From the human T2T-CHM13v2.0 reference genome, Homo sapiens, in assembly GCF_009914755.1 (NCBI RefSeq), contig NC_060931.1: DNA of 64,000 bases. One strand, 5' to 3'. Each line of letters starts with the position of its first letter. Positions within the stretch are counted from its first letter, which is position 1. A program made the position numbers and the translations under genes. Shown here piece by piece: positions 1-64,000 of the stretch. Below the pieces are notes generated by a model. The model searched no databases, was not told the origin of the DNA, and was given only the letters and a program-made list of their open reading frames with translations.

Positions 1-30
1 CTCCAGCCTGGGCAACAGAGTGAGACTCTG

Positions 31-76
<46 letters not shown>
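1..76 (+). mobile_element. Alu 3' end with 46-nt pure poly(A) tail (truncated by window start)
   Basis: ctccagcctgggcaacagagtgagactctg followed by an A run at 31-76. Confidence 0.95.
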
Positions 77-80
<4 letters not shown>

Positions 81-189
81 AGTAATCATGCCCACCTACC
101 AGTTTCCATGGAAAGATTAAATAAGGTAACAGATAAAGCCAATTTATGGTTTTAGAAAAATAAAAAGTCAACAATAAACCTCTGTTTTA

Positions 190-1400
190 GATTTTATTTT
201 AATTAACAAATATTAATTGTACATATTTATGGGGCACAATGTAATATCTTGATATATTTACACATTGTGTGATAATTAAATCAAGCTTATGAACATGTCC
301 ATCACCTCATATACTTACTATTATTTTGTGATGAGGACAATTAAAATCAAATTTTAACCAACTTTCAAATATACAATACATTATTATTAACTATAGTCGC
401 CATGCTGTTCAGTAGGCCACTAAAACGCACCTCCTCTCTAACTGAAACTTTGTACCCTTTAACCAACATCTCCTCTTTCTTCAACGTTTCCCCTTCATCC
501 TCTGGTAACAAACTGCTTCTATGAGTCTGACATTTTTAGATTTTACATACAAGTGAGATTTTATAGTACTTATCTTTCTCTGTCTTGCTTATTTCACTTA
601 GCATAATGTCCCCCAGATTCATCTATGTTTTTAGAAATAATCAATTTTCTTCTTTTATAAGGCTGTATAGTATTCTATTGTGCATGTATACCATATTTTC
701 TTTATCCAGTCATTCATTGATAGACCTTAGTTTGCTTCCATTTCTTGCCTATTGTGAATAATGCCTCAAAAACGTAGGAGGGCAAATATGTTTGTAACAT
801 ACTGATTTTAATTCCTTTGGATACATATCCAGAAGTAGAATTGCTAGTTTATATAGTATTTTAGTTTTTTTGAGTAATCTTCATATTTTTTTCCATAATG
901 GCTGTATCAATTTACATGATCAACAGTGTGCAAGGGTTCCTTTTTCTCTGTTCTTGACAATATTTGATACATTCTTGTGATTTTTTTTGATAATAATCAT
1001 TCCAACAGGTCTGAGGTGGTATCTCATTGTGGTGTTAGCCAGCACTTCCCTGATGATTAGTGATGTTGAGCATTTTATCATATAGCTGTTGACTATATGT
1101 CTTCTTTTAAGAAATATCAGTTCAGGCCCTTTGTCCATTTTAAAATCAGGATTTTTTTGATTGAATTGAGATTTTTATACATTTTTGATATTAGTTCCTT
1201 ATTGGATATATGGTTTGCAAATGTTTTTCCCCAATCCATGTATTATTTCTTCACTCTGTTAGTTGTTTCCTTTGCTATGCAAAAGTTTTTTATTTGACAT
1301 AATCCTATTTTATTTTTGGTTTTGTTGTGTGTATTTTTAGGGTCATATTCATAAACCAATTACCTAGATCGATGTCATAGGGCTTTTCCTCTATGTTTTT
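190..1400 (-). mobile_element. L1MA-type LINE-1 3' fragment (approx. L1MA7-10)
   Basis: Reverse L1MA 3' UTR motifs (tacacattgtgtgataattaaatcaagc, catcacctcatatact, aactgaaactttgtaccctttaaccaacatc). ORF 920-1138 contains ORF2 C-terminal remnants (TTMRYHL, EKGTL). Confidence 0.85.
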
Positions 1401-2099
1401 TAAAGTCAGATTCTGAATATATGCATCTTGAAATTTATATTGGTTTTCATTTGCCAGGTGGTAATCTTATCAAAATTTAATAATTGCTATGATAGTATAT
1501 GATATGACATGATATAGTGATTGTTATACTTCTATTTACATTCTTTTTGAAGGAAACATGTAAGATATTCTAAAGGCTAGTTCAGAGTATTTGATCAAAC
1601 TCCCTGAATCAGACGATGACAAGAGCAAAATTTCTTTCATTTGCCATGACAGCGAAAACTCTGTGGGACACTTCTTTCACAGATAGTACTGTGGTATGCA
1701 GCAGGTCTTGAAGAGGAAAACAACCTTTTTTCTTCAGCTGATTTGAAAAATTTGAGCTTGTCATAAAGGGCAAAATGTATGGAAAATTTTCTATATATTT
1801 AATTTATGGCTTGCCTTCTTGAGAGAGGAGATATTTTAAAAAGATCTCTTAACTGCTTTTGATCAAGGTTTGTGCTTCTTTAAAAAAATCACAAATCCTG
1901 AACATTAGTTTACTCTGAATACTAATAACACAGGACATTAGAGAAATACTTTTAGCCATTGAAAGAAAAGACTTGGTTATGATAGCTATGCCCTTCTCTT
2001 CCTTTGGGCCTACAGAACTGTATGATCCATTCCAGAGAGAAGGTCATAGTATCATGTTTCCTAACTTACTCTAGCACAAAACTATTTTGCTTAATATAA

Positions 2100-2760
2100 T
2101 TCTCTGAATATTTATTGATTTTATAAATGGTTGGTAGTTGTAATTGTAGATGATTTAGAAGAAGAGCATGACATGACTTTGCCCTTAAGGAGCTTAAAAT
2201 GTACTGAGGGTACAGCACAGGAAATCAAAAGAAACTGTTATTTAAACTAATTTAATCAAATGTATTAAACAATCAATAGACTTGGCCTTCAAAGAAAGTA
2301 TAGATTAATGTGAATTGTAGTAGTTTCAAAAATTGTCATGAAGGTTATAAAAAGGTTGACAGAAGTTATATATTAAAGAATGGATAAGGTTTATATGATG
2401 ATAAGGACAAGGCCAGTGTTTTGGTGAGTACAGTCATGTTGATGGTATGTTCTCAGTAGTGTGATGAAACACTTTGGGTAATAAAAAGACCTCTGGTTGG
2501 GTGTGGAACAGTGGTTCCTTGGATACAAAGGGACAGACTGAAATATGGAAAGAACTATGTAAGCATAACTCTACTCACAATGGAAATCCAATATAGGATT
2601 TTGAAAGATAAAATAAGTTGATAAGATAAATATTTAGGAAGTTTTCTAATATTATAGTTTAAATTAGAAAGACAAAGAATATATATAAAAAAGGAAGGTC
2701 ATTGCAGTTACCCAGGATTGGAATGATGAAGCTCTAAACTAGGAAAATGGCAGCAGAAAT
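2100..2760 (-). mobile_element. Degraded L2 LINE fragments
   Basis: L2-like stretches gcccttaaggagcttaaaatgtactgaggg and cattgcagttacccaggattggaatgatgaagctctaaactagg; boundaries approximate. Confidence 0.5.
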
Positions 2761-3239
2761 TAAACATTGTATTTCACATGGAATAACTTTTTGAGGTAGG
2801 TAAAACCAATACTCGTTAAAGAGATTAAAAACAAAACAAAAAAACAAGGTATTAAGAGGTTGGATTAGAATGCAAAGTCAATGAGCATCCAGATGTATTT
2901 GCTCCAAGCACTGAATATTTTTTAGTAAATAATGAAATCTCCAATGATTATTTAGGTAGAAGAAAAGTGTTATTTATAATTTTAGTTTGTCACCATTAAT
3001 GCTACTGCTCTTGCTTTACCCAACCTTTTTTATTAATTTTCTCTCTTGATATGTAAGATTGCTTCTTCAATTTGATACTGAGCCCTACATAATGCAGAAG
3101 ATAATTAGAATTCCTCAGAAATCATGAATACTAACATAGCATATTTTCTTCAAAGGATCGTGTTAGAAATGAAATGATTTTAGAGCAACTACCACACTAC
3201 ATAGCACAAATTATTGCAGAGTATTATGGTTCAAATATA

Positions 3240-3243
<4 letters not shown>

Positions 3244-3294
<51 letters not shown>
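3244..3294. repeat. (TA)n microsatellite, ~25 units
   Basis: Uninterrupted atatat run; produces the IYIYIY tract in ORF 3174-3440. Confidence 0.97.
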
Positions 3295-3299
<5 letters not shown>

Positions 3300-3597
3300 G
3301 TCAATATGGGTTTCATTCTAAATGTTTATTATATTTTTATGTCTGTTTCTTCCCTGACTTTCCACTTGCTCTTCTTTCGGCCTGGAATATCCTTTTTAAC
3401 CGATACTTCAGGTCCTCTCTCCTTGACTAATTCTGGCTAATCCCTGGAGACTAAGGCAAGCTTTGTTTCTGTCACAAAAAATTTCCTAATCCCCTTAAAT
3501 TGGACTAAAGCCACATAACTCAAGAGTGTCTTACACAAACTATTTTTTTCATTTTTTTTTTGGTGCCAGTTATCATAACTATAGACTAAAAGAAACC

Positions 3598-3864
3598 GTG
3601 CAGCTCATGCCTGTAATCCCAGCATTTTGGGAGGCCGAGGTGAGCAGATCACTTGAGGTCAGGCATTTGAGACCAGCCTAGGCACCATGGTGAAACCCCA
3701 TCTCTACCAAAATATGAAAAATTAGCTGGGCATGGTGTCCCATGCCTATGGTCTCAGCAACTCCAGAGACTGAGATTGGAGGATCACTTGAGCCTGGGAG
3801 ATGGTGGTTGTAGTAAGCTGAGATTGAGCCACTGCATTCCAGCCTAGGTGACAGAGTGAGACCC
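3598..3864 (+). mobile_element. AluJ-type SINE lacking poly(A) tail
   Basis: gctcatgcctgtaatcccagc...ggaggatcacttgagcctgggag (J diagnostic)...gacagagtgagaccc, then L1 sequence with no A tail. Confidence 0.9.
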
Positions 3865-4274
3865 AATCAATGATAGGCTAGATAAAGAAAATGTGGTACA
3901 TATACACCATGAAATACAATGCAGCCATAAAAAATAATAAGATTATGCCCTTTGCAAGGTCATAAATGGAGCTGGAGGCATTATCATTAGCAAACTAATT
4001 CAGGAACAGAAAATAAAATGCAGCATGTTCTCACTTATAAGTGGGAGCTAAATGATGAGAACACGTGGGCTCGTAGAGCAGAACAAAACACACTGGGGCC
4101 TATCAGAGGGTGGAAAGTGGGAGGAGGAAAAGCATCAGGAAAAATAACTAATGAGTGCTAGGCTTATTACCTGGATGATGAAATAATCTGTACAGTAAAC
4201 CCTCATAGCACATGTTTACTTATGTAACAAACATGTACATGTATCCCTGAAATTAAAATAAAAGTTTAAAAAAA
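3865..4274 (+). mobile_element. L1PA (approx. PA10-16) 3' end
   Basis: atcaatgataggctagataaagaaaatgtggtacatatacaccatg...gttctcacttataagtgggagctaaatgatgagaacac...ccctgaaattaaaataaaagtt. Confidence 0.9.
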
Positions 4275-4279
4275 TGATA

Positions 4280-4390
4280 CACTATGAGTTCCAAACTCCG
4301 TAAGGGCAAGAACTGTATATGTCTTATCCACCACTCTCTTCTCAGTATCTAATATAGTACTTCTTCTTAGTATGGAAAAAGTATCTGTTG
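4280..4390 (+). mobile_element. L2 3' terminal fragment
   Basis: ctccgtaagggcaagaactgtatatgtcttatccaccactct resembles the L2 3' end. Confidence 0.5.
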
Positions 4391-5379
4391 AGACTAATTC
4401 TCTGTTTTGCTCTCAGTAAACTCTAGCTGAGCCTGGCGATCAGGGCATCCTTCTCTAAGTTCTTACAGAGCATCCCTCCACTGGGTCCTGATGCAGAATT
4501 AGAGGCTTTGTACTCTGTAGCTCCACAGCACTTCTACATATGCTTTGTATTAATAAACACAGCATTTGGAAGGTTTTCTCTATATTTACAGGGCACCATT
4601 TATGCCTAGGAAAACTGCCTTTTATCTTGCAAAGAGTGGTAGCATCTGTCTCTTACCAGCTGAACAACGAAGGTCTCATTTTATAATCTCTCTGAGACTG
4701 CTTCCACCAGTCTAAAATTAAAAATATATAAGGCAATTTATAGTAAGATAGTGGGAATTAAATAAATCAAATTAAGTTAAATAAAGTGTGTGAATGTACA
4801 GCATATAGAACTTGGAATGTAGTAAGTTGTCAATAAATTTTTGTGTTTTTCTTTCCTTTTATTCCCTTATGCTGCTTTTCCTTCTTTCAACTTCCCTTCT
4901 TCTCTTTTATTTCCTCATAGTTTGTGAACAATAAAAGTTAAGAACAATTATTAAATTTCCTTTTGTGTCACCAACACTAATCAAAGTAGCATAGTGGCTG
5001 AACTGTCATAGTTGTTGAATGAAAATTTTAGAGTAAACAAATGATTGAATGAATGACAAAACAAATACCAAAAAGATAACTCACTTCTGCCCATTTTCTG
5101 AACCATAAAATCTATGTGGGGATATTATATAATCAAAATTGGGAAGAAATTCTCTGTTAACTCTAAATACTCCCTCATTATTTGCTTAATATGTAAATAG
5201 GAATGCAATTATTATAATTTATTTTTTTCAGGGTAAGAAAATTCTTATGAGAGAGAATAGACTAGGAAACAGGCTTTTAAAGCATAGTTGCAATTATTTT
5301 CAGGCTGTTTCTTCTTTCCTTCCTTCTTTATTGTTTAATTATAGCTTTCTTTTTTATTCTTTGCTTTTTATTTCTTTTT

Positions 5380-6036
5380 AGATATGATGTTAGCTAAATA
5401 ATTTTTTCTAGATTCCTTTGATTAGGTTAAAGGCATTTTCCTCTATTAGTAGTTTGATGATAATTTTTATCATAAGATTTTAAAATTTATCAAATTATTT
5501 TTGTGTATTTATTGATATAATCATGTAGTTATTCCTTATTCAGTTAATATGGTATGTTACATTAATTGATTTTCAAATGTTAAAACTATTTTTGTATTCC
5601 TGAGATATATTCCTTTTGGCCATGGTATGTAAATTATTTTATGTGTCACTGAATTTCATTTCCCAATATTATCTTATGGATTTTTGCATCTAGGTTTATA
5701 AGAGACATTGGTCTATAGATTTTTTATGCATTAATTATCTGGCTTAGGTATCAAACCTACACTAGCCAAATCAGATAATTTCCTCTATTATCTGCAATTC
5801 TTCATCCAATAATGGTATTTATTCCTTAAACATTTGATAGAATTTATCTGTGAAGAAATCTGGGAATTAAATTTTATTTGTGAAAAGACGTTTACTTGTT
5901 AATTGAATTCATTTATGTTTAGCGGTCTTTAAGATTTTCTAATACTTCCTGAGTCAGTAGGGTATTTTCTGTGTTTTTTTAGGCATATGTCCACTTTTTC
6001 AAAGTTGCATAATTTGTTGCCATAAACTTTTTTTCA
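5380..6036 (-). mobile_element. Old L1M ORF2 fragment, host of the Alu/THE1 nest; resumes at ~8551-8800 and ~10010-10430
   Basis: gatatgatgttagct..., ggatttttgcatctaggtttataagagacattggtctatag and ttgatagaatttatctgtgaag are reverse L1 ORF2 motifs. Confidence 0.75.
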
Positions 6037-8550
6037 GCCTGGACGCAGTGGCTTATATTTGTAATCCCAGTGCTTTGGGAGGTCAAGGTGGGCAGATCAC
6101 CTGAGGTGGGGCCTTGCCAACATGGTGAAACTCCATCTCTACTAAAAATACAAAAATTAACTGGGTGTGGTTGCACATGTCTATAACCCCAGCTACTCAG
6201 GAGGCAGAGGTATGAGAATTGCTTGAACCTGGGAGGCAGAGGCCACAGTGAGCAGAGACCATGCCACTGCACTCCAGCCTGGGCTACCATATTAGTTTGT
6301 TTTCACACTGCTAATAAAGACATACGCAAGACTGGGTAATTTATAAAGAGAAAGACATTTAATAGACTCACAGCTCCACATGGCTGGGGAGGCCTCACAA
6401 TCATGGTGGAGGGTGAAGGAGGAGCAAAGACATGTCTTACATGGAAACAGGCAAGAGAGCGTGTGCAGGGGAACTACCCTTTATAAAACCATTAGATCTC
6501 ATGGGACTTATTCACTATCATGAGAACATTACAGGCAAAAGCACACCCCCATTATTCAATTACCTCCAACTGGGTCCCTCCCACGGTATGTGGGAATTAT
6601 GGGATCTACAATTCAAGATGAGATTTGGGTGGGGACACATGTACTCACATTTCAAAACACAATTATGCCTTCCCAACAGTCCTCCAAAATCTTAACTAAT
6701 TTCAGCATTAACTCAAAAGTCTACAGTGTAAAGTTTCATCTCAGACAAGGCAAGTCCCTTCCACCTAGGAGCCTGTAAAATCAAAAGCAAGTTAATTACT
6801 TCCTAGATACAATGGGAATACAGGCATTGGGTAAATACACCCATTCCAAATGGGAGAAACTGGACAAAACGAAGGGACTACCAGCTCTATGCAAGTCTGA
6901 AATCTAGTGGGGGAGTCAAATCTTAAAGCTCCAAAATGATCTCCTTTGACTCTATGTCTCACATCCATGTCATGCTAATAATGCAAGAAGTGTGTTCCCA
7001 TGGTCTTGGGCATCTCTGCCTCTGTGGCTTTGCAGGATGTAGCCTCCTTCCTTGCTGCTTTCATTGGTTGGTATTGAGTTTCTGCAGCTTTTCCAGGCAC
7101 TTGGTGCAACCTGTCAGTGGATCTACAATACTGGATTCTGGAGGACAGTGGTCTTCTTCTCACAATTCCACTAGGCAGTGTCCCAGTGACAACTCTGTGT
7201 GAGACTCCAACCCCACATTTCCTTCCTACACTGCCCTACTAGAGGTTCACCATATGGGCTCTGCCTTTGCATTGGACTTCTGTCTGGACATCCAGGTATT
7301 TTCATATATCCTCTGCAAGAATGTATGGAAACCTCAATTCTTGACTTTTGTGCACCCATAGGCTCGATAAAATGTGGAAGCTACCAAGACTTGGGGCTTT
7401 CACCCTCTGAAGCCATGGCCTGAGCTCTACCTTGGCCCCTTTTAGCCATGGCTGGAGCAGCTGGGACACAGGGCTCCAAGTCCCTAGGCTGCATACAGCA
7501 GGGGGGCCCTGGACCCTGACCAGGAATCCATTTTTCCCTCCTTGGCCTCCAGGCCTGTAACGGGAGGGACTGCTGTGAAGGTCTCTCACATGCCCAGGAG
7601 ACATTTTCCTCACTGTCTTGGTGATTAACATGTGGCTCCTTGTTACATATGCAAATTTATGTGGTGGGCTTGAATTTCTTCCCAGACAATGGGTTTTTAT
7701 TTTCTATTGCAACACCAGGCTGGAAATTTACCAAACTTCTATGCTCTGCTTCCTCTTGAATGCTTTGACACTTAGAAATTTCTTCCACGAGAATACCTCA
7801 AATCATCTCTCTCAAGTTCAAAGTTCCACGGATCTCTAGGGCAGGGGCAAAAAGCTGCCAGAGTCTTTGCTAAAGCATAGCAAGAGTCACCTTTGCTTCA
7901 GTTCCCAACAGGTTTCTCCTCTTCATGTGACCCATATCAACCTGGACATTATTGTCCATATCACTATCAACATTTTGCCAAAGCCATTCAACAAGTCTGT
8001 AGGAAGTTTCAAACTTTCTCACGTTTTCCTATCTTTTCTGTGCCCTCCAAACTGTTCCAACCTCTGCCTGTTTCCCAGTTCCAAAGTTGCTTGCACATTT
8101 TCTGGTATCTTTATAGCAATGCCCCAATCCTGGTAGCAATTTACTCTATTAATCTGTTCTCATGCTGGTAATAAAGATGTTCCTAATACTGGATAATTTA
8201 TAATGGAAGGAGGTGTAATTGACTCACAGTTCCACATGGCTGGGGAGGTCTCACAATCACGGTGGAAGGCGAATGAGGAGCAAAGTCACGTCTTACATGG
8301 CAGCAGACAAGAGAACATGTGCAGGGGATCTCCTCTTTATAAAACCATCAGATCTCATGAGACTTATTCACTATCACTAGAACAGCATGGGAAAAGCTAC
8401 CCCCCTATGATTCATTTACCTCCTACCAGGTGCCCCCCACAACACATGGGAGTTATGAGAGCTAAAATTCAAGGTGGGATTTGGGTAGGGACACAGCCAA
8501 ACCACATCAGTGACAGTGACAGGATAAGACTGTCGCCAAAAAAAAAAAAA
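6037..8550 (+). mobile_element. AluS-type SINE split by a THE1 insertion (6037-6287 and 8510-8550)
   Basis: Alu body ends at ...ccagcctgggctac and resumes as gtgac...aagactgtcgcc(A)13. Flanked by imperfect TSD aaactttttttca / aaagttttttca. Confidence 0.88.
6288..8509 (-). mobile_element. THE1 (THE1B/C-like) MaLR element, LTR-internal-LTR (LTRs 6288-6639 and 8145-8509)
   Basis: Two similar LTRs; the right one ends gggacacagccaaaccacatca. Between them lies ~1.5 kb of THE1-internal sequence (ctcacatttcaaaacacaattatgccttcccaacagtc...). Confidence 0.92.
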
Positions 8551-8629
8551 GTTTTTTCACAATATTTGCCTGTAACTTTTAATTTCTAACACCTCTAATG
8601 ATGAGACCATGTAGTTCTAACTTTAGTAA

Positions 8630-8760
8630 TGTCCTTCTCTTTCTCTTTCTCTTTCTTTTCCTTTCATTTTCCTCTCTTTCTTTCTCTGTCTCTTTCTTTT
8701 TCTCTTTCTCTCTTTCTTTCTGTCTTTCTCTCTCTCTCTCTCTTTCTCTCTTTCTTTTAG
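8630..8760. repeat. CT-rich polypyrimidine low-complexity tract
   Basis: (TC)n/(TTTC)n mosaic. Confidence 0.9.
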
Positions 8761-8829
8761 TCTAACCAAAGGTTTACCAACTTTGTTGATAAATGATCTT
8801 TATTTTTTAGTTATTTTTCTAAATTTTAT

Positions 8830-9955
8830 TTTGGTAAGAATACTAAACCTGAGATCTACCCTTTTGACAACATTTTAAGTATACAATACATTATTTTTGT
8901 GACCATAGGTTCAATGTTGTACAGCAGATATCAGTTATTTATTATTTTTATTTGTGTTTTAAAATCAGCAAGTGACAAATTATGTATATATATGATGTAC
9001 AACATGATGTTTTGATGAATGCATAGTGGAATGATTCAATTGACCTGATTAATGTATCTGTCACCTCACATATCTGTCATATTTGTGATGAGGATATTTA
9101 AAACATATTCAAAAATTGTTGATATTTGTTAAGTACACTATACATTATAGTCAATTATAGTTACTATGCTGCACAATTTATCTCCAAAACTTATTCCACC
9201 TGCCTGAGTGGGATTTTGAACACTTTAACCAACATCCCCTGATTCTGCCTCCTCTCCCCAACCCTGGTTTCTGGTAATCATCATTGTGTTATTTACTTCT
9301 ATGAGTTTAGTTGTTTCAGATTTCACATATAAGTGAGATCAGAAGATATGTATTTTTCTGTGCCTGGCTTATTTAATGTCCTGCCTGTTAATCTATGTTG
9401 TCACAAATAACAGGATTTCCTTCTTTTTAGAGCTGAATAGTATTCCAATTTGTATATATACATTTTCTTATTCTATTCATCCACTGATAGAAACTTAGGT
9501 TAATTTCAAATCTTGTCTATTGTGAATAGTGCTGCAATGAATATGGGTGTCCAGGTATCTCTTTGACATACTGATTTCATTTCCTTTGGATATATATCCC
9601 CAAATGGGATTGCTGGATAATATGGTACTTCTAGTTTTAATTTTTGGAAGTACCTCTATAATGTTTTCCACAGTGCCTGTACTAGTGTACATTCTCTCCT
9701 ACAGTATACAAGGTGTCTCCTTTCTTTACATCCTCAACACTGCTTATGTTCTATCTTTTTGTTAAACTTCCTATTTAGAGGTATGAGGTAATATGTGATT
9801 GTGGTTTCAATTTTTATTTTTGTGATGATTGGTGTTGTTGAGTGCCTTGTCATATGGCTGTTAGTCTTTTGTATGTCTTCTTTTGAGAAATGTCCATTCA
9901 GTTCCTATGCCCATTTTTTAGTCACTTTGTTTTCTTGCTGTTGAGTTGCTTGTGC
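8830..9955 (-). mobile_element. L1MA-type 3' fragments
   Basis: gagatctacccttttgacaacattttaagtatacaataca; tgatgtacaacatgatgttttg; gatttcacatataagtgagatc; ctttgacatactgatttcatttcctttggatatata. Confidence 0.8.
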
Positions 9956-10554
9956 ACATCTTTCTTAACTAAAACTTTATTCTCATTGATTAGTAACTCC
10001 CCTTTGCAAAAAGGCCACTCTTGACTTCATTCATTTTTCTACTCTTGTGTTTTCTACTTCATGGATTTTCACTCCAATTTTTCTTACTTCCTTACTTCTA
10101 TTTAGCTTTGCCTTGGTCCTCTGACCTCTTGAGATGAAAACTCAATTTTTTATTTTAGATTTTTTTTCCTTTTTATGATTAAGTATTCTGTGAACTTCCC
10201 TGTCGGCACTGCTGTAACTACATATGACAATGTTTCTATATAATTTGACTTTCTTTTTCATTTAGGTTTAAGATATTTTCTAACTTCCTCTTTGATTTCT
10301 TCATTTACTCCTGAGTTACATAGAATTGTTCTGCTTAATTTTCAAATAATTTGGTGTTCCCAATTTTCTTTCTGCTGTTCACTCTAATGGAATTCTCTGT
10401 GATAAAAAAACATTATTTGTATTTCTTCACTCCTTCTGACAATATTTCCATCAGTTTATATCCCTTGCTTAAAAATAAGTCCACCCCCTGCCAACAGTGT
10501 TGCTGTTTTCTCGCCTTTTTCTACACTGGTAAAATTTATGCTCACCAACTGAGT

Positions 10555-10775
10555 TAGGAGGATGGCAGCATGGTGAAAAGGCCACAGATTCTCATTGGTA
10601 TTATACAAAACTGCAGCAGTTTTTATGAATAAATGCTTCTCAACTTCTTGTTTTTCTTTGATTGATTTCTGCAGCCCTCAAAATGGTTGTTAAAGATAAT
10701 TTTAAATAGTTTTAGACTTATTATTTAGGGAGAGGATTAGTAAGCTTCTTCACACTACTACAGCCAGATGTCTAC
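10555..10775 (-). mobile_element. Old L1M 5'-terminal fragment
   Basis: ggccacagattctc...aataaatgcttctc...tagggagaggatt...cacactactacagccagatgtc resembles a reversed L1M 5' end. Confidence 0.45.
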
Positions 10776-11009
10776 TTGTAGAGCTTATATCCCAAGTCAC
10801 TTACTGAGGAAAGATTTACTTGCTTGTTTACTTTTTATAGTGAGAAGTGAAAGCAAAGTCTTACTTAATAAAGAATGGAGTGTTAGTTATAGGAAAAAAA
10901 GGACACAGAAATGAAACCTGAGGTAAATTTGTTTAATGTCTTGATTTTTCCAGTGACAGTCCAATATGGGTATTGTGGGTAAAAAAGGTATCTTCATAAG
11001 CTCTTGAGT

Positions 11010-11170
11010 GTATGGAAACAGCCCATGGAGAGTAAAGAGTGTGAGAGACTGAAGTTCTGTTTGCTATGATGTGCTTTGGGAATCTGGGTAGCCAAATCAA
11101 TCTTTGAGCTTCAACACCCTAGTCACTACTAAAGAGTTGAACTATATGATTTGGCACTCATCTCTAAATA
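11010..11170 (+). mobile_element. Degraded MIR
   Basis: gagagactgaagttctgtttg...aatcaatctttgagcttca...gagttgaactatatgat. Confidence 0.45.
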
Positions 11171-11680
11171 TCTAGCTATACAGAAGTTACATTAGAGTCA
11201 ATTTTAATATAGAATTTCTTGGTTTCCTCTGTAAAGTTCTGATTCAGTGTGTGAGACAAGGAGGCAAGGTATTTGTTTTTAGCCAGCTTCTCTGTAGAGT
11301 CTACATGGAGCCAAGCTATTGGGGCACTGCTCTCTTCCCCTCCACGCCACACCAAGGTTTCATGATTCTTCCTCTTGCCTATGTCAGGTATTATAAGTAG
11401 ATATTCTTTTTTTCTAAACAATTATACAACAAAAATATGGTGTTTTCTTGGTGCATTGGATTTCTCTGAAATCAAATGTCTTTTCCCCTCCCCCATTGAT
11501 TATGGTATCTGGTTCAGTTACTGAATATAGTTTATGTAGGTGTTAGCAGCTCTGCAAAAAGGAGATTGCTTACTTAGTAAAAATACTGGTACAGCCCTCT
11601 CTACATGAACCAATAATGCATGTCAGGCCAAAGAGGGCTGGAAAAATCTTTGCATCACTCATCGTGTTGTCTGTTCACAT

Positions 11681-12644
11681 TGAAGGGGTGGCCTGCCCCT
11701 TCACACCTGTGGGCGTTTCTCGTCAGGTGGAACGAGAGACTTGAGAAAAGAAAGAGACACAGAGACAAAGTATAGAGAAAGAAAATGGGCCCAGGGGACA
11801 GGTGCTCAGCATACAGAGGACCCACACCGGCCCCAGTCTCTGAGTTCCCTCAGTATTTATTGATCATTATCGGGGGTTTCTCGGGGAGGGAGATGTGGCA
11901 GGACAATAGGGTAATAGTGGAGAGAGGGTCAGCAGGAAAACATGTGAACAAATGTCTCTACATCATAAACAAAGTAAAGGAAAAAGTGCTGTGCTTTTGA
12001 TGTACATAAACATCTCAATGCCTTAAAGAGCAGTATTGCCTCCAGCCTGTCTCACCTCCAGCCCTAAGGCGGTTTTCTCCTATCTTAGTAGATGGAATAT
12101 ACAATCCGGTTTTACACTCAGACATTCCATTGCCCAGGGACCAGCAGGAGACAGATGCCTTCCTCTTATCTCAACTGCAAAGAGACCTTCCTCTTTTACT
12201 AAGCCTCCTCAGCACAGACCCTTTATGGGTGTCAGGCTGGGGGACAGCCAGGTGTTTCCCTCCCCACAAGGCCATATTTCAGCCTATCACATGGGGAGAA
12301 AACTTGGACAATACCTAGCTTTCCTAGGCAGAGGTCCCTGCAGCCTTCCGCAGTGTTTTGTGTCCCTGGGTACTTGAGATTAGGGAGTGGTGATGACTTT
12401 TAACAAGCATGCTGCCTTCAAGCATTTGTTTAACAAAGCACATCCTGCATTACCCTTAATCCATTAAACCTTGAGTCAACACAGCGCATGTTTCTGTGAG
12501 CACAGGGTTGGGGGTAGGGTTACAGATTAACAGCATCTCAAGGCAAAATAATTTTTCTTAGTACAGAACAAAATGGAGTCTCTCATGTCTACTTCTTTCT
12601 ACATAGACACAGTAACAGTTTGATCTCTCTTTCTTTTCCCCACA
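11681..12644 (-). mobile_element. HERV-K (HML-2) solo LTR, LTR5A/LTR5B type
   Basis: On the minus strand it starts TGTGGGGAAAAGAAAGAGAGATCA and ends GGGGCAGGCCACCCCTTCA (not LTR5_Hs termini). 5-bp TSD cacat at 11676-11680 and 12645-12649. Confidence 0.95.
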
Positions 12645-15344
12645 CACATCCCCTAAGAAAATATATTTTTGCATTTGTTCTACTATTGACTTATTTTCTT
12701 AACATTTTAAACCTTAAGAACAAAGGTTAAATAAAGCACACCACATAATCTTGCAGGGGATATTTGCATTTTAAAACTGCCAGTAATAGAAGAACGTGAT
12801 AGCACACGTAGGCATAGGTTTTGATCAAAGATGGGAGATATAGGGGACTCTGAAAAAAATCTCTAGGAGTAATGAAAAGTAAATAGAGATGGGCTTAAAA
12901 TAACTCATAGACTATCTCATTTTTGACTTGTATTGTTTTTGTATCACAGGAATTTGAGCACATAAATATAGTTTCTATGAAGTACTGATCATATTCCTTC
13001 AGCTTAGTGACATAGCTAAGTTCAAGTTAAAGTAGAGTAGGCTGTCATTAGTAAAAATGCCCAGATAACAAAAAATAATCATGGACCAAACATAATTTTC
13101 ATAACTATAAAAGTTTAATGTTCAGACTGCTTTTAAGTTTTTCAATGATTTTTTTTCAATCAGACACATTTTTATGCTTCACACATTTTCATGCTTCACA
13201 CATTTGTAAGATTTGCAGGATAAGAAATTGTGGCCATTTTTAGAGCATAGGAAAATGACATACACAGAATTGTCTTACATAAAGTCACAGGAAGAGAAAT
13301 CGTTGATCCACAACAAGGACTCAGTACTTTTAGAAATTTGCAACAATCAAAATTAGAAAATGGATTGTTTGAGGCAAGCAATTTCAATCTCATTTACTAG
13401 AGTAGGAGCTCTTCAAATATCTGGTAGGTGATCGCCTAAAAAGAACAATAAAACAAACTATTTGGGGGAACTTTAGATATAATTTATCACACAAAATGCT
13501 GAATGACTTGGAAAGCAGCTCAGAGTCCTAAATCAATGGCAAACGTGAATGTTTTTTCATCCATCACCCAGTGATATTAGAGGTGACAACCTGGTGAAGG
13601 CAACAGAATTCTGCACATTTTATGATGAGATTTGCTACTGCATTTTATGAGAGGTATTTTGAATGAAAACTTTGTCACCATTTTTTAAACAATTCTTATT
13701 AATCTTCACATTTCAAAAACATATTTGTGCAATTCTTTGAGCTTACTCTTCTTCAATCTCAATAAGACACAATATTATCTCCCTTGGTGCTGGTTCCTGA
13801 CAAATCTCCAGACAAACTTAGCTTTTAATATCAATCACACCTCATTCCTTTCTCATCATATCAGAACAAACAAAGAGAAGTGTTGTGCATCTTTGCAAGT
13901 GCAGAGTATGATTTCAAATGTGCTGATTCAGCCAAAAGTCTTAAATTTATATTAATCACCACATAAGAGAGTAATTTCTTGGCATGCTGTATTCTTCAAC
14001 TCAAGGGTTTTATCCTGGATGTCTGCACAATTCCTTTCTGGCAAATGAGCATTCAAAAAAGCACTTTAGGTTAAATGAAGCAATAATGAAACAGAATTTA
14101 CTATTTCAGCCAAAATTTTCGACAGAATTAAAACGTAGAAATGAAATAGTTAATCAGAATGAAATTATGAGATTGGTTTTCCTTTGACAATTATGCAACT
14201 TTGATTAAGCTCAGGAATGGCCCCAATTTATCCTTCTCCCAGATCTGTTAGGCTAATCTACTGGCCTGGAGCTGCTCCTTTCCCTGGGTTGGGCATGTTG
14301 CTTCTAAACAGCTGCTACCAGTTAGCTCTTTCCACCTGCAAGAGCTAGGTAAATCACACTCGGATTAGCCACTGTTTTCATCAGAAATCATTTAGAAAGC
14401 CTGGGCCTGGGCCAAAGAGTTGCTGCAGTTTTCATATTATTATAAAGGTACTTATTGTTTTCCTCTGATTGGTCTCTTTTCTCCTGTGTCCTTCTTGGCT
14501 ATTGCCTGCTGCCTTGTACTTTTGAACTCTTTGGAATATATGCTCTTTGCAATATATGTTCCTGCTCTTCCTCATGATGAACCATATGCCCTTCTCTGCA
14601 CTTTGGCATTTGATCTCTTTGTATTGTTGTCCATCTACCTAATTCCTGTCTTTCTTTCTCAGTGGGAGTTTTCCAGATAAATAAATAAATCTGAATATTG
14701 CTGCTCACTTTCTAATTATCATTATTGTTTATAGGGGCTCTGTTTGTGTCTAAGTATAACAGATATACTATCTACTTTGAGTGATTGCCTATTAGTTAAA
14801 GAATAAAGGAAGTTAAAGCATCTGGCCACTGATCCACTCATCCCTCTCCCTGTTGGGTGGGGTGTAAAGTTTGAGGAAATCAGTGTGTGGGGAAAAGCAG
14901 GTCATCTGGGCTACCCTTCTTGTTAACTTGACCTCTGGGTAAATAGACTAATGATGTTTGCCCAGGAGGAAGAGAGTTTATCTCTTAAATATTCTTAGCT
15001 GGATGTCCCTAGCTAAGGATTACTCAGGTCTACTAGCATGCTTCCTGGAAAACATCACATAGGTGATACAAGTCTCTGTACTATAAAATGGTCATGTGTA
15101 ATACTTGACAAGCTAGACTTCTGTGAGGTAATCCTGTGAAACTCACTGAAACACCTCATGGATTCTGGACCAGAGAAGCTTATCTAACCCAAGAAGAACC
15201 GTGGGAGCAGCCCTTGGCGTCTCTCTACCTTGTCTGAGTCCTTTAATTGCCTGTGTCCTTGACGTTATTTAGCAAAGCTTTATACTAATTAAGAACTCTG
15301 TTCTATGTGAATCTGAACTCTGTTCTGTGTGCATCTGACAATGT

Positions 15345-15570
15345 CATTTTGTGAATGAGCTCTAGATTTTTGGCTTTAGTGTGAGATTGCTTGGATTTGA
15401 ATCCTTTTTTCCTTGATGTTTACCTGTGGGCTCTGGGCAAGCTACCTCACCTCCCAGTGATTGATGTTTCTACCCATGAGAATAAGGTTAGGAATAGTTT
15501 CTATTTTGAATAATGCATATAAAACACACAACAGTATTTAACACTAAACTTGAAGTTAATGTTAGATATT
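15345..15570 (+). mobile_element. MIR
   Basis: gattgcttggatttgaatcc...tacctgtgggctctgggcaagctacctcacctcccagtg core. Confidence 0.7.
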
Positions 15571-15597
15571 AAGATTCTGTTCAATAGCTGGGCCACA

Positions 15598-15740
15598 GTA
15601 ATAGCACACATTTATCATGTATTTAGTGTTTACCAGATATTGAGACAAACACTTTAAAATAATTGTTCTCCTCAAATTTTTACAGTCAGCCCTGTGAGTA
15701 ATGAGAAGAATTTCTACAAATGTAGAAGAGACTGAGTTTT
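15598..15740 (-). mobile_element. MIR fragment
   Basis: atagcacacatttatcatgtatttagtgtttaccagatattg...cagccctgtgag. Confidence 0.5.
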
Positions 15741-15827
15741 CACTTTATTCTTAAAGCATGTATCTAATCTGTGTAAGGCATAATTACATGTACAGCCATT
15801 ACTCCCAAAATGAACATCTCCAGGCCC

Positions 15828-15992
15828 TTAATACTCAAAATGCTATCTGAATCATTGGCATCACCTGGAAGCTTGTTAGAAAAGAAGACTTTCTTTCAAA
15901 AAAAAAAAAAAAGCTGATTAAGAATCTGTATTTTTAACAAGACCCAGCCCCCCATCCCAGGATGATTTATTTGCTTGTTAAAATTTGAAAAT
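15828..15992. mobile_element. MER5A-like hAT-Charlie DNA transposon
   Basis: ggcatcacctggaagcttgttagaaa...aatctgtatttttaacaagac...caggatgatttatttgcttgttaaaatttgaaa. Confidence 0.75.
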
Positions 15993-16859
15993 TCAATTTT
16001 AGCTAGTTTTAGGTGTTTCTTTCCCCTGCCATTTAATCAAAAGCAGCCATGATTTCTAAATTAATCCATTTTTAATTGCTACATATACTCATTAAACTTT
16101 TCAGTTTAATCTTCAGCTACAACTTGGGAGCAATTTCATGAGTGTTCGGCGCAGGTACTGTGGAAGGAGGGATGTGAGAGGGAAAATAAAGGTGAAGCAT
16201 TCAGCAGAGGAAATGTTCCTTAATTGAGCTGAGTTTCTCTCCTAGCAGATCTACTATTCAATCTGCATTAAAAAGTGACCCACAATTAATCACATAAAAC
16301 TTAAGTTCATGAGTAGATTTAAACAGAAGTAAATCTTATATTTTCACAGTCTATATTTTCTTTTCCTGGAGTATCTGCAAATTAAGATCAGATATGCATC
16401 ACAGGTATTTGCTAATTATTCAAAGTCACTGATTTTATGAACCTTTTGAAAGTAATTTATCTCAAATTTTGATCCAGTATTTTTCTTGTTTAATTCTATG
16501 ATTTGTAAAATATTTGCAAAAAGTTTATTATATAGTTTTTATGGATCATATTTGATTAGAAGAAATTCTGCTACTTAGTTACCCTATTGATTAGGAGGAT
16601 AACAGAAATAACGATAACTTTTTGTTTCATAATAATCCTAAACTTATGTAGAATACTACATAAATCACTGAATCAATGAAGATGATCATATTAAGCAATG
16701 CACTATTACTTTTTAAAACAATTAGTGTAATGTGGGAAAATATTTTAAAATTAAATTAAGGAGAAAAAATTGTTTGATAATCTTCAGCTTGTAAGAAAAA
16801 TAGCCAGAAGCCAATCTTAATTCTCAGTTTGCCCTGGAACATTCAAAACATAGATCACT

Positions 16860-17317
16860 TTAGGGCAGTAAAAATAAATGAAAATAACCCCCAAAAGAAC
16901 AAACAGAGGCTAGTTATTTGAACTGTGTCATAGGATGGGTGTCAGAAATGATCATTTGCATTTGTCAGAGACTCAGGCAACTGAGGGAGTGACAAAGTGT
17001 CATAGTGAAGAAAATGAAAGCCTTCAGGTATGTTTGGTATGCTCTGATTGAAGGTTGTTGGCATTTACTTGAAAGTGGGCAAATCACGATCACATCTTAT
17101 GTAATTAGTTTGGAGAGCTTATTTATTTAGTTTCTGTTTGGTTTGAGTTGGTAGCAGAGGCAAAAATTAGGAAAGCTGGAAGTAATGAACTAAATCCTAA
17201 TTGCTCCAGCCAACTGCTACAGAGGTTTGGCTTCCTGGACTGGTTGCTGTAGAGGCTGTAGGTCAGAGTTCTAGTTTCATTTATGGTCTGGCCATTGTCT
17301 GAATATTCCATATCTCA
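16860..17317 (-). mobile_element. Old ERV1-class solo LTR (MER110/MER90-like)
   Basis: Minus strand begins TGAGATATGG...CAGACAATGGCCAGACCATAAATGAAACTAGAACTCTGACCTACAGCCTCTACAGCAACCAGTCCAGGAAGCCAAAC; family from memory, left boundary approximate. Confidence 0.55.
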
Positions 17318-17789
17318 GAGCAGAATCCAAATTGTTGACATAAACTATTTGAAAACATAAAATCTGCTATAATCATGATTTTTAAAGCAGCCTAATGTTG
17401 CAAAAGAGTTATAGGCCAATATTCTCAAATATTAAGTTATTTAGAAAACGATACAGATGAGTATTTGAATATTTGCATTTGTGCTAAAATGCTGCCCACC
17501 AGAATTACAAGAGGTATATCAAGCCAGCCCCTATTCTTGAGGTAATTTGACAACTTTTATATTTTATCTCATTGGACCTGAGAACAAAGCTGCAGCTGGG
17601 ATTTTGGAGAGGAAATTCAAAAAAGATTGGAAGTGAAAACTGAAATTCACAGTCATCATTGGTAAGACTAGGAGCCATCAATGCAACTTTCATAGTAGGT
17701 AAAGGACAGTGGAGTGAGATAGATTTGTAGCACCATAGAAAGCCCTGGTTATAACCTGTGGCACTAACTTGATAAATGAAGTAGTGAAG

Positions 17790-17895
17790 TCATTTTAACC
17801 AACATTTGAGCATTTACATTGTTCCAAGCACAGTGTCATGGGTTGATGATTCTAAAAAGAATATGGTAGAGGTCAGCCTACATGGAAATTGATGA
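17790..17895 (-). mobile_element. L2 3' fragment
   Basis: aaccaacatttgagcatttacattgttccaagcacagtg. Confidence 0.55.
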
Positions 17896-20800
17896 AAAGA
17901 GAAAATATTTTGGCACTTAGAGACAGGTGGGAAAATCCACTATTTAAATATGGCAGTGTTTTTTTAGGAATGGATTGCAGCAGTTAAAACCATGTTTTTT
18001 TCAGTTGATGGGCCATAGTGCAACTTTAGAATGGTAGTAAATGTATGCTTTTTATACATAATATATATCTTGTTTTCCTGCTCTTATGAATGTCAGATAC
18101 ATGTATGCTATTAGAAAACAAACTATCAAAATAGCTTTCTAACCTCCTTCTAAAATGTAGTTCATATCAAATTTTAATGTATCAATTAAAAATTGTAACA
18201 CTGTTATGTACACAGTCAATTACCGATGAAAAAATTCATAGTTAATCCATTGTTATTAGAATTAAGGGTTTGGTACTTAAGATAAATGGCACCAGAAACC
18301 AAACTATTTAGTTTATATTCTTAGTTACTAATGAAACTCAGTAAAGAATATAAACATTTCACTGGATTTCTGAAAGCTGTTCTGAGGTCCTGCAATTCTT
18401 CACCGGTTCTCACTTTAGGGTTCTGAACTAAATGTTCCAAAAGCCTTTTTCAATTTCTTTCCTGGCTTCAAGTTTATATTTATTATATTATGTGCCCATA
18501 TAGATAGTTAATGGACTTGACAAAGATAAACATGATTTTTTGCACATTGGACAAGTTTAAAGGTGTGCTTGAAATCAATGGACATTTTGAAGAAGAATAA
18601 GTGTTACAAAGTGGAATTGGACAAAAAATAGGATACAGATGGTTTTGAAATCTTCCAGGAGTTTTGTGCTGGTGTGGCAGGCTGCTTTAAATTTATACTC
18701 TGTCAATATTTGTAGAGTTTGCTTTCTTTTACTTGTAATTTGCTTTTGTTAATGTTTCATGTTAGTGATTTATTTGAAAATGTAACTCTCTGAGAACCAG
18801 GAGTTGAGAATGAGTTCCTCCCTGACCCTAAACAAATTGAGTGTAGCTCACTCTTCTCTCTGGGCACTTGGAAACCTCCCCTAAAAATGTCTCTATCAAA
18901 GACCCTTTATACCCTTTAGCCTGGTCCTCACATCTATGACAGCTTTTCTCTTTTCCTCACTTTCTTGAATTATCTCTTGATTCCTTATTCAGTGTGATCC
19001 TCACCTACCTTCAAACCTGTCAAAGACATGCATATTTTCCTAAAGGATTCTAGAAAGCATCTCCTGTTCTGTTCCTAAAGTTAGTTTTAGAGTGAACTGC
19101 AACCCACCCCTATCCCCAGTAAGTTTTCTGTCCAAATGACACATCCTACCTCCAACACACAAGCAGTACTATCATCTAACTGAATTTTCTTCCTAATTTT
19201 TAAGGGTATTCAATTTTATTCAAATCCATGCAGCTACTACAAGCTCCCTCATTGCAGTTTTTCTTACAGGGTGCACATTTGGAAATTATATTTAGAATAA
19301 CGAAAGTAAACATGTCTATTTGGTCATCATCTAAAAGATGCTAGTATAGGTAACATTTCTCATCTTTAAAAATAAAATTATAGGAATTCTGCTTTTTATG
19401 CAAATTTGAAAGACATAAATTTTATATCTTTAAAACTAATTTTTAAAAACTGTAGGTACATAGTATATATATATATATATTATATATATATATATATTAT
19501 ATATATATGGTGTATGAGATGTTTTGATACAGGCATGCAATGTGAAATAAGCACATCATGGAGAATGGGGTATCTATCCCCTCAACAATTTACCCTTTGA
19601 GTTACAAGCAATCCAATTACATTCTTTAAGTTATTTTAAAATACACAATTAAGTTATTACTGACTATAGTCACTCTATTGTGATGCCAAATAGTAGGTCT
19701 TATTTTTTCTTTCTATATTTTGTACCCATCAACCATCCCCACCTACCCCTACCCACCCACCAACAACCCTTCCCTGCCTTTGGTAACTATCCGTCTAGTC
19801 TCTGTGTACATGAATTCAAAGGATTAGATTTTTACATCTCCAAAATAAGTGAGAACATGTGATATTTGTCTTTCTGTGTCTGGCTTATTTTACTTAACAT
19901 AATGATCTCAGGTTCCATTCATGTTGTTGCAAATGACTGGATCTCATTCTTTTCAATAGCTGAATAGTACTCCATTGTGTGTATTTTCCACATTTTTATT
20001 TATCCATTCATCTGTTGATGAACACTTAGGTTGTTTCCAAATCTCAGCTATTGTAAACAGTGCTGCAACAAACATAGGAGTGCAGGTATCTCTTTGATAT
20101 ACTGATTTCCTTTCTTTTGGGTATATACCCAGCAGTGAGATTACCAGATCATATAGTAGCTTAAGTTTTAGCTTTTTGAGGAACTTCCAAACTGTTATTC
20201 GTAGTGTTTGTACTCACATTCCCAGCAACAGTGTACAAGGGTTTCTTTTTCTTCACATCCTCACCAACATTTGTTATTGCCTGTTTTTTGGATATAAGCC
20301 ATTTTAACTGGGGTGAGATGATATCTCATTGCAATTTTGGTTTTCATTTCTCTGATGATCAGTGAGTTTTCAATGATGTTGAGCACCTTTTCATATGCCT
20401 ATTTGCCATTGGTATGTCTTCTTTTAAGAAATGTCTATTCAAATCTTTTGCCCATTTTGAATTGGATTATTAGATCTTTTTCCTATGGAATTGTTTGAGC
20501 TCCTTATATATTCTGGTTATTCGTCCTTTATCAAATGGATACCTTGCAAAATTTTCTCCCATTCTGTGGGTTGTCTCTTTACTTTTTATTGTATCCTTTA
20601 CTTGATGTGATCCCATTTGTCCATTTTTGCTTTGGCTGTCTGTGCTGGTGGCTTATTGCTCAAGAAGTCCTCGTCCAGACCAATGTCCTGGAGAGATCCT
20701 CAAATGTTTTCTTGTAGTAGTTTTATAGTTTGAGGTCTTAGATTTAAGTCTTTAATCCATTTTGATTTTATTTTTGTATGTGGTAAGAGATAGAGGTCTG

Positions 20801-22029
20801 GTTTCATTCTTCTGCATATATATATCCAATTTCCCAGAAATATTTATTGAAGAGACTATCTTTTCCCCAATGTATGTTCTTGGAATGTTTATCAGAAATT
20901 AGTTCACTGTAGGTGTGTGAATTGGTTTCTGGGTTTTCTATTCTGTTCCACTGGTCTATGTGTCTGTTTTATGCCAGTACCATGCTGTTTTGGTTACTAT
21001 AGCTCTGCATTATAATGTGAAGTCAGGGAATTTGATTCCTCTAGTTGTGTTCTTTTTACATAGGATAGCTTTGGCTATTCTGGGTCTTTTGTGGTTCCAT
21101 ATAAATTTTAGGATTTTTTTTTTCTATTGCTGTGAAGAAAACATTGATGTTTTAATAGGTATTGCTTTGAATCTGTAGGTTGCTTTGAGCAGTATGGATA
21201 CTTTAACAATATTGATTCTTCCAGTATATAAACAATAAATATATATTTTTTTCATTTTTTGGTGTCCTCTTCAATCTCCTTCATCAGTGTTTTTTTTAGT
21301 TTTCATTAGAGAGAAATTTCACTCCTTTGGTTAATTCTCAAGTATTTAATTTTATGTGTGGCTATTGTAAATGAGATTACTTTTTTATTTATTTTTCACA
21401 TTTGTCACTGTTGGCATATAGAAATGCTATTGATTTTTGTATGCCAATTTTGTGTCCTGCAACTTTACTGAATTTGTTTATCAGTTCTAATAGTTTTCTT
21501 TGGAGTCCAGGTTTTTCCAAGTATAAGATCATATCATCAGCAAATGTGGATAATTTGATATCTTTCTTTCCAATTTGGATATCCTTTATACCTTTCTCTT
21601 GTCTGATTGCTCTAGCTCAGATTTCTGGCACTATGAGGAATAACAGTGGTGACAGTCAACATCCTTGTAGTGTTCCAGATCCTAGAGGAAAGACTTTCAG
21701 TTTTTCCCCATTTAGTATGATACCAGCTGTGGGTCTGTCATGTATTATGTTGTATATTTATTATGTTGGGATATGTTCCTTCTATCTCCAGTTTTTTAGG
21801 ATTTTTATTATGAGGGGATATCAAATGATTTTTCAGCATCAATTGAAATGATCCTTCATGTTTTTATTCTTCATTCTGTTGATAAAATGCATCACATTGA
21901 TTGATTTGCATATGTTGAACTATCCTTGCATTCCAGAGATAAATTCTACCAGGTCATAATGAATAATCTCTCTACTGTATTGTTAAATTCAGTTTACTAA
22001 TACTTTGCTGAGGATTTTTACATCAATAT

Positions 22030-22389
22030 TCATGAAAGACATTGGCCAACAGTTTTCTTTTTTTTGATGTCTCCTTGGCTGGTTTTGGCATCAGTGTAAT
22101 ACTGGCTTTGTAGAATACGTTTGGAAGTATTCCCTCCTCCTGTATTTGTTCTGAGAATTTTGAGTATGATTGGTATTAGTTCTTTAAACATTTGGTAGAA
22201 TTCAGCAGTGAAGTCACTGGGTCCTGGGCTTTTCTTTACTAGGACAGTTTTTATTACAGCTTTGATCTCATTACTTGTCATTAGCCTGTTCATGTTTTGG
22301 ATTTCTTTCTGGCTCAATCTTGGTAGGTTGTATGTTTCTAGAATTTTTTTCATTTCTTCTATTGGCCTATAGTTGCTCATAGTAGTCAC
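22030..22389 (-). pseudogene. L1 ORF2p remnant (linker/Z region before RT)
   Basis: EEMKKILETYNLPRLSQKEIQNMNRLMTSNEIKAVIK..KKSPGPSDFTAEFYQMFKE matches the ORF2p motif; frameshifted. Confidence 0.9.
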
Positions 22390-22967
22390 TAATTATCCTT
22401 TGAACTTCTGCAGTATCAGTTGTAATGTCTCCTTTTTCATTTTTGATTTTATTTGGAACTTCTTTCTCTTTTTTCGTAGTCTGTCTAAAAGTTTGTCAGT
22501 ATTGTTTAACTTTTCAAAAACCAAATTTTGTTTTATTATTCTTTTGCATTTTCATTTCAATTTCATTTATTTTGGCTCTGATCTATATTTTTTTCTGCTA
22601 ATATTGAGTTTGGTTTGCTCTTATTTTTCTAGTTCTTTAAGATGCATTGTTAGATTGTTTATTTCAAGTTTTTCTTTTTTATGTAGGCACTTATAGTTAT
22701 AAAATTCCCTGAGTACAGTTTTTGCTGTATCTGATTGGTTCTGGTATGTTGTGTTTCCATCATCATTTGTTTCAAGAAAATTTTCAATTTCCTTTTTAAT
22801 TTCTTTATTGACTCACTGGTAATTAAGTATCATATTGTTATTTTGCAAGTATTTGTATAATTTCCAAATTTAGTTTCATTATTAATTTCTAGTTTTATTC
22901 CATTGCATTCAGAGAAGATGCTTGATATCATATAATTTTTTGAATGTTTTAAGATGTGTTTTGTGAC

Positions 22968-23297
22968 CTAACATATGGTGTATCCTTGAGAATGATTCAT
23001 ATACTGAGGAAAAGAATGCATAGTCTGTAGGGTTGGATGAAATGTTTGGTAAATACCTATTAGATCCATTTGGTTTATAGCGTAGATTAAGTCTGATGTT
23101 TCTTTGTTGATTTTCTGTCTGGAAGATCTGTTCAATGTTGAAAGTGAGGTGTTGAACTCTCCAGCCATTATTGTATAGAAGCCTATCTCTCTCTTTAGTT
23201 CTAATAATAGTTTCTTTATATATTTGGGTGCTCCAGTGTTGGGTGCATATATATTTAAAATTGTTATATCCTCTTGCTGAATTGACCCCTTTATCAT
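22968..23297 (-). pseudogene. L1 ORF2p APE-endonuclease domain remnant
   Basis: MIKGSIQQEDITILNIYAPNTGAPKYIK...IMAGEFNTSLSTLNRSSRQKINKET. Confidence 0.93.
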
Positions 23298-26200
23298 TAT
23301 ATAGTGATCTTCTTTGTCTTGAAATCTATTTTGTCCAATATACGGATAGCAACTCCTGCTCTTTTTTTGTTTTCATTGTCATGGAATTCCCTTTTCCATT
23401 CCTTTATTCTCAGTCTGTGTGTGTCTTTATAGGTGAAGTGTGTTTCTTGTAGGCAACAGATCAATTAGTTTTGTTTTTTCATCTATCCAGCCAGTCTATG
23501 TCTTTTAATTGGAGAGTTTAATCCATTTACTTTCAGTGTTATTATTGATAAGTAAAGAGTTACTACTGCCTTTTTACATTTATTTTCTGATCTTTTTGTA
23601 GTTTTCTCTTCATTGTTTTTTCCTTCCTGTTTTCCTCTAGTGAAGGTGATTATCTCTGGTAATATGATTTAGTTTCTTGCTTCTTATGTTTTGTGTACCC
23701 ATTGTAGGTTTTTTGGTTTGAGGTTACCAGGAGGCTTGCAAATACTATCTTATGACCCATTATTTCAACCTAATAATAATTTAAAACTACTTGCATAAAC
23801 ACACAAACAAGCAAAAAAAAAAAACTAATAAAAACTCTATGCCTTAATTTTGTCTCCCTGCTTTTAAAATTTTGTTATTTCTGTTTATCTTGTTGTATTG
23901 ACTATGCCTTAAAAAGTAGTTGTAGTTAATTTTTTAATCTTTCTATTTAAGGTAAGAGTAGATTACACACCACACAGTTACAGTGTTATATTATTCTGTG
24001 CTTTTCTGTGCTCTTACTATTACCAGTGACTTTTGTAACCTCAGGTGATTATTTATTGCTCATTAATATCCTTTTATCTCTGATTGAAATCCTTTAGGAT
24101 TTCTTATAGGACAGGTCTTGCAATGATGAAATCTCTCAGCTTTTGTTGTCTGGGAAAGTCTTTATTTCTCCTTCATGTTTGAAGGATATTTTCACCAGAT
24201 AAACTATTCTGGGGTGAAAGTGTTTTTTATCCTTTGATCTTTAAATATGTCAAATGGCTCTCTCCTGGTGTTTAAGGTTTCCACTGAATAGCCTGCTGCC
24301 AGACATATTGGAGTTCCATTGCATGTTATTTATTTCTTTTCTCTTGCTGCTTTTAGGATTCTTTCTTTATCCTGGAACTTTGGCTGGACCTTTGGGAATT
24401 TGATTATTCTTTGGGTTAAATCTGCTTAGTGTTCTCTAAACTTCTTATACTTGGATATTGATATCTTTCTCTAGGTTTGGGAAGTTCTGTGTTATTATTT
24501 TTTGAATAAACTTTCTACCCCTATTTCTCTACCTCATCTTTAAACTCAATAACTTTTTGATTTGCCTTTTTGAGACTATTTTCTAGATCCTGCAGGTGTG
24601 CTTCATTTTTAGAAAATCTTTTTTTCTCCTCTGACTGTGTATTTTCACATAGCCTGTCTTCAAGCTCACTCATTCAGTCTTCTGCTTGATTTACTCTGCT
24701 GTTAAAGGACTCTTACACATTTTTAGTATGCCAGTTGCATTTTTCAGCTCCAAAATTTCTACTTGATTCTTTGTATTTTAATCTTTTTGTTAATATATCC
24801 AATAGAACGCTGAATTCCTTTTCTGTGTTATCTTGAATTTATTTCTGTTTCATCACCATAGCTATTTTGAATTCTTTCTCTAAAAAGTCACTTATCTCTG
24901 TGTCTTCAGAATTGTTCCCTGGTAGCTTATTTTATTTGGCCAGGTAATGTTTTCCTAGATGGTGTTGATGCTATTAGATGTCTTTTGGTGTCTGGGCATT
25001 AAAGAGCTTGGTATTTATTGCAGTCTTCACTGTCTAGGCTTATTTGTAGCCTTTCTTTTTGGGAAGGCTTTTCAGATATTTGAACGGAGTTGGGTGTTGT
25101 AATCTAAGGTGTATCTGCTTTAGCGGGCACCCCAAGCCCAGTAACACTGTGGTTCTTGCAAATTCATAAAGATACCTAACCTTGATGATCTTGGACAAGA
25201 TTTGAGAGAGTTTTCTGGATTATCAGGCAGTCTCTTGTACCCTTCTGTTACTTTCTAACAAAGATATAGACTCTCTTTCTCCATTCTGAGCCACCTAAAT
25301 ATGAGGGTGGAGTGACACAAGTGGCCCTGTGGCCACCACCACTGTAACTTCACTGAGTCAGATCTGAAGCCAGATTAGCACTGGGTCTCACCCAAGGCCT
25401 GCTATAGCCACTCCCTGGCTACTGTCTATAGTTGCTGAAGGCCTTGGGGCTCTACAATCAGCAGGTGGCAAAAGCCAGCCAGACCTGTGTCATTCCCTTT
25501 AGGGTGGCAAGGTCCCCAAAGCCCTAGCTGGGTCCAGAAGTGCTATCTGGGAGTCAGGGACTAAAGTCAAAAACCTTAGAAGTCAATCTGGTGTTCTGAT
25601 ATATTCTGGCTGAGCTGGCACTCAAACCACACAACACAGTATTTCCCACTTTTCCCTCCCCTTTCCAAAGGCAAAGGAGCCTTACCCCATAGCCATCAAC
25701 TTGTCAGGTCAAGAGGAATACTGCCAGACTACAACTGATCTTCCCTTAAATCCCAAGGTCTTTTAAGTCAGCTTCTGGTGAATACTGCTTGGCCTTGGCC
25801 TCACCCGTCAGGGCATTGGGCTACTCTCTGGCCCAGGGCAGGTCCAGAAATGGCTTCCAAGAGTCAAGTCCTGTAATCAGAGACCTCAAGAGCCTGCTTG
25901 ATGTTGTACCCCTTTGTGGCTGTGCTGGTTCCTAAAGTGCATGACAGAGTCCCCTTTACTTTTACCTCTCCTTTTCTCAAACAGAAGGAGTTTTGCCTCC
26001 TAGCCATGATAGCTGTTTATGTATTGAGTCTCACCTGAAGCCAGTAAGTCTCAGAGGCTCACCAAGGTCCTTGATGTAGTACCTAGGTATTGCTGCTGGT
26101 TATTCATGGCCCAGTGGCTCTTCAGTTAGCAGGTGATGAAAGCTGCCAGGATTGGGTCCTTTCTTTCAAGGTAGCAGATTTCCTTCTGGCCCAGGGTATA

Positions 26201-27513
26201 TCTAGAATTGGAGATCTAGGGTCTGGAATAGGGGCTTCATGGACTCTGACAGGTGCCCTATCCTGCTGTGGCTGGGCTGGTATCCTACATGCAAGACAAA
26301 GTTCTCCCCAGTCTTCCCTCTCCTCTCCTGAAGCAGAAGGAAGGCACCTTGTTTTGAAGCCATGAGCTATGCAGCCTGGGGTTAGGGGAGGGGTGATGCC
26401 AGCGCTTGCTTTGCTACCCCAGCTGGTGTCACAATATGTCACAAGTGCCACACCACCATCCCCAAGTCCACTGTCTCTGGGCCTAATTCAGCACTAGGAC
26501 TCATCCAAGAGTTGCAGTTCTTATGGCTTAGACTTCCTTTTATATTTACTTGGAGACGCAGTGCTGTAGCCTGTTGTGGTGAGGTTTTGGGGAACAGAAA
26601 TTCTGATCCCTGGGATTGGCGATTCCCCTCTGGCTAGGGCTGGTTTAAATGCGCCCTCCGTGGACAGGCAACAGCTGAGTTTGGTCTGGTTTTCCTTTCT
26701 GCTCTAACAGGACAGCACTGAGGTCAGTGCCTCACAATGGCCGTGTTCTCCCTATCTCAGTGCTCAGAGACTCTCTCTTCACCATTCTGCTGCTATGGTG
26801 GGTGGGGGAGTGTTGGCGTCCCTGATTTGGGACTGTTATTTTATCTCTTCTATGCTTCTTTCAGCAATATGAAGTTACAATCAGGTACTATGAGTCCTCA
26901 CCTGACTTTTGGGTCTTATGAAAGTGTTTTTTTTTCCTGTGTAGATAGTTATTAACTTGGTGTCCCTTAAGGGGGTAGCGGGGATAATCAGTAGAGCCTT
27001 CTATTCTGCTGTCTTTCTCCATCCCCAAGATAAATTGTAAAGATAAACAAAATCAGTGTCCTTCTCAATAGATTGAAAGTTGCATCCTTTAACTTTTGGG
27101 GGAAAATGCTCCATATAAAATATACTCCTGGCTGTGAAGTGAAAATGATATAGTACTCTAGAAGGAGTTTTCGTGTTTCCCATGAGAAAAAGACGGACTA
27201 CCCAAGAAAGATTAACTTTATTTTTCTTTATAAAGTAGACTAGTTTTTAAATAACAACTGGAGAATTATACAATTAGTCAAAGGAGTTAATCAAAGAGAA
27301 TGAACAAGTAGATGCCTTATTTGAATCCATCTTATTTCATGAAAATAACTGAGGAACATTTAAAAATTGTATACTCTTAGTAGAGGAAATGTCGTTCGTT
27401 TGTGTTTTACCTACTCATAACAAAGAGTCACATGCATTCTAGACACCACTGCAAACCCGTAAACTCTGAGAGTAATTTTACTAAAATTTATTGTCTTCCA
27501 TGAATCTCTGGAT

Positions 27514-27833
27514 CAGCACTGTCCAATAGAAATATAAAGGCAAGACACAAATATGAACTACATATGTGATTTAAAACTTTATAGTAGTCACATTGAAAAA
27601 GTGAAAATAAGCATATATTGTTAAAATTAATATATTTCTATAAACCAGTATGTGAAATTATTATTCTTATGTATTCAACATAAAATCACTAAGTCAATTT
27701 CCATTTATTATTCTTACTAACTTAGGAAATCTAGTGCATGTTTTACATTTACAGGACATGTAAGTTAGATCAACTCTATTTCATGTACTCAGTAGCCACA
27801 TGAGTCTAGTAGCTCCTGTGTCAAACAGCAGAG
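27514..27833. mobile_element. MER33-type hAT-Charlie DNA transposon, complete (320 bp)
   Basis: cagcactgtccaatagaaatataa...tagccacatgagtctagtagctcctgtgtcaaacagcagag; perfect 8-bp TSD ctctggat at 27506-27513 and 27834-27841. Confidence 0.88.
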
Positions 27834-29419
27834 CTCTGGATATTTTACTTATCCCAAATTTTCAACTGCTACCAAAAATAAATCACTGGAGTAAAATCTT
27901 ACAATTTAGGCCTTGCACAAACATATAAATATTAATCAACTGAAGCTTATAAATATAGAAAAATGAAAAATCTTGCTGAAGAAAACAATAGATGCCATTT
28001 TCAGTAAATATCAATAACCATTTTTTACTTTTATTTACAGTTTATATCATTTATCTTTGTCATGATGCCACTATGGCTCTACATTTAGAAAGATGATTTC
28101 TTTAGGGTGATATTTAAGTTTAAAACTAATGTTCCTGAAATACACTAGATATTCAAAATTGCCACAATAAAAATTACTGTAAGCTTAAAAAAGTTCAGAA
28201 CCATGTTTAAGAGAAATAGGTTTTGTAATAAATAGAGAAAATAATAGAATATAGATTACACAGTTATAGGGTCATCTTTTTAATTAGGAAACCTTAGCAG
28301 TTGTAGATAATAGTTGGCAAATGAAAGTGAATTATCTAAGGTGTACTTAGAGTGACCCATAAATCTGTGCATTAAAGCTGTTGGGTTGATTAATTTGTTT
28401 GCTACATCCCTACATGCTGTTTATTGACTTGTTGACTTGCTGCATACTACAGGATTTCTGAGAACTTTTTGTTTCTATTTTACATTTCTACTCTTTTTAT
28501 GATTCTAAATATTCTTTAGTATTGATACCAAGCTTGATAGAATTGTCTATAGATAACAGGTGGGGTAGAGATGCCCAGCATTTCTGTGTACATGTAGAGT
28601 ACATTATGAAGTTATCTTCTTCAAAATTGTGTGACCTAGTCGCTCAGTGCTTTAAATAGTATAGGTTAGGGGTTTAGTACAATTAAATAATAATTTAGTA
28701 TAAATGTCAATAAATGTCAGTACTTGACTGTGAGGCAAATCTTATATATACATATATAAAATTTTCTATATACGTATGTAAAATTTTCTGTAAATAATTA
28801 GACCTATGAAATATATAGTATATGACCAAGAAAGATGTATCCATGGAGATACATGAAGCTAAGCATTATAATGTTCTAATTCTCTTAGTCAAAGACCATT
28901 ATTTCTATGTGACAAAAAACAACTGATTAAATCAATTTTATGCCCTTCATGCAAAACTAAATAATGGAAACAACCTTCCAGATGTGGTGCTACTTGCCCT
29001 TTCAAATCTGATTATCCAAGACTTTTCTTAGTCATACAAGATACAGTACTTATTTTTATCAGCCAGTATCATTTTACTCATAAGTTTTAAATTGTGATTT
29101 TTAAAGCATCATTTAACCTAATAAAAGAGACAGGAGACACTACATCTTCAATGATTGAGACTAACAGTTATATACAAATTTAAACATCAGGTATGACTCA
29201 AAGTGCTTCAAATGCTATGCTTTAAAGACATTTTTCAGGACATTTTTGTTACTTTCCACATCATTTACTTTGAGGATCTCTATAATTGCATAGTTATTTC
29301 TAAAACTATTAAATTCAAATACACTTTTTGTTTATCTCTTTCTGCCGCTTTACCCTCAAGTCTTGACATTGCCTTGATCCTAACAATGGGATCCTTCTCA
29401 TTTCCTGTATGCATCTGAC

Positions 29420-29765
29420 ACTTTCTTCCTCTGTGCCTTTGCCCTTGGCCTTGGCAGAGCTTTACCTGCCCTTTTAACCTGGCTGACTCTCAGTTAATCT
29501 TCAAGGGTTTGTTCAGTGTCAATACTGCAAGATGCCCTCCCATGTCCCCCATTTGAGTTAGACACACCACTTCCACTACTGCTCCTAAGGTAAGGTTGCC
29601 TAGTAGTAGGAATATGCTTCCTCCTGCATCAGGCTGTGAGCTCCTTACATGAGCTGTGGCTTAGCTGTATAAGCATTCCCAGCACTGAGGCCACATTACA
29701 TTCAGTATTTGTTGGAGAAATCAGTGAATGGTTTGGTGGCTGGTGGATGTTGAATGAATGAAAGA
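29420..29765 (+). mobile_element. L2 3' region
   Basis: acctggctgactctcagttaatcttcaag...aggctgtgagctcctt...cagtatttgttgg...gaatgaatgaa tail. Confidence 0.65.
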
Positions 29766-31102
29766 AAGCATGTATGGCTGATCATCTTTGTGTATAAGAA
29801 ATATCAATATTCAATGAAGTGGCAAGAAGAAGCATTTAATTTGATTTTGTTTACATAATGAAAAAAGAACATATATTTTAAAAATGAGATTAATCAGGAT
29901 TATTCTCTTATTTATTTTTCTTGTTGTTGTTTTTCCTGTCATACCACAGCACTTGGATGAACCTGAGCTCATGTTTAGCTATTAGGGTGATTTTTGTATG
30001 TTTTAGGGTAACATATTTAGATTTACTGTCATTGATCATAATTGTTATAGAAAAAAACACATCCCTTTATTAAGAAGGCTCTTTTGGCTGGAGAAAAGTG
30101 CTTATATAAAGTGCATGTTTTTACCCAATCCAAAGCCAAAGCCAGGGAAGCTGCTTTAGTCTTTTAACATCGTTAGTTTTCTCACAGGGCCATTGTTTCC
30201 TTAATAGTTGAAGAAACATTCCAAGAAACACTAAAACTGTCTCTGTAATCATTGCACTGAGTGATACTCTGAGCTGCACATTTGTCTTAAAATAACTAAT
30301 GATCTTGAACTTCTTCCAGGCATCTTACACTTTGGAATATTTATTTTTATTCAGAAAAACAACATAAACACATGTCTCCTTTCTTAAAGAAAAGCTGTCT
30401 TAGTTCACCTCATGCATGGACTTAATAAACTCCCCACAATAAAGTAATGTTGATTATTGCTTTGCACAGTTGTAGCAGCCTCATTAGTTTCACTACATAG
30501 CTTGAAATGGTTTCATGCCAAATTAAAAATATAGGTCATTCAAAGGACTAATGGTCCTAGTTCAGCAGGAAGTAATTTCAAGCTCACCCATATCCAGAAG
30601 TCTTTTATCTTACTCTATTGCAAACCATTGTTTGCAGTGGTTCTAAAATTATATGTAAGTTTCATGAAAGCATTTATAAGTGAATGGTTAGAGACACATG
30701 CCCTACATGTCTAGCAGATTATGAAATGTTTAAGGCGGTAATTTTCAGTGCCTGATATAGTACTCAGAAATTTGGTATTTTCCTTTAATTTTATGGAACA
30801 ATTTTTACAATTTTATGTTTCAAAAATGCATTTTACTGAATGCTAATTCTATTTTCACTGAATATGTGCTATTTGAGAAGGAACAAACAATCAAGTAAAT
30901 ATGAAAAACTATGAATAAAACTTTTTGTATGGATTTTAATACTGCAGGACTTCTCAAACTCTGATATATGCATTCACATATGTCACCAATGTATCAGTGA
31001 CAATGAAAATATTTCACACTTCTCATTATACAGTTTACTTGGATTCCCAGCAGTGTATAATATTGTTGGCTGCTTATGTTATTTTTCAAAAATCAAGTTA
31101 TT

Positions 31103-31949
31103 TATTTTAATATATTTTCATTTCCATAGGTTTTTGGGGGAACAAATGGTGTTTGATTACACGAGTCAGTTCTTTAGTGGTGATCTGAGAGATTTTTTTG
31201 TGCCCTTCAATAAGCAGTATAAACAGTACCTAATTTGTAGTCTTTTATCCCTCACCACCCTCCCACCCTTTCCCCTAAGTCCCCAAATTCCATTTTATCA
31301 TTCTTATGAATTTACATCCTTATAGCTTAGCTCCCACTTATGAGTGAGTACATGTGATGTTGTGTCAGGATACAAAATAAATATACACAAATCAGTAGTT
31401 CTGCTACACAGCAACAGAAATCAAGCTGAGAATCAATTCAAGAACTCAAACCCTTTTACGATAGCAGCCAAAAAAAAAAAAAAAACTTAGGGATATACCT
31501 AACCAAGTAGGTGAAAGACGTCTACAAGGAGAACTACAAAACACTGCTAAAAGAAATCATAGATGACACAAACAAATGGAAGTACATCCCATGCTCATGG
31601 ATGGGTATAACAATATTGTGAAAATGACCATACTGCCAAAAGCAATCTACAAATTTGATACAATTTCCATCAAAATACCACCATCATTCTTCACAGAACT
31701 AGAAAAGACAATTGTAAAATTAATACGGAACGAAAAAATAGCCCACATAGCCAAAGCAAGACTAAGCAAAAAGAAGAAATATGAGGCATCACATTACCTG
31801 ACTTCAAACTATACTATAAGGCCATGGTCATCAAAACAGCATGGTACTGGTATAAGAATAGGCAAATAGACCAATGGAACAGAATAGAGAACCCAGAAAT
31901 AAACCCAAATACAGACAACTGATGTTCGACTAAGCAAACAAAAATACTT
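31103..31949 (-). mobile_element. L1PB1-type insertion with 5' inversion (3' UTR on minus 31103-31362; ORF2 piece on plus 31363-31949)
   Basis: L1PB 3' UTR (ttctttagtggtgatctgagagat) joined to plus-strand ORF2 (ORF 31576: [32 protein letters not shown]); TSD tcaagttatt at 31093-31102 and 31950-31959. Confidence 0.88.
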
Positions 31950-33203
31950 TCAAGTTATTCCCTTATCTGTACAGAAATAGACATTTTGTTCTTATAGATC
32001 AATATTTTCTTCTTTGGATATAACAATTTATTGAATCTATCCTATATTGATAGATGTTTAAGTTTTTTCCCAGTGCGTTATTACTATAAAAGTGCAGCCA
32101 CCTTGTTCATAAATCACTCCACATGTGTTAGTATACATTAGGGATAATTTTACCAAAGTAGAATTTCTGAATATAAAATTATTGCATTCATAATTCTGAT
32201 AGATATTACCAAATTGTCAACCATACGGAATTATATCAAACATTAGTAAAAAAGTGCTTATTTCTACACAGTCTGGCAAAGAGAATTTAACAAATGTTAA
32301 GTAATACCTTTTCCAGGGTTGTTCTCTACTTTGTGCCCCTCTTTCTCATGATGTGTTTTTCTTCTAATGTGTTTATGGTTGCTGATGTTAACATTAGATT
32401 TAGGATTTTTTCACTGAAGGCTTTAAGTGAAGCTTCTTTGTAATTTTATTTTGTTATATAATTTTAGACACATGTTAATATCAATGTTATATTTGCTTCA
32501 TAAAATTGGACAATTAAATTATAAGTTAAGTTCTGACATTACTTAGAAAACATTAGAATAACCTGCCCCTTAATGATTTGATTTGGGTACTGGGAAAACA
32601 GTTGGAGATTGTGCTTTTCTGGGATGCAACTCTTGGAATAATTTCTATATTATCTATTTGGAAGTCAAGTGATTAGATTACATATCTTTCCTGGTGCAAA
32701 TTTTGGTAAATCATATTTTTCTGAGCATTATCCACTTCATGAAAGCTTAAAATATGTTAGCAAAGAACTGAGCAAATTTATTTTACTTTTTCTGTAGTTA
32801 TTTATTTCCTCAACATTTTAAGCATTTGTAGTCTTTTTTTTTTCAATAGTTATAACAGCTACTAATTTATCTGTTGTTTTTATAGGTTTGAAAGGTATAA
32901 TTTTTAGCAATCTTTATTAAATCTATTTTTAAATCTTTCTTACCTGTTGGTCTCTGCTTTTATTATATTAATTTGCTCCTTCTTTTATTTAGGATACTTT
33001 GTCTCCTGGTAACTTTGTGAGATGAATGCTTTAACTATTTATTGACTGAATATTTGTCATTAGCATAAGCATTTTAAACTACAAATTTTTCTGCAGGCAT
33101 TGTTTCACCTGCATTATATCAGTTCCAAACTGTAATAAAATAAATTTATTTTAATAGACAATAATATAATTTTATTTAGTGAAAAGCTTTATCATTATTT
33201 TCT

Positions 33204-33260
33204 CTTTTATTTTTATACTTTAAGTTCTAGGGTACATGTGCACAATGTGCAGGTTTGTTA
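33204..33260 (-). mobile_element. L1PA4/5-type extreme 3' tip (~57 bp)
   Basis: tttttatactttaagttctagggtacatgtgcacaatgtgcaggtttgtta. Confidence 0.9.
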
Positions 33261-33865
33261 AAAAAAAAAAAATAGAATAAATAATTCAGTTTAAAGAGTG
33301 AAGTAGTTTGGTAGCCAGACCTAAGTATATTATTTGACATATCAATCTCGAAATTCTAGATGTTTCATCAACTAATATGTTGTCAGTTGGCAAGAATATT
33401 GAGATAGTGGTTGTTTTCACAATAATTTTTTTTCTGAAATGAATAATGGTTCTATTTATTTCAGAATAAGTGACTTTCAGATATTTTTTCAGATATCTTT
33501 CTTTCAGATATAAAGTGACTATATGTATCAGAAGTGAAATTTGTTCTTTTGAAATTAATCAAGAACCAAGTATAATTCATAAAGCTGTCAGCTTTGAGGG
33601 AGTACCACAGCTGACGAAACTCTCCAGGAGGTCCTACCAGTTCTGCCACTTCGTGGTGGATCAGTGATGCATTGTGTCTGATCTGTGGTTAATCAGGGTG
33701 CTGAATTCAGGCTATTTAAGACCCTGGAACAGGCCTCCTGTGTTCTTGGAGAGGCCTTGATTGTGTTCTTGGAGAAAAGCTGTTACTTCCAGCAAGAACT
33801 TATTCTCTTTTTGAGGAACATTTTCTAGCTTTACTATTAGACCTTTATTGGTTAGAGTGCCTGAC

Positions 33866-34310
33866 TATGGTGGTTTTAAAGCATGGCCGTAGGTTATTTG
33901 ATATTCTTCTATTGAAAGGTGGTGTATATGTCCCTTCCACTTAAATCTGGGTGAGCTGTGACTGTGTTGACAAATAGAGATTAGTGGAAGTGATGGTATG
34001 TAATTTCCAAGACTAGGTCATAAAAGGTCATGCAGCTTCTCCTATGGGGCTGCAACACCTGCTCTTGGAGTTTTAGCCTACCACCTAATACATCCAGATT
34101 CACCCAGGGTCCATGCTTGAATAAGCCCAAATCACGTGGAGAGACTACACAAATCACTTTTGTTAAAGTCCCAGCTGCACCCCAGCCTTCAAGTCATCCC
34201 TGCCTAGGCACCAGACATGTGCATGAAGAAGCCTCTGGATGATTCTAGCTTTGAGCTGTTTGTGTATTCTTTGCTATTCAGACATTTTCAGCTGAGACTA
34301 CAAGCATATG
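33866..34310 (+). mobile_element. MLT1G/H-type MaLR LTR
   Basis: tatggtggttttaaagcatggcc...gtggaagtgatggtatgtaatttccaagactaggtcataaaaggtcatgcagcttc. Confidence 0.75.
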
Positions 34311-34354
34311 GAGAAAAAACAAAACAAAATGATTCAATATATCCAATATATCCA

Positions 34355-34549
34355 ACATGAATGGTGTCCTTATAAGAAGAGACACCAGTGGTGCAAGTGT
34401 ACAGAGGGATGGCCATGTGAAGAGGCAGCAAGAGGGCAGCCATCTGCAAGCCAAGGAGAGAGGCCTCAGAGGAATCCGCTCTGCCACTGCCTTGTTACTG
34501 GACTTTTAGCTTCCAGAACTGTGAGAAAATAAATTTCTGTTGTTTAAGC
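34355..34549 (+). mobile_element. MLT1A/B-type MaLR LTR fragment ending at its poly(A) site
   Basis: ggtgtccttataagaagag...gccatctgcaagccaaggagagaggcctcag...ccagaactgtgagaaaataaatttctgttgtttaagc. Confidence 0.8.
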
Positions 34550-34726
34550 AAACAAATAAACAAAAAACTATCTGAAAAAAATAAAAAAGTTATCATTATT
34601 TTCTAGATAACCTAAAAGTTTTACTTGTATTTTATTTGTCTCAGGAGATTTTAAAAATAGTTTTTGAGTTTCCAGGGGAGAGGATCCTTTTGCTTTCTGA
34701 TATTATTGCTAATTATATATTGATAT

Positions 34727-35499
34727 TGATACAGGCAGGGAAGTGCTGGTTAGAGAAAGGTGGGGCCCTTGGCCAGGGTTTTGTCCTCAGGCCTGTGCCC
34801 ACGGACCTAGGTGAGGATAGGCACTCCTGTTTTCATGCCCGAATGTTGCATTTTCCAAGACCACCCTGGCCCAACACATCCCCCATTCTGTGGTGCCTAT
34901 AAAAACCCTGAGACCCTAGCAGGCCGACACACAAATGGCTGGACGTCGAGAGGAACACAGTGGCAGAGGAACACACCAACAGACTCTGGCAGGCCATCGA
35001 TGGCAGAATGACACAGATGACGTGGAATTTGGCTGGAGCCCGTCAGAGGAGAGTCTCCAGGGCAAGATCACCTTCCTACTCCATCCCCCTGCTGGCTCCC
35101 CATCCATCTGCTGAGAGCTACCTCCACTCAGTAAAACCTTGCATTCATTCTTCAAGCCCATGTGTGATCTGTTTCTCTGGTACACCAACGCAAGAACCTA
35201 GAATACAGAAAGCCTTCTGTCCTTGTGATAAGGCAGAGGGTCTAAGTCTAACTGAGCTAATTAACACAAGCTGCTGTTGGAAAGCTAAGCTAAAAGGGAG
35301 CATTGTAACACATGCCCACTGGGGGTTCAGGAGCTGTAAACACTCAACCCTACATGCTGCCATGGGGTCAGTGCCCACACTCCCCACCATCTGCCCGTCA
35401 TCATGTTCCCCAGTGGTTTGAGCATTGGGACACCAAAGAAGTGAGCCACACCCCCATCTCACACCCTGAAAAGGCAATAAGGGAACTTCTCCCATTTCA
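34727..35499 (+). mobile_element. LTR1-family (ERV1) solo LTR
   Basis: TGATACAGG...cctgtgcccacggacctaggtgagga...cctataaaaacc (TATA)...agtaaa (poly(A)-like)...gggaacttctcccatttCA; 4-bp TSD atat at 34723-34726 and 35500-35503. Confidence 0.88.
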
Positions 35500-36253
35500 A
35501 TATGTTCAGATGAGAAGATGCAGATTGTACCTGCAATTTTTTCTACATTATTGAATTACCTTTGTGCTTAATATACATTCTGTGTTCTGTGAAGTCATTT
35601 GCATTTTCTTTACCTATGTTGAATGTTATATGTGTATATAAATACACATAGACATATTTTTATTTATATATTTATATACATACACTTATACATACATATA
35701 TGACCTAGTTTAAATAATGTATTATGGTATTTATTTCTTCTACATCAGTAGCTTTTTCTTATTTATCTTATTTTATCTAAGACTCTTGTAGCATTAGGTG
35801 AGTAAAGATCTCCGACTGCTAGCACTTTAAATCCCCTTCTCTTTGTATCTTCTTTAAGTACTGTTTTATGAATGTGCTTCTATGTGTTTGGTGCATACAT
35901 ATTAATAATAATTAAATTTACTTTTGAATGATACTCTTTAGCATTGTAAATTGTTCTTTCTTACTTTTTTAATGTTTTTTTTGACTGAAATTTACTTTCT
36001 TTGATTCTATGATCATGTTCTTTCTACCTGCCTTCCTTTCTTTCTTGCTATACATCTGTCCATCCTCTTATATTTAACTTCTGAATTTATCCGTTTTTTT
36101 TTTTTTTTGCATGTGGTATAGAGTGGGAGTTTGCTTGGTAATTCACTCTGAAATATTATGTTAATGGAGTGAATGACAGGTTTTTTCCTTTGTTTTGAAT
36201 TATGTATTTTAAATAAGACTCCTAATGTATAATCTGTTTCCCTTTTCTCTCTC

Positions 36254-36270
36254 TGTGTGTTTATGCGTGT

Positions 36271-36309
<39 letters not shown>
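36254..36309. repeat. (TG)n microsatellite
   Basis: Pure gt run 36276-36309 with imperfect upstream extension. Confidence 0.95.
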
Positions 36310-36314
<5 letters not shown>

Positions 36315-36559
36315 GAGAGAGATTATGTTTCTTCTGATACTGCAAACGGTTACCATGTTTTGTTCTAAGTGAATTCTTTTATAATCATGTTTATACTAAT
36401 ACCTTAGTCCTCTATTAATTTAGAAAATATTTAATAGATACCATTTATGTGTACTAATTAATGTAACATTATCCTGGCAAATGTCAATTGCTACTTACAA
36501 AAAAGGCTAAATTCTAATTTTAATGCAACCAAGCCAGATTTCTTATTTGAGTTTTCTAA

Positions 36560-37420
36560 CATGTATATATTTTTGGAAGTTCCAAATGAACTTAAATTCA
36601 ATATATCAAAAACTAACTTCATAATCTTCTGTCCTTCTTGCATTTTTCCGGTTCTCTTATTTCAACACTCTTCACCATTTCTACCTACGTTTGGAAGGCT
36701 TAGACCTTAGAGCTTGCCACTTTCTTCCCCCAATCTCCATTGTTAATTCATTATTTGAGTATCTCACAAAGGCATCTCCGCTACTCAATTTCTACCATTA
36801 TTACTCTGAGACAATCAAAAACTATTATTAGTATAACCTTTGTAGAAATATTCAAACTGATTTATTCACAAAAGCCCTGGTTTCATTCCAATATTTCCTT
36901 AGCACCTAATGTATTAATATTTTTGAAGCACAAATATTCAATTTTGAAATCTCCTGAATGACTTCCTTTCTTAGCTAAAGACACATTTTAAAATTGGCCT
37001 GTAAGGCTTTACACAGGCTGATCTTACATACTTCTATTTGGCAGGTTTCCTTCACTTAAGGAATAAATTTTTTAAAAAGTTTTGTATACAGTGCTATCTT
37101 CTCTACTGTTAAAAGACATTTATGTATTTTTTATTGCCTTTCTGTCTCCTTAAAGGTAAATCCTACACATTTATCAGATCTCATTTCAGTTGTCACTTTC
37201 TGAAGGAAGACTTCGTAGACTTCCCAGGTTAGATCAAACCATCTTATTCAAATCCTTATATTATCAAGTTCCTTTAATTGTATGCCATATTATAGTTGCT
37301 ATTTTTGGCATGAATAATTACCATATTAATGCCTGTCTTCTTGACAATACATGTTTTCTGACTCCTTCTAGTCCTATGTAAACGTACTTAGAATGAAGAA
37401 ATGTGACAATTCTCAAATGA
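36560..37420 (+). mobile_element. Degraded L2 fragments
   Basis: aacttaaattcaatatatcaaaaactaacttcataatcttc; tggcctgtaaggctttacacaggctg; cagatctcatttcagttgtcactttctgaaggaagac. Confidence 0.55.
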
Positions 37421-40419
37421 ATTTGATTATGAAACTGATTGGAGGAGGAATATCTTGAAGGACTAGTAATCTTACATATTGAGAATAGTGTAAGAAATAA
37501 AAAAGCTAGAATGAAACTTTGTATGAGGTTTATTCCTTTGTTGTCTAGATGACATACCTCATTCTTAGCAATGTTAAGTGACTCAGCCAAAGCTAGGAAA
37601 AAAAGGGCTGAGATTAGAATAAGTTCTCCATCTAGACTCTGAGTCTTATCTATTTAGTTTGTATGGTATTGTGTAACTTTAAAATCTACCATTCATTTGT
37701 AATTTTTGCATGTGAAACTTTTCATATATAATGGAACTCTCTTTCTGTTTGTTTTATAAATTGAATGGAAATAGGTGAGCTCTACCTGGTCAAATTCTTT
37801 TTTAAAAATTCAAAAGGAACAGCTGAGGAAATAAATGTATTACCAAAATTTGCATTATATGAAAAAAGCTTCATTTAAATGCACATCCATATAGAAATGC
37901 AAATGATCCTTGCAGAAATACAAGGAGCACATTTTTTTCTCTCTCTGAAGCCTGACTTCCATCCTAAATATCACCACTGCTTCATTCAAAGGGTAAAACA
38001 ACACATTTTCTTGATTCATTTTTTTCATTTCACCATGATGGATGAGTCCTGGTCTGTGGAACATGTCAAGATGTCTTCAGAATTGAAGTCAGAAAACATG
38101 AAATGGATTCTTATGTAGCCCAGGTGACATAATGTTTTGTAGCATATGAGGGCACTCAGGATGGAGGAAATTTTCTTATTCTACAGCTATATAAATTTAA
38201 AATTCCTAAAACCAAGTATGTTTAATGAAATAGGGAGATTACCTTTTGCATTCTGAAATGGTGTTCAGTGGCCTATGTTGAAATCTCTCTTTTGATCAAG
38301 TAATGGGCAAAGATCTTTAGATAAGTGTACCCACTTGGCTGTGCTGACCTGTTTTAAGTTATGGAACCCAACAAGAGAATCATTTTTATAAATATCATTT
38401 GACTTGTGCAAAGTCCATTATGGATTTGGGAGCAGACAGGGTATCTGTAACATCCAAGGATACTAATCCTGAGTCTACATCCACTTTCAAAACCCTGTAA
38501 TTTTTTCAAGAGGGGAAGAATAATTAGGTAAAAGGAATATTTTTCATCTATAATTAGATAAATATGTTAAAAATCACTTTTCCTGAGTTTTTGCTAATGA
38601 TATTTTGATCTTTATGTGAATATGGAAATTGCCTCTAGTTTATATATGTCAGCAGGTAAATACCTTCTCTACTATATAGGATATAGGCAGGTGGAGGATA
38701 TATGATCCATATTAATTAAGAATTTTCAGATTATAAAAATTATTTTAAAGCCAGGCTTTGAAAGCATGTGTTACACAATTTTAGAAAAACTACTAATATT
38801 GTCATTGGCATGAAAAAATGGGGTAGTATTCTCTGTCCTTATGGGATTGAAAACAAGAATGGTGAAATATGCCAATTAACTTATTTATAAAAATGTAATC
38901 TATGTTACATGGCTAAAATTCTTTCATGTGGATTCTGTAATTGCCTGAAAGAAGAAGATAACTTTGTGTTTCCTGCTGTCTGGGTTCATTTTGATTTCCC
39001 TCAAAAAGTCTGTATAAAATTTTCTTAAGTATATACTTGCATTAAACTAGATTTCAAAGTATACCTCTGTTAGTAAAGATGGTTTAAGCAGTACTCCTTA
39101 CCTTTAATTTTCAGTGAGTCCAAACATTTTTCTGTGATTTGGTAATTTACAATAGATTTATGTAATCATGCTTTATTTAAATTAGTGTTACTTACGTATG
39201 AATTGCAATGAAATTCTTCTTAACGGTAGAAATTGTCCAAAAAGAGAAAAAAGAACACATTTTTGTTTGTTTTTGCTCAGCTGAAGTGGTACATATAATA
39301 GACCATATAAAGAACCACATCTTACTTCTATATGCTTATTCAGCAAACTTTGCTTGGTACTCTAGAAAATCCTTTCAATGCTTTCATTTATATGATTCAA
39401 AATTCCCCTATTGTTTTATGGCTATCTGCTTTAATTTGCTAATATTTACATCATAGTTGTCTAATTTATTCAACATGTCTCTATTTCAAATATAATTTGG
39501 TTTTTAAGAAACGTGAAATTAACCAGAATAATGAAATGGATATGTGCATAATTTCTAGGAATATGGCACATGCTTGTCAGTCCTTTCCCTTTTAGTTTTC
39601 AAAAATGGCAGTAGAATAAATGCCTCAAATGTTACTACATGCATTTGTCAATGGGAACATTCAAAATGATGCCCTCCTTGAACAGATTTAACAGACCTTT
39701 GCTTTGCAAACAGAATGTCAATAATTTTAGAGTTTATGACCTCCACCTTAGACATCTGCACAGATGAATATCTATAAAACATTATCTTTATAGAGTTGGG
39801 AATTACCAAATGGGGCCATTGGAAAGGACATCCATTTCATTTCAAATCTTTGCATAATTGGTATTTACATGCAACAGCTGAGACTGCAGAACAAAAATGA
39901 GTTAATCAGATGCCATTTCATGGTACATGTTAGAGAAAGTGCACCTGCCTTGCCATAGGCACCACTTCCTTGGGGAAAATAGCAATTTTGCCTAGCTAAC
40001 ATAAAAGATTCATAGCGTTCTCTGCAAAAAGTGTTGTTGTAGGAGGTGGTGATTCTAGCACTCAGAACATCTTAGATTTGGTCATAGCTCTGACATATAT
40101 TATCTTCTGCACTTTTTTCTCTTCCATGAATATCATTTTATAACGGTTAAAACAGAAATAATGTTATATCGATTGCTTTCCTGTTAGGCATTTGTGATCA
40201 TATTACTGGAAGCAAAGTCAGGGTGAGTCACATTTTTTATTGGCCATCTGAAGTAAAATATTCAACCAAAAATGGTGATTGGCTTAATTTATAATACAAT
40301 AAGATAAATCCTAAATAAACTATATGTTTCTGAAATCTAGGTTGCAAAGGGTAAGGTCATATAAAGAAACATATATTAAATATATATTATAGGCATGTTT
40401 TAGAGAGCCAACAGGCTGT

Positions 40420-40660
40420 TTGAGTTATAAGTGTGGACTCAGGATCCAAACTGCCTGAATCAGAATCCTGCTGTGTCACTTAGTAGCTTTGTGATCTTGG
40501 GGAGGTCGTTAAACACTTTATGTCGCAGGTTCTTCATCTGTAAAACAAGGATAACAATGTCATCTACATTATAGAGTTATGAAAGTTTGTTAGATGAATA
40601 TCAAACTGCCTGACATATGGTAAGTTCTCAACTATTATTAACATTAGTGTTATTACTATT
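40420..40660 (+). mobile_element. MIR
   Basis: ccaaactgcctgaatcagaatcctgctgtgtcacttagtagctttgtgatcttgggg...ttcttcatctgtaaaacaaggataacaat. Confidence 0.85.
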
Positions 40661-41063
40661 TAGCTGCTCATTTATTAATGTGTAAGACACTTTACTCAGC
40701 AGTTTGGTGTGGTCCATCTCAATCTTCTTTGAGATTACAGCTGGTTTATTTAAAAATAGTCTATAGTGTGAAAATTTTGAACAAGAAAAGAAACCTATGA
40801 TAATATAATCTAAGAAAATGAGGTTCTTACTTCCTAATCATTTCATTATTTCACTTCCTAATTATTTCATTCACTTAAATATGTTTGAAAGGTTATAGTG
40901 CAGTACACTATAGTCAAATAAACTCATTTGCTTATTTCAATTTCACTAGTGTAATCTCTTAGTTAAATTTTTAAACTTTCCTCTGAATTTTCACATTTGT
41001 TTATTAGATCTATTGTGGGGATTTAATAAGACATCTTATTTCTCTTGAAAACGTCCTTAGAAT

Positions 41064-41981
41064 TTTTGTAAACTATGCACGTGACAAAGGTCTAATGTCC
41101 AGCATCTATACGGAACTTAAACAAATTTACAAGAAAGATAAACCACCCCGTTAAAAAGTGAGCAAAGGACATGAACGGACACTTTTGAAAAGAAGACATA
41201 CATGCTGCCAACAAATATATGGAAAAAAGTTCAACATCAATGATTATTAGAGACATGCAATTCAGAACCACAAAGAGATACCATCTCACACCAGTCGGAA
41301 AGGCTATTATTAAAAAGTCAAAAAATAACAGTTGCTGGTAAAGTTGCAGAGAAAAAAGTACAATTATGCACTGTTGGTGGGTGTGTAAATTAGTTCAATC
41401 ATTGTGGAAAACAGTGTGGTGATTCCTCAAAGACCTAAAAACAGAACTACCATTCAACCCAGAAATCCCATTATTTGGTATATACCCAAAATAATATGAG
41501 TCATTCTGTCATAAAGACACATGAACGCATGTGTTCACTGCAGTAGTATTGACAGGAGCAAAGAGATGGAATCAACCTAAATGCACATCAGTGGTAGACT
41601 GCATAAAGAAAATGTAGTACATATACAGCATGAAATTCTATGCAGCTATAAAAAAAAAGGCTGCATCCTTTGGAGAAACATGGATGGAGCTGGAGGCTGT
41701 TATCCTTAGCAAACTAATGGAGGAACAGAATACCAAATACCACATGTTCTCACTTATAAATGGGAGCCAAATGATGAAAACATAGAGGGAACAACAAATA
41801 CTAGGACCCAACTGAGGGTGGAAGTTGGGAGGAGAGAGAGGATCAAGAAAAAAATAACTAGTAGGTACTAGGCTTAATACCTGGGTGATAAAATAATCTG
41901 TAAAACAACCCCCCATGACATGAGTTTACCTGTAAAACAAACCTGCACTTGTACCCACGAACTTAAAAGTTAAAAAAAAGA
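41064..41981 (+). mobile_element. 5'-truncated L1PA (approx. PA10-13) 3' end
   Basis: ORF2 end, 3' UTR and A tail; 17-bp TSD gaaaa(c/t)gtccttagaat at 41047-41063 and 41982-41998. Confidence 0.93.
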
Positions 41982-42638
41982 GAAAATGTCCTTAGAATAT
42001 AAGATTTACTTTATAAACAAACAACAAAAATATCCATAACTAGGAGAAAAAGAGGAAGAAGGAAGAAGAGGAGGAGGAGAAAAAGAAGAATAATACTTAA
42101 AATTTAATGTGAAAATTGTTTAGGGGTCAAAAGTTTATTTTCTTGAAGATTTTAAACATTGAATCATAAATGTCCCTGGCATATAGTGGTTACTCAATAT
42201 TGGCTGATTGATTAAAGAACTGAATAGATAAGAGAGATATCTGTGATATTAGAGAATAAAAGTATAACATAACTCTATGTAGATGAGGTTTTTCTGAATG
42301 TACTCTTATTCTCCAATGGCTTTCTGGCCACACATTAGAAAACTAGTTAAATAGAATATTGAAAAATGACCTATTCCTAATTAGCAATATTTTGAGAGTT
42401 TGTTTTGACTCAAGAAATACAATATTTTATCTTATTAGAAATACTAGCTTGCTTCCAGATAAAATGTGTGAATTGTTGAGTATTGTTACAATTCAAGTAT
42501 GCATGTTCATTAATACTACTTCACTAAACTTTCTAATCAGTCATTCATAGGTTTTAATAATGGTGTTATTTTAAGGATAGATTAAAGCTAATTTTGAACC
42601 GTCATTTTATTTTGTTTTTATTCTTCAGTTTTGCATGT

Positions 42639-43011
42639 TGCCTTAGCCTGTTTTGTGCGGCTTTATTAGAATATCTGAGACTGAGTAATTTGTAATGAAC
42701 AGAGATTTATTTCTTATAGTCCTGAAGGCCAGGAAGGCCAAGATCAGCTAGCCCATCTCTGGCAAGGGGTTTTGTGCTACATCATCCCATGGCAGAAGGC
42801 AGAAGAGAAAAGGAGCATAAAAGAGAAAAATAAATATAAAAATGGAGGCCAGATTCCAGCTATACCTGACTTTTGTAATAAGGGCATTAATGTATTCATA
42901 AGAATAGAGCCTTCATGATCAAATCACCTCTTAAAGGTTTTACCTCTTAACACTATTGCTTTGAGCATTATTTCCAGCACAAATTCTGGGCGACACTTGC
43001 AAGCCATAGCA
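42639..43011 (-). mobile_element. MST-type MaLR solo LTR
   Basis: tgccttagcctgttttgtgcggc...ctgagactgagtaatttgtaatgaacagagatttatttc...aatcacctcttaaagg...aagccatagca. Confidence 0.8.
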
Positions 43012-43369
43012 CAGATGAATAATCTACCTGCGTTGTCAAACTTGTTTGAATATGTTGTAATCATCTTGTTAAATATTGTTAAATATCTGTACCAACTCAA
43101 TTATAAGTTTTTCCAATATGAATAATACCTTTTATTTTAACAAGTTTTTCATTGGAAAGGTGTAAAAAATGTGAAAAAAAATATACAGCTTAACTAATTA
43201 TTGTAGAGTTGAAAATTATGTAATTCTAATCCAATACAAACAATAAAATTTTAACAATACTCATATTGGTAAGTGGGTTCATAATAAGTTTAATATCTTA
43301 TCAGGTCATCTAATATTTTGCTTTCTTTAGCAGACTGATGGTGCAAGGAAAGCTAAACATATCAAAGTT

Positions 43370-43810
43370 GAAAGGGTAAACTTCTCTAAGAGTGGTTGTT
43401 GGTTAACTGGATAGCTATATAAAAAAACAACAATATAAGCATCAACAGAAAAGAAAAAAAAACCTTGAATTCTACCTCACACCAAACACAAAAATTAATT
43501 TAAGCAGGATCATTTACCTAAATATGAAAGATGAAACAAAAATGCTTCTAGAAAAAACTCTATAATTTAAGATAGGAAAAGATGTCTTCTACAAGATACA
43601 AAAAGTACTAATCATCTTTTAAAAGATTTATAAATTAGAATTCATTAAAATTAAGAAATTTTATTTATCAAACACTATTAATAGAGAAAAGACAATAAGA
43701 CAAGGATATATGCTTTTTGTATCTAAAAAATTATAAATGAATATATAAAGAATGTTCAAATTAACTATAAAATAACAGAGAGCCCAGTTGTTTTTAAATG
43801 GGCAAAATAA
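43370..43810 (+). mobile_element. Old L1M ORF2 fragment
   Basis: ctacctcacaccaaacacaaaaattaatttaag...attaaaattaagaaattttt. Confidence 0.65.
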
Positions 43811-45350
43811 TAGGATTATTTGAAAATTTCAAAATTCCCAAATAAAGTAATAAAGTTGAATGCAGTTTACAGAAGATAATCATATAGTACACAGCAGGAA
43901 AAGGATCACCAGATGCATTATTTGAACAGTGTCAACTGTCTAGCTGATTTTTGCCCTAAGTAGCTCTATGCAATAAAAGTTGAGTTCATAATTCTGCCCA
44001 GTGAGGAAGAGGCAATTACTTAGATAAGACTGCATCACAGTGCAGGGAATGGCAGCAACTGCTTCTCTTTGGAGTGAAAGATTTTACAGTAATAAAACAA
44101 ATTTAATGGGCCAGTTCACTCTTTTTCAATCATGCTGTTAAAGTTTACTATTGAAATACTTGCTGTCTTGGGAATTACCATCACTTCAGTTTATTTGCAG
44201 CCTCTGTCCTAAAAAAAAAAACAGCAGGACTATTTATTTTCTCCTCAGAAAGATGAAATTGCAACAGCACAGTGAATCTCACATAACAAAAGCACTTGTA
44301 CTTTAAAAAATGTCTTAAGACTTCCTACTACAAATAACAGATTTAAAGCAGATTTAAGACGTGACTAACTTTATTTAATCCACCATAAGGGATCCTAAAT
44401 GTAAAGAATGAGACTTTGTAAGAAACAAACTGCAAATTAATCTCTAGCATCACAGAAATATTCCCCATTCACTGCCTTTTATGACTTTCAATTCATTGAT
44501 AATCAAAAACATCAGTTATTCTCTAATTGTATGGAAAATAACTGGTTGTCTATAAAAAGAACAGAACTTTCCAATAATAGCTTTAAACTTTCAAATTATC
44601 ATTCTTTTCCAAAATTCATAAACAAGAAAGAGTCACTAGCTGTTACTGACATCTTTTAATAAACATGGAACTTGAAAAAAATAATTCACAGAGGGATTCT
44701 TTCCTTTATGTTCCTATCTCCTTTGTTCTCTTTCCCATGAATTCCCCTCTTTTTATTAAATTCCTAACTTCATAACTAAAACCTATAGTTGAAATTGACT
44801 TGAACCTAATAGAAAATTGAGCAAAATACTTGGCAGGCACTTTCAAAATTAGGATTCTAAATGGTTAATTCGTGTGTGAAAAGATACTCAATTTGTGTTT
44901 TTACTATTCATCTTTAATAATTGTGTCAACAACATATACATTATTATTTATAAGTGAGAGATTATTCACATAAAGATAACTGTGTTCCCTTTTCCCAGTG
45001 CTCACCCTGGGGTGTTACGATGAAAGCCAGATGAGAACGTTTTCTACATGAGTGACCAGAATTTCCATGAGAGAGGGATGGAACAAAAGGGATTGCCTCT
45101 GCTTATATATAGGAAAAAATGGCTGTTGACCTTCCTCTTCTTAAAAAGAGACAAAATTTTCACCCCTTGGAGACAGAATGGGAAGGATTCCAGGATTTCA
45201 CTCTAAACTCTTAGAATGTACATGCTTCTCTCTGAGGGCCAGGTAAACTCTGATGTGTATATAGATTTTAGGATATAAAGTTATCTATCTGTACCATAGT
45301 AACACAGATAAAACATTGAACTAGACAGTCAGGGCTGCTGATATATCTTG

Positions 45351-46188
45351 TGTTATGGACTGAATTTTGTCTTTTTGCCCCATCCTTCCACCAAATTTCT
45401 ATGTTGAAATCCTAACCCCCAGGACCTCAGGATGTGGCCATATTTGGAGACAGGATCTTTAAAGAAGTAATTAAATTAAAATGACATCATTAAGGTGACC
45501 CAAATTCAACATGACAGTCTTTATAAAAAGAGAATATTTGGACCCTGAGACATACAGAGGAAAAATGATGTGAAGATAGGGAGAACATGGTCATTGTGTT
45601 AGGCTGTTTTTACATTGCTATAAAGGAACTATCTGAGACTAGGTAATTCATAAAGAAAAGACGTTTAATTGGATCACAGTTCTGCAGGCTGTCAAGCATG
45701 GCACAAACAAATGCTGCTGTTGAGGACCTTAGTACACTTCTACTCAGGGTATAAGACTAAGGGGTAGCCAGCACATCACATGGTGAGAGCAGGAGTGAGA
45801 CACAGAGGTGGGAGGTGTCATGCTCTTTCAAACAACCAGTTCTGGTAAACTCAGATGGGGTACTCACTCATTATCTCGAGGAGAGCACCAAGCCACTCAT
45901 GAGGGATCTGCCCCCCCATGATCAAATTTCTCCCTCTAGGCCCCACCTCCAATATTGGGGATCAAATTTCAAAATGACATTTGAAGGGCACAAATACGCC
46001 AACTATTTGAGTCATCTCTAAGCCAAGAGACAGGCCTGGAATAGCTCTTTCCCTCATGACTGTTAGAAGGAACCAAACTCCTGACAACTTGGACTTCTGA
46101 CCTCCAAAACTGAGAGAAAATAATTGTTTGTTTGTTTAAGACACCCAGTCTGTGATAATTTGTAATGGCAGCCTACTCAACTAATACC
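45351..46188 (+). mobile_element. MLT1B-type LTR split by an MST insertion (45351-45594 and 46011-46188)
   Basis: tgttatggactgaat...tatgttgaaatcctaacccccaggacctcagg...; ends gcagcctactcaactaatac. Confidence 0.85.
45595..46010 (-). mobile_element. MSTB-type solo LTR nested in MLT1B
   Basis: tgtgttaggctgtttttacattgctataaagg...; perfect 5-bp TSD gtcat at 45590-45594 and 46011-46015. Confidence 0.88.
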
Positions 46189-47117
46189 AAGGATAATACA
46201 GTCACAGTTTTAATAAGTTCTGTGAAGAAAGTGGACAGAATGCCAATGAATAAATAACCTAGGTTAAGTTAACCTGACCTGGATAGAACAGCTAAAAGTT
46301 CCTAAAGAATTGGCACTTCATCCAAGACGTGATAAAGGTGATGTGACAGAGAGCCCAGAGAAGAGCTCTCTGGGCAAAGGTAACATTAGCTTGGGTCAAT
46401 GAAGAGCCTGGCTCTAGAGAAGGTCAGTGCTGCAGGATCGGGGTGGTGGTGAGGGCAGAGGAAGCTCTCCATGTAACACAAAGTGCAGTGAGGAGTGAGA
46501 ACCACAGTGTAGAATGAAAGGAGGAGAAGCGGAGGCACTGGGTCTTGGTGACAACCATTATAAAAAGTTTGGTTGAGAAAGATGAGTTGTAAGAGAAGAG
46601 AGAGAGCTTAAGTCATGCCAGCATGTAAGTACATCTGTTTCTGTTGATACAAATATGTACCAATTAAACACACTTCTAAGTAACTAGGGAGACAAAGAAT
46701 AAATCCCAAGGAAATTAGACATGCTATAATAAATGAAAATAAAAATACAGCATACAAAAAGTATAGGATGTAGCTAAAACAGTGCTATATGAGAACTTTA
46801 TAATACCTTATAACACTAGAAAAAGAATTAAACCTAAAGCAAGCACTAGGAAGAAAATAATGAAGATTACAGCAGAAATAAAGGACACTAGTCATAAAGA
46901 AAATCAACAAAACCAAAGCTGATGCTTTGATCTACAAAGCTGACAAATTTTAAGTTACTTGGCCTGGAAAACAGAGTGAAGCCATCAAATCACAAAAAAT
47001 CTAGAATGAAAAACGAGAAAATTAACACTAAACATACACAAATATAAAGAATTACAAGGCAGAACCTTAACAATTCAATCCCAACTAATTATTTAAATGA
47101 TAAAATACATAAATATT

Positions 47118-47425
47118 GGCCAGGCATAGTCGCTCATGCCTGTAATCCCAGCACTTTGGGAGGCTGAGGCAGGTGGATCACCTGAGGTCAGGAGTTTGAG
47201 ACCCATCTGACCAACATGGTGAAACCCCATCTCTACTAAAAAAAAATACAAAAACGAGCCAGGCATGGTGGTAGGCACCTGTAATCCCAACTACTCGGGA
47301 GGCTGACGCAGGTAGAATTGTTTGAACCTGGGAAGCAGAGGTTGCAGTGAGCTGAGATCATGCCACTGCACTCCAGCCTGGGCAACAGAGCCAGACCCAT
47401 CTCAAAAAAAAAAAAAACAAAAAAA
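47118..47425 (+). mobile_element. AluS-type SINE, full length
   Basis: ggccaggcatagtcgctc...gatcacctgaggtcaggagtttgag...; TSD core ataaatatt at 47109-47117 and 47428-47436. Confidence 0.95.
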
Positions 47426-47500
47426 GGATAAATATTTTGAAAAGTCACAGACTACAAAGCTGACTTCAGTAAAAATTTTTAAAAATCTGAATATAGATCT

Positions 47501-48200
47501 ATGAATTAGTTTTCTGTAACTACTATAGCAAAATACTAGAGAATAGATTTTAAGTGTTCTGACCAAACACACACATACACAGACACACACAAAGTATGTG
47601 ATGTAAGTAGATATGTTAATTAGCTTGATTTAGCCATTCCACAATGCGTATATATTTGTGATATATATATGTGTGTGTGTATATATATATTTCAAAACAT
47701 CATGTTACACCATAAATATGTACACTTTATTATTATAAAAATGGTGAAAAGAAAAAATAAAAACAAAGTGTCACGAACGTGGTGGCTTAAAACAACAGAA
47801 ATTTATGTTCTTAGAGTTCTGGATGCCACTAATCCAAAATCAGTATCGCTGAGCCAAAACAAAGGTGTTAGCAGGGCTTCATATTCTCTAAAGGCTTTAG
47901 ATGAGAATCATTCCTTGTCTCCTCCAGGTGCTTGTGGATGTCAGCTTTCCTTGGCTTGTGGCTACATTATGCTGATTTTTCTAGGCCAACATCTTTAAAT
48001 CACTTGGTTCTATTTTCTTACAGCCTTCTCTTGTGTGAGTATGCAGTCCCCTCTTTATCTGTGTCAAATCTCTCTTACCCCTTATCTTAGTAGGACACTT
48101 GTGCTCTCAATTAGGGCTCTCAATTAGGGCCCATCTGAATAACCAGGATAATCTACTCATCTCAAGATCTTTCATTTAATCACATCTGCAAAGACATCAC
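47501..48200 (-). mobile_element. MLT1(C-like) LTR interrupted by a plus-strand L1MA 3' tip (~47537-47765)
   Basis: attagttttctgtaacttactatagcaaa || ggtggcttaaaacaacagaaatttatg...taatcacatctgcaaagac; the insert has gatatgttaattagcttgatttagccattccacaatg. Confidence 0.75.
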
Positions 48201-50884
48201 CATATAATTTGCCTAAACTGTGTTCAAGTGGATTCCCCTGTATTCCACATCATAAAGTACACCTATACCAAGTATTACATTAAATTAAAAACTTAAAATC
48301 ATGGAAGAAAAGCCTAGGTGCCAGTGAAGCTGATGAATTTTACAAAGTGATTAAAGAAGAATTAACACCAGTCCTTCAAAACACTTAAAAAAATTAGAAA
48401 TTCACTTTCCAAATCATTCTATGAGGCCAGAAATACCCTGATACAACCAAAGACATCACATAAAATAACAAATTATATTTTCTTAACATTAACATGATAA
48501 CCCTCAACAAAATATTTAAAAACTGAATTTAGGAACATATAGAGAATTATAAAACATGATTTATTGGGATCAGTGTAAGACATTAATAGAATAAAGGATA
48601 AAAAAATTGTTGTCTCAATAGAAACAGAAAATACACTTGATAAAATCCAATGCACATTCATGATAAAATCACACAATAACCTATGATTAGAAGAGAACTC
48701 TCTGAATCTGATAAAGCATTGGATTATATACTCATACTTATTTATATAATACTTAATGAAAGACTAAATGTTTTTCCCCTGTGATAACAAACAGAACAAG
48801 AATGTGTGCTCTCACCACTTCCATTCAACATGGTACTGGAAGTTCTAGCCAGGATAAGTAGACAAGGATAAGAAATAAAAGCCATTTAGATTTGAAGACA
48901 AGAAAAGCTCTCTCTATTGGCAGGTGAAATAATCTCATATATAGAAAATCATGAGGAATCCATACATACACATACATGCAAAACTATTTGAACTAATATA
49001 CAAGTTTATCAACTTTGCAGAATACCAGATTAACATACAAATGTATTTCATTTCTATACAATGGCAAAATCAAAAAATAAATTTCAAAAACAATTCCATT
49101 TACAATAGCATGAAAATAAAGAAAACAATACATTTAAAAAAAGCTTAAGATTTGTACATTAACAATTACACAACATTGTTGACAGAAATTACAGAAGGCC
49201 TAAAGAATTGAAAACTGACATCCCACACTAATGAATTGGAAGGCAAAACTTAAAATATCAATAATCTATAATGATCTACTAAATCAATACAATTGCTCTG
49301 AAACCTCAGCTACTTTTTTCTATAAAATCACAACTGACTGTTCAATTTATATGAAAATGCAAAGAAACCAGATTAGCCAATACAACTTGAAAAGAACAAC
49401 AAAGTTTGGGCTCACTCTTCCAGATTTCTATTATTTACCACAAAGTTTCAGTAGTCAGTACAATATGGTATTGCATATGGATAAACTTGTAGATAAATTG
49501 GATGTAATAAAAGTTGAAAATAAATTCCTTTTTATGGTCAACTGATTTTAGAGAAGGTTACCAAGATAAATAGGGAAACAGTATTTATAACAAATCTTAC
49601 TGAGACAAAAGTATATTAACATGAAAAACAATGATAGTTGAGCCCTACCTGACAACATATACAAAAATCAAATCAAGATGATTATAGACCTAAATATTAA
49701 AGCTAAAATTATAAAATTCTTATAAGAAAATATGGGAGCAAGAGTTCTGTAAATAATGTTTCTTGGATATGAAGCAAGATAAGAAAGCAAAATGAGAAAG
49801 AGTTCATTGATTTGACTTCATCGAATTAAAAACTTTTGTGCTTCAAAGGACATCATTCAGATAGGGAAACTCAACACATATAATCATAGCAACATTTGAA
49901 ATTTATATACCTGATAAGAGACTTGTACCTAGAAAATATAAATACCACTTATAACTCACTAGTAAAAATGTGAATAACTTAGTTAAAAGGTGAAAATTAT
50001 TTTAATGAACAATTCTCTAAAAAAAAATACATTGGTCAATAAGCACATGAGAAGATGCTCAACACTGTTAGTCATTAGACAAATTCAAATCAAATCCTTG
50101 ATGCGATATTACTTTGTACCCAGTAGGAGGGCTCACATAAAAAAATAGAAACACAATTACAAGTGTTGCCAAGAATTTGGAGAAATCAGAATTATTCTAA
50201 AATATTGGTGGATTTGTAAAATGGTGCAGACCCTTTGAAAAACAGTTTGAAAGTTTCAAAAAATGACATATATAGCATATACTCAAGATAATTAAAAACA
50301 TATGTCCACATTAAAACATGTCATTTTTCTAGCATCATTCTTCATATTAGCAAAAATTCAGATATGACCCAAAAGTTGAACAACTGGCTAACACATAAAC
50401 TATAACACATAAATTATGACTATGTAGCATAGTCATAATATGGAATAGTATTTGGCAATAAAGAGGAATGAAGTATAGATACATGCGGTAGCATAAATGA
50501 AGCTTAAAAACATTATAACAAATTTTAAAAAGCCAGACACCTTTAAAAGGCCACATATTAAATAAATCAATTTGTGTAAAATCTGCAGAACAGGCAAATG
50601 CACAGAGACAGCAGGTAGATTTGTGTATCCCAGGGCCTTGGGAAGAAAGAAGAGTGAGTTGTTTCCTTTTTAGAGTGATAAACTGTTCTAAAATTAGATA
50701 GTCATGATAATTGTACAACTGTATGAATATACTAAAAACTACTGAATTGTACAAATTTGAAAGTAAATTTTATGGTTTGTATATTATATCACAATAAATC
50801 CGTTACTTGAAAAATGATTGATTTGTGTGCTGGGTATGATCTTGAGAACTTGGTATTTATAAATAAGTTTATTTAGGAAATGAC

Positions 50885-51265
50885 TTTATTAGCTACTTTT
50901 CACACTGCTATGAAGGATACTACCTGAGACTGGGTAATTATAAAGGAAAGCGGTTTAATTGACTCCCAGTTCCATAGGCTTAACAGGAAACATGGCTAGG
51001 AAAGCCTCAGGAAACTTACCATCATAGGAGAGGGAAAGCAGGCACCTTCTTCACAAGGTGGCAAGGAAGAAAATTAATGCAAACATGGGAAAAATTGCCA
51101 CTTTTAAAACCATCAGGTCTTGTGAGACTCACTCACTACCACCAGAACAGCATGGGTAAAACCACCCCCGTGATCCAATCACCTCCCATCTGGTCCCTCC
51201 CTCTACACCTGGGAATTATGAGGATTACAATTCAAGATGTGGGGACACAGAGCCAAACCATATCA
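50885..51265 (-). mobile_element. MSTA-type MaLR solo LTR
   Basis: ...gcctcaggaaacttaccatc...ggggacacagagccaaaccatatca; perfect 5-bp TSD atgac at 50880-50884 and 51266-51270. Confidence 0.9.
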
Positions 51266-52132
51266 ATGACAGTCATCTGTATGACTATATATCCTCGTGT
51301 TAATGGATTAATGACTAGGTGTGAGATTTGTGATGATCTTTATGAATTTTTAATGCTTATTTGATTCACACCCATTGTATGTTTTCAAATGTCTTTATAA
51401 CTTTATATAATCAAATTTTTAAAATTTGACATTTGTAACAAAAATGAAGTTAAGAAAATATCAACAAGTTATAGGCGAGCTAAAATGTGATTAGAAAACT
51501 AGTTAACATAAACAGTAACATGATATAGTAAAACTGAAAAGCAATGCTACAACAGAACGGCTGTTTTCTTTGCCAAGAAATTTTAGCCATCTTAGTTTGC
51601 ATCTTTGAAACTAATGTTAAATGTCTCAACCCATATTTCTAATTGGGGAAGATTAGCAAACTAATAAATGCAGTGGCAGATATTTATCATAAAATCACCA
51701 AGCAGTAGTTAAATCTTCTTCCTTCTGGGATCATTAACTACAGCTTAATTAGTTCTGCTTTAAAATCAGCTTGTACTTTTAACTCAACTACATAATAAAG
51801 TATACAAAAGTCATATAAATATAGTGAAATTAATTTTCTACAATGAAAGTGCAATAATTTAATAATCAGAAAATATTACTTCACATTATTACAGACATGA
51901 TTTTCTATAATCTGAGAGAAAATTTAAAGATAATTTATATTCATTGAAAGCACTGAAAGGAAATAGGACAAGATAGTCTTAAGGGAAATACTTTTATGAA
52001 TTTAGAAGAGCATATAAATTATAAGCACACAGGACAGTTACATTTTGTAAAATGGCATTGCCTATGAAACTATTATTTAACTGGAGTAGAATTCTTATAT
52101 GATGTGGCCAGGGTATCAACATCAATTTTGTG

Positions 52133-52320
52133 TACCTGGGTATGTTCCAAGCGGGACTGCTGGATCATATGGTAGTTCTATTTTAAGTTTTTTTTGAGGT
52201 ACTTCCATACTGCTTTCCATAAGGTTTGTACCAATTTATATTTCCACCAACAGTGCACAACCTTTTTCTCCAATTCTTGCCAACACTTTTTATCTCTTCT
52301 CTTTTTCATAATGGTCACAA
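52133..52320 (-). mobile_element. L1 fragment (ORF2 C-terminal region)
   Basis: gctggatcatatggtagttctattttaag...ttccaccaacagtgcac. Confidence 0.75.
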
Positions 52321-52523
52321 CCATGGTTATAATCCTGCAGTAGTCCTTATAAGTTCTGAAATATGTTCTTTTCTCTTTAGCGAAGTAGAATTTCTGAATA
52401 TTCTGATTTGCTTATTGGAATAAGTAGGAAGGTTTTTTTAACCTCCTAAATTAAGTGGCTTCAGATTTTGCCTTGAAGAGAAAACTAGCAGTGTGTCTCA
52501 CTCAGTTCACTGCTTTTTACTAG

Positions 52524-52603
52524 TTATGTTGGTGCGAAAGTAACTGCGGTTTTTGCCATTGCTTTTAGTGGCAAAAACCGTAATAACTTTTGCAACAACC
52601 TAA
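52524..52603. mobile_element. MADE1 (Hsmar1-derived MITE), 80-bp palindrome
   Basis: ttatgttggtgcgaaagtaactgcggtttttgccatt-gctttt-agtggcaaaaaccgtaataacttttgcaacaacctaa, followed by TA. Confidence 0.93.
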
Positions 52604-52909
52604 TATTATCTTGTCTTTGAAGTCTCTAATTTTTTCTGTCTAATCCCTTGAGACCAACAGAAGTTCTGCTTGTTTTTTCTGTATTCTTCAACTGCATCTC
52701 TGTGAACTAGCAAATTCTGAATTCAAACCTACTTACCCTGTGCCCAGAATGTTGGTTGTTGACTGACAGCTAACATCTCTGTATTTTCCCCTCTCTCAAA
52801 TGTTGTAACTCCTAGTACAGTTTCTTTAGCATCTCCCTGGCATGACTTAAAGAAACAAAATTAGAAATAAAAAGCAAAAACGAAAAAATCCAACTGAGAA
52901 ACATAACAG

Positions 52910-53326
52910 TTTTTCTTTTTCTTTTTTTTTTTTTTATTATACTTTAGGTTTTAGGGTACATGTGCACATTGTGCAGGTTAGTTACATATGTATACATGTG
53001 CCATGCTGGTGCACTGCACCCACTAAATCGTCATCTAGCATTAGGTATATCTCCCAATGCTATCCCTCACCCCTCCCCCCACCCCACCACAGTCCCCACA
53101 GTGTGATATTCCCCTTCCTGTGTCCATGTGATCTCATTGCTCAATTCCCACCTATGAGTGAGAATATGCGGTGTTTGGTTTTTTGTTCTTGCGATAGTTT
53201 ACTGAGAATGATGATTTCCAATTTCATCCATGTCCCTACAAAGGACACGAACTCATCATTTTTTATGGCTGCATAGTATTCCATGGTGTATATGTGCCAC
53301 ATTTTCTTAATCCAGTCTATCATTGT
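52910..53326 (-). mobile_element. Young 5'-truncated L1PA2-type 3' end
   Basis: ggttagttacatatgtatacatgtgccatgctgg, gtcatctagcattaggtatatctcc, gatgatttccaatttc. Lacks the L1HS-Ta ACA (has GAT). ORF 53141-53323 is the ORF2p C-terminus (DWIKKMWHIYTMEYYAAIKNDEF...SLIGGN). Confidence 0.92.
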
Positions 53327-53481
53327 CTTGGATTTTGCCCAGATATATAGTTGTTTTCTTCACTATTAATACCAACGGACTTGACACCATTTACATAGTG
53401 TCTGACAACACTCCACCATACTCATAAGCAAAAGTTAACACTGACATCTTTTTAATTTTATTTTAAGGAAAATAACTTCTC

Positions 53482-53784
53482 AGCCAAGTGCAGTGGCTCA
53501 TGCCTGTAATCTCAACATTTTGGGAGGCTGAGGTGGGTGGATTACCTGAGGTCAGGAGTTCTAGATCATTCTGGCCAACATGATGAAACCCCATCTCTAC
53601 TAAAATTACAAAAATTAGCTGAGCGCAGTTGCACGTACCTGTAGTCCCAGCTAGTCAGGAGGCTGAGGCAGGAGAATCACTTTAACCCATGAGGCTGAGC
53701 TTGCAGTAAGCCGAGATCGTGCCACTGCACCTAAGCCTGGGCGACAAAGCAAGACTCTGACTCAAAAAAATAAAAATAAAAAAA
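53482..53784 (+). mobile_element. AluS-type SINE
   Basis: Full dimer with gattacctgaggtcaggagttc and an A-rich tail. Confidence 0.93.
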
Positions 53785-55217
53785 CCCTCCTATACTAAAT
53801 TTGTTCTATAATCATTATAATTTTCATATAAAATAAAGGTAAGGAAGGGGGAGAAAGGCAAATTAAGTAAAGATTTATTTGCTCTTGAGTTTATTCTGAC
53901 CTCTGAATGTGGAATTGCCTGAGAGTTAAAATGTATGAGTCAATATTTACTCATTTAATTCATATTAATTGAACACATTTGTAGTTAGGTAAAAAGTCAT
54001 AGACCTGGAACTTACAGAGTTAATTTGTCTAGTGCAAGGTAACATTATATTACAATTATATCACGCAGCATCATGTTATGTTCATCATATTATATAAATG
54101 TATGTCATAGAATAGAAATCTAGGGAAATCAACTGAGATAACTAGGGCTGATGATTTAATGTCCCTTTATATAAATGTGTATTTTATTTATATTATAATC
54201 ATGTATTTGTCCTTCAAACTAGTGGTTCTGGTTGCTATTATTATGCACCATATCTGTGACTGTGATAAAATACACAGTGACCAGCTGCCCCTTCTGTTCT
54301 GACATCCTTGTGAGCTATTTGACAAATTATTACTTTGGACTCTGCCAATAGAGATTTTCTCTGTCCTCAGGAAGGCTGCTACTTACCCTTGCGGCAAACC
54401 ATGTTTTTCTTCAAATTGAGTCATTCTTCTGCCGTTTGTTTTCTTCTATCTTAGCCTCCTGCTGCTTCTCCCTGCCATTGACATAGATGGCACATTGCTT
54501 CAATTATGCTTTGTGCATCTTTGAATTAGTCTTGCCTGCTTTTTGTACAATTTCCCTTTTTTCAGGTCACTCTACTATCTCAGATTTAACATGTAGGTAA
54601 AATTCTTTAGGGAGTGAAAAGCCCAGTATGGGAGAGTCATGGGGAATGTGGGTTTTCCCTCTACAGTGAATTCCTGAAGACTTTGTTCTTCTATTTTCAA
54701 ATGTAGCTCCTGTGAGAGGAAAATGAAACCTTTCCTCAGAATAGGTGAAGAGAAGCGTTGGGTCACAAAAGAAACATTTCCAAATAAATAAATTATACAT
54801 GCTTTTAATAATCTGAGTAAAATATTAGCAACTCTGATCATAACCATGACTTCCCCAAGGAAATGTCAAAGTAACTATCGTTTTTCATGTGCTCACTGAG
54901 CACCCACAAAGCATGATCCCATCCAAGGGTTATCTACTTCATCCTGTCCAATGGATCAAATTCTCATTATGACAGCTTAAATAATAGCAGACAAAAAAAG
55001 AAATCATATTTATTGACACAGTTCCCTGAAAATGGTGATGCTTTCAGAATTTGAACAGAAAGATAAGATTTATCTAGCATAGAGGCCTGTGTGCAAAGTG
55101 ATACAAACAGGGAAGGAGTACAGTATACTCGAGGCACTGGAAAGAAGGAAAAGAAAAACTGTATTTTAATATTTTAATACAAGAAGGTCTCTATCAGTCA
55201 ATTTCTTAATTTCTTTT

Positions 55218-55304
55218 ATATATATATTTTTATCATACTTCAGGTTCTAGGGTACATGTGCACAACGTGCAGGTTTGTTACATATGTGTACATGTGCCAT
55301 GTTG
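55218..55304 (-). mobile_element. Tiny L1PA (PA4/5-like) 3' tip inserted in an Alu tail
   Basis: ttctagggtacatgtgcacaacgtgcaggtttgttacatatgtgtacatgtgccatgttg; TSD atttctttt at 55209-55217 and 55305-55313. Confidence 0.85.
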
Positions 55305-55595
55305 ATTTCTTTTTTTTTTTTTTTTGAGACCGGGTCTCATTCTGTCACCCAAGCTAGGAGGTTGAGGTGTGGTGGCATGATCTTGGCTCCCTTCAACCTC
55401 CACAGCCTGGGCTTGAGAGATTCCCCCCACCTCAGCCTTCCTAGTAACTGCCACCATGCCTATTTTTGTATTTTTTAGTAGTCATGTGTTTTCGCCACGT
55501 TGCCAGGCTGGTCTCTGTCACTTGAGCTCAAGGGATGCAGTTGCCTTGGCCTCCCAAAGTGCTGAGATTACAGGAATGAGACACTGTGCCCAGCT
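55305..55595 (-). mobile_element. AluJ-type SINE
   Basis: T tail, gagaccgggtctcattctgtcaccc..., gagctcaag, ggcctcccaaagtgctgagattacagg; TSD tctat(ca/tg)gtcaatttct at 55190-55206 and 55596-55612. Confidence 0.9.
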
Positions 55596-56682
55596 TCTAT
55601 TGGTCAATTTCTATGTTTCAGCCTTTCCCTTTGCCCCCATTATGTTCTACAAATGCTGGACTCCTGCTGTAGATGTGGAAATGAGACATTTTCTAATTAT
55701 TCCATTTTCTTTCTTATCTCAATGCCCTTTGTTTCTGTTTTTGTTTGTTTTTCTTTTTTGTTGTTGTTTCTCTTCTGCGTTTTCTTTGCCATATTTAGTT
55801 GTCAGTGTTTTACAATAAAGAAGAGGCATATTAAATCCTCTTTGTGTGGAAAGAAATGTAATAGATTCTCTAGTCTGTCACACTTCATATATTATTATGC
55901 CATCAAAAACCTGTAAGCATGATAATAAAATAAAAACCCAAGGCAACAGTAGCTGCCAGTGGGTTTTACAGATTAATCACTATATGCCGTAAATAATATG
56001 GATTTCAATGGACTCTGAAGAAGATTTTTTGAGTTAAAGCATATGGGCTACAGAAGCTTCTTAAAATATTTAGGAATTAGGATAGCCACTTGTGACATTA
56101 CTGAAGTAGGGTGAAAAGTGAGGCAGAAACATCATATGGCCCTCAATTTCCACTTTAGCCCCTTTCTTTAGTTATACCCATCACTTTGACTTTAGCATTT
56201 ATAGGAAGTTTTAGGTAATATAAGTTAGTAATTTAAAAGCTGTCCTTCAGAAATGTATTAGTTGGCATACCACTCCCTTGAAACACTCCTAAAAAAAAAA
56301 AATGGAAATGTAAACATTTTAGAAATTCTGCATGAAATGGTCTCCACCTGAAAATAAATTAACATGTTCTAATATATCCTATTACCTCTAGTGAATATTT
56401 TTGCTTAACTCTCCAATCAGTATTTCCAAATTTATTTGACCCCAAAAATTATTTATTTTGTTCCGTAACACTCCTTAACACTCTTGTATTTTATCTCAGA
56501 TGTTTTCTTCTAACATAACATTTCTTAACATCTCAAGGAATTGGGGTTCTGCCAAACACCTTAAAGTAATTGTTGTGCCAAAACAGATACATGAATGACT
56601 GATTAAAACAGTGCTCATTAACTCTTATCTCTCTAGTTTCTCTTTTATACTATTTTCAGAGTTGCTTTCTAAAACATATTTT

Positions 56683-56980
56683 GGCTGGGTGCAGTGACTC
56701 CCAGCACTTTGAGAGGCCAAGGCCAAAGGGTCACTTGGGGCCAGGAGTTCAAGGTCAGCCTAGGTAAAATAGCAAGTGCCCATCTCTCCAATTTTTTTTT
56801 AATTTTTTTTTTTAATTTTTAAATAATTAACTGGGCGAGGCTGAGGTAGGAAGATCACTTGAGCCCAAGAATTCAAGGCTGCAGTGAGCTATGATCATGA
56901 TCATGCCACTACACTCCAGCCTGGGTGATAGAGGGAGAACTTGTCTCTAAAAAATAAATAAATAAAAATAAAATTAAATA
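56683..56980 (+). mobile_element. AluJo-type SINE with internal deletions and a T-rich linker
   Basis: gatcacttgagcccaagaattcaaggctgcagtgagctatgat; TSD taaaacatatt on both sides. Confidence 0.9.
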
Positions 56981-57113
56981 AAACATATTATAATCTTCTG
57001 GAAAAAAGTCAAAAGGACACATTTTGTCTATGTATAAATATATGTATATTTTATTAAATATTTATATATGTGATAATAGTTGCTATGTTCTATATTCAAT
57101 ATGCATTTTCATA

Positions 57114-57404
57114 TTTTTTTTTGAGATGGAGTTTCACTCTTGTTGCTCAGGCTGGAACGCAGTGGCGTGATCTCAGCTCACTGCAACCTTCACCTCCAGG
57201 TTCAAGCGATTCTCCTGTCTTAGCCTCACGTGTAGCTGGGATAACAAGCTCCTGCCACCACGTCCCGCTAATTTTTGTATTTTTAGTAGAGACAGGGTTT
57301 CACCATGTTGGCCAGGCTGGGCTGGAACTCCTGACTTCAGGTGATCCGCCTGCCTCTGCCTCCCAAAGTGTTGAGATTACAGGCTTAAGCTACTGTGCCC
57401 GGCT
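57114..57404 (-). mobile_element. AluS-type SINE
   Basis: gagatggagtttcactcttgttgctcagg...cctgacttcaggtgatccgcctgcc...; imperfect TSD tgcattttcatatttt / tgcatttttatacttt. Confidence 0.95.
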
Positions 57405-60400
57405 GCATTTTTATACTTTGCATTCTTAAATTTCCCTTACTTTCAATCAGAATGAATCATTTCTTCAAAGCAGTATCCAAGTTGCATCTTATCCTCCTAA
57501 GCTATGCTATTTTAATCTTTCTAATATCATCCCATTTTTTTCTCCAGTCAAAATCATATTCATCTGTCATATATTTACATGTTAATACTGTATTTGACTT
57601 AAATTTAACATCCTCTATAAGTTTTGTAGGAAAGTAAATTATGCACTTAGTTTTCTTATGTGTTCCCAGAGGTCATGTGTTGTATCTCAACTACAAAATG
57701 TATTTAAATCCAAGTTGTACTATAATTGAATTATAACATTTATGTGTCTCTCAAATTTTAATGCAGTGTTTTAATCATGCAATGACTCAAATGCTGAAAG
57801 TTGATATTTTCAACAAACTTTCCTCGTTATTTTTCCTTTGGGTGTTTTTGTTGTCAATATCTAAAGCACATGTTGGAATACTTTATTTCTTTTATATGAA
57901 TATTTAAAGGCAAAATTCAAGTCAGCAACATTAATTAATATCATTTAGTGCCTGAAACAGGGCCAGGCAAATACCAGGCTTAATAAATACTTTTCAGGTG
58001 GAAAGGATTCAAGCATCTGTTTTTCCAAGTTGTTGATATTTGTTCCACTTGATAACCTTTCCTTTTTAGCTCTTCGGTTTTTTTTTAAGTTATTATATCT
58101 GTTGAAACATTTCCACGGGAATCTTTAGAAGACTTTTACAGATGCACTATTAGCAGGCTGGACTACACAGGGAGTCTAGGAGTCCAGCTTCATTCAATAG
58201 TATTTGAGTAACTAAACTTGATAGAGCAGCAAGGGAACAGATGCATTTTTACTAGAAGTGAAGACTTGTGTTCTTGTAGAATTCCGATATATAAGAATGC
58301 CACTTGTTGGCCCATAAGAAAATAGAAAATTATGCTCTGTGTATGTCTAGCTAAGCTAAATATGTTTACAAAAATAACTTTTCTGTCACATTCCATTATA
58401 TGGGTGAACAGTCAAACAGGTAGGAAGAGAATAAAATGCTCACATATTTTAGAATTTTATACTCAAGATCTCTTCCCTCACACACACAAAATGAAAATAT
58501 AAGATGAATAATTGAAAAATTTAAGGAACTTCTGGGCATATTTTTCATTGCTATATTTATTTCTCACATATTACCAGTTTTTATGTTTACTTAGTTCCAG
58601 ATTCCATGAAGTAGGACTGCTTCAGTTTGTATTATCAGAGCTCTTTTACATTTAGAGTTGTTCATTTTCTAGTATGAGCACATTGCGGATCCATTTTGCA
58701 TATGGAGTCTGAATTATTTAGAGACCACCAGTGACTTTCATTTTTCTTTGAACTTAGAAAATCATTTTCTGCCCTGTTATGGAGAAACATATCAAAATAT
58801 TTGTTGACTTTTCTGTGCTATCCTGAGCACTTCATTTTTTTCCTGGAAAAAAAAAGAGAGACAGTATTGTGAATATTATACCATCCAAAATAGTTTAGAG
58901 TCAAGTTAAATGCATATTAATTTCTTCTATATCTTGGGTTTTCATTTTATGCCATGTGTGGTGGAGAGCTGTGTAACGAAGTTGGTTGAGAGGGTCTTTG
59001 CCTTTCAAAATGCCAAGTATAGAATTCTTCTCTACATGCTATAGCTACTATGTAGTGGTGCATTTCTCTAGTTTTCAGATATTGAAATAATATGCAACCA
59101 TCCTGAAAGGTGATGCTTTTTTTAGTTTTCATGTTTTGGTTGGCAAATGAGTTACTATTATTCTACATGATTGAAAGTTCTAGAAAGTCATTTTAAAATT
59201 GACAAGTATATGTGTTTATATAAAGAGACACCTTCATAAAGTCCATTGAATATTTTCTGGCTCAGAATCAGGGATGGGGAGTCTCGACAAGAATTCCTGT
59301 TTAATTAGCAGTGCTCAGTCAATACCCACCAAATATACCACCTCATCTTCTTTATTTCTGGCTTACTCTTTTTTTCAATAACCTACATTCTTTTCCCCCT
59401 CCATCCTAGTTTGGGGGGCGGGGGGCGGTACTTGTCCATTATATGTTTGCATGGAGATACATAATATGCTTTCCTCTTTTTAAATATTTTTCCTGTTTCT
59501 GTGTTATCATCTCTCAGGGAGTCAAAAGTAACTACCATGTGAAATACCACTAATTACTATAGAAATAGGGAAAGACAGAAAAAAAATGTGCATTAACTCT
59601 TCAAGGCTATACTCCAGTGATTTTATATGTCATTTATGTTCATCTTTCATTAGCTATAAGAGTGAAATGCAATTTTAGTTTATATCAAGGAGGAAGAGAA
59701 ATAGAAATGCTATAGATCAGTACTAAAGACTACCACAAGGCATTAGTTTAATCCAGTTGCAGTTTCCAATTTATTTTAAATTTTTAATGAGAGGAGATTA
59801 AGTTAAAAATTTTAATTCTAAAGCCTCAATCTAACAAAAATGTTATAAAAAACCCAGAGCCATAATTCAGCTTACTACAAAAAATAACTCATGTCCTATG
59901 TGATATCCAATAATTGTCACAATAATGTGACTTCAGATGGCAGGAAGGAATGTGCATGTACCACACCATCTAAGAGCTAGGGGGCATTTTAGAGTGAATT
60001 GGATGAATTATCTGTCTTATCTCTTACTTTGAGGTGCTATGAATTATTCACTCTAGCACAATTGGACTCTGAAAATGTAAACCATTTTTGCTTCTTATTG
60101 GCAGAGTTAAAATTAGATTTCCCATTTTTCAAGGAATAATTTGCCTACAGTTAATACGTACTCAGTACAGTAGGCAAAATTCCAGAAAGGATTTAAAATG
60201 CATGGGTGTCTGCTTTGTGTTTGTGTAGTTCAGATGTTACCCATAGACTCAGAAAGAGTTTAAATGGGATTTAGGTTCTCCTTCTCTGGCTCTCTTCTTT
60301 CTAAAATTTAGCCCCTTAACTTCCAGTAGATGTGGGCATGGATTCCCTGGACATTTTCCTATGATATTTCTTTTAAGCTAGCAAGTGTGTTTTTATATAG

Positions 60401-60597
60401 AATTTCAGTCATCTGCAGAGTGTAGACCATCATTCCATAGGGTGAGAAGCCATAAGAAATAGGGTATTGATCTTATAATGTTTCCTTCTTTAAAGTGTTA
60501 AATTCCCTCTGCTATCTGCCCACATTCCTAAATTATCCAGAAACTCTGCATGGGAATTAGTCTGATAGGGGCTACACAGGCCTACCTGAAGCAGACA

Positions 60598-61385
60598 TCT
60601 TTTTGCTTTCAACTTTATTAAGGTATAACTAACAAAATTGTATGTTTTTGGAGTGTATAAAGTATAAAATGTATACATTGTGAAATAATTAAGCTAATTA
60701 TCACATCCTCACGTATTTAATGCGAGTATGTGTGTGTGTGATAGCATTTAAGATCTATTCTCTTAGTAAATTTCAAGTATATAATAGTATTATTAACTAT
60801 GGTAACTATTATGAAGATTAGATCCTCTTAAGATATTCATCTTATAAATGAAAGTTTGTACCCTTTAACCAACATCATCTCATCTCTACTACCTCCCAAA
60901 CCCTCGCAACTGCAATTACTCTGTTTCTATAGTTTCCACCTCTTAAGATAACTTGTGTAAGTGAGAACATACAGTATTTGTCATTTTTGTGACTTACTTT
61001 ACTTTGTATGATGTCTTTAAGGTTCTTACATGTGTCAAAAATGGCAGAATTTTCTTCTATTTTATGGATGATAATATTCCATTGTATACATCTATGCCAC
61101 ATTTTCTTTAGCCAGTCATCTCTCAATAGATACTCAGGTTGTTGCCATGTCTTGATTATTGTAAATAATGCTGCAGTGAACATGGGAGTACAGATATCTC
61201 TTCAACATACTGATTTTAATTTCTTTGGATATATACCCAGGAGTCAGATTGCTAGAACATTTGATACTTATTTTTAAATTTTTTGAAGAGACTGTTTTCT
61301 ATCAAGGCTATAGAAATTTACATTCTCAGTAACAGTAAATAAAAATTTCCCTTTCTCCGCATCCTCACCAACATTTATCTTTTAA
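60598..61385 (-). mobile_element. L1MA9/10-type 3' fragment
   Basis: caactttattaaggtataactaacaaaattgtatg...; ORF 60875-61183 ([24 protein letters not shown]) is the ORF2p C-terminus. Confidence 0.85.
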
Positions 61386-61419
61386 AATTATGTAATTATT
61401 TTATTTTATTTTCATTTTA

Positions 61420-61545
61420 TTAATAAAGATATCTCTCATGCAGAATAATTCAAAATGATTTATTTATAATAGATATTTTACTCTCAAAGAGGTTGAGTGT
61501 AACTTCCTACTCCTTAAATTGAGTTATACCTAGTGACTTCAGAAG
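61420..61545 (+). mobile_element. L1MC/L1MD 3' UTR fragment
   Basis: actctcaaagaggttgagtgtaacttcctactccttaaattgagttatacctagtgacttc. Confidence 0.55.
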
Positions 61546-61579
61546 TCTAAGAAAAACTATATTATTTCTTTCTCTTTGT

Positions 61580-61735
61580 ATATTTATTTACTTATTTAAC
61601 TGACATATAAAATTATATTTATGTATTAGGTAGAACATGTTGTTTTGAAATAATGTATACATTGTGGAACAGCTCAATTGAACTATTAATAGCATATATG
61701 GTATCTCACATATCTTTTTTCAGCGAGAACAGTGT
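61580..61735 (-). mobile_element. L1MA 3' tip
   Basis: aacatgttgttttgaaataatgtatacattgtggaacagctcaattgaacta. Confidence 0.65.
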
Positions 61736-61834
61736 ATATTGTTATTCACTTTAAAATATGAAGGAAAGTAAGATAGCATAGTTCAAGAGGGAAGTCTTTG
61801 TTAGCTCAGAGTTGTTTAAAAAGATTCCTTGTTC

Positions 61835-62070
61835 CATGTCACCAACTATAGCCCATGGGTCAAACCTAGTCAGCCACACCTTCATGAATGGCTTTTGAGC
61901 TATGAATTGTTTTCACAATTTTGAATAGTTGTACAAAATTCAAAAGTGGAATGATATTTTCTGACACATTAATGTTTTACAAAATTCATAAAATTGAGTG
62001 GTTGTGACAGAAACCACAAAGCTAACAGTTTCTATCTAGCCTGTTACAGAAAAAGAGTGCTGACTACTCT
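61835..62070. mobile_element. MER58(B)-like hAT-Charlie DNA transposon
   Basis: caactatagcccatgggtcaaacctag...ttgagtggttgtgacagaaacc...tatctagcctgttacagaaaaag. Confidence 0.7.
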
Positions 62071-62289
62071 AGAACATGGTGTAGCCCTGTATGAGCACCA
62101 AATAATTAGAAACCACTTGCTGTTTATCCCAGTCCTTTGCAGATCCTTCTTCCCCTCTGGTATTACTACTGGACCTGTCCCATGGCTTTGTGACTTACTT
62201 TACCTGGAAAGACTATGATACAGAGTGAAGTGTTATCTACTTCCAAAATGCGTAATATAATAGTGATACTATTTCCAGTAAACATAGTA

Positions 62290-62905
62290 ATATAGAGATT
62301 CTAATGTAGAAGAAGTCACAGTGATACCATTTTACCATCTATTTAGGAATATCCAGATGAAATAATCACTTTGGAAGACTATCTGTCAATATCTATGATA
62401 CTTATGCCAACTGAGTATCTACTGAAAACGATTCCACTCCTGGGTGTATGCCTCAAATTTATAAATTTATATTTCTACCAAAAGATATTTACAAGAAACT
62501 TCAGAGAACTTTGGTCATGGGGGACAAAATTTGGAATAAACCAAATGCCTATCAAAAATGGAATATATAAAGAATTTTTAAATGCAATACTACATGTGAA
62601 TAATAAGAAAAATACTACTGTTACAGCAAATACCATAATAAATAACAGAAGTCAAAAAATATGTCTATATGATGCAACTTATATAAAATTGTCAACAGAC
62701 AAAACTAATCTAAGATAATAGAAGTCCAAATAGTGGTTACTTATGGGAGAGTATGACTGGGAGGAATATTGGAAATATTCTCTATGTGGATATAATTAGT
62801 GCTGCTACGTACACACATGCATACACGTACATATGTGTGTATTTATTCTTTGGAATGTATACTTAACATTTGTGTATTTTACTGTTTGTATGTTGTCCCA
62901 AAATT
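62290..62905 (+). mobile_element. Degraded L1ME-type 3' region
   Basis: gattccactcctgggtgtatgcc; acagacaaaactaatctaagataatagaagtccaaatagtggttac. Confidence 0.7.
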
Positions 62906-62995
62906 TAAGAATGAAGGAAATTCAGGCAACCCAGTATAATTGAGTCTTTGTTAGTCCAGAGTTGTTTAAAAGTCTCTTTTGATAAAAACAAAAAC

Positions 62996-63086
62996 AAAAA
63001 AAACAGAAAACCTAAATAAACAAAAGATCATCCTTAGATATTTGGTTTCAGTCTCCCAAAAAAAGCATGTTTCAACATTGATTCAT
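62996..63086 (+). repeat. 91-bp direct repeat, copy 1 (copy 2 at 63816-63906)
   Basis: 4 mismatches over 91 bp, offset exactly 820. Confidence 0.95.
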
Positions 63087-63732
63087 TTTGTTTCATATTC
63101 TTTTACAGACAGAATTCTATGGAGAGACAGTAACTTTAGTCATTGGGCAAATCTGAGAACATACAGTGTAAAAAGTGTGTGCAGCTAGTATAGTGTCCCC
63201 AGGGGAAAAGGGTATATAAAAGAAGACTTGCTGAATGAATTGTATAGTCTTTTTATCTTCTGAAACCATGGAATAATTTTGACATGAAGACTAGAATATA
63301 ATTGCAAACGTAATTAGAAAAATGGTTTCAAGAACTGTTTGAAGAACCATTTCAAGTTCTTTGTTTTCAATTATCCTCAATTTTGGTTTTCCTATCTTCT
63401 AAAATGAAACACATCAGCAGCATTGCTAATAAGTATAATTCTTAGAAATCAGAAAAAATGGCAAAATACACTATCATGCGTGCCATTGCAATTAAAATAC
63501 TTTTCTTAATGAATGCTTATATGTTATAAGTGCTGTCTTTTCTCAAGGGATCCCTTATACAATAAAGTTCCTGTGCTCAGACAAATTCAGACATTTTGTT
63601 AGACATCATTTTGCTGACATTTACTGACATTTGACCCATAATGCTTCCCTTTAGGAGAAGATAGGATACAACCTGTGCTTGCTCTTCTGGAACCCTTTAT
63701 CCTCTAACTTAATTTAAGGGGTTTATTTGGAA

Positions 63733-64000
63733 TGTATATATGTGTGTGTATATATATATATATGTATATGTATATGTGTGTATATATGTATATATATACA
63801 CCCATATATTAATTAAAAAAAAACAGAAAACCTAAATAAACAAAAGAACATTCTTAGATATTTGGTTTCAGTCTCCCAAAAAAAGCATGTTTCAGTATTG
63901 ATTCATATATATGTGTATATGTACATGCACACACATATGTATATATATGTATATATGCACATAGACACGCGCGCGCGCGCGCGCGCACACACACACACAC
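63733..64000. repeat. Compound (TA/TG)n microsatellite interrupted by repeat copy 2, ending in (CG)9(CA)n
   Basis: Read directly; CG run at 63968-63985. Confidence 0.95.

What the first reader, a model, noticed from the sequence alone, without database searches (positions are those of the whole stretch)
33182..34604. Cryptic L1 3' transduction, polyadenylated at an MLT1 LTR site, with an inverted L1 tip
Seen: (1) An identical 15-mer ttatcattattttct lies at 33189-33203 and 34590-34604, each preceded by aaaag (a ~20-bp TSD with a 2-nt indel), and the old L1M host continues across the block. (2) Inside, left to right: a 57-bp antisense L1PA4/5 3' tip, A13, ~590 bp of unique DNA, an MLT1G/H LTR, then an MLT1A/B fragment. 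(3) That fragment stops 16 nt after its AATAAA (34528-34533) and turns into an A-rich tail (34550-34588), whereas the related MLT1B in this window runs past that point to its U5 end (46141-46188). Established: L1 read-through gives 3' transductions, twin priming gives 5' inversions, and MaLR LTRs supply poly(A) signals. Inference: a source L1 elsewhere read ~1.3 kb downstream, was cleaved at the MLT1 poly(A) site, and the T-rich TSD end primed a second time on the source L1's own A tail. A repeat annotation would show only unrelated fragments, so the event could easily be undescribed. It would mean the 'ancient' MLT1 copies here are recent passengers.
Basis: partly seen in the sequence, partly recalled or inferred. 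Interest (0 to 1): 0.85.

Follow-up and report, generated by a model that had tools for sequence, protein, structure and literature searches.

The report
Old L1-made copy carrying LTR fragments
A 1.4-kb piece of chromosome 13, including two very old retroviral LTR fragments, was copied into chromosome 7 by the L1 retrotransposon machinery roughly 12-26 million years ago, so these LTR copies are passengers; the mechanism is an ordinary, well-known one.

Summary
The observed features are real. A 22/20-nt target-site duplication (exact 15-mer) brackets window 33204-34584. Inside are an inverted 57-nt L1 3' end, an A13 run, and 1.31 kb that has exactly one paralog, chr13:90493718-90495032 (93.5% identity; K2P 5.3%, about 12-26 Myr). 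chr13 has no tail and no duplication, so it looks like the parent and chr7 is the retrocopy. Both LTR pieces came as passengers.

- chr13 has no L1 end at the boundary or within 30 kb.
- The LTR does not run on into U5 there. The truncated LTR and 25 nt of the "A-rich tail" are already present in chr13.

This event used a second AATAAA (34555-34560), outside the LTR. Only about 10 nt are its own tail.

Best reading (0.6): an orphan L1 3' transduction with twin priming, from a source L1 allele that is absent from this assembly. Rival (0.22): twin priming on two separate RNAs.

The younger LTR piece belongs to a roughly 400-nt LTR family with a MaLR-like terminus. The MLT1 subfamily names, the L1PA subfamily and the "L1M host" could not be tested here. 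This is a known kind of event and of low interest.

The parts
33182..33203 (+). Left target-site duplication, 22 nt (AAAAG + CT + the exact 15-mer). Its T-rich 3' end is the likely second primer.
33204..33260 (-). Inverted L1 3' end. 33204-33214 is the complement of an A-rich tail start. 33215-33260 is the last ~46 nt of the L1 body.
33260..33272 (+). Internal run of 13 A. The last 5 (perhaps 8, with one mismatch) are shared with chr13. The 5-8 extra A are read as the rest of the source L1's tail.
33265..34576 (+). Block copied from chr13:90495032-90493718 (minus strand). 93.5% identity over 1323 columns; 66 substitutions in 1298 aligned sites and 5 indels.
33871..34260 (.). Passenger.
   Evidence: 94 first-look candidates; chr13 93%; other long matches 67-75%
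34350..34549 (+). It is cut at both ends, and the 3' cut lies 16 nt after its AATAAA (34528-34533). Passenger.
34550..34574 (+). A-rich stretch shared with chr13, so inherited and not a tail of this event. It contains the second AATAAA (34555-34560), the likely signal used.
34575..34584 (+). Remnant of the poly(A) tail of this event. Absent from chr13. Bounds uncertain by 2-3 nt.
34585..34604 (+). Right target-site duplication, 20 nt (AAAAG + the 15-mer).

Best explanation
Core claim (about 0.95). About 12-26 Myr ago the L1 machinery reverse-transcribed a polyadenylated RNA carrying 1.31 kb of chr13 sequence into chr7 at a T-rich target. This left a 22-nt target-site duplication and a short A tail. 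The two LTR fragments in the block are copies of LTR fragments that already sat, already truncated, at chr13.

Full reading (0.6). The RNA was a read-through transcript of an L1 that sat on one allele of chr13, directly upstream of the block and in the same orientation. It ran: L1 3' end, the L1's A tail, chr13 flank, poly(A). It passed the L1's own signal and the LTR's AATAAA, and was cleaved 13-16 nt after the AATAAA at 34555-34560.
- The nicked bottom strand primed on the terminal poly(A) and copied 1.31 kb back to the L1's A tail.
- The T-rich 3' end of the top strand (the end of the duplicated target) primed on that same internal A tail and copied 46 nt of L1 body.
- Joining the two cDNAs gave the inverted tip, an internal A run and the direct block. 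This is twin priming.
- The source L1 allele was never fixed, so chr13 in CHM13 is the empty allele.

Shown: the duplication, the tail, the paralog, the direction of copying, the inverted L1 tip, the shared truncation and the date.
Inferred: the source L1, a single RNA, and the order of priming.
For: - Duplication and tail on chr7 only; chr13 runs on without either.
- Exactly one paralog for the 597-nt unique part and for the first 80 nt.
- The tip is an L1 3' end. It lies next to the left duplication with its tail end towards it, as twin priming requires.
- There are two A stretches, internal and terminal. The block begins at an A run of the parent. A review describes exactly this for 3' transductions: two homopolymer stretches plus the source's 3' duplication (PMC4859970, passages).
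- The direct segment ends in 5-8 extra A exactly where the inverted segment begins in A-rich tail. Both cDNAs therefore meet in one A tract. Overlap of the two cDNAs is common, median 12 bp (PMC12016303, passages).
- The chr13 boundary (...GTAAG/AAAAATAG) is a plausible L1 nick site.
- No gene is annotated at the chr13 locus to supply an independent RNA.
- Orphan transductions from L1s absent from the reference are documented (PMC4859970, table row and reference).
- K2P of 5.3% gives 12-26 Myr. That falls inside the 26.8-7.6 Myr given for L1PA6-L1PA3 (PMC4083085) and 30-10 Myr for L1Pa7-L1Pa3 (PMC7449397).
Against: - The predicted source L1 is not there. chr13 has no L1 3' end at the boundary or in 30 kb around it; only A runs and words of at most 16 nt matched.
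- No sibling copy with an L1 body was found.
- The inverted piece is very short.
- The bottom-strand nick reads TTTT/CA, which departs from YYYY/RR at one base. The top-strand nick, TTCT/AG, fits.
- The 5' limit of homology is ambiguous by 3-8 nt inside the A run.
- Matches in closed regions of the genome are not shown.
- No primate orthologs could be examined.
Confidence: 0.6

Rival explanations
1. Twin priming on two separate RNAs. An independently transcribed, polyadenylated chr13 RNA was primed by the bottom strand (trans-mobilisation, as for a processed pseudogene). An ordinary L1 mRNA was primed at its own poly(A) tail by the top strand. The two cDNAs were then joined. No source L1 at chr13 is needed.
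For: - chr13 lacks any L1 3' end at or near the boundary.
- The top-strand nick TTCT/AG is the better L1 endonuclease site (YYYY/RR per PMC4859970). A first priming on L1's own RNA would therefore fit cis preference.
- Opposite-orientation L1 chimeras have been ascribed to two reverse-transcription reactions at the two ends of a break (bioRxiv 10.1101/2025.02.02.635956, passages).
- 5' inversions occur in processed pseudogenes, 3 of 23 (PMC12016303).
Against: - No annotated gene or transcript at the chr13 locus.
- The copied RNA is unspliced intergenic sequence.
- The 5-8 extra A at the inner junction have no source in this model.
- It needs a rare trans event plus a second template. A read-through L1 RNA explains all parts with one molecule.
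Confidence: 0.22
2. Two events. A plain retrocopy of the chr13 RNA inserted first. Later a 5'-truncated antisense L1 (57 nt) inserted exactly at the junction between the left duplication and the retrocopy's A-rich 5' end, which reads TTCT/AAAA on the top strand.
For: That junction would be a good L1 endonuclease site. Very short L1 insertions exist.
Against: - The tip has no target-site duplication of its own. The sequence to the right of the tip is the A run, not a repeat of the T-rich left flank.
- It requires a hit at exactly the junction base.
- It still leaves the extra A and the origin of the chr13 RNA unexplained.
Confidence: 0.06
3. chr13 is not the source.
For: Matches in closed regions are not shown (tool notes).
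Against: chr13 shows no tail and no flanking duplication, and its flanks run on as ordinary DNA. Only two copies are visible.
Confidence: 0.05

Closest known systems
Orphan L1 3' transduction from a non-reference source L1 (Solyom et al. 2012, seen only as a table row and reference in PMC4859970)
   Same: L1-made insertion consisting almost wholly of non-L1 flank from another chromosome, with duplication, tail and endonuclease-type site. The source element is absent from the reference.
   Different: This one is old and fixed (about 12-26 Myr). It keeps 57 nt of L1, inverted. The source L1 is inferred, not found.
Twin priming / 5' inversion of L1 insertions (Ostertag and Kazazian 2001, seen only as a reference; described in PMC4859970 and PMC12016303)
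   Same: The inverted 5' segment abuts the 5' duplication. The top-strand end is T-rich. The two cDNAs show a small overlap or duplication.
   Different: The inversion point lies in the source L1's A tail rather than inside the L1 body. As a result, almost all of the direct segment is transduced DNA.
Opposite-orientation L1 chimeras ascribed to two reverse-transcription reactions at one break (bioRxiv 10.1101/2025.02.02.635956, passages)
   Same: L1 and non-L1 parts lie in opposite orientation within one duplication.
   Different: In that work the partner is a small RNA such as a tRNA half, and the L1 carries the poly(A) end. Here the non-L1 part is 1.31 kb of intergenic DNA with its own tail.
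ERVL-MaLR (MLT1-type) solitary LTRs
   Same: The younger fragment belongs to a dispersed family of about 400 nt with discrete ends. It has AATAAA about 65 nt before the 3' end, and a terminus that I recall as MaLR-like.
   Different: These two copies did not arrive by LTR transposition. They are fragments re-copied by L1 long after MaLR activity ended: about 40-45 Myr ago in primates, with MLT1 dating to early placental mammals (PMC10735291).

Membership tests
L1-mediated retrocopy (target-primed reverse transcription) | Flanking target-site duplication | tested here: met
   22/20 nt including an exact 15-mer. 2 matches in the window against 0.10 expected.
L1-mediated retrocopy (target-primed reverse transcription) | 3' A tail that the parent locus lacks | tested here: met
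   About 10 nt of A-rich tail at 34575-34584. chr13 continues with unrelated sequence.
L1-mediated retrocopy (target-primed reverse transcription) | Endonuclease-type nick site (5'-YYYY/RR-3') | tested here: inconclusive
   Read: the bottom strand is TTTT/CA (one departure) and the top strand is TTCT/AG (fits). The rule comes from PMC4859970.
L1 3' transduction | Parent copy of the transduced DNA elsewhere, with a poly(A) signal before the point where homology ends | tested here: met
   chr13:90493718-90495032, 93.5% identity. AATAAA is present in both copies 13-16 nt before the end of homology.
L1 3' transduction | Two A stretches, with L1 sequence attached to the inner one | tested here: met
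   A13 at 33260-33272 next to the L1 tip (which is inverted), plus the terminal tail.
L1 3' transduction | Progenitor L1 directly upstream of the parent copy | tested here: not met
   No L1 3' end at the chr13 boundary or in chr13:90480000-90509999 of CHM13. Other assemblies and species could not be examined.
Twin priming | Inverted 5' segment whose RNA-3'-most base abuts the 5' duplication, with a T-rich top-strand end | tested here: met
   The complement of the L1 tail start lies directly after ...TTATTTTCT.
Twin priming | Inverted and direct segments derive from neighbouring parts of one RNA | not testable with these tools
   This needs the source L1 locus. Only the shared A tract hints at it.
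ERVL-MaLR LTR (MLT1 type), younger fragment 34350-34549 | Dispersed multi-copy family with discrete common ends | tested here: met
   2388 first-look candidates, 39 scored. In ten copies mutual similarity ends 46-56 nt past the point equal to 34549, and up to about 147 nt before the fragment's start.
ERVL-MaLR LTR (MLT1 type), younger fragment 34350-34549 | TG...CA termini and a MaLR-type 3' terminus | tested here: inconclusive
   4 of 4 copies that reach the 5' end show TGTTATG there. 2 of 6 end in ACTAATACA and 4 of 6 differ from it at 1-2 bases. That this motif marks MaLR is my recall, not a tool result.
ERVL-MaLR LTR (MLT1 type), younger fragment 34350-34549 | Short target-site duplication around individual solo LTRs | tested here: not met
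   0 of 6 copies gave a 4-6-nt flanking direct repeat next to TG...CA. The copies are about 77% alike pairwise, so decay could explain this.
ERVL-MaLR LTR (MLT1 type), both pieces | Match to a named library model (Dfam/RepeatMasker), including subfamily | not testable with these tools
The older piece shows no blastn similarity to the younger family.
Processed retrocopy of a cellular gene | Annotated parent transcript; loss of introns | tested here: not met
   No gene is annotated between chr13:90483629 and 90550261. The copy is collinear with genomic DNA.

The most novel reading that the evidence does not exclude
The insertion records twin priming on two different RNAs at one staggered break. 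The top strand primed on an L1 mRNA's own tail, and the bottom strand primed on an unrelated, unannotated intergenic chr13 transcript. This would be a kilobase-scale, opposite-orientation L1/non-L1 chimera, and it would imply germline expression of that chr13 RNA in an ancestral catarrhine. A mechanism of this kind has already been proposed in print for small RNAs.
Probability: 0.22. Interest if true: 0.4.

Novelty: new member of a known kind. Interest (0 to 1): 0.2.

Why it matters
- **Repeat dating.** Two LTR fragments that would be dated by family to early placental mammals arrived at this chr7 site only about 12-26 Myr ago, as cargo of an L1-made copy. Dating an LTR copy by its family name can therefore be wrong for a given locus.
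- **Phylogenetic marker.** The locus is a clean presence/absence marker for catarrhine phylogeny.
- **Lost source element.** It shows how an orphan transduction can outlive its source element.
- **What it is not.** It reveals no new mechanism. It lies in a region with no annotated gene, and no function is suggested.

Tried and rejected
- **A source L1 further upstream at chr13.** I fetched 30 kb in all and compared it with the tip. Only A runs and words of at most 16 nt matched. The A18 run about 0.9 kb upstream belongs to an element I recognise by recall as an Alu, with its own flanking repeat.
- **Sibling transductions.** Searches with the 597-nt unique part and with the first 80 nt found only chr7 and chr13.
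- **The L1M host.** The left flank gave no paralog. The right flank gave a repeat only from about 34719-34734. 30800-32650 gave only a ~585-nt high-copy repeat. tblastn with an ORF2 C-terminal piece had a best E of 0.034 over 12 residues, and blastn of the flanks against nine L1 3' loci gave nothing. I could not confirm or refute the claim.
- **Naming L1 through Pfam.** 0 families for 5, 9 of 10, and 6 stop-free stretches. The one match was a chance-level WDR35 hit, E 0.031. The solved-structure search then gave the name.
- **The L1 3' region at 55235-55640.** Used as a genome query, it returned only a ~290-nt high-copy element nested there.
- **Relation between the two LTR pieces.** None was detectable.
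- **A target-site duplication for an older retroposition ending at the LTR's poly(A) site.** Judged by eye, nothing was convincing.
- **L1PA subfamily of the tip.** Not resolvable from 57 nt without a library. L1PA4/5 is compatible with the date but is not shown.
- **Prior description of this locus.** I make no claim that it is undescribed. My literature searches were on mechanisms, not on this locus. Supplementary tables were closed, and they may list it: for example those of the chimera census or of population surveys listed.

Papers:
- Passages only (find mode): PMC4859970, PMC4083085, PMC7449397, PMC10735291, PMC12016303, bioRxiv 10.1101/2025.02.02.635956.
- Search listing only: all other papers named.
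- Seen only as references or recalled: Ostertag and Kazazian 2001, Goodier 2000, Pickeral 2000, Solyom 2012, Khan 2006, Smit 1993, Jurka 1997.
- The placement of the 5.3% divergence relative to human-ape and human-macaque divergence is recalled, not computed.
Full report
**1. Observation**

The left target-site duplication, 33182-33203, reads AAAAG, CT, then the 15-mer. The right copy, 34585-34604, reads AAAAG then the 15-mer (family D3). With up to one mismatch the 15-mer occurs only at these two places in the 64-kb window. Shuffles give a mean of 0.10, and 1 of 100 shuffles reached two matches.

Between the two copies lie, in order:
- 33204-33260, an inverted L1 3' end;
- 13 A at 33260-33272;
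- non-repetitive DNA;
- two repeat pieces;
- AATAAA at 34528-34533;
- an A-rich stretch running up to 34584.

**2. The tip is L1**

Two other stretches of the window (52937-52984 and 55235-55280) are 92-93% identical to 33213-33260. Each is preceded by a T run and each continues past the point where the tip breaks off into the A run. In the genome, 39 non-self matches were 92-100% identical over 50-63 nt (272 first-look candidates, 40 scored). In one of them (L057) a stop-free stretch of 114 codons just upstream matches the C-terminal 114 residues of LINE-1 ORF2 protein (8sxt_A, E 2.6e-68). Pfam gave nothing for such stretches.

The subfamily cannot be read from 57 nt with the tools on hand.

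**3. The paralog**

The unique part, 33274-33870, has exactly one other match in CHM13: chr13:90494427-90495023 on the minus strand, 94% identical (2 candidates, both scored). The first 80 nt of the block likewise match only chr7 and chr13.

With wider flanks, homology runs from window 33265 to 34576, equal to chr13:90495032-90493718, at 93.5% over 1323 columns (alignment). chr13 has no A tail and no flanking duplication, and its DNA runs on on both sides. chr13 is therefore the parent-like copy and chr7 is the retrocopy.

Matches in closed regions are not shown, so a third copy cannot be excluded.

**4. What the paralog overturns**

- *No L1 at the source.* Upstream of the homology, chr13 has no L1 end. 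The tip finds only A runs and words of at most 16 nt in chr13:90480000-90509999. An A18 run about 0.9 kb upstream belongs to an element I recognise by recall as an Alu.
- *The LTR is already truncated at the source.* The LTR fragment is cut at the same base in chr13 and followed by the same 25 A-rich bases (34550-34574), which contain a second AATAAA (34555-34560). Homology ends 13-16 nt after that hexamer, and only then does chr7 have its own short tail.

The RNA of this event was therefore not cleaved at the LTR's poly(A) site. The LTR also does not run into U5 at the source.

**5. The LTR remnants: real, of what family, how old**

*Younger fragment, 34350-34549.*
- It matches a large dispersed family (2388 first-look candidates, 39 scored). 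chr13 is 96% identical and the other copies 75-85%.
- I compared ten other copies (L008-L017) pairwise, without building any consensus. All ten continue to resemble one another for 46-56 nt past the point equal to 34549. L013 does so in only one pairing; the rest do so in 6-10 pairings.
- The chr7 and chr13 continuations match only each other.
- Some copies extend about 147 nt further upstream, giving a unit of roughly 400 nt.
- 4 of 4 copies that reach the 5' end show TGTTATG there. 2 of 6 end in ACTAATACA and 4 of 6 differ from it at 1-2 bases. In 0 of 6 did I find a 4-6-nt flanking repeat.
- The median pairwise identity among the ten copies is 77.5% (95 pairs; range 70-86%).

No library was available, and I did not try to name the family through inner genes.

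*Older piece, 33871-34260.*
- It has 94 first-look candidates (40 scored). chr13 is 93% identical. Other long matches are 67-75%, and short ones reach 89%.
- It shows no blastn similarity to the younger family. Its LTR nature is untested.

*Age and content.* Print places all MLT1 members except MLT1A1 and MLT1C2 in the ancestor of placental mammals, and ends primate MaLR activity about 40-45 Myr ago (PMC10735291, passages). There are no viral genes in the block and nothing to translate.

**6. Date of the copy**

Over 1298 aligned sites there are 66 substitutions (37 transitions, 29 transversions), p = 5.1%, K2P = 5.3%. There are 5 indels covering 19 columns. Outside CpG contexts there are 55 substitutions in 1276 sites, 4.3%. 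At 1.0-2.2e-9 per site per year this gives 26-12 Myr using all sites, or 22-10 Myr without CpG sites.

That falls within the span given for L1PA6-L1PA3, 26.8-7.6 Myr (PMC4083085), and for L1Pa7-L1Pa3, 30-10 Myr, with L1Pa5 peaking about 25 Myr ago (PMC7449397).

The LTR pieces at chr7 are thus far younger as copies than their families. The passenger claim holds.

**7. Mechanism**

The target reads GTG/AAAAG on the top strand at the left limit, which is TTTT/CA on the bottom strand. At the right limit it reads TTCT/AG on the top strand. The rule is YYYY/RR with variants (PMC4859970).

The complement of an A-rich tail start, followed by the L1 body, lies directly after the T-rich end of the left duplication. 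Twin priming predicts that arrangement. The direct segment ends in 5-8 A beyond what chr13 supplies. The boundary is ambiguous because chr13 reads AAGAAAAA where chr7 has only A.

A review states that 3' transductions typically carry two A stretches and the source's 3' duplication (PMC4859970). A long-read survey finds 5' inversions in 18-22% of L1 insertions and in 3 of 23 processed pseudogenes, often with overlap of the two cDNAs, median 12 bp (PMC12016303).

The simplest account is one read-through RNA: L1 end, A tail, chr13 flank, poly(A). It was primed at its terminal tail by one strand and at the internal tail by the other. This needs a source L1 allele at chr13 that is not in CHM13. Orphan transductions from non-reference sources are on record (PMC4859970). 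I give this reading 0.6.

**8. Rivals**

- *Two RNAs primed at the two ends of the break (0.22).* The empty chr13 site and the better endonuclease site on the top strand favour it, and this kind of origin has been proposed for opposite-orientation L1 chimeras (bioRxiv 10.1101/2025.02.02.635956). Against it: there is no annotated transcript at chr13, and the extra A have no source.
- *A later, separate insertion of the 57-nt tip exactly at the junction (0.06).* The tip lacks a duplication of its own.
- *A hidden third copy (0.05).* This cannot be excluded because closed regions are not shown.

**9. Not settled**

- Whether an old L1M continues across the block (searches gave nothing either way).
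- The subfamily names.
- Presence or absence of the block in other primates.
- Whether the LTR's truncation at its own poly(A) site, followed by an A-rich stretch, is the relic of a still older retroposition at chr13.

**10. Verdict**

This is a real, well-delimited, L1-made retrocopy of chr13 DNA carrying LTR passengers. It is most likely an orphan 3' transduction with twin priming. The kind of event is well known, so interest is low.

Noticed in passing
window 34528-34574; L003 about 3720-3760 (chr13): In both copies the LTR fragment stops 16 nt after its own AATAAA and is followed by the same 25-nt A-rich stretch. This looks like the decayed tail of an older retroposition that ended at the LTR's poly(A) site and predates the chr13-to-chr7 copy. 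I found no convincing flanking repeat by eye.
   Followed up: partly
window 33276-33281: An AATAAA lies 4 nt after the internal A run, at the very start of the chr13-derived block and also in chr13. The copied RNA must have read through it.
   Followed up: no
window about 34719/34734-35150: An abundant repeat begins here: 1731 first-look candidates, 73-80% identity, and most matches start at query base 143-150. Family not identified.
   Followed up: no
window 31362-31945: A high-copy repeat of about 585 nt: 7986 first-look candidates, 86-88% identity. Family not identified.
   Followed up: no
window 52937-52984 and 55235-55280; 55306-55595: Two further antisense L1 3' ends, each next to a T run. 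The second is followed by a ~290-nt high-copy element: 7351 first-look candidates, 71-75% identity. Open stretches around them gave no Pfam family.
   Followed up: partly
window 47785-47826 (minus strand) and 46088-46190: Two more fragments of the same LTR family as 34350-34549. One is 88% identical over 42 nt. The other is a ~100-nt 3' end that reaches the family terminus.
   Followed up: partly
L003 about 5900-6240 (chr13, minus strand): An Alu-like element (named from recall) with an A18 tail and a flanking direct repeat, about 0.9 kb upstream of the parent block and outside the copied stretch.
   Followed up: no
window about 34020 and about 34340 (alignment A1, columns 853-861 and 1205-1211): The two copies differ by a 9-nt and a 7-nt indel, each inside a short tandem repeat. 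These are slippage events since the copy was made.
   Followed up: no
window 31000-37000: The 'masked_repeat' rows of the supplied annotation cover only 31519-31710, 31738-31915, 33127-33289 and 35592-35779. Neither LTR piece is covered. That mask is therefore not a transposable-element annotation.
   Followed up: no
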